Shown here piece by piece: positions 1-50,618 of a stretch of 50,618 nt of DNA. The notes under the pieces are model-generated. The model was not told the origin of the DNA, searched no databases, and was given only the letters and a program-made list of their open reading frames with translations. This DNA is from Candidatus Binatia bacterium (GTDB taxonomy: Bacteria; Desulfobacterota; Binatia; UBA9968): assembly GCA_041490745.1 (NCBI GenBank), contig JBGPTS010000003.1, positions 1-50,618 of the forward strand, given 5' to 3'. The stretch's first letter is position 1. The number at the start of each line of letters is the position of its first letter. Both the position numbers and the translations under genes were made by a program.

Positions 1-45
1 AGAGAGATTCAAGAGATCTATGGGAACAAGTGAACCGCCGTGGCG

Positions 46-212
46 CGAGTAGCCCTCGTCACCGGCGGCGCGAGCGACTGCTGCGCAATCCGCTGGGTCA
101 TCTGATGCAGCCTGAAGACCTCGTCGGAGCAGTTCTCTTCCTCGTCAGCGATGGCGCAGCTTACATCATCGGCCCGGCGATCAACGTGAATTGCGGCACC
201 GTGATGATTTAG
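46..212 (+). pseudogene. Internally deleted short-chain dehydrogenase/reductase (SDR) remnant
   Basis: N-terminal SDR motif RVALVTGGAS (46-75) directly joined, out of frame, to a C-terminal SDR segment PLGHLMQPEDLVGAVLFLVSDGAAYIIGPAINVNCG ending at 212; the middle of the protein is absent. Confidence 0.7.
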
Positions 213-265
213 CGGCTGACTTCCCCAACCGGGAATCTGTTTGGCTGCCGACGAAATTAGCAGAG

Positions 266-427
266 ATGAACCTCAGAATATGGATAGCTGCAGTCGTTGC
301 AATAGGTTTGGCGATCTGGGCAATTTTGGATCCTCTCGTTGGTCGCGTGTTGGACGTGATCGCGACATTGCTTGTTGTATACGTGCTATTTGAGGTGTTT
401 GCCGGTCGTGGGACGTCGCGTCAGTAG
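266..427 (+). CDS. Small hypothetical membrane protein (2 TM)
   Basis: ATG at 266, 53 aa with two hydrophobic stretches. Confidence 0.5.
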   Translation: MNLRIWIAAVVAIGLAIWAILDPLVGRVLDVIATLLVVYVLFEVFAGRGTSRQ

Positions 428-640
428 GCATCTTTAGTCGCAGCGATCGCTTTGAGTAAACATTCCCGGCTCGCCAGGAACCTTCCACACATCTCTGTTT
501 GACACCCCAATCGCAGCGCAGTAAATTCCGATTAAACTTCGGGGGACACAATACTAAACCGATTCTTGTTAACTTCTGTGCGCCAGTGAGGTAGCCGTGA
601 AAATATGCATTGTGTCTTTCAGGATATTTTCGAGGTGTTC

Positions 641-1201
641 ATGCCGGACGCAACGGACTCAGAATTTCCAAAAGGTAAAGTAGCCCAGACGCTCCGCAAA
701 ATTCTCTATCCGCGACTTACCGACCACGAAGTGGAAGCTGTCGTGGTTTGCCTCATGTCGCACCTTTTAGTTGAGGATAAAATTAATCGAGTTCTCTACG
801 GATGGCTAAAACAAGACGCACCAGGATCGAAGGAGACTCAAAAAGTATCGAAGGCTGAAGCAGAATTGTTAGCGTGCATCGTGAATCTCGACTTCACCAA
901 AAAATATTTTCTTCTTAAACCCTTCTTTGCCTTACATTTTCCCCAGGAAGCAAAGAACGTCTTGAAAATCAACGACCTCCGAAATGAGATCTTCCATGGT
1001 CGAGCAATCGGTGACGCCAAGTTCAATGGCCAGCCTATATCGAAAGAAAAAACGGTCGAAGACATTTTTCTCGCGGCACAGGTCATCTCAATGGGACTCG
1101 ATAAGTTTGCAGAAATGATCGACGTTCCACATGCGAATGCTGAACGATGGGACAAGCGTCTCGCAGTGTTAGAGAGGCGCAAAGAAGATAAGTCGAAGTA
1201 A
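641..1201 (+). CDS. Hypothetical helical protein with HEPN-like RxxxxH motif
   Basis: AT-richer ORF; LRNEIFH motif and upstream HLLVE; ATG at 641 after GAGG (alternative start 605). Confidence 0.6.
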   Translation: MPDATDSEFPKGKVAQTLRKILYPRLTDHEVEAVVVCLMSHLLVEDKINRVLYGWLKQDAPGSKETQKVSKAEAELLACIVNLDFTKKYFLLKPFFALHFPQEAKNVLKINDLRNEIFHGRAIGDAKFNGQPISKEKTVEDIFLAAQVISMGLDKFAEMIDVPHANAERWDKRLAVLERRKEDKSK

Positions 1202-1291
1202 TAAACATAGTCCAACTTGGTAGCCACAAATCTCTATTTGACTCCCCGATTCTGTCGCAGTAAATTCCAACTATCGTTGGTTCGCGCTTTA

Positions 1292-1348
1292 AAGAGGAGG
1301 AGACAGAAATGTTTCGCTCGATTGGTTTGACAGAGACGCACATGGAAT
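1292..1348 (+). repeat. Diverged duplicate of the RBS and 5' end of the VOC gene (partner copy 1839-1895)
   Basis: 57 nt with 6 mismatches; MFRSIGLTETHME vs MLRSIGLTETHME. Confidence 0.9.
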
Positions 1349-1388
1349 ACCGGTGTTTAAGACAGGACGTTTATTTAGCCTGTGACGC

Positions 1389-1625
1389 GTGAAGTGCACA
1401 CGGTATTTCGAAGCATTACGCAGTCGTTCTGATCGTGCTATTATCCGAGACGCTTGGATCCAATATGTTATTGAACACCCGGTGAAGGAGGTGGTCCAAA
1501 AGGACGGTCGAATTCGGCGCTGGGCACAGATAGAAATGATGGAAGGAAAATTTTTGAGAGTTGTTTTGCTACCTGATGGAGAAACAGTGCACAACGCCTT
1601 TTTTGACCGATCATTCTCGCTATGA
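1389..1625 (+). CDS. Putative type II toxin (small RelE/DUF4258-like protein)
   Basis: 78 aa, coupled by ATGA overlap to a DUF2283-like gene; LRVVLLPDGETVHNAFFDR tail. Confidence 0.6.
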   Translation: MKCTRYFEALRSRSDRAIIRDAWIQYVIEHPVKEVVQKDGRIRRWAQIEMMEGKFLRVVLLPDGETVHNAFFDRSFSL

Positions 1626-1819
1626 AGATCAAATATTTTCAAGACACCGATACCCTTTATATCGAGTTCCGCGCCGTCGAGGTGGCGGAAACGAAAGACC
1701 TTGATGAGAATACTGTCCTTGACCTTGACCGGCAGGGCAATATCTGTGGAATCACCATTGAGCACGCCGGCGAACGAACCGACATCCCAAAGTTTTCCTA
1801 CGAGCAAATTACAACCTAA
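1622..1819 (+). CDS. DUF2283-family putative antitoxin
   Basis: MKIKYFQDTDTLYIEF...LDLDRQGNICGITIEHA pattern. Confidence 0.8.
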   Translation: MKIKYFQDTDTLYIEFRAVEVAETKDLDENTVLDLDRQGNICGITIEHAGERTDIPKFSYEQITT

Positions 1820-1855
1820 ACCACCGCTGCGGCTGCATAAGGGGAGGAGAGAGAC

Positions 1856-2704
1856 ATGCTTCGCTCGATCGGTTTGACCGAGACGCACATGGAATGTCGC
1901 TCGCTAAAGGACAGCGTGCCGGTGTTGACTGATCTGCTCGCGTTCGAGAAAGTCGGCGAGCGGCCGGGTGAAGCGACGTTCAAGCATCCGAACACGGCGT
2001 GGCTGCTCACCGTTCACGAAGCCCCCGAGGCGCCGGCGAAGCAGATGCACAACCACTGGGGCGTGCGCGTGAATACGCCGGCGGAGGTGGACGCGGCGTA
2101 CGAGTATCTCACCGCGCACAAAGAAAAATATCGCATCGATCAGATCGGCAAACCGAATTACAGTCACGGCTCTTATTCCGTTTACTTCCTCGAGCCCGGC
2201 ACGAACGGTTGGGAGATCGAATGCTATGCCGAGGCGCTGCGCAACGAGGCGTGGAAGACGAGGATCGGCGGCGTGCGCGCGCCGCACTGGGAAAAAGCAT
2301 TTCCGGCGGAGCGCTTTCCGGGAAGAGGATATGTCCCGCAGGGCTTCACGCATGGGACGCTGGCTACGAACGACTTGAAGAAATCTTGGGAATTTTACGA
2401 GAAGGCGCTCGGTCTGGAGGTCCATCAGGCCAATCCGCACGTTGTCTATATAAAACATCCCAAGACCAAGCCCTACATCGTCTGTGCCGTGCGCGAACAG
2501 TGGAGAAATTTTTCTCCCAACTTCCGCTTCACGATCGCTCTCGAATCCGACAACGCCGTCGAGGAAGCGCAGCGCTCGTTCGCCGCATCTGCTAAAGAGA
2601 TCGGCGTCACCGAGTTGCGCGGGTTGACGCGCAACGGCGCCCGCGTTTCATTTTTGCTCAGCGATCCCAATCGCCACTGGTGGGAGATCGCCTCGCCCAA
2701 TTGA
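1856..2704 (+). CDS. Two-domain VOC (glyoxalase/dioxygenase superfamily) protein
   Basis: Repeated VOC motifs HWGVRV...VDAAY, YFLEPGTNGWEIE, HGTL...SWEFY, SDPNRHWWEI; strong RBS GGAGG. Confidence 0.85.
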   Translation: MLRSIGLTETHMECRSLKDSVPVLTDLLAFEKVGERPGEATFKHPNTAWLLTVHEAPEAPAKQMHNHWGVRVNTPAEVDAAYEYLTAHKEKYRIDQIGKPNYSHGSYSVYFLEPGTNGWEIECYAEALRNEAWKTRIGGVRAPHWEKAFPAERFPGRGYVPQGFTHGTLATNDLKKSWEFYEKALGLEVHQANPHVVYIKHPKTKPYIVCAVREQWRNFSPNFRFTIALESDNAVEEAQRSFAASAKEIGVTELRGLTRNGARVSFLLSDPNRHWWEIASPN

Positions 2705-3738
2705 TGCCGCCTGACGAAAAGCCGGTTGCCGCGATGGGGCTGCGCGAGATCCGCGAAGTCGCGCGGCGAAAAATGCCTGAAGAGGCGTGGCATCACTTCA
2801 TGGGCGCGGCCGAGAGCGGCGCGACGCTGCGCCGCAACCAGCGCGCCTTCGGCCGGTTTCTTTTCCGCCAGAAAATTTTCCATGACATCACGCGGCCGGA
2901 CACGTCGATAGAACTTTTCGGCCGCAAGCTGCCGATTCCCGCGCTCGTCGCGCCCGTCGGCAGCTTCAGCCTCATCAGCGGCGACGCCGAACGACAAGTC
3001 GCCGAGGCCGCGGGCCGCGCGGGCGTCATGATGTTCGTCAGCCACGCGGCGAAGTTCGCCGTGCGGGATTGGGCTAACGCAACGACGGCGCCGCTCGTCT
3101 TCATGGGCTACTTGAGCCGCGGCAGGGCGGAAGTGTTGGCGCAAGCGAAGCAGGCGGAAGAACTCGGCTTTGCCGCGGTCGGGATCACCATGGACGTGGT
3201 GCAGCCGGTGAAGATCGGCGACGAGGTGCCGCTCTCGACGAAGGACGGCAAGCCGCGCAAGGGCCAGACGGCGTCGGTGAAAGACATCGAATGGCTCAAG
3301 CAGAATGTTTCGCTGCCGGTGGTTATCAAAGGCATCATGGGCGCGTCGGACGCGCGCGCCGCCGTCGAAGCCGGCGCCGACGCGTTGATCGTCTCCAACC
3401 ACGGCGGCAGGATTCTCGATTTCAACCGCGCGGCGGTCGAGGCGCTGCCCGAAGTGCTCGACGCCGTGGGCTCTAAAGTTACCGTTCTGCTCGACAGCGG
3501 CATCAGGACCGGCGGCGACATCGTCAAGGCGCTGGCGCTCGGCGCCAAAGCCGTTCTCGTCGGCCGGCCGATCGGCTGGGGCGTCGGCGCGGCGGGCGCG
3601 GAAGGCGTCGCGCGCGTGATCGATATCCTCTCCGAAGAAACCCGCCGCGTTCTCTACATGACCGGCGCCGCGTCGATTCGCGACGTAACACGGGCGATCC
3701 TTATCCATGAGCAAGCGGCGGGCGGAATCTTGTCCTAA
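2704..3738 (+). CDS. FMN-dependent alpha-hydroxy acid oxidase/dehydrogenase
   Basis: PVVIKGI, VSNHGGR, DSGIRTGGD, KALALGA motifs; TGATG coupling to VOC gene. Confidence 0.9.
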   Translation: MPPDEKPVAAMGLREIREVARRKMPEEAWHHFMGAAESGATLRRNQRAFGRFLFRQKIFHDITRPDTSIELFGRKLPIPALVAPVGSFSLISGDAERQVAEAAGRAGVMMFVSHAAKFAVRDWANATTAPLVFMGYLSRGRAEVLAQAKQAEELGFAAVGITMDVVQPVKIGDEVPLSTKDGKPRKGQTASVKDIEWLKQNVSLPVVIKGIMGASDARAAVEAGADALIVSNHGGRILDFNRAAVEALPEVLDAVGSKVTVLLDSGIRTGGDIVKALALGAKAVLVGRPIGWGVGAAGAEGVARVIDILSEETRRVLYMTGAASIRDVTRAILIHEQAAGGILS

Positions 3739-3750
3739 GGAGGGAGCGCG

Positions 3751-4308
3751 ATGCGGTGGTTCATTCTCGCGATCTTGATTCTGGCGATCCTCTGGGTCAT
3801 CGGGGCTTACAATCTCCTCGTCAGCCTGCGCAATCAAATCCAGAACGCGTGGAAGCAGATCGACGTCCAGCTCAAACGGCGCCACGATCTGATTCCCAAT
3901 CTCGTCGAGACGGTCAAAGGCTACATGAAATACGAGCAGCAGACGCTGGAGAAGGTGATGGAGGCCCGGAGCCGCGCCGTGGCATCGAGCGGCGTGAAAG
4001 AGACCGCGGCGGCGGAAAACGCTCTTACCCAATCTTTGGGAAGAATCTTCGCCTTGATGGAGAACTACCCGGAGCTGAAGGCCAACGAAAACGTTCTCCG
4101 CCTGCAAGAGGAGCTGACGACGACGGAAAATCAGATTGCTTTTGCCCGGCAGCACTACAACGATCTCGTGATGCGCTTCAACGTGCAGCAGGAAGTGTTT
4201 CCATCGAACCTGGTCGCGGGTTTCTTCAACTTCAAGCCGAGTGAATTTTTTGCCGTGCCGGAGGCGGAAAAGGACGCGCCGCGCGTCGATCTTTCATTGC
4301 CGGCGTAA
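3751..4308 (+). CDS. lemA: LemA family protein
   Basis: N-terminal TM; IDVQLKRRHDLIPNLV, YPELKAN, ENQIAFARQHYN, FPSNLVA. Confidence 0.95.
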   Translation: MRWFILAILILAILWVIGAYNLLVSLRNQIQNAWKQIDVQLKRRHDLIPNLVETVKGYMKYEQQTLEKVMEARSRAVASSGVKETAAAENALTQSLGRIFALMENYPELKANENVLRLQEELTTTENQIAFARQHYNDLVMRFNVQQEVFPSNLVAGFFNFKPSEFFAVPEAEKDAPRVDLSLPA

Positions 4309-4311
4309 GCG

Positions 4312-5283
4312 ATGGCGGATTTTCACAGCGGCGCGCGGGAAGATTTCTACGCGCGCCAGCGCAGCAACCGCCGCGCCAGCTTCTTCATTATTCTCGTCTT
4401 CTTTTTGTTGTTCTCGCTTATCGGCCTTTCCGTCGATCACCTGTATCTCGATTCGTTCAGCCGCGGCGGAGCGCCGCTGCCGATTGCCACTATCGTGGCG
4501 CTCGTCGTTGCCGTCGGCATCGCGCTTCTGTCGTACTATCAGGGCAGCGAAATGATTCTCGGTTCCCTCGGCGCGGAGGGATTGGACTTGAATTTGCCCG
4601 AGCATCGCGAGCTCAGGAACATCGTGACCGAGATGGCGCTCGCTTCCGGCGCGCCGATGCCGAAAATTTATGTCATCTTCGATCCCGCGCCGAACGCATT
4701 TGCCACCGGCAGGGACGAGCATCACGCGGCGATCTGCGTCACCACCGGCCTGCTCGCGATGCTTGACCGGGCGGAGACTCAGGGGGTCATCGCGCACGAG
4801 CTGGCGCACGTGCGCAACCGCGACACGCTTTTCATGGTGCTCGTCAGCGTGCTTTTCGGCAGCGTCGTGCTGCTTTCGGACTGGGCGCAGCGGAGTTTTT
4901 ACAGCTCGCGGACGCGGGACCGTCTTGCCGGTCCGAGCGCGCTGCTCGCGATTCCGGCGTTGCTTTTGATCGTCCTCGCGCCGCTCATGTCGCGGCTGCT
5001 CGCCATGGCGGTGTCGCGCCAGCGCGAATACCTCGCCGACTCGAGCGCGGTCGAATACACGCGCAATCCGCTCGGCCTCGCCAAGGCGCTGGAAAAAATT
5101 CGCGACGCCGCGCTGCCGCTTGGCCGCGCGAGCCGCGGCACGGCGCATCTTTTTTTCGTCAATCCGCTGCGCCGTCCGGTGAACGAGCGCGACGGCGCGC
5201 TGGCGGACTTGTTGAGCACGCATCCGCCCATCGCGCGCCGGATCATGCTGCTCCATCAAATGGCCGGTGCAGGCCGGCCATAA
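4312..5283 (+). CDS. htpX: M48 family zinc metalloprotease (HtpX-like)
   Basis: PNAFATG, HELAH, SRQREYLAD, STHPP; follows lemA. Confidence 0.9.
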   Translation: MADFHSGAREDFYARQRSNRRASFFIILVFFLLFSLIGLSVDHLYLDSFSRGGAPLPIATIVALVVAVGIALLSYYQGSEMILGSLGAEGLDLNLPEHRELRNIVTEMALASGAPMPKIYVIFDPAPNAFATGRDEHHAAICVTTGLLAMLDRAETQGVIAHELAHVRNRDTLFMVLVSVLFGSVVLLSDWAQRSFYSSRTRDRLAGPSALLAIPALLLIVLAPLMSRLLAMAVSRQREYLADSSAVEYTRNPLGLAKALEKIRDAALPLGRASRGTAHLFFVNPLRRPVNERDGALADLLSTHPPIARRIMLLHQMAGAGRP

Positions 5284-5397
5284 AGGTCCATCTACGGCGT
5301 CGCGCTTGATCTGCCTCGCTCGACGTACTGAAAAAAGTACGCATCCGCTCGTCAGATCGGCGCGCGCCTTGTAGCTGGATCCTTTCTGACCGGCCTG
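5270..5397. mobile_element. ~130-bp MITE-like repeat, copy 1
   Basis: 17-nt imperfect terminal inverted repeats (caggccggccataaagg / cctttctgaccggcctg); core cctcgctcgacgtac...agtacgc shared with 12177-12309 and 43899-44048. Confidence 0.75.
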
Positions 5398-5440
5398 GAG
5401 AGTTGAAGAGAAGAAAAGTCGAAGACTGGTCGAACCTATC

Positions 5441-6007
5441 GTGCAATGTCCTCACTGTAAGATCAAGATGAAAGAAGTCTCCGTCCGTGCCAATCCCGGC
5501 ACGCTGATCGTGCTCGACCAGTGCGGGAAATGCGGCGGCATCTGGTGCGACAAGTGGGAGCTGTTTCCGGTCGCTCCGGGCGAAGCGCAGCGGATCGATC
5601 CGGTGAACGAGGCGCTGCTTCAAAGTTCCGTCGCGCTGGAAGCGAAGCCGCTTTATTGTCCCAGATGCACGGCGGAGCTGCAGCTCTTTCACGATCCGCT
5701 TTTGCCCGGGGACATTCAGCTCCAGCGTTGCCGCAGATGCGACGGCATCTGGCTCAACCGCGGGCAGTTCAACCGCTATAAAAATTTTCAGCAGAAGACG
5801 CGGGACGAGAGGATGCCGGCGGAAGAGCGGCTCAAAAAACTGACGCAACGCGCGGAAGATCCGCGCGCGTGGGTGACGACCGGCACACAGGGGATTTTCG
5901 CCTATTCGCAGGGCGAGGCGGAGTCCGACGAGTGGAAATCGAGCACGCTCAAAGGCGCGTTCCGATTGATCGTGCAGACTTTGCTGCGGCTCGTCATCGG
6001 TTTTTGA
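5441..6007 (+). CDS. Protein with two TFIIB-type zinc ribbons (zf-TFIIB)
   Basis: CPHC...CGKCGGIWCD and CPRC...CRRCDGIWL. Confidence 0.8.
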   Translation: MQCPHCKIKMKEVSVRANPGTLIVLDQCGKCGGIWCDKWELFPVAPGEAQRIDPVNEALLQSSVALEAKPLYCPRCTAELQLFHDPLLPGDIQLQRCRRCDGIWLNRGQFNRYKNFQQKTRDERMPAEERLKKLTQRAEDPRAWVTTGTQGIFAYSQGEAESDEWKSSTLKGAFRLIVQTLLRLVIGF

Positions 6008-6015
6008 AAACGCTA

Positions 6016-6044
6016 TTGACGATTTTCCTTTCGCTCTGTAGTCT
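6016..6044 (+). promoter_or_regulatory. Putative sigma70 promoter of exbB-exbD
   Basis: TTGACG-17 nt-TAGTCT. Confidence 0.5.
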
Positions 6045-6068
6045 TGGGCTTCACCGAAGGGAGCCGGC

Positions 6069-6692
6069 ATGCAACAGGGACTTAACTTCTTCGAGATCAT
6101 CCACCGGGGGGCCATCGCCACCTACCCGCTGATCATTTTCTCGATCGTCAGTGTGGCGGTGATTCTCGAGCGCCTCTGGTCTCTGCGCAACATCGCCGCT
6201 GCAACCGAGCAGCTCGCCGACTCCATCCTCGACTCGGTCAAGGAGGGCCGAAAGGATCTTGCGATGGCGCTCTGCCGGCAGAGCCATCAGGCCGCGGCGG
6301 CGCGGATATTCCTCGCGGTTCTATCGCTGAACGGCGCGGACAGCCTGGAAAAATCGGCGGCTTTCGTGAACGAAGCGATGTTCGAAGAGGCGCAGAAGAT
6401 GAAGAAGTACCTGTGGATTCTCGGAACGGTCGCGAGCAGCGCGCCGTTCATCGGCCTGCTCGGCACCGTCATCGGCATCATCAAGTCGTTCGAAAACATG
6501 GCCGTCGTCGGCACTGGCGGCTTTACCGTAGTCGCGGCGGGGATTTCGGAAGCGCTCGTCGCCACTGCGCTCGGTCTCGGCGTCGCCATCATCGCGCTCG
6601 TCTTCTACAACTATTTCCAGGTTCGCGTCGGCAACTTGAGCGGCGCGTTCCGCATTCAGGCGATGAAGCTCCTGCAAAGCGTGGTCTCTTGA
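6069..6692 (+). CDS. MotA/TolQ/ExbB proton channel protein
   Basis: APFIGLLGTVIGII, GISEALVATALGLGVAI. Confidence 0.92.
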   Translation: MQQGLNFFEIIHRGAIATYPLIIFSIVSVAVILERLWSLRNIAAATEQLADSILDSVKEGRKDLAMALCRQSHQAAAARIFLAVLSLNGADSLEKSAAFVNEAMFEEAQKMKKYLWILGTVASSAPFIGLLGTVIGIIKSFENMAVVGTGGFTVVAAGISEALVATALGLGVAIIALVFYNYFQVRVGNLSGAFRIQAMKLLQSVVS

Positions 6693-6693
6693 C

Positions 6694-7125
6694 ATGGCTC
6701 TCGGCGGGCTGGATCAGAATCAAAACTCCGACAACATCGTCGCGGAGATCAACATCACTCCGCTGACCGACATCTTTCTCGTCCTGCTGATTATTTTCAT
6801 GATCACGAGCTCCGCGATCATCGAATCCGGCGGCAAAGTGAATCTCCCCGCGGCCGCGAAGACGGAGACCGCGCCGAGAGGCATCTCCGTAACCCTGACG
6901 CCGCAAAACGAAATTTACGTCAATCAGAAGAAAGTCACGAAAGACGGGCTCGAGGCCGCGGTGCGCGAGACGCTGAGCGCCGGGCCCGACAAGATCGTCA
7001 TTCTTCGCGGCGACCGCAACGTGCCTCTCGGGGAAGCGGTCTGGGTGTTGTCGGTGATCAAAAAGGCCGGGGCTTCCGAGATCGCCATCGCCGCGCAGGC
7101 GGAGGCACCTGGACGTAAGAAATAA
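6694..7125 (+). CDS. ExbD/TolR biopolymer transport protein
   Basis: EINITPLTDIFLVLLIIFMI, ILRGD. Confidence 0.92.
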   Translation: MALGGLDQNQNSDNIVAEINITPLTDIFLVLLIIFMITSSAIIESGGKVNLPAAAKTETAPRGISVTLTPQNEIYVNQKKVTKDGLEAAVRETLSAGPDKIVILRGDRNVPLGEAVWVLSVIKKAGASEIAIAAQAEAPGRKK

Positions 7126-7320
7126 ACTCGGAAAACGTCTCTTGTCTTCGTTCCATCTTGTGGTCACCTCTACGGCACGGCTCAGGTGAAACATTTTTGC
7201 TACTGAGAGTAGCAGAAGAGCTATCCTTTCAAAGCCCTCGCAATCCTCAAATACTACACGCCAAAAAAATTTCTACTGCGATTCCTGCGTCTTGACTTCG
7301 GTGAGTCACCTGCGCGAGTC

Positions 7321-7335
7321 TGGCACGGCCCTTGC
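7321..7335 (+). promoter_or_regulatory. sigma54 (-24/-12) promoter
   Basis: TGGCACGGCCCTTGC matches TGGCAC-N5-TTGC, 25 nt before the ATG at 7360. Confidence 0.7.
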
Positions 7336-7359
7336 GCTTCAACTGGAGTGGAGAAAACC

Positions 7360-8328
7360 ATGAAGAGAAGAATAGTGGTTTTGTTCGTGGCGACCCTGCT
7401 CTCGACTTTTGCGCATCTCGCCCAGGCGCAGCAGCCGAAGAAAGTTTCGCGGATAGGCTTTCTAGCTGGTGGCTCTCGTTCCGCCGACTCGCTCCTCTTA
7501 GAGACATTCTGGCAGCGAATGAAGGAGCTTGGCTATATCGAGGGGAAGAACATCACCGCTGAGTACCGTTTTGCTGAGGGAGCGTCTGAACGGTTGCCGA
7601 ACTACGCGGCGGAATTCGTGCGTCTCAATGTAGACATCATCGTGGCGCCGGGCTCAGGTGCCCGGGCTGCCAAGACGGCTACCAATACCATCCCCATCGT
7701 CTTAACGTATGGCGACCCCGTAGGTCAGGGTTTAGTCGTCGGCCTTGCGCATCCTGGCGGGAACGTCACAGGGTTGTCCGGCTTCGCTTCAGAGTTGGGC
7801 GGGAAGCAGTTGGAACTGCTAAAAGAAGCGTTTCCAAGAGTCTCCCGCGTGGCGGTCTTCTGGTGGCAGCAAAACGAACTCTTGTTGAGAGACACAAAAA
7901 GCGCAGCGCGGACATTGCGGATCACACTTCAAACCGTGGAACTGCGCGGCGTCGATGATTTGGAGCCTGCATTTTCCGCTATTAAGGCGGAGCGCGCTCA
8001 CGCCCTTCTCGTGGTACGGAATCCTTTCACCACTACTCACCGGACACGGATTGCGGACTTTGCGGCCAAGAGCCGACTGCCAGCAATGTATGGGGATAGG
8101 GAGTTCGTAGAGGCTAGCGGGCTCATGTCGTACGGCGTCGATATCGCTGACTTGTGGGGGCGCGCTGCTGTGTATGTGGACAAAATTTTAAAAGGCGCCA
8201 AGCCTGCAGACCTGCCGGTGGAGCAGCCGACGAAGTTCGAGCTGGTGATCAATTTGAAAGCGGCGAAGCAGATCGGCCTTACGATTCCGCCGAACGTGCT
8301 GGCGCGGGCGGACAAGGTGATCAGATGA
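7360..8328 (+). CDS. ABC_sub_bind-type substrate-binding protein, copy 1
   Basis: Signal peptide ..AQAQQ; LGYIEGKNI, PGGNVTG, GKQLELLKE, KILKGAKPADLPVEQPTKFELVINLK. Confidence 0.92.
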   Translation: MKRRIVVLFVATLLSTFAHLAQAQQPKKVSRIGFLAGGSRSADSLLLETFWQRMKELGYIEGKNITAEYRFAEGASERLPNYAAEFVRLNVDIIVAPGSGARAAKTATNTIPIVLTYGDPVGQGLVVGLAHPGGNVTGLSGFASELGGKQLELLKEAFPRVSRVAVFWWQQNELLLRDTKSAARTLRITLQTVELRGVDDLEPAFSAIKAERAHALLVVRNPFTTTHRTRIADFAAKSRLPAMYGDREFVEASGLMSYGVDIADLWGRAAVYVDKILKGAKPADLPVEQPTKFELVINLKAAKQIGLTIPPNVLARADKVIR

Positions 8329-9368
8329 AAACAGGAACAAGGCTCCGCCAAAAAGATTGGCGGATCAGCCTCAGGCTGAAACAGGCAATAGGCAACAGTA
8401 AAATCCGTAAACTCTTTCGCTTTTCGCTTTGCGCTATGCTTTTTGCGCTTTGCGTGTCCGCCGAGGCGCAGCAACCGCCGAAGGTTGCCAAGATCGGCAT
8501 TCTCGCCGACGTCAATTCGCCACCCGTCGAAGCCCTGCTTCAGGGACTTCGCGACCTCGGATATATCGAGGGTCAAAATATCCTCATTGAGTATCGCTAT
8601 GCCGAAGGGAAACGTGATCGGCTACCCGACTACGCCGCCGAATTGATCCGCCAGAAAGTCGACCTGATCGTAGCGGTATCTCAAGCCGTGCCCTACGCAG
8701 CGAAAAGCGTCAAGGACATTCCCGTTGTCTTCGGATTTAGCGGCGATGCAGTGGATGCCGGCTTGGTCGCGAGCCTGGCACGACCTGGGGCCAACGTGAC
8801 TGGCATGAGTTTTTTTGCCTCCACGCTTGCGGGCAAGCGAGTGGAGTTGCTCAAGGAAGCCTTGCCGGGGATATCGCGTATCGCAGTGCTGGCAAACCCC
8901 GGACATGCGGGGATACAAATCGAATTGCGAGAGACCCAAACTGTCGCCCGGGCTTTGGGTATGTCCGTTCAATATCAAACGGCGCAGGTTTCCAACGACT
9001 TCAGTCCGGCCTTTGACGCCATCGCCAAGTACAGGGGCAACGCCCTGATTACTTTTCCGGACGGTGTGATGTTGGCTCATCGACAAGAGATCGCGGAATT
9101 CGCAGCCAAGCAGCGGTTGGCAAGTGTTTCCGGATGGAGCGAGTTTGCCGACGCCGGCGGTCTGATGACCTATGGCCCGAACTTTCTTAACTCGTGGAGA
9201 CGGGTCGCCGTCTACGTGGACAAAATTCTAAAAGGCGCAAAGCCTGCCGACCTGCCGGTGGAGCAACCGACGAAGTTCGAGCTGGTGATCAATTTGAAAA
9301 CCGCCAAGCAGATCGGCGTGACGATTCCGCCGAATGTGCTGGCAAGGGCGGACAAGGTGATCAAGTAA
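8325..9368 (+). CDS. ABC_sub_bind-type substrate-binding protein, copy 2 (start uncertain: 8325 or 8436)
   Basis: Same family motifs; ATGA overlap with copy 1. Confidence 0.9.
   Translation: MKTGTRLRQKDWRISLRLKQAIGNSKIRKLFRFSLCAMLFALCVSAEAQQPPKVAKIGILADVNSPPVEALLQGLRDLGYIEGQNILIEYRYAEGKRDRLPDYAAELIRQKVDLIVAVSQAVPYAAKSVKDIPVVFGFSGDAVDAGLVASLARPGANVTGMSFFASTLAGKRVELLKEALPGISRIAVLANPGHAGIQIELRETQTVARALGMSVQYQTAQVSNDFSPAFDAIAKYRGNALITFPDGVMLAHRQEIAEFAAKQRLASVSGWSEFADAGGLMTYGPNFLNSWRRVAVYVDKILKGAKPADLPVEQPTKFELVINLKTAKQIGVTIPPNVLARADKVIK
8338..8381. repeat. 44-nt double-hairpin repeat, copy 1
   Basis: caaggctccgccaaaaagattggcggatcagcctcaggctgaaa, identical at 9378-9421. Confidence 0.9.
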
Positions 9369-9377
9369 GAACAGGAG

Positions 9378-9421
9378 CAAGGCTCCGCCAAAAAGATTGG
9401 CGGATCAGCCTCAGGCTGAAA
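9378..9421. repeat. 44-nt double-hairpin repeat, copy 2
   Basis: Identical to 8338-8381. Confidence 0.9.
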
Positions 9422-9445
9422 GAGGCAACAGTAAGAAAGAAAACC

Positions 9446-10426
9446 ATGACGAGAAAAATCTTTTGCCTTGTTCTGGGCGCTCTGCTTTTTGCGCTTTGCT
9501 TTTCGGTCGAGGCGCAGCAGGCGAATGTCTACCGTATAGGTTATTTATCAGCCCTATCCCTCTCTGCTGAATCAGCTCGCCTCGACGGATTCCGGCAAGC
9601 TCTGCGCGACTTGGGATACGTCGAGGGAAAAAACATTGTCATTGAGTATCGATTTGCGGAGGGAAAGTTTGACCGGCTCCCTCAGCTTGCCGCCGAACTG
9701 GTCCGTCTCAAAGTAGACGTCATCATCACGACCGGTCCGACATCCACCCGTGCTGCCAAGGAAGCAACTATCGCGATTCCCATTGTCATGGCGTTTGATA
9801 ATGACCCGGTTGGGAACAAGTTCATCGCCAGCCTTGCGCGTCCGGGTGGAAACATCACAGGATTGTCAACGTATTACCCGGAGATAAGCGGAAAGCAACT
9901 GGAGCTGCTGAAAGAGATCGTACCTAGGCTCTCCCGCGTGGCGGTGTTTGGAAATTCGGCCATTCCAGGCAACGCGCAAGCGTTAAGAGAGACAGAACTC
10001 GCCGCAGCGACGTTCGGCGTCCATCTTCAACATCTAGAAGTACGAGATCTCAAGGAGATTGAGACTGCATTCCGAGAGGCAAGGAAGGGGCGTGCCGACG
10101 GAGTGCTCGTGCTGACGAGCCCTGTCACCAACTCTCATCGATCACAGATCGTCGACCTTGCAATAAAGAACCGACTCCCGGCGATATATTACACGGCGGA
10201 GTGGGTGGAAGCTGGTGGGCTTCTGACCTACGGCGCGAACTTGATTGATTTGTGGCGCCGCGCCGCCACTTACATCGACAAAATTCTGAAGGGCGCCAAG
10301 CCCGCCGACCTGCCCGTCGAGCAGCCGACGAAGTTCGAGCTGGTGATCAATTTGAAAACGGCGAAGCAGATCGGCCTCACGATCCCGCCGAACGTGCTGG
10401 CGAGAGCGGACAGGGTGATTAAATAA
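9446..10426 (+). CDS. ABC_sub_bind-type substrate-binding protein, copy 3
   Basis: Signal peptide ..VEAQQ and the same family motifs. Confidence 0.92.
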   Translation: MTRKIFCLVLGALLFALCFSVEAQQANVYRIGYLSALSLSAESARLDGFRQALRDLGYVEGKNIVIEYRFAEGKFDRLPQLAAELVRLKVDVIITTGPTSTRAAKEATIAIPIVMAFDNDPVGNKFIASLARPGGNITGLSTYYPEISGKQLELLKEIVPRLSRVAVFGNSAIPGNAQALRETELAAATFGVHLQHLEVRDLKEIETAFREARKGRADGVLVLTSPVTNSHRSQIVDLAIKNRLPAIYYTAEWVEAGGLLTYGANLIDLWRRAATYIDKILKGAKPADLPVEQPTKFELVINLKTAKQIGLTIPPNVLARADRVIK

Positions 10427-10460
10427 AACCAGGCACGAGGCAAAAGGCACTAGGCAATAG
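10427..10460. repeat. Degenerate AGGCANN heptamer array
   Basis: caggcacgaggcaaaaggcactaggcaatag. Confidence 0.7.
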
Positions 10461-10477
10461 ACGGATAGGAGAAATTC

Positions 10478-11449
10478 ATGAACGCGAAAGCCGCGCGCTG
10501 GTTGTTTGCTCTCTTCCTGTTCACCGTATCTCTTCCGAGCGCTCACGCGCATGCGGCGCAGAAGGATTTACAAAGACTCACGGTCGGCTACACGCCGATT
10601 TCCGCTGCGGCGATCCCATTCTTCATCGCCGTGGAAGAAAAAATCTTTCAAAAATACGGCTTGGAGGTGGCTCCTATTTTCATGGGCGGTTCGCCGCTTA
10701 TCAACGCCGCGATTCTTGCCGGCGAATTCCCGATCGCCTTTACGGGTGGGGGCGGGGTCGTCTCGAGCCGTCTCGGCGGAAGCGATTTGATCGTTATCGG
10801 GACGCCGCTGCCCGCTCTCACCATCGACGGCTGGGCGAGGCCCGAGATCAAGTCCGTCGCCGAACTCAGGGGCAAGAGGATCGGTGTCACGCGCATCGCC
10901 ACGTCGAGCTATTTTGCCGGCGTTTCTATGTTGGACTCGGCGGGGATAAAACCCAACGAGGTAACCTTCATCCAAAACGGCGGCGTCGGAGAGTCGATGG
11001 CGGCTCTTCTGGGAGGTCGCGTGGATGTCTCCATGATCGGCTATCCCTTCGGACTGAGAGCCAAGAAAGAGGGTTTCCACATGCTCTTCCGACCGGCGGA
11101 TACGGAGTATGGTCTCTTTCCCACCGCCGTCATCACCGCGAGGGTATCCTGGTTGAAGGACGCAAAGAACCGACGAACGGCGGTAGATTTTTTGCGCGCG
11201 CTGCGGGAAGGCCAGTTTTTGGCCGGCACGGATGCCGCGGTAAGCAAGAGGGCGCTCGGGAAGTATACGCGAGTGAACGATGACGCGGCCTTGCAGGGCA
11301 GCTTCGATTTCTACGGGCCTTATTTTTCAAAGACCCTGAGAACCGAACCGAAGGTCATCGCCAATGCGCTCAAATTCCTCGAACAGCCGAAGGCCAAGCA
11401 GGCCGACCCGACGCAGTTTTACGACAACAGTTTGCTCGACGAGCGATGA
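10478..11449 (+). CDS. NMT1/SsuA-like ABC substrate-binding protein (orphan)
   Basis: Signal peptide; IFQKYGLEV, ELRGKRIGVT, QFYDNSLL. Confidence 0.85.
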   Translation: MNAKAARWLFALFLFTVSLPSAHAHAAQKDLQRLTVGYTPISAAAIPFFIAVEEKIFQKYGLEVAPIFMGGSPLINAAILAGEFPIAFTGGGGVVSSRLGGSDLIVIGTPLPALTIDGWARPEIKSVAELRGKRIGVTRIATSSYFAGVSMLDSAGIKPNEVTFIQNGGVGESMAALLGGRVDVSMIGYPFGLRAKKEGFHMLFRPADTEYGLFPTAVITARVSWLKDAKNRRTAVDFLRALREGQFLAGTDAAVSKRALGKYTRVNDDAALQGSFDFYGPYFSKTLRTEPKVIANALKFLEQPKAKQADPTQFYDNSLLDER

Positions 11450-11480
11450 AGCAGGATGCAGGCGCGGGCGGACAAAGCCG

Positions 11481-11861
11481 TCAGGTGAGTGCGATGAGGT
11501 CGATCTCGACCAGCGCCCCTCTGGGAAGCTCCGCCACCGCGACGGTCGAGCGCGCCGGTTTCGAATTGCCAAAATATTCCGCATAGACTTCGTTCATCGC
11601 CTGAAAGTCCGCCATATTTTTTAGAAACACGGTTGCCTTCACGACACGGTCGATCGACGAACCCGCCGCGGCCAGAACGGCCTTGAGATTTTCCAGCACC
11701 TGCCGCGTTTCAGCGGAAATGCCGCCCGCCACCAGGTTGCCCGTCTTAGGGTCGAGAGGAATTTGTCCGGCGGTGAAGACGAAGCCGTCGATCTTTATCG
11801 CCTGCTCATAGGGGCCGATCGCTTTCGGCGCGCCGTCGGTTCGAATCGCTTCGCGGTTCAT
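11481..11861 (-). CDS. ridA: RidA family reactive intermediate/imine deaminase
   Basis: [46 protein letters not shown]. Confidence 0.93.
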
Positions 11862-11983
11862 TTGGGTCTCCTTCAGATGCTAGTTGCTGGAAAATCGTAT
11901 ATACCAGTCGGTGCGCTTCGACAACTTCATTTCTTGAACTTCCGGCCGTCTTCGTCCTATGATGATCTCTGCGTGATGCCGCC

Positions 11984-12175
11984 ATGACCCTGCTGACCGC
12001 CCATAAAATTTTGATCTCGGCCGCGGTGATTTTTTTCTTCGGGTTCGCGCTCCGGGAGCTGCGGGTCTATTTCGACACCGGGAACGTATGGGCGGCCTTC
12101 CAGAGCCTTCTCTATCTCCTGGTCTCGGTCGGCTTCGGCATTTATCTAGCCTCGCTCAAGAAGTGTATCAAGTGA
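11984..12175 (+). CDS. Small hypothetical membrane protein (2 TM)
   Basis: 63 aa with two hydrophobic helices. Confidence 0.65.
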   Translation: MTLLTAHKILISAAVIFFFGFALRELRVYFDTGNVWAAFQSLLYLLVSVGFGIYLASLKKCIK

Positions 12176-12176
12176 T

Positions 12177-12309
12177 CACACCGTTGAAAACGCCCATATG
12201 CTTCGTTGCGCTCGACCTCCTCGCTCGACGTACGAAAAGAGTACGCCTGCGCTCGTCGGTTTCTCGCGCGCCTCGCGGCTATCTTAACTTGGACGTTTTG
12301 ACCGGTCTG
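12177..12309. mobile_element. ~130-bp MITE-like repeat, copy 2
   Basis: cacaccgttgaaaa...ttttgaccggtctg ends; same core as copies 1 and 3. Confidence 0.75.
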
Positions 12310-12348
12310 AAAAAAGAGTTTTCAATTTAGAATAGGAATCGCAGCTCG

Positions 12349-12645
12349 ATGAGAGAAGAAGCCTCTTTTTTTGTCACCGCGAGCGACGAGGAAATCCGGC
12401 GCGAACGGCAGAAAGCGCGCGAGCTGCGCGCGAGTCAGTGGTGGAAGCGCCGGCGCGCGACGGGAATTTGCCACTACTGCGAGAAAAAATGTTCGCCCGA
12501 CGCGCTCACGATGGATCACATCATGCCGATCGTCCGCGGCGGTAAGAGCACGAAGGGAAACGTCGTCACCGCGTGCAAGGAGTGCAACAACAAGAAGAAA
12601 CATAGCCTCGTCTGGGAAGGGATGGCGGAAAAGGATAAAGGATGA
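12349..12645 (+). CDS. Short HNH endonuclease
   Basis: CHYC...TMDHIMPIVRGG...NVVTACKECNNKK. Confidence 0.9.
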   Translation: MREEASFFVTASDEEIRRERQKARELRASQWWKRRRATGICHYCEKKCSPDALTMDHIMPIVRGGKSTKGNVVTACKECNNKKKHSLVWEGMAEKDKG

Positions 12646-12700
12646 GGGATGAAGGATGAAAGGGGAGGAACTCAAGAAGGGATGAAGGATGAGGGATGAA
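12633..12700. repeat. GGATGAA/GGATGAG heptamer arrays
   Basis: Two runs; contain the HNH stop codon and the macrodomain start codon. Confidence 0.75.
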
Positions 12701-13256
12701 AGCGGAAGAGCTAAAAAGATTTTTAAATGACCGGATCATCGTCAAGGTCGGCGACATTACGAAAGAGGACGTGGACGCGATCGTCAACGCGGCGAACGGG
12801 ACGCTCATGGGCGGCGGCGGAGTCGATGGGGCGATCCATCGCGCCGGCGGGCCTGAAATCAAAATACAATGCGCGGAGATTCGCCGGACGAAATATCCCG
12901 ACGGCCTTCCGGCCGGGCAGGCGGTGATCACGGGCGCGGGAAAAATGGCGGCGAAGCACGTCATCCACACCGTGGGTCCGGTTTACGGCAGAGGGGGAGA
13001 GGAGAAAGCGGCGCTGCTCGCGGATTGCTATCGCAACTCTTTAGCTCTCGCTGCACGTGAGGTGATCGAGACGATCGCCTTCCCGGCGATCTCCACGGGT
13101 ATTTACGGCTATCCGCTCGAAGAGGCGGCCGAGGTTTCTTCCCGCGCGGTGGAGGAATTTATTGCCGCCGAGGCTTCGATTCAAGAAGTGCGTCTGGTCT
13201 TTTTCAGTCCGAGCGACGCCGAGGTCTTTCTAAAGTATCAGCGTTTTTCGCTCTAG
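12696..13256 (+). CDS. Macrodomain O-acetyl-ADP-ribose deacetylase (YmdB-like)
   Basis: GDIT..VDAIVNAAN, GGGGVDGAIHRAGG, VIHTVGP, FPAISTGIYGYP. Confidence 0.93.
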   Translation: MKAEELKRFLNDRIIVKVGDITKEDVDAIVNAANGTLMGGGGVDGAIHRAGGPEIKIQCAEIRRTKYPDGLPAGQAVITGAGKMAAKHVIHTVGPVYGRGGEEKAALLADCYRNSLALAAREVIETIAFPAISTGIYGYPLEEAAEVSSRAVEEFIAAEASIQEVRLVFFSPSDAEVFLKYQRFSL

Positions 13257-13257
13257 C

Positions 13258-14277
13258 CTACTTCGTATAAAGATTTTTGATAAACCCGGAATCCTCCAGC
13301 TCCTTCACGAACCGCGTGTCGATGTAATCTTTGGCGTTGGCCAGGGCCGCCTTCGGGTTGGTCGCCGCCATATCCTGCAAGACCAGTTGGTAACCGTCGA
13401 GCGGCGGATAGGGCGCGTCGGGAATGTAGCGCGTGTGCCACTGCCAGGTTTCCTCCTGCGCCTTGCGGTCCTCAAGGCGCGAATACTTTTGCGAAATCTT
13501 GATCGTCTCCTCCTTGCGCGTCTTGTAGAAGTGAATCGCTTCCACGTATGCCCGCATGTAGCGGCGCACGGTGTCGGGATGTTCGCGGATAAATCGCGTC
13601 GAGGTATAGACGCCGTTTTGCGGAAACGGGATTTGCAACGCCGCCATATCGACCACGGTGGGGAAGCCGAGCTTCTCGGCCATCGCCTTTCCCGGCTCGG
13701 TCACCACGGTGAAGTTGACGATGCCTTTCTCGAGCGCGATCATGCGATCGAGCGATCCGCCGATGACGCGGAGATTCACATCTCTCAGCGGGTCGAGGCC
13801 CAGCTTCTTGAGTCCGACGCGGAGCGCAAACTCCGCGGTGGTGCCGGCGATGTGGTTGCCGCCGATTTTGCCTTTCAAGTCTTCGGGCCTTTTAATGCTT
13901 GGCTGCGCGACCAGATAATAGGGCAAGACGTTGACGTTGCCCGCGATCGCCACGACGTCGCCGCCCGCCAGGCGCGCGCTGGTGAGTCCGGGGCCGCCGC
14001 CTTCGCCGATCAAAATTTCGCCGGCGAGAATCGACTGGATGCCGCGCACGCTGCCGGAAATAAAAATGATGGTCGCATCCAGCCCATGCTTCTCGAACAG
14101 GCGCGCGTCTTTCGCTACCCAGATGATCGACGAGGATCCCGGCGAGACCGAGATGTATGAACTGTAGATCTTTTCCGCCGCCGCGACGCTGAGGGGCATG
14201 AGCGCCAGAAATGAAAACCCGGCCGCGAACAGAAGGAATGAGAACGGGGCTGTCCGGCTGCGTTTTTGTGTGCGCAT
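13258..14277 (-). CDS. NMT1/SsuA-like ABC substrate-binding protein (orphan)
   Basis: ATG at 14277 after GGAGG; signal peptide; LFEKHGLD, EDLKGK, DTRFVKELEDSGFI. Confidence 0.85.
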   Translation of the reverse strand: MRTQKRSRTAPFSFLLFAAGFSFLALMPLSVAAAEKIYSSYISVSPGSSSIIWVAKDARLFEKHGLDATIIFISGSVRGIQSILAGEILIGEGGGPGLTSARLAGGDVVAIAGNVNVLPYYLVAQPSIKRPEDLKGKIGGNHIAGTTAEFALRVGLKKLGLDPLRDVNLRVIGGSLDRMIALEKGIVNFTVVTEPGKAMAEKLGFPTVVDMAALQIPFPQNGVYTSTRFIREHPDTVRRYMRAYVEAIHFYKTRKEETIKISQKYSRLEDRKAQEETWQWHTRYIPDAPYPPLDGYQLVLQDMAATNPKAALANAKDYIDTRFVKELEDSGFIKNLYTK

Positions 14278-14343
14278 AGAACCTCCCTTTGAGCGTCCGA
14301 TGTTAGCACTTCGCGCGGTCGGCGCAAATAAAAAAATCGCCGA

Positions 14344-14372
14344 TTGACAGGCAGGGAGCGCGCGTCTATCTT
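14344..14372 (+). promoter_or_regulatory. Putative sigma70 promoter of the HAD gene
   Basis: TTGACA-17 nt-TATCTT. Confidence 0.6.
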
Positions 14373-14391
14373 GGCTTTCGGCGACCGGGGA

Positions 14392-15039
14392 ATGAAGAAA
14401 GAAGTAGATCTGCTCATGTTCGATCTCGACGGGACGCTGGCCGCGACCGGCCGCGACCTCGCCGGCTCGGTGAATTACACGCGCTCGCTCCTCGGCCTGG
14501 AGCCGCTGGACGACGCCGTCGTCTTCCGGTGCGTAGGGCACGGCACCGAACACCTCATCCGATGCTCGCTGCCGGAAGAATATGAAAACCGTTTTGAAGA
14601 GATGCTCGCGCGCTTTCTCGTCCACTATGAGAAACATCTCCTCGACACGACCGTGCTCTATCCCCATGTCGAAGAGATCCTGCAACGGTTCAGCGGCAAG
14701 AGGCGGGCCGTGGTTACCAACAAGCGCGAGTACCTAGCGGTGGGCGTCTTGCGCGGCCTGGGGATCGAAAAATATTTCGACGCGATCGTCGGCGGCGACT
14801 CGGGCTTGAACAAGAAGCCCGATCCGAGCGCGGTGAACCACGTGCTCGCCGAGCTTAAAGTCGAAGCTCGCAAGGCGGTGATGATCGGCGACGGCGACAC
14901 CGACATCGCGGCGGGAAAAGCGGCCGGCGTTTATACCTGCGGCGTGACTTATGGGTTGTGCGAGAGAGAAGAACTGGTGGCGGCGCGGCCGGATGTGGTC
15001 ATCGACGATCTTCGCGAGCTGACGAATTACATTTGTTGA
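14392..15039 (+). CDS. HAD-IA hydrolase (phosphoglycolate phosphatase-like)
   Basis: FDLDGTL, VVTNK, KKPDP, MIGDGDTDI. Confidence 0.9.
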   Translation: MKKEVDLLMFDLDGTLAATGRDLAGSVNYTRSLLGLEPLDDAVVFRCVGHGTEHLIRCSLPEEYENRFEEMLARFLVHYEKHLLDTTVLYPHVEEILQRFSGKRRAVVTNKREYLAVGVLRGLGIEKYFDAIVGGDSGLNKKPDPSAVNHVLAELKVEARKAVMIGDGDTDIAAGKAAGVYTCGVTYGLCEREELVAARPDVVIDDLRELTNYIC

Positions 15040-15071
15040 CGGCGAAAAAATTACCGAAGGAGGACACGCTC

Positions 15072-15470
15072 ATGGCAAATCCGATTCCGGAAAAATATCG
15101 CGATCTCTTTACCAAGCAGTCGTTCGCCCATCTCGGCACGTTGATGCCGGACGGCAGCCCGCAGGTGACGCCGGTGTGGGTCGATTACGACGGCAACTAC
15201 ATCCGGGTCAACACCGCCAAGGGACGCGTAAAAGACAAGAACATGCGGCGCAATAGGAAAGTCGCGCTCTCGATCGCCGATCCGGAAAACCCGTATCGCC
15301 ACTTGTCGGTGCGCGGCGAGGTGGAAGAAATCACCGAGCAGGGCGCCGACGCGCACATCGATTCGCTGGCGAAAAAATATCTCGGCAAGGACAAATATCC
15401 CTTTCGCCAGCCGGGCGAGGTTCGCGTCATTTACAAGATCCGCCCGGAAAAAGTCGCCGCGATGGGCTAG
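15072..15470 (+). CDS. PPOX-class (F420-dependent-like) oxidoreductase, pyridoxamine 5'-phosphate oxidase family
   Basis: LGTLMPDGSPQVTPVW, GRVKDKN, NPYRHLSVRG. Confidence 0.88.
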   Translation: MANPIPEKYRDLFTKQSFAHLGTLMPDGSPQVTPVWVDYDGNYIRVNTAKGRVKDKNMRRNRKVALSIADPENPYRHLSVRGEVEEITEQGADAHIDSLAKKYLGKDKYPFRQPGEVRVIYKIRPEKVAAMG

Positions 15471-15477
15471 TGATGTG

Positions 15478-16059
15478 ATGATGCGAACGTTTGCGCTGCT
15501 GTTGGTTTGCGGGATTTTTTCAACCGCGCTTGCGGCGTGCGGGAAAAAACCCGATCTCGTCAAGCGCGGAGAATATCTCGTCGCGATAGCCGGCTGCCAC
15601 GATTGTCATACACCCAAAGTTCAGGGTCCGGACGGAGCGCCCGCGCCGGACACGACGCGCCTGCTCTCCGGTCATCCGGAAAATCTGCCGTATCCGAATT
15701 GGGCGCCGGAAGATTTATCGCAGCGCAATGCGATGGCGCTGACGACTCCGATGCTGACCGCGTGGGCGGGGCCATGGGGCGTGAGCTTTGCCGTGAATCT
15801 CACGCCGGACAAAGCGACGGGAATCGGCGAGTGGAGCGAAGAAACTTTTATCCGCGCGATCCGCGCGGGAAAACATCAAGGACAACCCAACGGCCGCGGT
15901 ATTCTGCCGCCGATGCCGTGGCAGGATTACAAGCAGGCCACGGACGAAGATTTGAAAGCGATGTGGGCGTATCTGAGAAGCCTGCCGCCGATTAAGAATC
16001 AGGTTCCTTTGCCGGTGCCGCCTGCCGGTAGCGCACCGCAGCCCTCGGACAAGAAGTAA
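15478..16059 (+). CDS. Cytochrome c lipoprotein
   Basis: Lipobox LAAC; heme motif CHDCH; NLTPDKATGIG; distal ligand candidate PPMPW. Confidence 0.85.
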   Translation: MMRTFALLLVCGIFSTALAACGKKPDLVKRGEYLVAIAGCHDCHTPKVQGPDGAPAPDTTRLLSGHPENLPYPNWAPEDLSQRNAMALTTPMLTAWAGPWGVSFAVNLTPDKATGIGEWSEETFIRAIRAGKHQGQPNGRGILPPMPWQDYKQATDEDLKAMWAYLRSLPPIKNQVPLPVPPAGSAPQPSDKK

Positions 16060-16063
16060 GTAG

Positions 16064-16145
16064 ATTTACGCCGGTCCCAGCCGCCGCTCCAGATAGCCGG
16101 CGTAGCGCGACATCGCGTAGGCGCAGAGCCAGTAAACGACGGCGA
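16064..16145 (-). repeat. Displaced duplicate of the 3' end of the amino-acid ABC permease gene (partner copy 17717-17798)
   Basis: 82 nt, 7 mismatches, all synonymous in the permease frame, includes the TAA stop. Confidence 0.92.
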
Positions 16146-16146
16146 C

Positions 16147-16165
16147 ATCCCAAGATTCTTGGGAT
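16147..16165. other. Perfect inverted repeat at the islet junction
   Basis: atcccaaga-t-tcttgggat. Confidence 0.5.
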
Positions 16166-16177
16166 AGCTCCGATTAG

Positions 16178-17155
16178 CTATCTTTTCATGACATCCGAAC
16201 TCCTGAACTCTGATTTCACTTTAGGGAATCCCGCTCCGGTTTCATTCATCAGCTTCGGAAGAGTAGATCTCAGCCACCGACAAAATGATTTAAAAGAATC
16301 AGCTCCCATTTGCCGAGTTAGGTCATCTATCGATTTAGTCCAAAGAGCTCTGTACCGGGGGTTATAGCCGCCCACCATCTGAATAGTAGAGTTTCCCCTG
16401 TTATCAGCATCTATGGCTGTGTATCCTAAAAGCTGCCAGAGATCTTCACCTTTAAATAGACGAACCGAAACTTTAAGATCAAGAAGGAGATTTCTGATCA
16501 GAAGATCGCCAGTAGCGGCCACCTCTATTTTTCCCCAGGCACCGCCGAAGGATGGCTTATAGCAGAGGGGCTTCCTTTGGGGTAAATCCTCTTTTGTGGC
16601 TTCGACTAGAGTTTGCAGCTCACTGATAAATTCGTCTGGGTATCGTTTCCTGAGCATTAGGCGGAGGTCGTCTGCCGGTTGCACTCGCACCTTAGGTAAG
16701 GGTACTGCCGGATCAAATCCACTGGCCTTCGCGCGTAGGTCAATCAGGAGGACGAGAGCACGGACGAGATCGAGTTGTCGTTCCCCTTTCTTTCCTGCAC
16801 AGAAGGCTGACGTTTCTCTCCGAAGAAGATCTTCAAGTGGATCGAAGAGCGACTGGAGCTGTGCTGACAAACTCAATGAATATACGTGCTTTCGAATAGG
16901 CAGGAGGTGAGACCTACCAGCGAAAAGCAATCCGACTGCATGGTCATAGACTTCACCGAGGTAACCATAACGTCGGTTTTTGGATACCCATGGACAGGGT
17001 GGGATTACTAACTTGTCATTAAAGGACCGATTGATTGTCGAAACGCAGTTCTTTGTCAACGGTAGGTACGCCTGCCAAGCACTGCGCACGTTTTTATAGC
17101 CAAAAAGATCAGTGAGGGTCACCTCATATCCCAGAAAGTTTTTCCAGTTACTCAT
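16178..17155 (-). CDS. Hypothetical protein with C-terminal PD-(D/E)XK-like nuclease motif
   Basis: AT-richer ORF; GDLL...LLDLK followed by QLLGY. Confidence 0.6.
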   Translation of the reverse strand: MSNWKNFLGYEVTLTDLFGYKNVRSAWQAYLPLTKNCVSTINRSFNDKLVIPPCPWVSKNRRYGYLGEVYDHAVGLLFAGRSHLLPIRKHVYSLSLSAQLQSLFDPLEDLLRRETSAFCAGKKGERQLDLVRALVLLIDLRAKASGFDPAVPLPKVRVQPADDLRLMLRKRYPDEFISELQTLVEATKEDLPQRKPLCYKPSFGGAWGKIEVAATGDLLIRNLLLDLKVSVRLFKGEDLWQLLGYTAIDADNRGNSTIQMVGGYNPRYRALWTKSIDDLTRQMGADSFKSFCRWLRSTLPKLMNETGAGFPKVKSEFRSSDVMKR

Positions 17156-17266
17156 CAGTGTTGTTCAGTCATCAACAACATGGAAAGACAGCAAACATAA
17201 AAGTTTACTGCGAGAAGCAACTAGGCTTAAGCGTATCTGGGGGAAGAGGTTACCTGATCGTTGCTT

Positions 17267-17473
17267 CTACCCGGCAGGCTTTGACACCTCAAGCTTGAAA
17301 AGATTGCGTAGCGGGACACGCTCGCTGGCATCGAGGATTTCCAGCGCGACAATTTTATCTTTGTCGGTTACGTGAAGAATAACTCCCTCTTTGATCTCGA
17401 TGGCGCCAGCAGGTCGTTTTGTGGAAAACCGGATCAGCGCGGCATCCGCTTCTTTATCGTATTGGACTTTCAT
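17267..17473 (-). CDS. DUF2283-family putative antitoxin
   Basis: MKVQYDKEADAALIRF...IVALEILDAS. Confidence 0.85.
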   Translation of the reverse strand: MKVQYDKEADAALIRFSTKRPAGAIEIKEGVILHVTDKDKIVALEILDASERVPLRNLFKLEVSKPAG

Positions 17474-17715
17474 CGTCGCTCCTTCCAACGCGCTCTTTTC
17501 AAAGGGTAAACGGTTATCACAAAAAGCTCCGCATCTTTTTGAAGATATACCACTTTCAACGGGAAAGCTCCAAAACGATCCCTAAAAGCTTTATATGCGA
17601 TACTCTTCCCTCCCTCGGTGTCTGCGAAGTCGGGAGATTGAACGGCGGCCTTTACTTCCTCACGGGAAATTCCGTATAAGCGCATATTATTGCGCGCATG
17701 CCGGGATATTCTCAT
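17470..17715 (-). CDS. DUF4258-family putative toxin
   Basis: ISRHARNNMRLYGIS...LKVVY...VITVY; ATGA overlap with the DUF2283 gene. Confidence 0.8.
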   Translation of the reverse strand: MRISRHARNNMRLYGISREEVKAAVQSPDFADTEGGKSIAYKAFRDRFGAFPLKVVYLQKDAELFVITVYPLKRARWKERR

Positions 17716-17718
17716 AAT

Positions 17719-18393
17719 TTAGGCCGGTCCGAGCCGCCGCTCCAAATATCCCGCGTAGCGCGACATCGCGTAGGCGCAGAGCCAATAAACGACCGCGATA
17801 AAAAGATACAGCTCGAAGGGGCGGATCTCGCGGTTGTTGACGATCTGCGCGGCCTTCGTAAGATCGACGTAGCCGATGATCGACGCGAGCGAAGTGTCTT
17901 TAAAAAGCACGATGAACTGCGTCACCAGCGCGGGGATCATATTGCGCAGCGCCTGCGGCAGCACGACGTAGCGCGTTGTCTGCGCCGGGCTCAAGCCGGT
18001 GGATGACGCCGCTTCGACTTGCCCGCGCGCGACGGATTGGATTCCCGCTCTCACGATCTCCGCCAGATAAGCCGCCTCGAAAAAGACGAAGGCCGCGAGC
18101 GCGATGCCGTATTCGGGCAGGCGAAGGCGCAGTACGATCGGCAGAATGAACCAGAACCAGAAAATCACCATCACGAGCGGCACGCCGCGGAAAAATTCCA
18201 CGTAAAGCGTCGCCGGAATACGCAGCCACCGCGCGCGCGCCAGGCGCGCGAGGCCGATGAAAATGCCGAGCGCGAAGCCCAAGAGCAGCGCCGGAATCGC
18301 CAGCCTCAGCGTGCCGCCGACGAAGTTGCCGACTCCGAGCAGGCCCTGGAGGAGAAGAAAGTCGAGATTTCTGTAGACGACGCTGAAGTCCAT
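17719..18393 (-). CDS. Polar amino acid ABC transporter permease
   Basis: YVEFFRGVPL, AYLAEIVRAGI, LFKDTSL. Confidence 0.93.
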   Translation of the reverse strand: MDFSVVYRNLDFLLLQGLLGVGNFVGGTLRLAIPALLLGFALGIFIGLARLARARWLRIPATLYVEFFRGVPLVMVIFWFWFILPIVLRLRLPEYGIALAAFVFFEAAYLAEIVRAGIQSVARGQVEAASSTGLSPAQTTRYVVLPQALRNMIPALVTQFIVLFKDTSLASIIGYVDLTKAAQIVNNREIRPFELYLFIAVVYWLCAYAMSRYAGYLERRLGPA

Positions 18394-18394
18394 A

Positions 18395-19117
18395 TTAACG
18401 CCCCGCGGCGCCGCCGGCGATCATTCCCGGAATCGCGAAGCGCCGCTCGACGCGCGCCATCGCCAACGCGATCGTCAGACACAATACCAGATAGATCAGC
18501 GTCCCGGCGGCCAGCGCCTCGAACGCTTTGGCCGTGTAGGTTTCGATCTGCCGCGTCTGGAACGTCAGCTCGGCGACGCCGATGGTCAGCGCGACGGAAG
18601 AATTTTTCAGCAGGTTGAGCGTCTCGTTCGTCGCCGGCGGCACGATCAGCCTGAGTGCGATCGGGAGAATGATCAGCCGGTACGCTTGCGCGACGCTGAG
18701 TCCCGTCGAGATCGCGGCCTCGAACTGCGTTTTGGGAATCGACTGAATGCCGGCGCGAATCACCTCCGAAAGGCGCGCTCCGTGATAGACTCCGAGCGCC
18801 ATTGTGCCGGCCCAAAATTCCGCGCCGTGATTGAAGAGCCAGTCTTGCGCCGGGCGCGGCAAGAGCGGCGGCAGCCCGAAATACCAGAAGAACATCCAGA
18901 CGAGCAGCGGCACGTTGCGAAAAAATTCGACGTAGCCCGCCGCCAGCGCGCGGAGCGGCGCGAGCGGCGCGGTGCGGAGCGCGCCTGCGAGAATCCCGAG
19001 CGCGACCGCGATGAGCCACGCCAGCGCGGAAATCTCCAGCGTCGTGACGACGCCCTGAAGCAGCCACTGCCCGGATTGGCCGGTCCAGAGAACGGACCAG
19101 GTGAAATGATAATTCAT
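18395..19117 (-). CDS. Polar amino acid ABC transporter permease
   Basis: YVEFFRNVPLLV, SEVIRAGIQSI, LLKNSS. Confidence 0.93.
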   Translation of the reverse strand: MNYHFTWSVLWTGQSGQWLLQGVVTTLEISALAWLIAVALGILAGALRTAPLAPLRALAAGYVEFFRNVPLLVWMFFWYFGLPPLLPRPAQDWLFNHGAEFWAGTMALGVYHGARLSEVIRAGIQSIPKTQFEAAISTGLSVAQAYRLIILPIALRLIVPPATNETLNLLKNSSVALTIGVAELTFQTRQIETYTAKAFEALAAGTLIYLVLCLTIALAMARVERRFAIPGMIAGGAAGR

Positions 19118-19120
19118 AAG

Positions 19121-19197
19121 AAGGCATTAGGCACCAGGCAATAGGCGCTAGAAAAGAGTTTTGGCTATTGCCTAGTGCCTCGTGCCTGTTGCCTGTT
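19121..19197. repeat. Inverted AGGCANN / NNTGCCT heptamer arrays
   Basis: aaggcattaggcaccaggcaataggcgctag ... ctattgcctagtgcctcgtgcctgttgcctg. Confidence 0.8.
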
Positions 19198-19198
19198 T

Positions 19199-20056
19199 TT
19201 ACTTCGGCACCGCCTGATAGACGATGAATTTTTTTATTTCGGACGTCATCGGGTAGGGCAGCTCGCCCTTCGGGCCGAACCATTTGTCGTAGATTTCAAA
19301 ATATTTTCCCGAATCGATTCCTTCCATCAGCGCGTTGTTGACGGCGTTGCGGAAGTCGGCGTCGCCCTTGCGCAGCGCCATTCCGTAGGGCTCGTAGGAA
19401 AAAAATTCCCCGACGATCTGCCAGGCGCCGGGGCTCGGCGCTTTGGCCTTCAAGCCGGCGAGCTGAATTCCGTCGTTCGAGTAGGCGTCCACCTGGCCCT
19501 GAGAGAGGGCCTGAAACGCGGCGGGCTGATCCGGGAACTCGCGCAGTTGGGCGGTCGGGACCTTTTCTCTAATGATGCGCGCGTTGGTCGATCCCTGCTG
19601 CGCCGCGACGCGCTTGCCGGCGATTTCCTTGAGACCTCGGATCGGACTGCCGCTCTTCACCAAAAATTGCGCTCCGGTGACGAAAAAGGTGAGGCTGAAA
19701 TCCACGCTGTCGCGGCGCGCTCGCGTATCGGTCATGGTCTCGGCGACGAGATCGACGGCGTTCGAGGTCAGCAGCGGAATGCGGGTCGGCGGCGCGGTTT
19801 CCTTTTTCTCCAGCTTCACCGGCTTGCCGATTTTTTGCGCCAGCTCCGGCACGACCAACTGCTCGACGAGATCGATCGAAAAGCCGACCCACTGGTTATC
19901 CTTATTGATGTAGGCGAACGGCGGCGAGCCGGTGCGCGTGCCGATCGTGAGCGTGCCGGTCCGCGCGATCTTCTCCAGCGTCGTCTCGGCCGCAGCCGCA
20001 ACGGCGGACAGCGCCGTTATCCCGATCGTTAAAAAGGAAATGATGGCTCGCTTCAT
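19199..20056 (-). CDS. Amino acid ABC transporter substrate-binding protein (Glu/Asp GltI-like)
   Basis: SPPFAY, TRIPLL, RRDSVDFS, QQGSTN, EPYG. Confidence 0.92.
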   Translation of the reverse strand: MKRAIISFLTIGITALSAVAAAAETTLEKIARTGTLTIGTRTGSPPFAYINKDNQWVGFSIDLVEQLVVPELAQKIGKPVKLEKKETAPPTRIPLLTSNAVDLVAETMTDTRARRDSVDFSLTFFVTGAQFLVKSGSPIRGLKEIAGKRVAAQQGSTNARIIREKVPTAQLREFPDQPAAFQALSQGQVDAYSNDGIQLAGLKAKAPSPGAWQIVGEFFSYEPYGMALRKGDADFRNAVNNALMEGIDSGKYFEIYDKWFGPKGELPYPMTSEIKKFIVYQAVPK

Positions 20057-20066
20057 AATGGTCTCC

Positions 20067-20795
20067 TCAGTGTTCGAGAATTTTGCTCAAGAATTGCCGC
20101 GCGCGCGGCGATTCGGGCGCGGCGAAAAATTTTTCCGGCGCCGCTTGTTCGACGATTTGGCCCTCATCCATGAAGATCACGCGATGCGCGACGCGCCGGG
20201 CGAAGCCCATCTCGTGCGTCACGACCGCCATGGTCATGCCGCCGCGCGCGAGATCGGTCATGACTTCGAGCACCTCGTTGATCATCTCCGGGTCCAGCGC
20301 GGAAGTCGGCTCGTCGAAGAGCATGATCTTCGGCTCCATCGCGAGAGCGCGCGCGATCGCGACCCTCTGCTGCTGGCCGCCGGAGAGATTGGCCGGGAAG
20401 GCGCCGGCCTTGTCGGGAATCCCGACGCGTTCCAAAAGCTCCACGGCGCTCTTTTCCGCCGCCTCGCGCGGCAATTTCCTGACTTTCATCGGCCCGAGCG
20501 TGATGTTTTCCATCACCGTGAGATGCGGGTAGAGGTTGAACTGCTGGAAGACAAAACCGATCTCGGCGCGGAGCGCGCGCAGATCGAGGGCCGGGTCGGA
20601 GAGCCGCTTGCCGTCGATGACGATCTCTCCGGCTTGAATCGATTCCAGCCGGTTGATGCAGCGGATAAGCGTGCTCTTGCCGCTGCCGCTCGGACCGCAA
20701 ATCACCACGACTTCGCCGCGCTCGATCCGGAGATCGATCCGCTTCAAGACGTGGAGCTTGGCGAACCACTTGTCAACTTTTTGGAATTCGACCAC
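20067..20795 (-). CDS. Amino acid ABC transporter ATP-binding protein
   Basis: [28 protein letters not shown]. Confidence 0.95.
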
Positions 20796-20887
20796 GGGAA
20801 TGAAAAACGATTCGCAGCGCGATTTGCAAACGACCGCTTCCGCATACTATATCATCGTGACAAATTGCAACAGACGTAAGAAAAAGC

Positions 20888-20960
20888 CGTGATCGTGGTC
20901 GTGGCTCGTGCTCGGAAAGGCGGGGCCGAACACGAGCGACGAACACGAATAACGATTGAG
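20888..20960. repeat. Inverted hexamer arrays (CGTGNT / ANCACG-like)
   Basis: cgtgatcgtggtcgtggctcgtgctcg ... cgaacacgagcgacgaacacgaataacga. Confidence 0.55.
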
Positions 20961-21410
20961 ATGGATTTTTTTCTCGTACGCCATGGAGAAGCCAAATCCG
21001 ATCTCGAAGACACGCGCCGGCCGCTCAGCGCGCGCGGGCGGCTCGACGTGGAGAAGATCGCCCGTGCCGCGGCGGCGAAAAAACTCGAAGTGAGCGAGAT
21101 TCTCCACTCGGATAAGCTCCGCGCCAAACAGACCGCCGAGATCCTGGCGCGCTTTCTGGCGCCTGCCGGGGGAGTCCGGCAGATTGCCGGACTCGCGCCG
21201 GAAGACGATCCGATGTTCGTCAAGGCGGAGCTGGACGCGGCGGACGCCTCCTTGATGCTCGTCGGACATCTGCCGCACCTCGGTCGCCTGGCCGCGCTGC
21301 TCGTCACGAACGACAGCGAAAGAGAAGTCGCGCATTTTTCGCCCGCGACGATGATTTGCCTCGCGCGCGGCGCCGCCGCGTGGCAGCTCCGCTGGACGCT
21401 GGCTCCCTAA
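20961..21410 (+). CDS. sixA: Phosphohistidine phosphatase SixA
   Basis: LVRHGEA, RPLS..G, HSDKLRAKQTA, VGHLP. Confidence 0.9.
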   Translation: MDFFLVRHGEAKSDLEDTRRPLSARGRLDVEKIARAAAAKKLEVSEILHSDKLRAKQTAEILARFLAPAGGVRQIAGLAPEDDPMFVKAELDAADASLMLVGHLPHLGRLAALLVTNDSEREVAHFSPATMICLARGAAAWQLRWTLAP

Positions 21411-21503
21411 AAGAGCCGAGCGGGAGTTGACCGCCAAGCGCGGATGTTCTAATAAGGAGTTGATGCGCGATCGAGCGCGCGGCGAGAAAAAAGGGCGAGG
21501 CAC

Positions 21504-22793
21504 ATGGCATCGGACACTCTCACGATCATCGACAACCGGACCGGGCGGAAATACGAGATCACGATACGCGACGACGCCATCAACGCGGCCGACTTGCGCC
21601 AGATCCGCGTCGCCGAGGACGATTTCGGCCTGATGAGCTATGACCCCGCCTACATGAACACGGCCTCGTGCCAGAGCAAGATCACCTACATCGACGGCGA
21701 TCGGGGGATTCTCCGCTACCGCGGCTATCCGATCGAAGAATTGGCGGAAAAAAGCACCTATCTGGAGACGGCGTATCTCGTGCTCCACGGCGAGTTGCCG
21801 ACCCAATCGCAGCTCGACGAGTGGACCTACAACATCACGCACCATTCGATCCTGCACGAGAACATCAAGAAGTTCATCGACGGCTTTCATCACGATGCGC
21901 ACCCGATGAGCATGCTGGTCAGCACGGTCGCCGCCCTTTCCACCTTTTACACCGAGGCGAAAAATATTTTCGACCCGGAGTCGCGGAAGAAGCAGGCTTA
22001 CCGGCTGGTTGCCAAGATGCCGACGATCGCGGGCTTCGCCTATCGTCACAGCATCGGCATGCCGTACGCTTATCCCGACAACGACTTGAGCTACACGGGA
22101 AATTTTTTGAACATGCTGTTCAAAATGACCGAGCTCAAATACCAGCCCAATCCGGTGCTGGAGCACGCGCTCGACGTTTTGTTCATTCTTCACGCCGACC
22201 ACGAGCAGAACGCCAGCACGAGCGTGATGCGCGGCGTCGGCAGCGCGCACTCCGATCCGTATTGCTCGGTTGCCGCGGCGGCGGCGGCGCTCTACGGGCC
22301 GCTGCACGGCGGCGCCAATGAGCAGGTGCTCAAGATGCTGAGCGAGATCGGCCACAAGGACAAAGTCCCGGCGTTCATTCAAAAGGTGAAAGCGGGCGAG
22401 GGCCGGCTGATGGGCTTCGGCCACCGGGTCTATAAAAATTACGATCCGCGGGCGAAGATCATCAAGAAGGTCGCCTACGATGTCTTCGAGGTGAAAGGGC
22501 GCAACCCGCTGCTCGACATCGCGCTGGAGCTCGAGCGCATCGCGCTCGAAGACGACTACTTCATCAAGCGCAAGCTCTATCCGAACGTCGATTTCTATTC
22601 CGGCCTGATCTACCAGTCGATGGGACTGCCGATCGACATGTTTTCAGTGCTGTTTGCGATCGCGCGCACGATCGGCTGGGTCGCTCACTGGGAAGAGCTG
22701 CTGCTCGACTCCGAGCAGAAAATCGCCCGCCCGCGGCAGGTCTATAAGGGCGCCGAGAAGCGCGGCTACGTTCCGATCTCGGGTCGGAAGTAG
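21504..22793 (+). CDS. gltA: Citrate synthase
   Basis: HADHEQNAST, GPLHGGANE, LMGFGHRVYKNYDPRA, YPNVDFYSG. Confidence 0.97.
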   Translation: MASDTLTIIDNRTGRKYEITIRDDAINAADLRQIRVAEDDFGLMSYDPAYMNTASCQSKITYIDGDRGILRYRGYPIEELAEKSTYLETAYLVLHGELPTQSQLDEWTYNITHHSILHENIKKFIDGFHHDAHPMSMLVSTVAALSTFYTEAKNIFDPESRKKQAYRLVAKMPTIAGFAYRHSIGMPYAYPDNDLSYTGNFLNMLFKMTELKYQPNPVLEHALDVLFILHADHEQNASTSVMRGVGSAHSDPYCSVAAAAAALYGPLHGGANEQVLKMLSEIGHKDKVPAFIQKVKAGEGRLMGFGHRVYKNYDPRAKIIKKVAYDVFEVKGRNPLLDIALELERIALEDDYFIKRKLYPNVDFYSGLIYQSMGLPIDMFSVLFAIARTIGWVAHWEELLLDSEQKIARPRQVYKGAEKRGYVPISGRK

Positions 22794-22840
22794 TCCCCTC
22801 TAAAACTCGGCCTTTCAATTCAAAGCCCCAAAAATAATTT

Positions 22841-22960
22841 CCTCGCCCTCTTTCAGGAGGGAGAGGATAAAGGTGAGGGCAGCACGATTCGAACTAGACC
22901 TCACCCTCGCTCCTTCGACTTCGCTCAGGACAGGCCTCTCCCGCTCGCGGCCGAGGGAAG
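22841..22960. repeat. REP-like inverted pair (GGGAGAGG..GGTGAGGG / CCTCACCC..CTCTCCC) with nested 25-nt module at 22911-22935
   Basis: Inverted arms between convergent gltA and mltD-like genes; nested tccttcgacttcgctcaggacaggc. Confidence 0.7.
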
Positions 22961-22999
22961 GAGATAAGTGCGGGTACGTTGTGCCGCGTTATTGCGCGC

Positions 23000-24325
23000 C
23001 TACTTCGATTTTGTTTTTTTCGCCTGGCTTGGCGGAGATTTGGCCGGCGCTTTTTGCGGCTTTGCCTCGGGGCCGCCGCCTTGAACGATCGTCAATTGCT
23101 GTCCGATTCGAAGTTGCGAGTTCTTGAGATCGTTCGCCTCCATGATTTGATTCACGCTCACGTGGTAACGCCTGGCGATCGCGGCCAGCGTGTCGCCTTT
23201 TTGCACCGAGTGCGTGGCGACTTTGACGCCGATCGAGTCGAACTGGGTTGTGTAGGATTGATTGAAAATGTCGCCGCTGCCGGAGGGCACGCGCAGGGTA
23301 AAGCCTTGCTCGCTCGGCGGCGTCACGTTGCGGAGAAGCGCCGGATTCAGCTCCTTGAGATTGGCGACGGTGGTGCGGGCGAGCTTGGCGACGGTCTGGA
23401 GAGTGAGCGGCTTGTGGGTGGTCACTTCATCGTAGTCCATCGGCGCTTCATAAACGAGCTCGCTGAAGCCGTATTTTTCCGGCGTGCTCGCGATCGTCGC
23501 CGCGGCGATGAACTTGGGCACGTAGTTGCGCGTCTCCTGCTTCAAATTAGTTCGCTGGGTCAAGAGCCAGAAGTCGTCGGTCTGCGCGCGCTGGATGGCG
23601 GTTTCCACGCGGCGCTCGCCGGCGTTGTAGGCCGCCGCGGCCAGAAACCATTCGCCAAATTGCTGGTGCAAATCTTTCAAGTAGGCCGCCGCCGCGCGCG
23701 TCGATTTCATCGGGTCGCGCCGCTCGTCCACCCAGTTGTCGATCCTAAGCCCGTAACGCAGCCCGGTCGCGCGGATGAATTGCCACGGGCCGACGGCCCT
23801 GGCGCGCGAATAGGCGGCCGGCGAAAAGCCGCTCTCGATGAGAGAAAGATAAACAAGATCTTCCGGCAGGCCCGCTTGCTGCAGCACGGTCGCCATCATC
23901 GGAATATATTTTCCCGAGCGCGCCAGCGCGCGCTGGAAAAACTCGCGCAGCCGGCCGCAAAAATAATCGATGAAGTAGCGCACGCGATCGTTTTCCACGA
24001 GCGTCATGGAAAACTGGATCTTGCGCCGACCGGCCGGCTGTTGCATCGCCTCTTCGAAGCCTTTTTGCAATAAGTCCACCAGGCGATCGTCGGCCCTGGG
24101 GCCGGGGGCTTCCTGCAGCGCCGTCGGCGGCGTTTCGGGCGGCTTCAAATTTTCCGCCGGCGCTTTTTTTTCTTCCGCGTTTGCGGCGAACGGCGGCTCG
24201 CCGCTTTTAGATTCGGCAATGGAAGGCGTCGGCGGAGCTCCGGCAAAGGAGATCTCCGTCGCGCCGCCGAAGAAAAACCACGGCGCGAGTCCAAGGAGGG
24301 TTATGCGAATCGTTTTCTGTCGCAT
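23000..24325 (-). CDS. MltD-like lytic transglycosylase with LysM domains
   Basis: LIESGF, AVGPWQFI, AAAAYNAGE, ETRNYVPK; LysM HSVQKGDTLAAIARRY. Confidence 0.92.
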   Translation of the reverse strand: MRQKTIRITLLGLAPWFFFGGATEISFAGAPPTPSIAESKSGEPPFAANAEEKKAPAENLKPPETPPTALQEAPGPRADDRLVDLLQKGFEEAMQQPAGRRKIQFSMTLVENDRVRYFIDYFCGRLREFFQRALARSGKYIPMMATVLQQAGLPEDLVYLSLIESGFSPAAYSRARAVGPWQFIRATGLRYGLRIDNWVDERRDPMKSTRAAAAYLKDLHQQFGEWFLAAAAYNAGERRVETAIQRAQTDDFWLLTQRTNLKQETRNYVPKFIAAATIASTPEKYGFSELVYEAPMDYDEVTTHKPLTLQTVAKLARTTVANLKELNPALLRNVTPPSEQGFTLRVPSGSGDIFNQSYTTQFDSIGVKVATHSVQKGDTLAAIARRYHVSVNQIMEANDLKNSQLRIGQQLTIVQGGGPEAKPQKAPAKSPPSQAKKTKSK

Positions 24326-24421
24326 TGTAGAGGTAAACGCGGCGAGGCTACTAGAATTACGCCGAAGATTCAACCAAAACGCTTGACAACGCGCGCGCCG
24401 AGCCACTAGATTCGGGCTGAG

Positions 24422-25411
24422 ATGAAGACATCAGCCGGAGTTCTTGTCGCCGCGCTTCTTTGCGCCGGAACTTTTCCCGCCGCCGCGGCCGAGGTCGAAA
24501 AGCTCAACGTCGTCTACTCTTCGATCGCGGCCGCGTCGGTCTCGACCTGGGTTCCCAAAGAGGCGGGCATCTACAAAAAATACGGCCTCGACGTCAACCT
24601 CATCTACGTCGCCGGCTCGCAGGCGATAACGACGCTCATTTCGGGCGACACGCAGATCGCGCAAGGCTCCGGCTCGGCCGCGATTCTCTCGCGGCTCGCC
24701 GGCGCGGAAATAAAAATCATCGGCAACGTGATCAACGTGATTCCGATGAGCCTCGTGACGACGCCGGATATCTCCGGTCCGCAGGACTTGAAGGGCAAGA
24801 CGTTCGGCGTGAGCCGCTTCGGCTCCCTGACCGATCTCGGACTCCGCAAGGCGCTCGCTGAATGGGGCATCGATCCGAATAAAGACGTCAAGATGATCCA
24901 GACCGGCGGCGTGCCGGAAAATCTTCTATTCATGCAGCAGGGTCTCATTAAAGGCGCGCTGATCTCTTCGCCGACGCTGGAGAGGGCCAAAGAGCTGGGC
25001 TACAAGGAGATGCTCAACCTTGGCAATCTCAACTATCACTATCCGGGCACCGCGCTGGTGACGACCGACACGTTTATCAAGAATCGCGCGCAGACGCTCA
25101 ACCGTTTTCTCAAGGCCACGCTTGAGGGCATCAAATTCACCAAGGCCAACCCGGATCTCACGATCAAAATATTGGCCCGCTACACGCGGACGACCGATAC
25201 GAAACTGCTGGAAAGCGCTTTCCGCACTTACGTCCTCGGATATATCCGCGACGTGCCGACCGTCGCCGCCGACGAGATCGAAGCCGCGTTCGAGGAGATT
25301 ACGCCGAGGAATCCCAAGGCGAAAAGCGCGGAGCAAAAATTATTCTACGACACCGCGCCGCTCGATCAACTCGCCAAGGAAGGGTTCATCAAGCAGCTTT
25401 ATCCGCGGTGA
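24422..25411 (+). CDS. NMT1/SsuA-like ABC substrate-binding protein (orphan)
   Basis: Signal peptide; IYKKYGLDV, DLKGKTFGVSRFGS, EGFIKQLY. Confidence 0.85.
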   Translation: MKTSAGVLVAALLCAGTFPAAAAEVEKLNVVYSSIAAASVSTWVPKEAGIYKKYGLDVNLIYVAGSQAITTLISGDTQIAQGSGSAAILSRLAGAEIKIIGNVINVIPMSLVTTPDISGPQDLKGKTFGVSRFGSLTDLGLRKALAEWGIDPNKDVKMIQTGGVPENLLFMQQGLIKGALISSPTLERAKELGYKEMLNLGNLNYHYPGTALVTTDTFIKNRAQTLNRFLKATLEGIKFTKANPDLTIKILARYTRTTDTKLLESAFRTYVLGYIRDVPTVAADEIEAAFEEITPRNPKAKSAEQKLFYDTAPLDQLAKEGFIKQLYPR

Positions 25412-25476
25412 CCGCCCGAAAAACCCGGTAAAAAAATACCTGCGCGCATCATTGGACTGGGCTATATATCGCCGCA

Positions 25477-26556
25477 ATGTTCTGCGCGAAGTGCGGAAAC
25501 CAGATTGCCGAAAACTCCGGCTTCTGCTCCGGCTGCGGCGCGGGCGCAGCCGCGGCGCCGACGGCGGCCGCGCGCGCGGTCCCGCCGTCGCTGCAATTGA
25601 CCGCCGTTACCGGATTTTTCGAGGAGGTCGCGTCCGTTTCGATGCGCGAGATCGCCGGGGTCGATCAAAAACGCGCCGGCGATATCCTCAAGAGCCCCAT
25701 CTTTCTCTTGCTCTTGCTCGTCTCCGTAGTGCCGCTCGCCATCGAGGGCCTCCAGGGCAACGATACGATTCTCAACGGACTCGCGATCTGGTCGGGCACG
25801 CTCTGGGCGCTCTTGATCTACCGACTCTTCGCCGGCCGGCAGGTCAGCGTCGGCTGGGCTTTCGGCACCGTCTTCTTCACGTTCTTCATCGGTATTCCGC
25901 TCCTGTTGCTGTACCTCCAACTGCCTGGAACCGTCTTCAATTTTCTCGAGTCGGTCGGCTTCTTCCCGCTGACGCTCGCAGCCAACATCCTGGGAACCGG
26001 CGTGCGCGAGGAGCTGACCAAGGCCATCCCGCTATTTCTGATGGTCCGCCTCACCGTGCGGATGAAAAACCCCATCGAGGGCATCGTGCTCGGGATGATG
26101 TCGGGCATCGGCTTCGCCGTCGCGGAGAACGTATTGTACGCCTATACCAACCTCAACTCCGCGATGAGCAATGTGCGGAACACCGGTCAGATGATCTATC
26201 TCGTCGGGCCGATCTATCAAAACGTCGTACGCATGGCCACGACGCCGTTTTTCCATGGATGCCTCGCGGGTATCTTCGGTTACTTCATCGCGCTCGCCGC
26301 CGCGGACCGCCAGCGACGCTGGCCGCTTTTTGTTGCCGGGCTTGCGATTGCGGCGAGCCTGCACGGTATCTACGACGCGCTCGTGCCGCGCTCGCCCATG
26401 TGGGGAGTGATTGTGGAGACCGTAACCTATTTCCTGCTCCTGACCTATGTGCTCAAGGCGCACGGCGTGGCGTCGGCAAAGGAACTGGCCGACGGGCTCT
26501 TTGATTCGCCTCTGGCGCCGCGCGCTCCGGCCGTCGGGCATTCCGAAACAGTGTAG
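25477..26556 (+). CDS. PrsW-family intramembrane protease with N-terminal zinc ribbon
   Basis: CAKCG..FCSGCG; EELTK, GFAVAEN, FFH, LHGIYD motifs. Confidence 0.85.
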   Translation: MFCAKCGNQIAENSGFCSGCGAGAAAAPTAAARAVPPSLQLTAVTGFFEEVASVSMREIAGVDQKRAGDILKSPIFLLLLLVSVVPLAIEGLQGNDTILNGLAIWSGTLWALLIYRLFAGRQVSVGWAFGTVFFTFFIGIPLLLLYLQLPGTVFNFLESVGFFPLTLAANILGTGVREELTKAIPLFLMVRLTVRMKNPIEGIVLGMMSGIGFAVAENVLYAYTNLNSAMSNVRNTGQMIYLVGPIYQNVVRMATTPFFHGCLAGIFGYFIALAAADRQRRWPLFVAGLAIAASLHGIYDALVPRSPMWGVIVETVTYFLLLTYVLKAHGVASAKELADGLFDSPLAPRAPAVGHSETV

Positions 26557-26743
26557 CCGTAAGGTTCTCGTATCTTCAGCAGCTAATCCATAGCTTCGCC
26601 GGCAGTTTTCACCGCCTCCGAGCCGATTTTCGCTCATGAAGGCGAATCGCTTCTCAACCGAAGCCGCCGTTAATTTTTATCGGCGGTCCTCGGTTGACTT
26701 AGGTAGCGACGCGAAGATATTCTAGTGAATCTGGAGGACGATT

Positions 26744-27760
26744 ATGAAAGTCTACTATGACCGCGATGCGGATCTGAAATATTTAAGAGGCAAAAAAGTG
26801 GCGGTGTTGGGCTACGGCAGTCAAGGGCACGCGCACGCGCTCAACCTGAAAGATTCCGGCGTCGAAGTCGCCGTCGGATTGAAAAAAGGCAGCGCCTCAT
26901 GGCCCAAGGCGGAAAGAGCCGGCTTGAAAGTCATGGAGACGGCGGAGGCCGCCAAGTGGGGCGACATCATCATGATTTTGCTCCCCGACGAGCTGCAGGG
27001 CGAGGCGTACGAGAAAGAAATTCGTCCGGGACTCAAAGACGGGAAATATCTCGCCTTCGGCCACGGCTTCAACATCCACTTCAAAAAAGTCTTGCCGCCG
27101 AAAGGCGTGAACGTTTTCAAGGTGGCGCCGAAAGGGCCGGGCCATCTCGTCCGCAGCGAATTTGAAAAAGGCCGCGGCGTGCCCTGCCTGCTCGCCGTTC
27201 AGCAAGATCCGACCGGCGATACCAAGCAGGTCGGCCTGGCCTACGCCAGCGCGCTCGGCGGCGCGCGCGCGGCGGTCATCGAGACGACTTTCAAGGACGA
27301 AACGGAAACCGATCTCTTCGGCGAGCAGTCGGTTCTCTGCGGCTGCCTCTGCGCGCTGATTCAGGCGGGTTACGAAACTCTGATCGAGGCAGGCTATCCG
27401 CCGGAGATGGCCTACTTTGAATGTGTCCACGAGGTGAAGCTGATCGTTGATCTTATCTACGAGGGCGGTCTCGCCAACATGCGTTATTCCATCAGCAACA
27501 CCGCCGAGTACGGCGATCTGACGCGCGGCAAGCGCGTGATCGGGCCGGAAGTACGCCAGGCGATGAAAAAAATTCTCGCCGACATCCAAGCCGGAAAATT
27601 CGCCGAGGAGTGGATCGCCGAGTGCCGCGCCGGCATGCCGAATTTCAAAGCACTCCGAAAAGAGGCGGCCGAACATCCGCTGGAAAAAGTCGGCGCCGAG
27701 TTGCGCTCGATGATGCCGTGGCTCGGGCAGAACAAGCTGGTGGATAAGAGCAGGAATTAA
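26744..27760 (+). CDS. ilvC: Ketol-acid reductoisomerase
   Basis: [40 protein letters not shown]. Confidence 0.97.
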
Positions 27761-27784
27761 AAAGGCTACAGGCGCGAGGCGACG

Positions 27785-27812
27785 GTAGGGGCGACCGGCC
27801 GGTCGCCCCTAC
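27785..27812. repeat. Perfect 28-bp GTAG-type REP palindrome
   Basis: gtaggggcgaccggccggtcgcccctac equals its own reverse complement. Confidence 0.8.
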
Positions 27813-27844
27813 ATTCTAATGCCCGGCGTGTATCGCCTTTTCCA

Positions 27845-28471
27845 ATGAAAATCGCCAAAGAAGGTTATCGCGTCATCTTCGTTCCGGCGCTGTTGACGTT
27901 GGTTGCTGTTGTTCTCGGCTGGAATTGGCCGGCGGCGCTTTTCGCGCTCACCACCGCGGCCTTCGCCGCTTTTTTTCGCGATCCCGACCGCGTCGCGCCG
28001 CCCGGAGAAGATTTGATCCTGTCTCCGGCGGACGGCCGCATCGTCGAGATACGCGAGGTGAACGATGCGAAGGGCGGCGCGGCGAAAACGTGGCTCAGCA
28101 TTTTCATGTCGCCGCTCGACGTGCACGTGAATCGCGCGCCGGTTGGCGGGCGGGTGGAAGAGATCCGGTATCGAAAAGGACGGTTCATCGCCGCGTATAA
28201 GGACGACGCGTCGGAGAACAACGAGCGCAATACGCTCGTCATGGTCGATTCGAAAGGCCGTAAACTCGAGCTCGCGCAGATCGCCGGCGTGCTCGCCCGC
28301 CGAATCGTCTGCCGCGTTAACCGCGGAGCATCCTTGGAAGCTGGCGAAAGATTCGGTATAATCATGTTCGGTTCCAGAGTCGACGTTGAGTTTCCCCCGG
28401 GCGCGCGCATCGAAGTCGCCGAAGGGCAGCACGTTCGGGGCGGAGAGACGATTCTCGCGAGAAACGTATGA
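27845..28471 (+). CDS. psd: Phosphatidylserine decarboxylase proenzyme
   Basis: FFRDPDR, SPADG, IFMSPLDVHVNRAP, FGSRVD cleavage motif. Confidence 0.95.
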   Translation: MKIAKEGYRVIFVPALLTLVAVVLGWNWPAALFALTTAAFAAFFRDPDRVAPPGEDLILSPADGRIVEIREVNDAKGGAAKTWLSIFMSPLDVHVNRAPVGGRVEEIRYRKGRFIAAYKDDASENNERNTLVMVDSKGRKLELAQIAGVLARRIVCRVNRGASLEAGERFGIIMFGSRVDVEFPPGARIEVAEGQHVRGGETILARNV

Positions 28472-29328
28472 ACGAAATCAACGACCCGCAAAACGATCAA
28501 CTGGCGCGGGCCAAGGTGCGCCTGCTGCCGCGAAGGACGACGCCGCGGGTGCCGTTGAAGCAGCGCGTGCGTCAGCGGCAGGAGCAGCTCAGGAGAGGCG
28601 TCTATCTCATTCCCAGCCTCTTTACCGCGGGGAATTTGATTTGCGGCTTTTTCTCTCTCATCTCGACCTTCAATGGAGAATTTTTTCAGGCGGCGCTATT
28701 TATCATCCTGGCCAACGTGCTGGACGGGCTGGACGGGCTGGTCGCGCGTCTCACCAAAACCACGAGCCAGTTCGGCGTCGAGCTGGATTCGCTGGCCGAC
28801 CTGGTTTCGTTCGGCGTCGCCCCCGCGGTTCTCGTCTATTATTGGGCGCTGGTTCCGTGGGCCAGTTGGGGCTGGCTGGCCGCCTGTCTCTATGTGGTTT
28901 GCGGCGCGCTCCGGCTTGCGCGCTTCAACGTGCAGATCAAAAACGTGGAGAAGAGCCACTTCGTCGGCCTGCCGATTCCCGCGGCGGCGGAGATGATCGT
29001 CGCCACCGTCGTCCTTTATTATTTTCTCGGCGGCGAAGGCGCGGCGAATAAAGAAGTGATCCTTCTTCTCGTCATCTATCTGTTGGCGGGTTTGATGGTG
29101 AGCAGTTTGCGCTATTTCAGTTTTAAGCAGATCGCGTTCAAGAAGAAGCATCCTTTTTGGCTGCTGGTCTCGGCGATCCTCTTCATCAAGCTGTGCATCG
29201 CCGAGCCGCAGATTATGTTTTTTTCCTGTTTTCTCTTGTATACTCTCTCCGGCCCCCTCTTGTGGACCCTGACGTTTTATAAACGGCGACGGGAGAAGAG
29301 AGGGGAACTCGCAGAGGCGCTGCACTAG
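28468..29328 (+). CDS. pssA: CDP-diacylglycerol--serine O-phosphatidyltransferase
   Basis: DGLDGLVAR...FGVELDSLADLVSFGVAP, LRLARFN, FVGLPIP. Confidence 0.95.
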   Translation: MNEINDPQNDQLARAKVRLLPRRTTPRVPLKQRVRQRQEQLRRGVYLIPSLFTAGNLICGFFSLISTFNGEFFQAALFIILANVLDGLDGLVARLTKTTSQFGVELDSLADLVSFGVAPAVLVYYWALVPWASWGWLAACLYVVCGALRLARFNVQIKNVEKSHFVGLPIPAAAEMIVATVVLYYFLGGEGAANKEVILLLVIYLLAGLMVSSLRYFSFKQIAFKKKHPFWLLVSAILFIKLCIAEPQIMFFSCFLLYTLSGPLLWTLTFYKRRREKRGELAEALH

Positions 29329-29355
29329 TTCCCTTCTCAAGATGTCGTTGAGACG

Positions 29356-29396
29356 CTCCCGTCGGCGCAGCAGTGCCGCGGGAGTTTTTTTATTTT
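29356..29396 (+). terminator. Intrinsic terminator between pssA and leuA
   Basis: ctcccg-t-cggcgc-agca-gtgccg-cgggag stem followed by tttttttatttt. Confidence 0.75.
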
Positions 29397-29429
29397 AGCG
29401 CGCAGCTTTTTTATTTGTAGGAGGATGCC

Positions 29430-30980
29430 ATGTCGGGGAAAGTAAGAATATTCGATACCACGCTGAGAGACGGCGAGCAGTCGCCGGGCGCGAGCATGAC
29501 GGTCGAACAGAAGCTCGTCATCGCGCGGCAGTTGGAAAAGCTCGGCGTCGACGTGATCGAAGCCGGATTTGCCGCATCGTCGGACGGCGATTTCGAGTCG
29601 GTCGCCCGGATTTCCGAGGAGGTAAGCCGGCCGCTAATCGTCAGCCTGGCCCGCTCTCAGGAAGGCGATATCAATCGAGCACTGAAGGCCGTGGAACAGG
29701 CGAAGAATCCCGGGATTCACATTTTTATCGCCACCTCCGATATTCATCTGAAGCACAAGCTCAGAATGTCTCGGCAGGAAGTTCTCGAGGCCGCCGTCAA
29801 AGCCGTGAGCTACGCCAAGAAACACATCGACTATATCGAATTCTCGGCCGAAGACGCATCGCGGAGCGATCCCGACTTCCTGATCCAAGTATTTAAGGAG
29901 GTCATTCGGGCGGGCGCCAAAACGATTAACGTGCCGGACACGACCGGGTACGCGATCCCGTCGGAGTTCGGCGCCTTGATGAGCAACTTGATCGAGCGCA
30001 CGGCGGGCGCCGACCGGGTGACGTGGAGCGCTCACTGTCACAACGACCTCGGTCTTGCGGTGGCGAACTCGCTCGCCGCGGTGCATAACGGCGCGCGGCA
30101 GATCGAATGCACCATCAACGGCATCGGCGAGCGCGCGGGCAACACCTCGCTGGAAGAAGTCGTGATGGCGCTCCGGACGAGAAAAAATTATCTCGATCTG
30201 GATACCGGCGTCGTTACGGAGCAAATTTATCCGACGTCCCGATTGGTGTCCCAGGTGACCGGCATTCCGATTCCGATCAACAAGCCGATCGTCGGCGACA
30301 ACGCGTTCGCGCACGAGGCGGGCATCCACCAGGACGGCGTGCTGAAGCACAAGCAAACGTACGAAATCATGACGCCGGAATCGATCGGCATTCCCGGCAA
30401 TCGGCTGGTGATGGGAAAACATTCCGGGCGCCACGCTTTCGACGAGCGGTTGAAACACCTGGGCTTCACCTTGAGCAAGGAAGACATGAACCGGGCGTTC
30501 GTGCGCTTCAAAGAATTGGCGGACAAGAAAAAGAACGTTTACGACGAGGATATCGAGGCGATCGTCGCCGAAGAGATTCTCAGGGTGCCGGGCCAACCCG
30601 ACCGTTACGAGCTTCTCTACTTGAGCGTCAACTCGAGCTCCGACGGCGTCCCCGCGGCGACGATAAAACTGCGCGTCAACGGCGAGGAAAAAATGGAACA
30701 CGCCACGGGCGACGGGGCGGTTGACGCGTGTTACAAAGCGATCGCCAAGATTACGGGCTCCGAGTCGCAGCTCGTGCGCTACTCTGTGAACGCGATTACC
30801 GGCGGCGCCGACGCCCAGGGAGGCGTCTCGTGCGTGATCGAGGACGACGGCATGCGCGTTTCCGGCCAGGGAGCGCACACGGACATCATCATGGCGAGCG
30901 CGCTCGCGTACATCAACGCGCTCAACAAACTCGAAGGGCGGAAGCATTATCGGCAAGTGGTGGATCGGGAAGGGCCGTAG
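29430..30980 (+). CDS. leuA: 2-isopropylmalate synthase
   Basis: FDTTLRDGEQSPG, HCHNDLG, GIGERAGN, HEAGIHQDG, C-terminal regulatory domain. Confidence 0.97.
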   Translation: MSGKVRIFDTTLRDGEQSPGASMTVEQKLVIARQLEKLGVDVIEAGFAASSDGDFESVARISEEVSRPLIVSLARSQEGDINRALKAVEQAKNPGIHIFIATSDIHLKHKLRMSRQEVLEAAVKAVSYAKKHIDYIEFSAEDASRSDPDFLIQVFKEVIRAGAKTINVPDTTGYAIPSEFGALMSNLIERTAGADRVTWSAHCHNDLGLAVANSLAAVHNGARQIECTINGIGERAGNTSLEEVVMALRTRKNYLDLDTGVVTEQIYPTSRLVSQVTGIPIPINKPIVGDNAFAHEAGIHQDGVLKHKQTYEIMTPESIGIPGNRLVMGKHSGRHAFDERLKHLGFTLSKEDMNRAFVRFKELADKKKNVYDEDIEAIVAEEILRVPGQPDRYELLYLSVNSSSDGVPAATIKLRVNGEEKMEHATGDGAVDACYKAIAKITGSESQLVRYSVNAITGGADAQGGVSCVIEDDGMRVSGQGAHTDIIMASALAYINALNKLEGRKHYRQVVDREGP

Positions 30981-30989
30981 AATAGTTTT

Positions 30990-31020
30990 GAGTTCCGGGT
31001 TCCGGGTTTCGAGTTTCGGG
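30990..31020. repeat. TTCCGGG/TTTCGAG heptamer array
   Basis: gagttccgggttccgggtttcgagtttcggg. Confidence 0.7.
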
Positions 31021-31028
31021 GAGTCGGA

Positions 31029-31120
31029 GAGATCCTTCACGGAGTTTACCCTGAGTGAAGGCGAAGGGTTTAGGATGACAAACTGCTTTTCGTGTCATTC
31101 TGAGCGGAACGAAGAATCTC
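31029..31120. repeat. REP-like inverted pair (GAGATCCTTC..GGATGACA / TGTCATTCTGAG..GAAGAATCTC) with nested module variant at 31043-31069
   Basis: Inverted arms; nested segment matches 43978-44004 at 20 of 27 positions. Confidence 0.7.
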
Positions 31121-31154
31121 AACTTTTGATGGATTGAAAAAGGAGGGGGCGGAG

Positions 31155-32234
31155 TTGAACTACAAAATTGCGGTGTTGCCGGGAGACGGGATCGGGCCGG
31201 AAGTCGTGCGCGAAGGGACGCAGCTCTTGAGCCGCGTCGCGTCGCTCTACGACTTCCGCGTGGAGTACGAAGAGGGAGTGGTCGGCGGCGCTTCGATCGA
31301 CGCGCACGGCAAGCCGCTCGTCGATTCGGTGCTGCAGCTTGCGAAGCAGAGCGACGCGGTTTTGCTCGGCGCGATGGGCGGGCCGAAGTGGGACGCTTTG
31401 GATTATTCCATCCGTCCGGAGCGAGCGCTGCTGGCGCTGCGCCAGGAACTGGGTCTTTTCGCCAATCTCCGGCCGGTGAAACTTTTCTCCGCGCTCGCCG
31501 CCGCGTCAACGCTCAAACGCGAAGTGGTCGAAGGGACCGATCTGCTCGTCGTGCGCGAGCTGACCGGCGGGATTTATTTCGGCCAGCCGAAGGGGATCAC
31601 CAAGCTTCCGGACGGAACCGAGCGCGGCGTCAACACGGAGGTCTATACGACACCGGAGATCGAGCGCATCGCGCGCGTCGGATTCGACGCCGGGCGCAAG
31701 CGGCGGAAAAAAGTGACTTCGGTCGATAAAGCGAACGTGCTGGAAGCGACCGAACTGTGGCGCAAGGTCGTCACGCGCGTGCACAAAGAAAACGGCTACG
31801 GCGACATTGCGCTCGATCACATGCTGGTGGACAACTGTGCCATGCAGCTCATCCGCGATCCGAAACAGTTCGACGTGATCGTCACGACCAACATGTTCGG
31901 CGATATCTTGAGCGACGAAGCGGCGATGCTGACCGGCTCGATCGGCATGCTGCCGTCGGCGAGTCTCGGCGGCAAAGTCGGCATGTACGAGCCGGTGCAC
32001 GGCACGGCGCCGGACATCGCCGGAAAGGACATGGCGAACCCGCTCGCGACGATCCTCACTGTCGCGCTGATGCTGCGCCATTCGCTCGATCAGGGCAAGG
32101 CGGCGGACCGGATCGAAAAAGCCGTGGAAGAAGTGCTCAACGAAGGCTACCGCACCGCCGATATCAAATCGGAAGGCTGCAAACTCATCGGCTGCAAGGA
32201 GATGGGCAAGCGGGTCAGGGAAAAAATAAGTTGA
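31155..32234 (+). CDS. leuB: 3-isopropylmalate dehydrogenase
   Basis: [51 protein letters not shown]; TTG start after AGGAGG. Confidence 0.97.
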
Positions 32235-32265
32235 CGCGGAGAATCGGAGAAAAGGATTAAAGACC

Positions 32266-33288
32266 GTGAAGAAAGAAAAATATAACGTTGCGGTGGTCGG
32301 CGCGACGGGCGCGGTCGGCGAGCAGATGCGCGAGGTGCTGCAGGAGCGGCTCTTTCCGGTGGGCGAGCTGCGCTTGCTCGCGTCGGAGCGGTCTGCCGGC
32401 CAGACGCTTCAGTTTCAAGAAGAGTACCTCCGCGTCGAGGTGCTGAAGGCAGATTCTTTTAAGGACATCGACATCGCGCTTTTTTCCGCCGGCGGATCGG
32501 TGAGCGACAAGTTTGCGCCGCTCGCGGTCCAGGCGGGGAGCGTCGTGGTCGATAACACCGCGCGCTTTCGCATGGAGCCGGACGTGCCGCTGGTCGTGCC
32601 GGAGGTGAACGCGAAAGAAATTTCTGCGTACAAAAAGCGCGGTATCATCGCCAATCCGAATTGCTCGACCATTCAGATGGTCGTGGCGCTGAAGCCGATT
32701 CACGACGCCGCGCGGATCAAGCGGGTCGTCGTCTCGACTTATCAATCGACTTCAGGCGCGGGCAGAAAAGCGATGGAGGAGCTGAGCCACCAGACCGTAG
32801 ATCTGTTCAATGGCAAGGAGATCACGAAGGAGAAGTTCCCTTACCAGATCGCCTTCAACTGCATCCCGCACATCGACGTCTTCCTGCCGGGCGGCTACAC
32901 CAAGGAAGAGAAGAAGATGATCGACGAGACCAAAAAAATCATGGGCGACGCCTCGATCGGCGTCACCGCGACCTGCGTGCGCGTGCCGGTCTTTTGCGGC
33001 CATTCCGAGTCGGTCAACGTCGAGACGGAGAAGAAGCTTACCGTCGGAGACGTGAGGGCGATCTTGCGCGAAGCGCCGGGGATTTTGCTTTGCGACGCGC
33101 CGGAGGAGAACGTTTATCCGATGGCGCTCGACTGCGTCGGCACCGACGCGACGATGGTGGGAAGAATCCGCGAGGACGATTCCATCCCGAACGGGATCAA
33201 CCTGTGGATCGTCGCCGACAACCTGCGCAAAGGCGCGGCGCTGAACGCGGTGCAGATCGCGGAGATTTTGATCAGGGATTATTTATAG
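32266..33288 (+). CDS. asd: Aspartate-semialdehyde dehydrogenase
   Basis: VGATGAVG, ANPNCSTIQ, CVRVPVFCGHS, DNLRKGAALN. Confidence 0.97.
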   Translation: MKKEKYNVAVVGATGAVGEQMREVLQERLFPVGELRLLASERSAGQTLQFQEEYLRVEVLKADSFKDIDIALFSAGGSVSDKFAPLAVQAGSVVVDNTARFRMEPDVPLVVPEVNAKEISAYKKRGIIANPNCSTIQMVVALKPIHDAARIKRVVVSTYQSTSGAGRKAMEELSHQTVDLFNGKEITKEKFPYQIAFNCIPHIDVFLPGGYTKEEKKMIDETKKIMGDASIGVTATCVRVPVFCGHSESVNVETEKKLTVGDVRAILREAPGILLCDAPEENVYPMALDCVGTDATMVGRIREDDSIPNGINLWIVADNLRKGAALNAVQIAEILIRDYL

Positions 33289-33305
33289 ATTTTGCAGCGA
33301 TCGGT

Positions 33306-33491
33306 CTAACACGGCGAGTAGACGTCAACCTGCTCGCAGCCCTGCTCGATCGCTTCGCGCATCAGTTTCGCATCCTCCGGCGAGATTGAGCCTGCGAAAT
33401 GCAGCAGTTGTTGACCAGCTACGCCCCGCTGGGCGGCGTGCGTTATCTTCCAACCTTCGGCTTCCAATTGTTTTTTCTTTTCGTGACGCGT
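33306..33491 (-). pseudogene. In-frame chimera of two antitoxin-like fragments (ACG in place of a start codon)
   Basis: RHEKKKQLEAEGWKI (resembles the N-terminus of XRE/HigA-type antitoxins) joined to RGVAGQQLLHFAGSISPEDAKLMREAIEQGCEQVD (resembles the tail of small PIN-associated antitoxins); GGGAG upstream. Confidence 0.5.
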
Positions 33492-33519
33492 GGTCCTACT
33501 CCCTTTGGCTCATCGCCGG

Positions 33520-33735
33520 TTAAGAGTTCTTTTTACCGCGCGTCTTGCTCGTTGCCGCCAAAATTTGATCGAGCGTGAGGTCTTTAAACAGGGTCTCGCG
33601 TTCTTCGGTGTAGTTGCCGTACCCGATCGTGAACTGGTTAAGAAAGCGCACCGTGCTCACAATGCCGATCTGCTTGAAAAGGAGATCGACAGCCTCTTGC
33701 GTAATTTCACTCAGCGGTTTCGCTTGAATACTCAT
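33520..33735 (-). CDS. Small putative antitoxin (type usually next to PIN toxins)
   Basis: 71 aa; GIVSTVRFLNQF..GYGNYTEER; RBS GAGGAGG. Confidence 0.6.
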   Translation of the reverse strand: MSIQAKPLSEITQEAVDLLFKQIGIVSTVRFLNQFTIGYGNYTEERETLFKDLTLDQILAATSKTRGKKNS

Positions 33736-33887
33736 TTCGTTACCTCCTCAATCAATTCTAACGGTGACGCTACTTTGGTCTGTAGAGTGTCTTCCGCGAC
33801 CACTTTTTCTTCAGTCTGCTGTTCGTAATGGGCGATAACCTTCCGTACTCGCTCCTCATCCCAACCCGGCGGAAATTTATTCTTCAT
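33732..33887 (-). pseudogene. 51-aa chimeric ORF: antitoxin-like N-terminus fused to PIN-toxin-like C-terminal tail
   Basis: MKNKFPPGWDEERVRKVIAHYEQQTEEKVVAED + TLQTKVASPLELIEEVTK; ATGA overlaps at both ends. Confidence 0.5.
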
Positions 33888-34342
33888 CGCTTCCTACTAT
33901 CGACAATCCGGCCGTCAGACAGGACGAGTTGAACACTCCCGTCGGCCGTCCAAGACTGTGCTACCACTCGCGGACCTTTACCCCGCAGGCCATCACAGAT
34001 CCGCTCGTGTAGCTCAGCAAACGCGACTGAAGCATACTCTCGACCGGAGAGAACCAACAAGGGCTTGATGTACTCCTGGGCGGAACGATCAGTTCCCTTT
34101 TTGGTTTCTTCCGTAATTATTACGACCGCACGCACAAACTTGCTATCCCCATGGGCATCGACCTCTACGGGAGGCGGCAGAAACTCTGCATACGGGTCAC
34201 CGTTCTCGTAACCAAAACCCGGTGTTGGTGTGCCAATGTGCGCGGGAACTCCTTGAGCGGTGACCTCGATCCACTCGCAGCCAACATAGTGGTCGCCATA
34301 ACGAGGAAACTTTAGCGACCAGAGCGTGGCATAGACGCTCAT
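33884..34342 (-). CDS. Hypothetical protein
   Basis: 152-aa ORF with RBS-like GGCGAG in the AT-richer islet. Confidence 0.7.
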   Translation of the reverse strand: MSVYATLWSLKFPRYGDHYVGCEWIEVTAQGVPAHIGTPTPGFGYENGDPYAEFLPPPVEVDAHGDSKFVRAVVIITEETKKGTDRSAQEYIKPLLVLSGREYASVAFAELHERICDGLRGKGPRVVAQSWTADGSVQLVLSDGRIVDSRKR

Positions 34343-34569
34343 TTTACTCGCCGCCTCTTTGAGGATGGTGAAAGACGTATCATTTTATTAAATTCAGTTG
34401 GTCATATCCATAACTGCTAGCAAGACTTTAGAGATTGTCCGGGCTTCATAAGGAATTGTCAAGACTGTTCATCGCCATACGGGACGGAATTAGGTTTTGC
34501 TCCAAGTGCAACAATCACGAAGTCATCCGTAGTCTGGCAAGCGTTGTTCGCTTAGGATAGAAAAAGCAC

Positions 34570-35721
34570 ATGGCAGAATCTTTCGACCTCTCCCTCATCA
34601 CCCGCGGGGCGCGGATTCGTCGCTCGCCGTTCTTCGAGGCGACGCAGAAATACGGCTGCAAGAGTTACACGGTTTACAACCACATGTTGTTGCCGAGTTG
34701 CTTCGACGATCCCGTGAAAGAATACTGGAAGCTGATCGAGGGCGTGACGTTGTGGGACGTGGGCGTGGAGCGGCAGGTGGAGATCACCGGGCCGGATGCG
34801 TTCGCGTTCACGAACATGCTGACGCCGCGGGATTTGAGCAAGTGCAAAGTGGGGCAGGGGAAGTACGTGCTCATCACGGACGAGAACGGCGGCATCATCA
34901 ACGATCCCGTTCTCATGCGTCTCGGAGAAAATCACTTCTGGTTGGCCGTCGCCGACAGCGACGTGCTGCTGTGGACGAAAGGCGTTGCGCGTCATTCTGG
35001 CATGAAGGTCGAGATCAAAGAACCGGATGTCTCGCCGATTCAGATTCAAGGGCCAAAGTCGAAATCGGTAATGGCGCGGCTTTTCGGCAAAGAGATTTTG
35101 GAGATGCCGTACTATCATTTCGTCGAGACCAAGCTCGACGGCATTCCCATCATCGTCACGCGCACCGGTTGGACGGGAGAAGCCGGCTACGAAATTTATC
35201 TCCGGGACGGCAGCCGCGGCGTGGAGCTGTGGGAGAAGGTGATGGACGCGGGAAAGCCGGACGGCATCACGCCGACGGGGCCGTCGGATATCCGGCGCAT
35301 CGAGGCGGGCATACTCAACTACGGCATCGACATGACGCTTGAGAACAATCCGTATGAAGTCGGATTAGAGCGGCTGGTGGATTCAGACAAGCAAGCCGAT
35401 TTCATCGGCAAAGAAACGTTGAAGCGCATCAAAGCGCAAGGCGTGAAGCGGAAGTTAGTCGGTATCGAGATCGACGGCGCGCCGCTGGATTTAAATCTCA
35501 TACGCTGGGCGGTGCGGCGCGACGGCAAGGCAGTCGGCCATGTCACCTCGGCCGTTTTCTCACCGCGCCTCAAGAAAAATATCGGCTACGCGATGCTGCC
35601 CGTCGAACACACGGTGTTGGGAACTATGTTCGCGGTTCAGGTGACGGATTCGGAAGAACGACGCGCGACGGTTGTGAAAAGACCTTTCATCGATCCCGGC
35701 AAAGAAATTCCCAAGTCATAG
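34570..35721 (+). CDS. GcvT-family aminomethyltransferase/demethylase (DmdA-like)
   Basis: LWDVGVERQVEITGPDA, GGIINDP, RTGWTGEAGYEIY, RRIEAG, GHVTSAVFSP. Confidence 0.88.
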   Translation: MAESFDLSLITRGARIRRSPFFEATQKYGCKSYTVYNHMLLPSCFDDPVKEYWKLIEGVTLWDVGVERQVEITGPDAFAFTNMLTPRDLSKCKVGQGKYVLITDENGGIINDPVLMRLGENHFWLAVADSDVLLWTKGVARHSGMKVEIKEPDVSPIQIQGPKSKSVMARLFGKEILEMPYYHFVETKLDGIPIIVTRTGWTGEAGYEIYLRDGSRGVELWEKVMDAGKPDGITPTGPSDIRRIEAGILNYGIDMTLENNPYEVGLERLVDSDKQADFIGKETLKRIKAQGVKRKLVGIEIDGAPLDLNLIRWAVRRDGKAVGHVTSAVFSPRLKKNIGYAMLPVEHTVLGTMFAVQVTDSEERRATVVKRPFIDPGKEIPKS

Positions 35722-35725
35722 CAAA

Positions 35726-36916
35726 TTATCCCGTTCCCCGGCGCGGCGCGATAAACCGGCACGCCCACAGCGACACAAAAAACGCCGCCGTGATCATCAG
35801 CGGGCCGACGAGGAAGAGGCGGCCCACGCCGGTGAAGGTCGCGATCAACCCGCCGAGACTCGGTCCCAAAATATTTCCCACATCGCCCGCCGCGTTGTAG
35901 ATGCCGGAGATCACGCCGCGGCTCACGCGCGTCGTGTCCACGTCCTCCACCATGCTGATCGAGTTCGCCACGATGACGATCGCGCGGACAAAGCCCGCGA
36001 GGAGAAAAACCGTCATCAGCGGTCCAAAATTATGCGTAAACGGCACCAGCATCATGAACGCCGATTGCAGCGGCAGGCCGAAGCGCGAGAGCTTGCGCTG
36101 CCCGATGTTTTTCGCCACCGAGCCGCTGAAAGGGCGCGTGACGGCGTTGCACAGCGAATAGAACGCGCGCACGGCGCCGACTTGCGTGAGCGACAGGCCG
36201 ACGGCGAGACCGTAGAGCGGCAAGAACGAATGGCCCATCTGGTGCAGCAAATTAAGAAACATTGCGACGATGACGATCGCCGCCACTTTCGGCTCCCAAA
36301 TTCTCTTGAGCGACGTGAAGACGGGTTCGGCCGCCGCTTTCTTGGCAGACTCTTCGCCGGCTTTATGCGCCCGCGGCGTCTTTAAGAAGAGCAGTAGCGC
36401 GATGCACAAGAGGCCCAGCAGCGAGGCGAACTGAAACGTGGCCGCGTAGCCGAGCTTATCCGCGACGTAGCCGGCGGCGAACCCACCGATGGAATATCCG
36501 ATCGCGAGGCAGCCGGTGTAATAGCCCATCGCGTGATGACGGTCCTCGTCCGGCGGCAGGCCATCGACGAAGAACGCCAGATAGATCGTCGTCGCCGCGC
36601 CGTAGGCGAAGCCATAAAACGCCTGCACGAGCGCGAAATATACGGGCTCGACGGCGAAGCTGTAAAGAAAAGTGCAGGCGGTCATGACCGAAAGCGCGGC
36701 GATCAACAACAGGCGTGAGCGCTCACGGCGGTAAATCAATCCCGACGGCAGGCGCGCGGCGAGCGCGAGCACGGGCGCGACCGAAATAAGCGAGCCGATG
36801 GCGGAAACGTGATAATGCAGGTCGTCGAGAAACGGCGGGATCACGAGCGACGCCGCGGTTTGCTGCGCGGTCATCGCCATGATCGGAAGACAAAGCTTCA
36901 GCGTGCTCGCCTTCAT
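35726..36916 (-). CDS. MFS transporter
   Basis: About 12 hydrophobic segments; GYVADKLG, GNILGPSLGG. Confidence 0.88.
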   Translation of the reverse strand: MKASTLKLCLPIMAMTAQQTAASLVIPPFLDDLHYHVSAIGSLISVAPVLALAARLPSGLIYRRERSRLLLIAALSVMTACTFLYSFAVEPVYFALVQAFYGFAYGAATTIYLAFFVDGLPPDEDRHHAMGYYTGCLAIGYSIGGFAAGYVADKLGYAATFQFASLLGLLCIALLLFLKTPRAHKAGEESAKKAAAEPVFTSLKRIWEPKVAAIVIVAMFLNLLHQMGHSFLPLYGLAVGLSLTQVGAVRAFYSLCNAVTRPFSGSVAKNIGQRKLSRFGLPLQSAFMMLVPFTHNFGPLMTVFLLAGFVRAIVIVANSISMVEDVDTTRVSRGVISGIYNAAGDVGNILGPSLGGLIATFTGVGRLFLVGPLMITAAFFVSLWACRFIAPRRGTG

Positions 36917-37054
36917 CCGCCGATCCGCCGCCTACCGCCAAACCGCCGCGCTCGTTCCATCGCCAGAAGTTTTTACCCCAAGCCGACGCCGACTTCCAGC
37001 GCGATGGAAAATTTCTTCACGTTGAAGTAAGAAAGACGGAACCGGAGGATTCGA

Positions 37055-37933
37055 ATGGAACTGAAACGCTCCTGGATGTTCGTGCCGGGCCACAGGCAGA
37101 AGATGATCGACAAAGCGCTCGGTCTCAATGCCGACGCGATCATGCTCGACATCGAAGACGGCGTGGCGCCGAACGAGAAAGACGCGGCGCGAAGCCTCAT
37201 CGCCGAAGCGCTCGGCCGCGCGCGCGCGCCGAAGTCGCCCGCGCGTTTTGTCCGCGTCAACGCCATCGGCCACGCGCGCATGGACGCCGATCTCGAAGCC
37301 GTCATTCGCCCCGGCCTCGACGGCCTGGTTTTGCCGAAAGTCGATACGCCGGAAGAAGTGCGCAAAGTCGAATCGATCCTCGACGCGCGCGAGCCGGCGC
37401 TCAAGATAGAACGCGGCGGCGTCAAGTTGCTGATCGCGATCGAAAGCCCGCGCGGGCTTTTGAACGCGCCGGCGGTCGCGTCGGCCTCTCGGCGCGTCGT
37501 CGGCCTCATGTTCGGCGCCGAAGACTACGGTCGCGAGATGGGACTCCCGACCAGGCGCGAAGGCGAGGCGCAGGACATGCTCTACGCGCGCTCGGCGCTG
37601 GCGGTCGCGGCCGCCTCCGCTCACGTCCAGGCGATCGACGGTGTCTGGGTGGATTTGAAAGATACCGACGGGCTTAATCGTTTCGCCTGCCAGTCGCGCC
37701 GGCTGGGCTTTTCCGGCATGTCGCTGATTCATCCGTCGCAGATCGATCCGATCAACACGATCTTCAGTCCCACGCTGGAGGAAATCGATTACGCGACGCA
37801 AGTCGTGCAAGCTTTCGAAGAAGCCAACGCCCGCGGCGACGGGTCGATTTCATTCGGCGGCCAGTTGATCGACCGGCCGATCGTCGAGCGCGCGCGGCGG
37901 ACTTTGGAATTGGCCAAGATTCTGGGTATATAA
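37055..37933 (+). CDS. CitE-like CoA ester lyase (HpcH/HpaI family)
   Basis: RSWMFVPG, LDIEDGV, VRVN, LPKV, IESPRG, FGAEDY, IHPSQI, LIDRP. Confidence 0.92.
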   Translation: MELKRSWMFVPGHRQKMIDKALGLNADAIMLDIEDGVAPNEKDAARSLIAEALGRARAPKSPARFVRVNAIGHARMDADLEAVIRPGLDGLVLPKVDTPEEVRKVESILDAREPALKIERGGVKLLIAIESPRGLLNAPAVASASRRVVGLMFGAEDYGREMGLPTRREGEAQDMLYARSALAVAAASAHVQAIDGVWVDLKDTDGLNRFACQSRRLGFSGMSLIHPSQIDPINTIFSPTLEEIDYATQVVQAFEEANARGDGSISFGGQLIDRPIVERARRTLELAKILGI

Positions 37934-37956
37934 ATTTCAGCAAGGGAGGTCGGATC

Positions 37957-38886
37957 ATGAAGCGTTTCATCATTGTATGTTTTATGGCGGCGCTGGTTCT
38001 AGCGGCGCGCGCCTCTTCGGCCCAGGTCACGATGACGATGACCCCAATCGCCGACGGCGTCTATTTCATGCAGAACTCCGCCGGTTCGAGCAATTCTACA
38101 TTTGTCATTACCGACGACGGCGTGCTGGTCTTCGACGTCGATATCCGCACCGCCGACCAGACGCTGGCCGCGATCCGCAAGCTCACCGCCAAGAAAGTCA
38201 AATACATCATCGCGTCGCACTCCGCGGGCGATCACGCGACCGGGGCGTGGCATTTCCGCGACGACAAACCGGTTTACATCGCGACGAAAAACGCCGTGCA
38301 GGACCTCTTCATGCAAGAGGCGAAGGAATTCGAAGAGCGCGCCAACGATCCTAAAATCGTCGGCTACAAGGGAAGACAACTGGTCCGGCCCGATATCGGC
38401 TTCGATGGAACGATGTCGCTGCACTTCGGCGGCCTGACGTTCATCATCACCGCCGAGGGCAGAGGGCACAGCACCGGGGATCTGACCGTTTTTATTCCGC
38501 AGAAGCGTCTGATGCTCATGGGCGATCTACTCGACACCGAGATTCATCCCGGCCAGGGCGAGTCGGCCGGCGTGTGGTTTTCCAACGTCAACGGGTGGAT
38601 CGGAATTCTCGATAACGTCATGAATCGCAACCTGCCCGTGGAGACCTACGTTCCCGGCCACGGTCCGGTTCATCTCGGCAGGGGAATGCCCGACCTGGAA
38701 GAGCAAAAGCGCTACTTCGTCGTCATGCGCGACGAGGTCGCGAAGATGGTGGCGGCGGGGAAAACGCTGGCCGAGATCGAAAGGGAATTCATAATCCCGC
38801 AGGAGTTCGCGAATTACAAACGGCCGGAGCGGCTGAAACTGTTCTACAAGCTGTTTTACTATCAGCTGCAGGAGAAGGGATACTAA
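37957..38886 (+). CDS. Exported MBL-fold protein with atypical metal motif
   Basis: Signal peptide; SHSAGDH, GHSTGD, MGDL, VPGHG. Confidence 0.8.
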   Translation: MKRFIIVCFMAALVLAARASSAQVTMTMTPIADGVYFMQNSAGSSNSTFVITDDGVLVFDVDIRTADQTLAAIRKLTAKKVKYIIASHSAGDHATGAWHFRDDKPVYIATKNAVQDLFMQEAKEFEERANDPKIVGYKGRQLVRPDIGFDGTMSLHFGGLTFIITAEGRGHSTGDLTVFIPQKRLMLMGDLLDTEIHPGQGESAGVWFSNVNGWIGILDNVMNRNLPVETYVPGHGPVHLGRGMPDLEEQKRYFVVMRDEVAKMVAAGKTLAEIEREFIIPQEFANYKRPERLKLFYKLFYYQLQEKGY

Positions 38887-38909
38887 GCGGGCAGGCGGTT
38901 CGCTCTCAC

Positions 38910-39719
38910 GTGCAAACTTCAGCGAACATCCGCTATTTTACCGCTGCCAATCCGGGCACCATGACCTTGGAGGGCACGAACCAATATCTTCTCGGCAAAG
39001 AGGAGATCACCGTGATCGACGTCGCGCTGTCGGGACGCGATAACATCGACGGCATCATCGAGCAGGCCGAGACGATGGGCGGGAAAAAAATCGAAAAGAT
39101 TCTGCTCACGCACGTTCACAGCGACCACTCAGGCGGCGCGCTGGCGCTCAAAAAACGCTCGGGTGCGAAGCTCGGCATTTCGCGCCTGCGCTCGGGCTAC
39201 GTCGGCCGGGAGGACTTTACTTACGCCGACGGCGACGAGATTCCCTACGACGGCGGCACGCTCCGAGTCGTCCACACGCCGGGCCACGAGTCCGGCCACT
39301 GCTGCTTCTACGAGCCGGTACTCAAAGACCTGCTCACGGGCGATCATATCCTCGGCCGCGGGACCACCGTGATCCCGCCGCCGGACGGCGACATGGCCGA
39401 CTACATCCATTCGCTGGAAAAATTGCTCAGCTTGCAGATTCGCCGGCTGCTCCCCGGTCACGGCCCCGTGGTCGAAGATCCGTACGGCAAAATCAGAGAA
39501 TACATCGATCACCGGCTGATGCGCGAGAAAGAAATTCTCAAGTGCCTCGGTGCAGGTGAACGGACCATCGCCGCCATCGTTGCCCGCGTCTATACCGATA
39601 CTCCCGCCGCGCTCCATTCCGTGGCCGAGCTTTCGGTGGAGGCGCATCTGCTGAAGCTCATCAAAGAGCGGCGCGTGAGGCGCGAAGGCGGGCGATATAT
39701 TCTTGCGGAGCGACCGTGA
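38910..39719 (+). CDS. MBL-fold hydrolase (LACTB2-like)
   Basis: NPGTMTLEGTN, THVHSDH, TPGH, GDHILG, LPGHGP, C-terminal wHTH-like AHLLKL. Confidence 0.9.
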   Translation: MQTSANIRYFTAANPGTMTLEGTNQYLLGKEEITVIDVALSGRDNIDGIIEQAETMGGKKIEKILLTHVHSDHSGGALALKKRSGAKLGISRLRSGYVGREDFTYADGDEIPYDGGTLRVVHTPGHESGHCCFYEPVLKDLLTGDHILGRGTTVIPPPDGDMADYIHSLEKLLSLQIRRLLPGHGPVVEDPYGKIREYIDHRLMREKEILKCLGAGERTIAAIVARVYTDTPAALHSVAELSVEAHLLKLIKERRVRREGGRYILAERP

Positions 39720-39731
39720 TGGCCCGGGCCG

Positions 39732-40400
39732 TTACTTTTCCATAATCACGACGGAGAATCCCTTGCCCATGAGTCGGCGGGCCTCGGCCTCGGCGTCGCC
39801 CCGGCTCGAGAAAAGCCCGGCCTGCACCCGGTAGTAAGTAGTCTCGTCGCTGCGGAACGGGACGATGGCGACCTCGGAAGGCAGCGAAAAGTTTTTCGCC
39901 AGCAGATCTTTCAGTTTTACCGCCTTGTCCATTTCGATAAAGGAGCCGACCTGCAGAGTGTAATCCAGCCGGTCGCGGATCTTGTCGATCTTGGACGGAC
40001 CGTCGATCACTTCGAGGCGGACCGGGATGGTTCCCGGGCCGATCATGCCCAGCGTTTCGGCGGCGGCATAGGATAGATCGAGAATCCTTCCCTTGGCGAA
40101 CGGGCCGCGATCGTTGACGATCACCTCGGCCGATTTGCCGCTGTTCAAGTTCGTGACCATGACGCGCGTGCCCAGCGGCAAGGTTTGATGCGCGGCGGTG
40201 AGATCGCGCTGATCATATATTTTGCCGCTCGCAGTTAGTTTGCCGTCAAACCCCGGCCCATACCATGACGCCACGCCGGTTTGCGCGAGCCGGCCTTGCG
40301 GCGTTCGCTCGGGCGCGCTCGACTTTGTGACCGGCAAAGAGCACGCGGCGAGCAGCAAAAGCAGCAGGCAGCCGCGGGACAAAACGTCTCGCGCAATCAT
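39732..40400 (-). CDS. rlpA: Septal ring lytic transglycosylase RlpA lipoprotein with SPOR domain
   Basis: Lipobox LAAC; GVASWYG, TAAHQTLPLGT, VNDRGPF, LDLSYAAA; LQVGSF SPOR. Confidence 0.92.
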   Translation of the reverse strand: MIARDVLSRGCLLLLLLAACSLPVTKSSAPERTPQGRLAQTGVASWYGPGFDGKLTASGKIYDQRDLTAAHQTLPLGTRVMVTNLNSGKSAEVIVNDRGPFAKGRILDLSYAAAETLGMIGPGTIPVRLEVIDGPSKIDKIRDRLDYTLQVGSFIEMDKAVKLKDLLAKNFSLPSEVAIVPFRSDETTYYRVQAGLFSSRGDAEAEARRLMGKGFSVVIMEK

Positions 40401-40517
40401 CGCGGATGGATTATAACGGAATCGCTTCGGGGACGGAAGCCGTTCGGCCCGCGGACCGTTTACCGCGCCGGAGGATTGTGCTAGCTTAGCTCCATCACGG
40501 AAGAGGACCGGTAAAAT

Positions 40518-41264
40518 ATGTCAGGCCATTCGAAGTGGAGCTCGATCAAGCATAAAAAAGCCGCGAAGGACGCCAAGCGCGGCAAGCTCTTCACCAAGCT
40601 CATCAAAGAAATCTCCGTCGCGGCAAGAATGGGCGGCGGCGACATCAACGCCAACCCGCGGCTGCGCACGGCGGTGCTGACGGCGAAAGCCGGCAGCATG
40701 CCTAACGACAACATCGACCGCGCGATCAAAAAAGGCACCGGCGAACTCGAAGGCACCACCTACGAAGAAGTTCAGTACGAGGGCTATGGCCCCGGCGGCA
40801 CGGCGATCCTGGTTCAAGTGCTCACCGACAACAAAAATCGCACGGTGCAGGAGATCCGGCATCTCTTCACGCGCTACGGCGGCAACCTGGGCGAGAACGG
40901 CTGCGTCGCCTGGATGTTCGACAAAAAAGGTCTCATCACCGTCGATAAGTCGCAGATCGACGAAGACCGTTTGTTCAGCGTCGCGCTCGAAGCGGGCGCG
41001 GAGGACGTGCGCGAGGAAGACGGCGCGTATGAAATCATCACGCCGCCGGAAGTCTTCGAGAAAGTGCGCGCGGCGCTCGAGCGCGAGAAGGTGACGCCCG
41101 CCACCGCGCAGGTGACGATGCTGCCGAAGAGCACGGTCACGGTCGATGAAAAACACGCCGAGCATATCTTGAAGCTCACCGAAGAGCTCGAAGACCACGA
41201 CGACGTGCAGACCGTCGCGGCCAACTTCAACATACCAACCGAGATTTTAGAGAAGGCCAGTTGA
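40518..41264 (+). CDS. yebC: YebC/PmpR family protein
   Basis: [37 protein letters not shown]. Confidence 0.96.
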
Positions 41265-41815
41265 TGACGATCCGGCCGGATCAACGTCCCGCCGCGGCGC
41301 GCGAGCGAATCCTGGGCATCGATCCGGGCACGGTCGCCACCGGCTGGGGCGTGGTCGAGATGGCCGGCGGCGCGCTCGTGCACGTCGATCACGGCACCAT
41401 CGGATCGCCGGCGAACCTGGGACAGGGAGCTCGGCTCAAGCGGATTTATCACGGCCTCGGGGAAATCCTCGCGCGCTACCAGCCGGAGGGCGTGAGCCTT
41501 GAGAAGGTTTTTTTCGCCGAGAACGCCACGAGCGCGCTCAAGCTCGGCCAGGCGCGCGGCGTGGCGCTGCTCGCCGCCGCCGAGGCCGGCGTCGCGCTGC
41601 AAGAGTACGCTTCGACCGAGATCAAGCTCGCCGTCGTCGGTTACGGACGGGCGAGCAAGGAGCAGATACAGAAAATGGTCTCTCAGTTGCTCCATCTGCC
41701 CGAGCCGATTCCCGCAGACGCGGCCGACGCGCTCGCCGCGGCAATTTGCTATCTCCACCAGCGCACGTTTAACGTTCGGCTCAAGGGAGCGGCCGCGCAA
41801 GCCGCGGCCAAGTAA
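41264..41815 (+). CDS. ruvC: Holliday junction resolvase RuvC
   Basis: ILGIDPG, LEKVF, LGQARG, DAADALAAA. Confidence 0.95.
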   Translation: MTIRPDQRPAAARERILGIDPGTVATGWGVVEMAGGALVHVDHGTIGSPANLGQGARLKRIYHGLGEILARYQPEGVSLEKVFFAENATSALKLGQARGVALLAAAEAGVALQEYASTEIKLAVVGYGRASKEQIQKMVSQLLHLPEPIPADAADALAAAICYLHQRTFNVRLKGAAAQAAAK

Positions 41816-41826
41816 GACGCGAACGG

Positions 41827-42411
41827 ATGATCGGCAGGATCAGCGGCAATCTCGCGCACAAGGCCCCCGGCGAAATCACGGTCGATGTCGGCGGCGTCGG
41901 CTATCAGATTTTTATTCCGCTCAGCGTCTTTTATCGCCTGCCGGAGCCGGGAGAAAAAGTCTGCCTCTACATCCACACGCATCTGAGAGAGGACGCGCTG
42001 CAACTTTTCGGTTTTCTGGAGCCGGAGGAAAAGCAGGTTTTTCTCCTGCTGAACAGCGTCGCGGGCATCGGCCCCAAGCTCGCCGTCACGATTCTTTCCG
42101 GCATTCCGGCCGATGATCTGGCGCGCGCGCTCAAAGAAGGCGACCAGGCCCGGCTCATCTCGATCCCCGGGGTCGGCAAGAAGCTCGCCGAACGAATGGT
42201 CGTCGAGCTGCGCGACAAGGCGGTGGCGATGCCGGTGCCGACGGCTGGCGCGGCGAACGGCTCCGAGACCGCGCGCGACGCGGTCTCCGCGCTCGTCAAT
42301 CTCGGCTATCGCCGGCCCGACGCGGAGAAAATCGTGCGCGAGATCGCGCAAAAACCGGAAAGCACGCTGGCCGACGTGTTGAAGGAAGCGCTCCGCAGAT
42401 TGAGTCAATAA
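41827..42411 (+). CDS. ruvA: Holliday junction branch migration protein RuvA
   Basis: [42 protein letters not shown]. Confidence 0.95.
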
Positions 42412-42412
42412 A

Positions 42413-42472
42413 AATGTTGAATGTTTAGTTTTGAATTTCCTTCCCCAATGCAAAATTCATAATTCAACATTC
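42413..42472. repeat. Inverted AT-rich heptamer arrays between ruvA and ruvB
   Basis: aatgttgaatgtttagttttgaattt ... aaaattcataattcaacattc. Confidence 0.65.
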
Positions 42473-42481
42473 GTTTTGATT

Positions 42482-43519
<1,038 letters not shown>

Positions 43520-43559
43520 AGTAAGGTTCAAGGGGTCAAGGGTTTTGGGGAAAAACATA

Positions 43560-43657
43560 CAATGCAAAATGCAAATTTCAAAATGCAAAGTGCAAAACCA
43601 AATAAGGACGGGCTCTTAACTTTTACAATTTGCAATTTTCATTTTGCATTTTGCAAT
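43560..43657. repeat. Inverted AATGCAA / TTGCATT heptamer arrays
   Basis: aatgcaaaatgcaaatttcaaaatgcaaagtgcaaa ... tttacaatttgcaattttcattttgcattttgcaat. Confidence 0.8.
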
Positions 43658-43678
43658 GCGGCGGAGGAGAGGGGGTAG

Positions 43679-43891
43679 ATGGGACCTCTTGGCAAGACCC
43701 TGATCGTTTTCGGGCTTGTGCTCGTGGCCGTGGGTGTTGTCCTTTCCTTCGCGCCGAAGATTCCCTGGCTCGGCCGGCTTCCGGGCGACATCTATATTCA
43801 AAAAGGCAATTTTACCTTCTACTTTCCGCTCGTCACCTGCCTGCTGCTGAGCCTCATCATTACCCTTGTCCTTTACCTCTTTCGACGGTAA
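43679..43891 (+). CDS. DUF2905 small membrane protein
   Basis: WLGRLPGDI...NFTFYFPLVTCLLLS. Confidence 0.9.
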   Translation: MGPLGKTLIVFGLVLVAVGVVLSFAPKIPWLGRLPGDIYIQKGNFTFYFPLVTCLLLSLIITLVLYLFRR

Positions 43892-43898
43892 AATCCAC

Positions 43899-44048
43899 CA
43901 GACCGTTGAAAAAGGCCATCTACTTCGTTCCGTTCGAACTCCTCGCTCGACGTACTGAAACGAGTACGCCTGCGCTCAGCCTGTCCTGAGCGAAGTCGAA
44001 GGATCGGTTTCTCGCGCGCCTCGTAGCTGGACCTTTTTGACCGGTCTG
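43899..44048. mobile_element. ~130-bp MITE-like repeat, copy 3, carrying a 25-nt insertion (43978-44003)
   Basis: TIRs cagaccgttgaaaaagg / cctttttgaccggtctg; aligns to 12177-12309 apart from the insert. Confidence 0.78.
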
Positions 44049-44095
44049 CCGAGTTTTTTACAGGTAGGGATATTTACGGGCGACTCCTCACAGAC

Positions 44096-46321
44096 ATGTC
44101 GATGGACACGCGCGAAATAGAGAACGGCCTCAGGCTGGAAGAAGCCAAGCGGCGCAAGCGCGAAGGGCTGGTGATCCTCGTCACCTTCCTGATGGTGGTG
44201 CTCTTCGCCATTTTCGAGGTCCAGCTCCCCGAATTTTCTCCCGATAACGCGCTCGCCAGTAACATCGGTTTCTTTCTCCTCGTCAATATCATCATCGTTC
44301 TGCTCATCCTGCTGATCTTCCTGGTGGTCAGGAACCTGGTCAAGCTCATTTTCGAGCGGAAGAAGCGCATCCTTGGCTCGCGGCTCCGCCTCCGGCTGGT
44401 GCTGGCGTTCGTCGCGCTGTCGCTGGTGCCGACGCTCTTGCTGTTCTTCGTCGCCGGCGGTTTTGTAACGCGCTCTTTCGACCGCTGGTTCGACGTGCAG
44501 ATCGAGAACGCGCTGCAAGGCTCGCTCGAAATCGGCCAGGCGTATTATCAGAACTCCGCCAACAACGCGTTGTTTTACGCGCGGCAGTTGAGCCAGCGAG
44601 TGACGCAGGAAGCGCTGTTCGAATCCAAGCGCACGGCGGACTTAAAGGCATTCATTCAGGCCAAACAGCGCGAGTACAACCTCGGTACGGTGGAAGTCTT
44701 CGCCCCCGACCGCCGGCTCCTGGTCGTCGCGTTCAACGATCAGGTGCCGACCGGCGTGACGATCAAGCCGGAATCCGATTTTCTCAATCGCGCGCTGCGC
44801 GGAGTGGAAGTCACCCGCACGCAGGCGTTCGGCGAGGGCGACATCATCCGCGGCGGCGTGCCGGTCTATAGCGCCGACCGAAAAATTTTGGGCGCGGTCG
44901 TGGTCGATTACTACGTGCCCAAGAGCATCACCAACCGGGCGCTGCAAATCTCGCGCTCTTACGAGCAGTACAAGCATCTGACCGCGCTCAAGCGGCCGGT
45001 GAAGAACAGCTATCTTCTGACGCTGCTTCTCGTCACTCTCGTCATCATTTTCTCGGCGACGTGGTTCGGTCTTTACCTTGCCAAGGGCATCACGGTTCCG
45101 ATCCAGCGGCTGGCGGAGGGAACGCACGAGGTGGCGCACGGAAACTGGGATTATCAGATCGAGGCGGCGGGCGACGACGAGATCGGCACGCTGGTCGATT
45201 CGTTCAACCAGATGACGCGCGACTTAAAGCAGATCAACCTGGAGCTCGCCCGCCGCGGGCGCTACATGGAGACGCTCCTCGGCAACATCACCGCGGGCGT
45301 CATCTCGGTCGATCCGGCGGGCAAGATCACCACCATGAACGCCGCCGCCGAGGAGATGCTCGGTGTCAAGGCGGACCAGGCGCTCGGAAAAAGCACCGCG
45401 GCGGTTTTTCACCTGGAGCACCTCCGCGCGATGCAAGAAATCTTGGAGCAGGTGAGAGACGGCGGGACGATCGAGCGCGAAATCAAAATACCGCTTCCCG
45501 ACCAGATCCTCACGGCCGTGGCGACCGCGGCCACGTTGCGCGGCGACGACGGCAACGACCTCGGCGTCATGGTCTTTTTGGAAGACATCACGCAAATTCA
45601 GAAAGTGCAACGGATGGAGGCCTGGCGCGAGGTGGCGCGGCGGATCGCCCACGAGATCAAAAATCCCTTGACGCCGATCCAGCTCTCGGCCGAGCGGCTG
45701 AGGAAACGCTACGCCAAGCTCTTGGACGGCGACGGCGCGATTTTCGACAAGTGCACCTCGACGATCATCCAGCAGGTGGAGGATCTTAAAAATCTCGTCA
45801 ACGAGTTCTCGCAGTTCGCGCGGCTGCCGGCGGCGGAGCTGACGGCCAACGATCTCAACGAGATCGTCAAGGAGGCGCTGTTCCTGTTCAAAGAAGGCCA
45901 CAAGGGCATCAACTTTCAGTTTCATAAAGGCGAAATTCCGTCGCTCGACCTCGACCGCGACCAGATCAAGCGCGTCCTGATTAATCTTTTGGACAACGCG
46001 GTGGCGGCGGTGGAGGAAAAAGGCGAAATCCAAATCGCGACTTCCTATGCGCCCGCGTCGGGAGTCGCGTTGCTCGAAGTAGCGGACAACGGCTGCGGCC
46101 TGGCGCCGGAGATTCGCGAGCGCATCTTCGAGCCGTATTTTTCCACCAAGAAGGAGGGCACGGGGTTGGGATTGCACATCGTCAACGCCATCGTGGCGGA
46201 CCATCGGGGCAATATCCGCGTGCGCTCGAACGAGCCCAAAGGAACGCGCTTTATTATCGAGTTGCCGGCGCGCGACCCGGCGACGCCGAGGATCGCGCAG
46301 AAAAGAGCGGCGTCGTCTTGA
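44096..46321 (+). CDS. NtrY-like sensor histidine kinase (TM, periplasmic, HAMP, PAS, HisKA, HATPase)
   Basis: Three N-terminal TMs, HAMP DEIGTLVDSFNQM, PAS, H-box AWREVARRIAHEIKNPLTPIQLSAERL, N box NLLDNA, DNGCG, FEPYFSTK..GTGLGL. Confidence 0.93.
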   Translation: MSMDTREIENGLRLEEAKRRKREGLVILVTFLMVVLFAIFEVQLPEFSPDNALASNIGFFLLVNIIIVLLILLIFLVVRNLVKLIFERKKRILGSRLRLRLVLAFVALSLVPTLLLFFVAGGFVTRSFDRWFDVQIENALQGSLEIGQAYYQNSANNALFYARQLSQRVTQEALFESKRTADLKAFIQAKQREYNLGTVEVFAPDRRLLVVAFNDQVPTGVTIKPESDFLNRALRGVEVTRTQAFGEGDIIRGGVPVYSADRKILGAVVVDYYVPKSITNRALQISRSYEQYKHLTALKRPVKNSYLLTLLLVTLVIIFSATWFGLYLAKGITVPIQRLAEGTHEVAHGNWDYQIEAAGDDEIGTLVDSFNQMTRDLKQINLELARRGRYMETLLGNITAGVISVDPAGKITTMNAAAEEMLGVKADQALGKSTAAVFHLEHLRAMQEILEQVRDGGTIEREIKIPLPDQILTAVATAATLRGDDGNDLGVMVFLEDITQIQKVQRMEAWREVARRIAHEIKNPLTPIQLSAERLRKRYAKLLDGDGAIFDKCTSTIIQQVEDLKNLVNEFSQFARLPAAELTANDLNEIVKEALFLFKEGHKGINFQFHKGEIPSLDLDRDQIKRVLINLLDNAVAAVEEKGEIQIATSYAPASGVALLEVADNGCGLAPEIRERIFEPYFSTKKEGTGLGLHIVNAIVADHRGNIRVRSNEPKGTRFIIELPARDPATPRIAQKRAASS

Positions 46322-46350
46322 AGCCGGCCGCAGCAGCGTCGGGAGGATTG

Positions 46351-47646
46351 GTGAAAGGAAAGAACGCAGAGAAAAAAATCCTCGTCGTCGATGACGAGGA
46401 CCGCGTGCGGGAATCGATCCGTGAGATTTTACGTGACGAAGGCTACCGCGTGATCGAAGCGGCGGACGGAACCCAAGTGCTCGATCTCATCCGCAACGAG
46501 CGGCCCGATCTCGTGCTGCTCGACATCTGGATGCCGGAAGTGGACGGCATCGAGCTGCTCAAAGAAATCAAAAAAGCGGCGCCGCAGGTGAACGTCATCA
46601 TGATCTCCGGCCACGGCAACATTCACACGGCGGTGACGGCGACCAAGCTCGGCGCCTTCGATTTCATGGAAAAGCCGCTCTCGCTGGAAGGGCTTCTGCT
46701 TACCGTGCGTCGCGCGCTCGACGAATCGGGCGGCGTCGAAGACAAGGTGAAAACGCCGGCTGAAACGAAATTGAAACGCAGCGCGCGCCAGGCGGCGACC
46801 GGAGCGCGCCATGCTCGCGGCCTCAAGCAACGGACGCTCAAAAAAAGCGTCGTCTTCTCGGGCCACGGGCTCCATTCGGGCATCAAGACCGGCGTCGTGC
46901 TCCATCCGCTGCCGCCCAACAGCGGCGTGCGCTTCAGCGGCATCTCCGCCGACGCCACGGTGCCGGCTCATCTCGACTATGTCGGCTCGACCGGTTACGC
47001 GACTTCGCTCCGCGGCAAGGGAATCGTGGTCGGCACGGTCGAGCACTTTCTCGCCGTCCTGCATAGCTACGGCATCGGCAACCTGCTGGTCAAAATTCAG
47101 GGCGAGATCCCGATCATGGACGGCTCGGCGCTCGAATTCTGCCGGCTGATCGAAGAGGCGGGGATCGAGGAGCAGAACGCAGCGTGGTCGGAAATCAAAA
47201 TCGACCGGACCTACCGCGTGGGAGAGAAAAACGGCGAGGCGATCAGCGTCGAGCCGGCCGACGCCTTCAGCGTCAAATACGTCCTCAATTATCCCGAGCC
47301 GGTGGGCGTTCAGGAGCATACCTTCGTGTCGTCGGGTCCGGAATCGTTCAAAGCAGAGATCGCGCCGGCGCGGACGTTCGGCTTTATCAAAGACTACGAG
47401 CAGCTCGAAAAGGCCGGGCTAGTGAACGGCGGGCGGCTCAGCAACTGCATCTTGATCGACAACGAAAAGGTCATCAACACGGAGCTGCGCTTCCCCGACG
47501 AATTTGCGCGCCACAAAATTCTCGACATCATCGGCGATTTTTATCTGCTCGGCCGTCCGATCCGCGGCAAAGTGACGGCGCGCATGACCGGGCACGCGGA
47601 CAACATCGCGCTGTTGCGGGAAGTCCGCAAAGGCATGGCGCTGTAA
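46351..47646 (+). CDS. lpxC: Fusion: NtrX-type receiver domain + UDP-3-O-acyl-N-acetylglucosamine deacetylase (LpxC)
   Basis: REC: ILVVDDE, LLDIWMP, ISGHGNI, EKP. LpxC: KQRTL..GHGLHSG, TVEHFLA, EIPIMDGSA, APARTFGF, HKILDIIGD, GHADN. Single open frame; GTG after GGAGG. Confidence 0.93.
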   Translation: MKGKNAEKKILVVDDEDRVRESIREILRDEGYRVIEAADGTQVLDLIRNERPDLVLLDIWMPEVDGIELLKEIKKAAPQVNVIMISGHGNIHTAVTATKLGAFDFMEKPLSLEGLLLTVRRALDESGGVEDKVKTPAETKLKRSARQAATGARHARGLKQRTLKKSVVFSGHGLHSGIKTGVVLHPLPPNSGVRFSGISADATVPAHLDYVGSTGYATSLRGKGIVVGTVEHFLAVLHSYGIGNLLVKIQGEIPIMDGSALEFCRLIEEAGIEEQNAAWSEIKIDRTYRVGEKNGEAISVEPADAFSVKYVLNYPEPVGVQEHTFVSSGPESFKAEIAPARTFGFIKDYEQLEKAGLVNGGRLSNCILIDNEKVINTELRFPDEFARHKILDIIGDFYLLGRPIRGKVTARMTGHADNIALLREVRKGMAL

Positions 47647-47648
47647 AC

Positions 47649-48098
47649 ATGGCTACGTCGCAGCCGGTCCCGCGGCTATTTACCGTCGATGAGGCCAACG
47701 CCCTGCTGCCGGAGCTGCGGCCGCTGGTCGAGCGCATCCTGAATCATCTCGAAACTTTGAGGGAGAAAAGCGAGACGGTGATCCGCGACGAGCGGCTGTC
47801 GCCCTCCAGCCCGGAGCTGATGAAATCCTTGCAGCAGAACGTGGCGATTGCGAGCTTGATCCAGGAGGTGAAATGCCTGGTCGATGAGATCAACGGCTAC
47901 GGCTGCATCTGCAAGGGCATCGAGGAGGGGTTGGTGGACTTCCCCTGCCTGCTCGGCGGCGAGATCGTTCTTCTCTGCTGGCGCTTCGGCGAAGTGAGCG
48001 TCGGCCATTGGCATCGCGTCGAAGACGGCTTCGCCGGCCGCAAGGCGCTGCTGGATAGCGAAGAAGAGGGGGGAGACGGAAACATTTCCTATCACTGA
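47649..48098 (+). CDS. DUF2203 family protein
   Basis: FTVDEANALLP...KGIEEGLVDFP...LLCWRFGE...WHRVEDGFAGRK. Confidence 0.88.
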   Translation: MATSQPVPRLFTVDEANALLPELRPLVERILNHLETLREKSETVIRDERLSPSSPELMKSLQQNVAIASLIQEVKCLVDEINGYGCICKGIEEGLVDFPCLLGGEIVLLCWRFGEVSVGHWHRVEDGFAGRKALLDSEEEGGDGNISYH

Positions 48099-48163
48099 GA
48101 GTTCTCGCTTCCGTTCCTTACGCCAGCCTCACTCTCGCCAGGCTCGCATCGACCGATGATTCC

Positions 48164-49330
48164 ATGAAAGCTGCTCGGGTCAAAGAATCAGCCGCCTTCT
48201 CCCAGAAGATCAAGGAAGAAGCGCAGCGGCTGGGCTTTGCGCTGGTAGGCATCTCTCCCGTCGCCGCTCCTCCGCGCGAAAAATCGTTTGCCGAGTGGCT
48301 GAGGAAGGGGCTCGGCGGCGAAATGGGCTACCTCAAGCGCACCGAGGAGCTGCGTCGCGATCCGAAAAAGCTCGTTCCCTGGGCGGTTTCGGTCATTTCC
48401 GTCGGCATGAATTACTTTACGCCGCCGCCACGGCCCGAGGTGTCGGAAGACTCTCGTGGTTGGATCTCGCGCTATGCGTGGGGCGACGATTATCACGATC
48501 TCGTCAAACGGCGGCTGGACTTGCTGCTGGGAAAAATTAAAACGATGCATCCCGATCCGATCGAGGGCCGGGCGTTCGTCGATTCCGGCCCGGTGCTGGA
48601 GAGGGGAATCTCCGCCTTAGGCGGAATCGGCTGGATCGGGAAAAACACGCATCTCATCTCGCCCAAAAAAGGCTCGTGGTTTTTTTTGGGCGAACTGTTT
48701 GTCAGCATCGAGATGGCTTACGACCGCGCGATCAAAGACCGCTGCGGCAAATGCGATCTCTGCCTCAAGGCGTGCCCGACCGGCGCTTTCGCCGGCCCAT
48801 ACGTTCTCGACGCCCGGCGCTGCATCTCTTATCTCACGATCGAGCTTAAAGGCGCGATGCCCCGCCATTTGCGCCCGCTCGTCGGCAATCACGTCTTCGG
48901 CTGCGATATTTGCCAGGAGGTTTGTCCGTACAACGTCAAAGCGGCGCCGACAGGCGAGGAGGCGTTTCAACCCAGAGACGGCCTGCACGCGCCGGATTTG
49001 ATTCCGCTTCTTTCTCTCAGCGAAGAAGAATTTCGCCGCCGCTTCAAAGGCAGCCCGCTGCTGCGGGCGAAGCGTCGGGGATTTTTGCGCAACGTCGCCG
49101 TCGCCTTGGGAAATCTCAAAAGCCGCGAAGCCGTTCCGGCGTTGATCCGGGCGCTGCAAGATACAGAGCCGCTCGTGCGCGGCCACGCCGCGTGGGCGTT
49201 GGGAGAGATCGGCACGCCGGAGACGTTCCGCGCGCTGGCAAAGCGCTTGACCGTTGAAACAGACGCCGAGGTGAAAAAAGAGATCGAAGCCGCGAGCGGG
49301 GAAAGCGGCAATCGCCGGGCAATCGCCTAA
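48164..49330 (+). CDS. queG: Epoxyqueuosine reductase
   Basis: ISRYAWGDDYH, VDSGPVLER, CGKCDLCLKACP, RRCISYLTIE, GCDICQEVCP, HEAT tail. Confidence 0.95.
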   Translation: MKAARVKESAAFSQKIKEEAQRLGFALVGISPVAAPPREKSFAEWLRKGLGGEMGYLKRTEELRRDPKKLVPWAVSVISVGMNYFTPPPRPEVSEDSRGWISRYAWGDDYHDLVKRRLDLLLGKIKTMHPDPIEGRAFVDSGPVLERGISALGGIGWIGKNTHLISPKKGSWFFLGELFVSIEMAYDRAIKDRCGKCDLCLKACPTGAFAGPYVLDARRCISYLTIELKGAMPRHLRPLVGNHVFGCDICQEVCPYNVKAAPTGEEAFQPRDGLHAPDLIPLLSLSEEEFRRRFKGSPLLRAKRRGFLRNVAVALGNLKSREAVPALIRALQDTEPLVRGHAAWALGEIGTPETFRALAKRLTVETDAEVKKEIEAASGESGNRRAIA

Positions 49331-49337
49331 CAGCGCG

Positions 49338-49757
49338 TCAATCTTTTTTCTTCGCGCACGCCTGTTTCAAGACAGTTTCCAATTCCGCGGTCATCTTGGC
49401 GACTTTCCCGCTCCGATCGACGCAGGCGTGCCGTGTCGCGCCCTCGGCCAGAAGCCGGGCGTCGTTTTTTCGCGTGATTCGGTAGCTGAATTCCAGCGTG
49501 GCGCGGCCCAGCGCCGCGAGCGTCGTCTCCACGACGATTTCGTCGTCGAAGCGCGCCGGCTTGTGATAGCGGCACGAAACCTCGGTCACCGGGAAAAAAA
49601 CCCCGCTCGCTTCGACGGCGGAATAGGGCAGACCGATGTGGCGCAGCAGCTCGGTCCGTCCCATTTCGAACCACCGGAGATAGTTGGCGTAGTAAACGAC
49701 GCCCATCTGGTCGGTGTCGCCGTAGATCACGCGGTAGGATGTCGAGTGGATCGCCAT
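49338..49757 (-). CDS. YbgC/FadM-family acyl-CoA thioesterase
   Basis: RVIYGDTDQMGVVYYANYLRWFEMGRTE. Confidence 0.92.
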   Translation of the reverse strand: MAIHSTSYRVIYGDTDQMGVVYYANYLRWFEMGRTELLRHIGLPYSAVEASGVFFPVTEVSCRYHKPARFDDEIVVETTLAALGRATLEFSYRITRKNDARLLAEGATRHACVDRSGKVAKMTAELETVLKQACAKKKD

Positions 49758-49879
49758 GGCCGGAAACTATTTCTATCCTGTTTGCCTGAGCCGAGCAATG
49801 GAATTTTCTCGTGGATCGACTTGACAGGGACTCGTTGCCGGTATTACTAAGGTGACAAACAAGCGATGGGGAGGTGACT

Positions 49880-50305
49880 ATGAAGAAGTCCTGGTTGATT
49901 CCGTTCGGATCGGCCGGTTTGGCCGGTATTCTGATCATCGCTCACCCGGCTCTCGTCGCGGCCGCCACGGTGCTTGGCGCAGACGACAGCGCTCGAGTGG
50001 CGACGATTCGAAATCTCTCGATCAAGGAAGGAACGGTCTCCGGCGAGCTGGTCAATACTTCGCCGCGGACGCTGCGCGACGTGCAATTGCTCATTCGCCA
50101 CACTTGGCTCTGGAAGAACGAAATGAGCCCGGGCGAAGACAACGTCAGCGAGGCGATCTACTACACGGTCGAGGGAGATATACCAGCCGGTGGAACGAAG
50201 CCGTTCACTTACCGGCCGTCTCAGGGGCCGCCGTCGCGACCCGACGGTGGTTATGAGACAAGCGTGTCGGTGGCGGGATACTCGGAGCTCGTTCCGGTCA
50301 AGTGA
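49880..50305 (+). CDS. Exported hypothetical protein (beta-sandwich, FxLYD-like)
   Basis: Signal-like N-terminus; VSGELVNTS..TLRDVQL, IPAGGTKPF; RBS GGAGG. Confidence 0.7.
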   Translation: MKKSWLIPFGSAGLAGILIIAHPALVAAATVLGADDSARVATIRNLSIKEGTVSGELVNTSPRTLRDVQLLIRHTWLWKNEMSPGEDNVSEAIYYTVEGDIPAGGTKPFTYRPSQGPPSRPDGGYETSVSVAGYSELVPVK

Positions 50306-50448
50306 GCCAGGCGCGAAAGCGCTAATTTAGTTTGGTCGCCGGTGGGCGTGGGCGCTTTAACCACCGTCGTTAGGATCGCCGTTTTTTCCTTGACAAATTG
50401 CCTGTTTCCTGACATAAGTGACGAAAATTTTCGGCCGGAGGAGTGGGC

Positions 50449-50618
50449 ATGAAAAAAGCTACCTGGGCAATAGGCGTAACCGTGGTTTTTTTCCTCAGCG
50501 GCTGTGCGACGCACAAGCAGAACATGGCGCTGGCGGGTGGACTGATCTGTGGCGCCGCTGGAGGCGGGATTGGCTACGCCGCCGGTCGCTCGAACCACGG
50601 AACGATCAATAGAGGTAC
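50449..50618 (+). CDS. Partial lipoprotein with glycine-zipper-like segment (possibly OmpA-family), truncated by the window end
   Basis: RBS GGAGGAG; MKKATWAIGVTVVFFLSGC lipobox; GGLICGAAGGGIG. Confidence 0.7.
   Translation, partial: MKKATWAIGVTVVFFLSGCATHKQNMALAGGLICGAAGGGIGYAAGRSNHGTINRG

What the first reader, a model, noticed from the sequence alone, without database searches (positions are those of the whole stretch)
44096..47646. Two-component system whose response regulator output is LpxC: possible phosphorelay control of lipid A synthesis
Seen: an NtrY-like kinase (His in HEIKNP, ~45650) is followed 29 nt later by one uninterrupted ORF. It has a complete NtrX-type receiver domain (DDE, phospho-acceptor Asp in LLDIW at ~46522, SGHG, EKP), a ~35-aa charged linker, and a full LpxC from ~46825 with the zinc and catalytic motifs intact (TVEH, HKILD..GD, GH). 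Known: NtrX normally carries AAA+ and HTH domains, NtrYX is linked to envelope regulation in alphaproteobacteria, and LpxC is the committed step of lipid A synthesis, controlled in E. coli by FtsH/LapB/YejM proteolysis. Inference: here the transcriptional output is replaced by the enzyme, so an envelope-sensing kinase could switch LPS synthesis directly by phosphorylation. I know of no characterised example.
Basis: partly seen in the sequence, partly recalled or inferred. Interest (0 to 1): 0.92.

Follow-up and report, generated by a model that had tools for sequence, protein, structure and literature searches.

The report
Response-regulator receiver fused to LpxC
The only LpxC of this bacterium, the enzyme that commits the cell to making lipid A, carries an intact phosphorylation-receiver domain and sits just behind an NtrY-type sensor kinase, so outer-membrane synthesis may be switched directly by a signalling kinase.

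Summary
The ORF at 46351-47646 encodes a complete NtrX-type receiver, a 30-residue disordered linker and a full LpxC. It starts 29 nt after an NtrY-like kinase.

It is not an assembly artefact. Contigs from four runs bridge the junction. The fusion is full length in 37 of 41 genomes of the window's order, and it is the genome's only LpxC.

It is not unique. In a 401-genome sample of the phylum, 101 genomes carry this LpxC clade. Of these, 70 are REC-LpxC and 28 are REC-AAA+-HTH-LpxC, that is a whole NtrX fused to LpxC. The short form also occurs in cultured Brachyspira.

All receiver phospho-site residues and all LpxC catalytic residues are invariant. Ten of 10 genomes with an unlinked fusion have an NtrY orthologue with no NtrX beside it. 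Seven of 9 genomes with a free LpxC and an NtrY orthologue have NtrY-NtrX.

Published work shows NtrYX, and the Desulfovibrio regulator DVU2934, controlling lpxC transcription. No paper found describes the fusion.

Best reading, which is inferred: the regulator was captured by its target, and phosphorylation now acts on LpxC directly. No biochemistry exists, and the contact between the two domains could not be examined.

The parts
44096..46321 (+). NtrY-like sensor histidine kinase, 741 aa. It has four hydrophobic segments (residues 21-47, 50-88, 97-128 and 301-330) with a loop of about 170 residues between the third and fourth. HAMP, PAS, HisKA (His519 at nt 45650) and HATPase_c follow.
   Evidence: Pfam matches NtrY_N, HAMP, PAS, HisKA and HATPase_c. 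It is the only NtrY_N match in the genome. Its orthologue lies directly upstream of the fusion in 59 of 69 related loci.
46341..46353 (+). Likely ribosome-binding site GGGAGGA (46341-46347) and GTG start codon (46351-46353), 29 nt after the kinase stop.
   Evidence: Read from the sequence. Homologues of 426-431 aa begin at the equivalent position. Some database entries use the upstream TTG at 46318, giving 442 aa.
46351..47646 (+). REC-LpxC fusion gene, 431 aa plus stop.
   Evidence: One open frame. It matches Pfam Response_reg and LpxC. All 120 best database clusters listed carry both domains. Contigs of four runs bridge the junction without indels.
46375..46728 (+). Receiver (REC) domain, residues 9-126. 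Its phospho-site residues are D14, D15, D58 (codon 46522-46524), S86, F105 and K108.
   Evidence: Pfam E 1.1e-33. The best NCBIfam response-regulator model is NtrX. PDB 4d6x and 5m7n are the best REC matches. The residues are invariant in the 97-98 family rows aligned at these columns; the only non-matching cells are gaps.
46729..46818 (+). Charged, variable linker, residues 127-156.
   Evidence: AlphaFold2 pLDDT is below 50 for residues 127-156. The alignment has no consensus here.
46825..47643 (+). LpxC domain, residues 159-431. Its zinc and catalytic residues are E231, H232, T342, H388, K389, D392, D396 and H415.
   Evidence: Pfam LpxC positions 1-266 of 268, and TIGR00325 above its cut-off. 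It aligns to solved LpxC chains at E 1e-54. The residues are invariant in 99-101 of 101 rows. It is the only LpxC match in the genome.
47664..48098 (+). DUF2203 gene, 17 nt downstream and co-directional. It is probably in the same transcript, and its role is unknown.
   Evidence: Pfam DUF2203 E 9.9e-33. It lies downstream of the fusion in many but not all related loci.

Best explanation
Shown: this is the housekeeping LpxC of a Binatia-type bacterium, built as a response regulator with an NtrX-derived receiver, a flexible linker and LpxC. It is encoded in an operon directly behind the genome's only NtrY-type sensor kinase.

Also shown: it belongs to one clade of fused LpxCs. That clade also contains a long form in which a whole NtrX (REC, a non-sigma54 AAA+ domain and an HTH) precedes LpxC.

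Inferred history: a two-component system that controlled lpxC transcription became fused to its target gene. Such systems are known: NtrYX in alphaproteobacteria and DVU2931/DVU2934 in Desulfovibrio. In several lineages, including this one, the AAA+ and DNA-binding parts were then lost.

Inferred mechanism: the NtrY-like kinase phosphorylates D58. The change in the receiver, either docking and undocking on LpxC as in CheB or dimerisation through the alpha4-beta5-alpha5 face as in NtrC-family receivers, then raises or lowers LpxC output. Flux into lipid A would follow the kinase's signal without transcription or FtsH-type proteolysis. The sign of the effect and the kinase's signal are unknown.
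For: Architecture and position.

Sole copies: it is the only LpxC in the genome, while LpxA and LpxB are present. The kinase is the only NtrY_N kinase. No protein in the genome reaches the NtrX equivalog cut-off; the best scores 417 of 600 bits.

Conservation of the fusion: it is full length in 37 of 41 genomes of the order, cut by contig ends in 3, and not found in 1 that is 86% complete. All 12 same-class genomes sampled have the fusion with the kinase adjacent.

Purifying selection on both halves: D14, D15, D58, S/T86, F/Y105 and K108 show no substitution in the 97-98 rows aligned at these columns; the remaining cells are gaps. The LpxC residues E231, H232, H388 and K389 are kept in 101 of 101 rows, and D392, D396, H415 and T342 in 99-100 of 101. 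The same holds in alignments A1 and A3.

Partner logic: in 10 of 10 genomes whose fusion is not next to a kinase, a single full-length NtrY orthologue exists with no REC or AAA+ gene beside it. In 7 of 9 free-LpxC genomes with an NtrY orthologue, a canonical REC-AAA+ gene follows it. lpxC lies directly upstream of ntrY in L200 and L210.

One origin: the fused LpxCs form one clade against the free ones, with SH-aLRT 98 and 99.

Literature: deleting ntrYX raises lpxC mRNA 8.8-fold and raises LPS in R. sphaeroides (PMC7240162, passages). DVU2934 has lpxC as its single target (PMC3333781, passages).

Structure: AlphaFold2 gives pTM 0.85 for the window protein and 0.75 for a Brachyspira homologue, despite a disordered linker. 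By my own arithmetic, about 0.6 would be expected if the receiver were not placed against LpxC.
Against: There is no biochemical or expression evidence of any kind.

The kinase is not adjacent in 57 of 100 phylum loci.

The long form keeps a complete NtrX, so fusion alone does not require the receiver to act on LpxC.

The linker is disordered and varies in length and sequence. That fits two independently tumbling domains as well as it fits a regulated tether.

The pTM argument is indirect. The domain interface could not be inspected, and the second model scores lower.

The tree does not resolve whether the short or the long form came first.

One genome, G074, has a free LpxC beside its NtrY in addition to the fusion. 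The fusion is therefore not always the only LpxC.

Orthology of this system with DVU2931/DVU2934 was not tested.
Confidence: 0.55

Rival explanations
1. Phosphorylation controls the amount or location of LpxC, not its catalysis. The receiver would act as a regulated degron or adaptor-binding module, like RssB or CtrA-type control, or as a membrane or partner tether. LpxC would then be degraded or relocated according to the kinase signal. This would be a phospho-version of FtsH/LapB control.
For: In E. coli, LpxC is controlled mainly through its protein level (review PMC12444477, passages). The window's LpxC ends soon after the catalytic fold, with no long C-terminal tail. A LapB-type zinc-ribbon match exists in the genome, and no YejM was found. 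Receiver and catalytic residues are conserved, which fits this reading as well as the main one.
Against: The LapB zinc-ribbon model also matches 10 of 14 control genomes, Gram-positives among them, so it is unspecific. The genome is only 85% complete. No protease or adaptor gene is conserved next to the fusion. The high AlphaFold2 pTM values hint at an intramolecular contact instead.
Confidence: 0.17
2. Passenger fusion. The join only guarantees co-expression or stoichiometry of a regulator and the gene it used to control. The receiver still signals elsewhere, for example as a phosphate sink or through a protein partner, and LpxC works constitutively.
For: Long forms keep the AAA+ Walker A motif in 29 of 30 rows, and an HTH is seen in the example read. 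In those forms the NtrX part may still work as a DNA-binding regulator. The linker is disordered and variable. The bifunctional LpxC/FabZ fusion shows that LpxC tolerates fusions with no known regulatory meaning (NCBIfam PRK13188; PMC3087551, passage).
Against: In the short forms no other output is left, yet every phospho-site residue is kept in all rows that have the domain, across Binatia, other Desulfobacterota and spirochaetes. The fusion has stayed intact in every lineage of the clade sampled, 97 of 100 loci. NtrY has no other adjacent partner in 10 of 10 genomes examined.
Confidence: 0.15
3. Reverse logic. The LpxC domain acts as a sensor of pathway state, through substrate or product occupancy, and alters the receiver's phosphorylation or dephosphorylation. 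It would report lipid A flux back to the kinase or to other targets.
For: This is conceivable for the long forms, where a DNA-binding output remains.
Against: The window's protein has no output other than LpxC. The catalytic residues, not only the binding residues, are invariant. It is the sole LpxC, so it must be catalytic.
Confidence: 0.05
4. Assembly or annotation artefact that joins two genes.
For: None was found.
Against: Contigs from four runs cross the junction with no indel. The same frame occurs in closed chromosomes. All 120 listed database clusters carry both domains.
Confidence: 0.01

Closest known systems
NtrY/NtrX two-component system (alphaproteobacteria; Brucella NtrX structures 4d6x and 5m7n)
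   Same: The kinase has the NtrY_N-HAMP-PAS-HisKA-HATPase_c layout. The receiver's best family and best solved relatives are NtrX. NtrYX is already linked to lpxC and LPS levels (PMC7240162 and PMC12444477, passages). The long relatives have NtrX's GAFTGA-less AAA+ domain.
   Different: NtrX acts on DNA. The window's protein has no AAA+ or HTH domain and carries LpxC instead. As a whole protein it scores 142 bits against the NtrX equivalog cut-off of 600.
Desulfovibrio vulgaris DVU2931 (kinase) / DVU2934 (regulator), whose single mapped target is lpxC
   Same: It is a dedicated two-component system for lpxC in the same broad lineage. The paper notes lpxC directly upstream of the orthologous operon in S. 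fumaroxidans (PMC3333781, passages). I see the same arrangement in L200 and L210.
   Different: Control there is transcriptional, with separate proteins. Orthology to the window's kinase and receiver was not tested here, because no named Desulfovibrio genome was available.
Response regulators with enzymatic outputs: CheB (REC-methylesterase), PleD/WspR (REC-GGDEF), RpfG (REC-HD-GYP)
   Same: All share the receiver-linker-enzyme layout. The CheB model, in which the receiver blocks the active site until phosphorylated, and the PleD model, in which phosphorylation drives dimerisation, are the two obvious mechanisms. These models are recalled from general knowledge, not from a call.
   Different: The output here is a zinc amidase of a biosynthetic pathway, not a signalling enzyme. 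It has no sequence relation to those outputs.
Bifunctional LpxC/FabZ (Bacteroidota, Chlorobi, Verrucomicrobia)
   Same: It is the one LpxC gene fusion mentioned in print (PMC3087551, passage) and modelled by NCBIfam PRK13188.
   Different: There the partner is a pathway enzyme fused at the C-terminus, not a signalling domain at the N-terminus.
FtsH/LapB/YejM proteolytic control of LpxC in E. coli
   Same: It controls the same step, lipid A flux at LpxC (PMC12444477, passages).
   Different: It works by regulated proteolysis through a C-terminal degron. No YejM was found in this genome, and only an unspecific LapB zinc-ribbon match was found.

Membership tests
LpxC (UDP-3-O-acyl-GlcNAc deacetylase, PF03331 / TIGR00325) | Full-length match above the curated cut-offs | tested here: met
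   PF03331 scores 281 bits against a cut-off of 27, over positions 1-266 of 268. TIGR00325 scores 250.9 bits against 187.25.
LpxC (UDP-3-O-acyl-GlcNAc deacetylase, PF03331 / TIGR00325) | Zinc ligands (His, His, Asp) and the catalytic Glu, His, Thr, Lys and Asp | tested here: met
   E231, H232, T342, H388, K389, D392, D396 and H415 align with the TVEH, ARTFGF, HKILDxIGD and GH motifs of solved LpxC chains. They are invariant in the family. The residue roles are recalled from the LpxC literature.
LpxC (UDP-3-O-acyl-GlcNAc deacetylase, PF03331 / TIGR00325) | Acts in a lipid A pathway: other Lpx genes present and no other LpxC | tested here: met
   The genome has one LpxC match. LpxA and LpxB are present. 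LpxK was not found above its cut-off in this 85%-complete genome.
LpxC (UDP-3-O-acyl-GlcNAc deacetylase, PF03331 / TIGR00325) | Deacetylase activity | not testable with these tools
   This needs an enzyme assay.
Response regulator receiver (PF00072) | Domain match and the phospho-acceptor pocket (two acidic residues, Asp, Ser/Thr, aromatic switch, Lys) | tested here: met
   Response_reg scores 116 bits against a cut-off of 30.2. D14, D15, D58, S86, F105 and K108 are present. In the 101-row alignment these columns hold only the expected residues (97-98 rows) or gaps.
Response regulator receiver (PF00072) | Cognate histidine kinase | tested here: met
   The kinase lies 29 nt upstream. The pair is conserved in 59 of 69 related loci. 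It is the only NtrY_N kinase in the genome. Phosphotransfer itself cannot be tested here.
NtrX (NCBIfam NF051870 equivalog) | Whole-protein score above the equivalog cut-off | tested here: not met
   It scores 142 bits against a cut-off of 600, and only positions 3-125 of 452 match.
NtrX (NCBIfam NF051870 equivalog) | AAA+ domain and C-terminal HTH | tested here: not met
   The window's protein has no Sigma54_activat, AAA_lid or HTH_8 match. Long relatives do have these domains.
NtrY-type sensor kinase | NtrY_N membrane region plus HAMP, PAS, HisKA and HATPase_c | tested here: met
   All five Pfam families score above their cut-offs. NtrY_N matches only Caulobacter among the 14 control genomes.
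Enzymatic-output response regulators (CheB-like logic) | Phosphorylation changes the activity of the fused enzyme | not testable with these tools
   Only indirect hints exist: pTM 0.85 and 0.75.

The most novel reading that the evidence does not exclude
A two-component kinase phosphorylates the committed enzyme of lipid A synthesis itself. The circuit arose when a transcription factor dedicated to lpxC was fused to its own target and then lost its DNA-binding parts. In Binatia, many other Desulfobacterota and Brachyspira, outer-membrane lipid flux would then be set by a direct phospho-switch, not by the proteolytic control known from E. coli. This would be a new mode of LpxC regulation and a clear case of a regulator captured by its target.
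Probability: 0.45. Interest if true: 0.9.

Novelty: new variant of a known kind. Interest (0 to 1): 0.8.

Why it matters
LpxC is the control point of lipopolysaccharide synthesis and a long-pursued antibiotic target. The 2025 review passages I read describe proteolytic, partner-protein and transcriptional control in proteobacteria, and the words 'fused', 'fusion' and 'response regulator' do not occur in its text.

A receiver domain welded to LpxC, conserved with all its phospho-site residues across three distant lineages, points to direct phosphorylation-dependent control. It also gives independent, Rosetta-stone-type support for the NtrYX-lpxC link seen genetically in alphaproteobacteria and Desulfovibrio.

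The hypothesis is directly testable. The protein is small and soluble-looking, its partner kinase is identified, and cultured holders (Brachyspira) exist.

The long, intermediate and short forms together document how a transcription factor may turn into an allosteric domain of its target.

Tried and rejected
Complex prediction of the LpxC part (residues 156-431) against the receiver (1-128) as separate chains gave no verdict, score 0.01 against a mark of 0.32. I do not use it either way.

Sequencing runs: no RNA holder was listed, so nothing can be said on expression. The contig depth figures were not interpreted.

The promoter and terminator scan gave only weak consensus matches. I draw nothing from it beyond noting a -35/-10-like site at 43866-43894, ahead of the kinase.

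LapB and YejM: the Zn_ribbon_LapB model matched once, but it also matches 10 of 14 control genomes. DUF3413/YejM was not found in this 85%-complete genome. Neither settles whether an E. coli-type system exists.

The direction of evolution, long to short or short to long, could not be resolved. Deep forks have low support, and labels change 2-4 times on the tree. Three intermediate architectures make reduction the more likely course but do not prove it: degenerate AAA+ in P0126 and P0135, REC-HTH_8-LpxC in P0137, and REC plus about 120 residues plus LpxC in P0127.

Neighbours of the unlinked fusions vary (radical SAM, Hsp20, PhoH, acyl-CoA dehydrogenase), so they gave no lead.

I could not inspect the AlphaFold2 domain interface or error map, because no tool exposes them. 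I did not run a structure search, since the domain identities were already clear.

A phylum-wide cross-table of NtrY, NtrX and the fusion was replaced by 10 plus 10 hand-picked genomes.

Rows left out of the trees:
- In one search, 2 of the 100 loci were dropped because their LpxC match was shorter than 250 residues. G019 was not fetched.
- In one search, I used 44 of the fused rows, chosen by me to cover each family code. I added 22 free LpxCs picked from the list, 6 spirochaete proteins and 5 Desulfobulbia loci.

Supplementary files of papers were closed. Table S9 of PMC3333781, which lists orthologs of DVU2934, could bear on the orthology claim.

Full report
WHAT IS THERE

The window holds a co-directional run of genes: ruvA, ruvB, DUF2905, kinase, fusion, DUF2203 and queG.

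The kinase spans 44096-46321 and is 741 aa. It matches NtrY_N, HAMP, PAS, HisKA and HATPase_c. It has four hydrophobic segments around a loop of about 170 residues, and its HEIKNP histidine is at nt 45650.

The kinase stop is followed by 29 nt that contain GGGAGGA, and then by a GTG at 46351. From that start, one frame of 431 codons runs to 47646.

Residues 9-126 of this frame are a receiver domain (Pfam E 1.1e-33). Residues 159-431 are a complete LpxC: PF03331 positions 1-266 of 268 at E 1.3e-83, and TIGR00325 at 250.9 bits against a cut-off of 187.

The D58 codon lies at 46522, and LpxC starts near 46825.

IT IS REAL

Contigs assembled independently from four public runs cross the receiver-LpxC junction without any insertion or deletion:
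- X1 covers 46118-47126.
- X2 covers 46100-46944.
- X4 covers 46659-46851.
- X14 is a diverged strain and covers 46506-47218.

One of these runs may be the sample the window was assembled from.

All 120 best clusters listed from a 5.8-billion-protein collection carry both Pfam domains.

Among 41 genomes of the window's order, the full-length fusion is present in 37. It is cut by contig ends in 3, and it was not found in one that is 86% complete. That count includes the unpublished G016 and G022; without them it is 35 of 39.

Several holders are closed chromosomes labelled Candidatus Binatia.

IT IS THE HOUSEKEEPING ENZYME

The genome is 85% complete in 254 contigs. It has a single LpxC match, which is the fusion. 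It also has LpxA and LpxB. LpxK was not found above its cut-off.

In the phylum sample, almost every genome shows one LpxC match. G074, G239 and G351 show two.

THE FAMILY IS LARGE AND HAS TWO MAIN FORMS

A search of 1.84 billion representative proteins found many proteins of 650-736 aa that end in LpxC. Pfam shows these architectures:
- REC, Sigma54_activat, AAA_lid and LpxC, as in P0122 and P0123.
- A decayed AAA+ domain, as in P0126 and P0135.
- REC, HTH_8 and LpxC, as in P0137.
- REC, about 120 residues, and LpxC, as in P0127.

All 120 listed relatives of P0122 carry LpxC, Sigma54_activat and AAA_lid, and most also carry the receiver; several shorter entries lack it. Sources name them either NtrX or LpxC, and all are from uncultured Deltaproteobacteria, Desulfobacterota or Thermodesulfobacteriota.

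I searched 401 genomes drawn evenly from the window's phylum with the LpxC part alone. Of these, 374 have an LpxC, and the scores are bimodal. In 101 genomes E is 2.9e-84 or lower, with 47-100% identity. The next best score after that is 1.8e-62.

I fetched 99 of those 101 loci plus G074 and read their architectures:

| Architecture | Loci |
|---|---|
| REC-LpxC | 69 |
| REC-AAA+-LpxC | 28 |
| AAA+-LpxC with the receiver not in frame | 2 |
| Cut by a contig end | 1 |

Adding G000 and G019 and removing G074 gives 70 short and 28 long forms among the 101.

The long forms keep a Walker A motif in 29 of 30 rows and have GAFTGA in 0 of 30, as expected of NtrX-type AAA+ domains. The example I read has a Fis-type HTH just before LpxC. 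These motif definitions are recalled from general knowledge.

The short form also occurs outside the phylum. P0153 is 43% identical to the window's protein. All 120 of its listed relatives carry both domains. They include proteins of 427-435 aa named for Brachyspira pulli, B. intermedia, B. aalborgi, B. hampsonii and Brachyspira sp. CAG:700, as well as Spirochaetota MAGs.

On LpxC trees, all fused forms make one clade against the free LpxCs chosen as outgroup. That covers Binatia, the other short forms, the long forms, Desulfobulbaceae/Desulfocapsaceae and the spirochaetes. SH-aLRT support is 98 and 99. The spirochaete proteins sit beside the Desulfobulbia ones with support 99.

Short and long forms are interspersed, with 2-4 label changes, and the deep order is unresolved. 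The intermediate architectures make stepwise reduction from a whole NtrX-LpxC fusion the more likely history, but this is not shown.

BOTH HALVES ARE UNDER SELECTION

I aligned the 100 loci with the window's protein.

In the receiver, D14, D15, D58, K108 and P109 are invariant. Position 86 is S or T, and position 105 is F or Y. This holds in the 97-98 rows aligned at each of these columns; the remaining cells are gaps.

In LpxC, E231, H232, H388 and K389 are kept in 101 of 101 rows. D392, D396, H415 and T342 are kept in 99-100 of 101, and the exceptions are truncated rows plus one Ser.

The 106-row alignment A1 and the 64-row alignment A3 say the same. Brachyspira keeps all these residues, with Ser in place of T342.

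The LpxC part aligns with solved P. aeruginosa, E. coli and A. aeolicus enzymes at E 1e-54 to 1e-46. The receiver aligns best with Brucella NtrX, 4d6x and 5m7n.

THE KINASE LINK

In related named loci, the NtrY-like kinase lies directly upstream of the fusion in 59 of 69. Four of the other ten have no upstream DNA, and six have none within reach.

In the phylum sample, the kinase positions are as follows:

| Kinase position | Loci |
|---|---|
| Adjacent (14 short, 12 long) | 26 |
| Not within about 4.5 kb | 57 |
| Farther away | 2 |
| Too little upstream DNA | 15 |

All 12 same-class genomes have the kinase adjacent.

In the window's own genome this is the only NtrY_N kinase. No protein there reaches the NtrX equivalog cut-off.

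I examined ten genomes whose fusion is unlinked. Each has one full-length NtrY orthologue (34-52% identity) with no receiver or AAA+ gene beside it, within the 0.9-1.5 kb available.

I also examined ten closed genomes with a free LpxC. Nine have an NtrY orthologue, and in seven of those a canonical REC-AAA+ gene follows it.

lpxC lies just upstream of ntrY in two of these genomes (L200, L210). In G074, which also has a fusion elsewhere, a free lpxC lies just upstream of ntrY.

Where the fusion exists, it therefore seems to have taken NtrX's place as the kinase's partner.

WHAT IS IN PRINT

- In R. sphaeroides, loss of ntrYX raises lpxC mRNA 8.8-fold and raises LPS. No NtrX site was found at lpxC (PMC7240162, passages).
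- The 2025 review of lipid A regulation describes NtrYX and ChvGI control of lpxC transcription. The words 'fused', 'fusion' and 'response regulator' do not occur in its text (PMC12444477, passages).
- In D. vulgaris, the regulator DVU2934 has lpxC as its single target. It sits in an operon with the kinase DVU2931. The authors note lpxC directly upstream of the orthologous operon in S. fumaroxidans (PMC3333781, passages). A related passage appears in 10.1101/2021.11.05.467447.
- The Brachyspira hyodysenteriae genome paper and the Kdo2-lipid A evolution paper list lpxC, but they do not mention a receiver on it. Only the lpxC/fabZ fusion is mentioned (PMC2650404 and PMC3087551, passages).
- Searches for REC-LpxC, CheY-LpxC, 'LpxC fusion', receiver-LpxC, NtrX-LpxC and RR-LpxC returned no paper. 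Other word combinations returned nothing relevant.
- About 1.7 million PubMed Central articles and most subscription journals are not covered by these searches.

STRUCTURE

AlphaFold2 on alignment A1 gives mean pLDDT 87.8 and pTM 0.85. Only residues 1-5 and 127-156 fall below 50. A Brachyspira-type homologue, 39% identical, gives pLDDT 85.8 and pTM 0.75.

By my own estimate, pTM would be about 0.6 if the 125-residue receiver were not placed relative to the 275-residue LpxC. The models therefore seem to dock the two domains. I could not see the interface, so this is only a weak hint.

HOW IT MOST LIKELY WORKS

Shown:
- the architecture;
- the conservation of both sets of functional residues;
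- sole-copy status in this genome;
- operon linkage to a unique NtrY-type kinase;
- a single clade that also contains whole-NtrX fusions;
- the absence of an NtrX beside NtrY wherever the fusion was examined.

Inferred:
- the kinase phosphorylates D58;
- the phosphorylated receiver changes LpxC output, by docking and undocking or by dimerisation;
- the circuit descends from a two-component system that once regulated lpxC transcription.

Unknown:
- the kinase's signal;
- the sign of the effect;
- whether control is of catalysis, stability or location.

VERDICT

The finding is real and conserved, and I found no description of it in print. That wide conservation, however, strengthens the functional inference. 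It is a new output type for a known kind of protein, the enzymatic response regulator, at a much-studied control point.

Noticed in passing
window 47664-48098 (+): A DUF2203 gene follows the fusion after 17 nt. It is conserved downstream in the window's closer relatives (for example L014-L037) but absent in another family of the same order (L038-L053). Its function is unknown, and it may belong to the same operon.
   Followed up: partly
window 41827-43891 (+): ruvA, ruvB and a DUF2905 gene precede the kinase. This order, ruvA-ruvB-(DUF2905)-kinase-fusion, is conserved across most Binatia loci.
   Followed up: partly
L200 4813-5106 and L210 4519-5205; L204 4013-4822: In two genomes with a free LpxC, lpxC lies just upstream of ntrY-ntrX. 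In G074 a free lpxC lies just upstream of an NtrY that lacks an NtrX, while a REC-LpxC sits on another contig. G074 therefore has two LpxCs.
   Followed up: partly
L108 and L121: Two long-form loci show AAA+-LpxC with no receiver in the same frame. In L121 the kinase ends 450 nt before the AAA+ domain. These may be frameshifts or sequencing errors in the receiver part.
   Followed up: no
P0210 (283 aa): A free-standing LpxC nests inside the spirochaete fused group on the tree. It is either a secondary loss of the receiver or an N-terminally truncated gene call.
   Followed up: no
L018, L054, L058, L059, L061, L074, L081 (record titles): Contigs carrying Binatia-type fusions (50-83% identity) are labelled Verrucomicrobiia, Acidiferrales, Mycobacterium sp., Limnocylindrales, Thermodesulfovibrionia, Gemmatimonadota or Limnocylindria. 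These are probably binning or labelling errors, not true hosts.
   Followed up: no
G036:C28:9-617: A second LpxC fragment, 44% identical, lies at a contig end in one genome of the order that also has the full fusion. It may be contamination or a paralogue.
   Followed up: no
L131, L133, L164: The stop-free frames that contain the fusion run 1007-1423 codons. The kinase matches lie in another frame and end 30-54 nt before the receiver. The long frames are therefore a by-product of high G+C content, not kinase-receiver-LpxC triple fusions.
   Followed up: yes
window 48659-48693 (+): A 16-pair hairpin followed by a T-rich tail lies inside the queG coding region.
   Followed up: no
window 49338-49757 (-): A 139-aa ORF on the opposite strand looks like a 4HBT/YbgC-type acyl-CoA thioesterase. 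This is judged by eye from its N-terminal sequence and was not searched.
   Followed up: no
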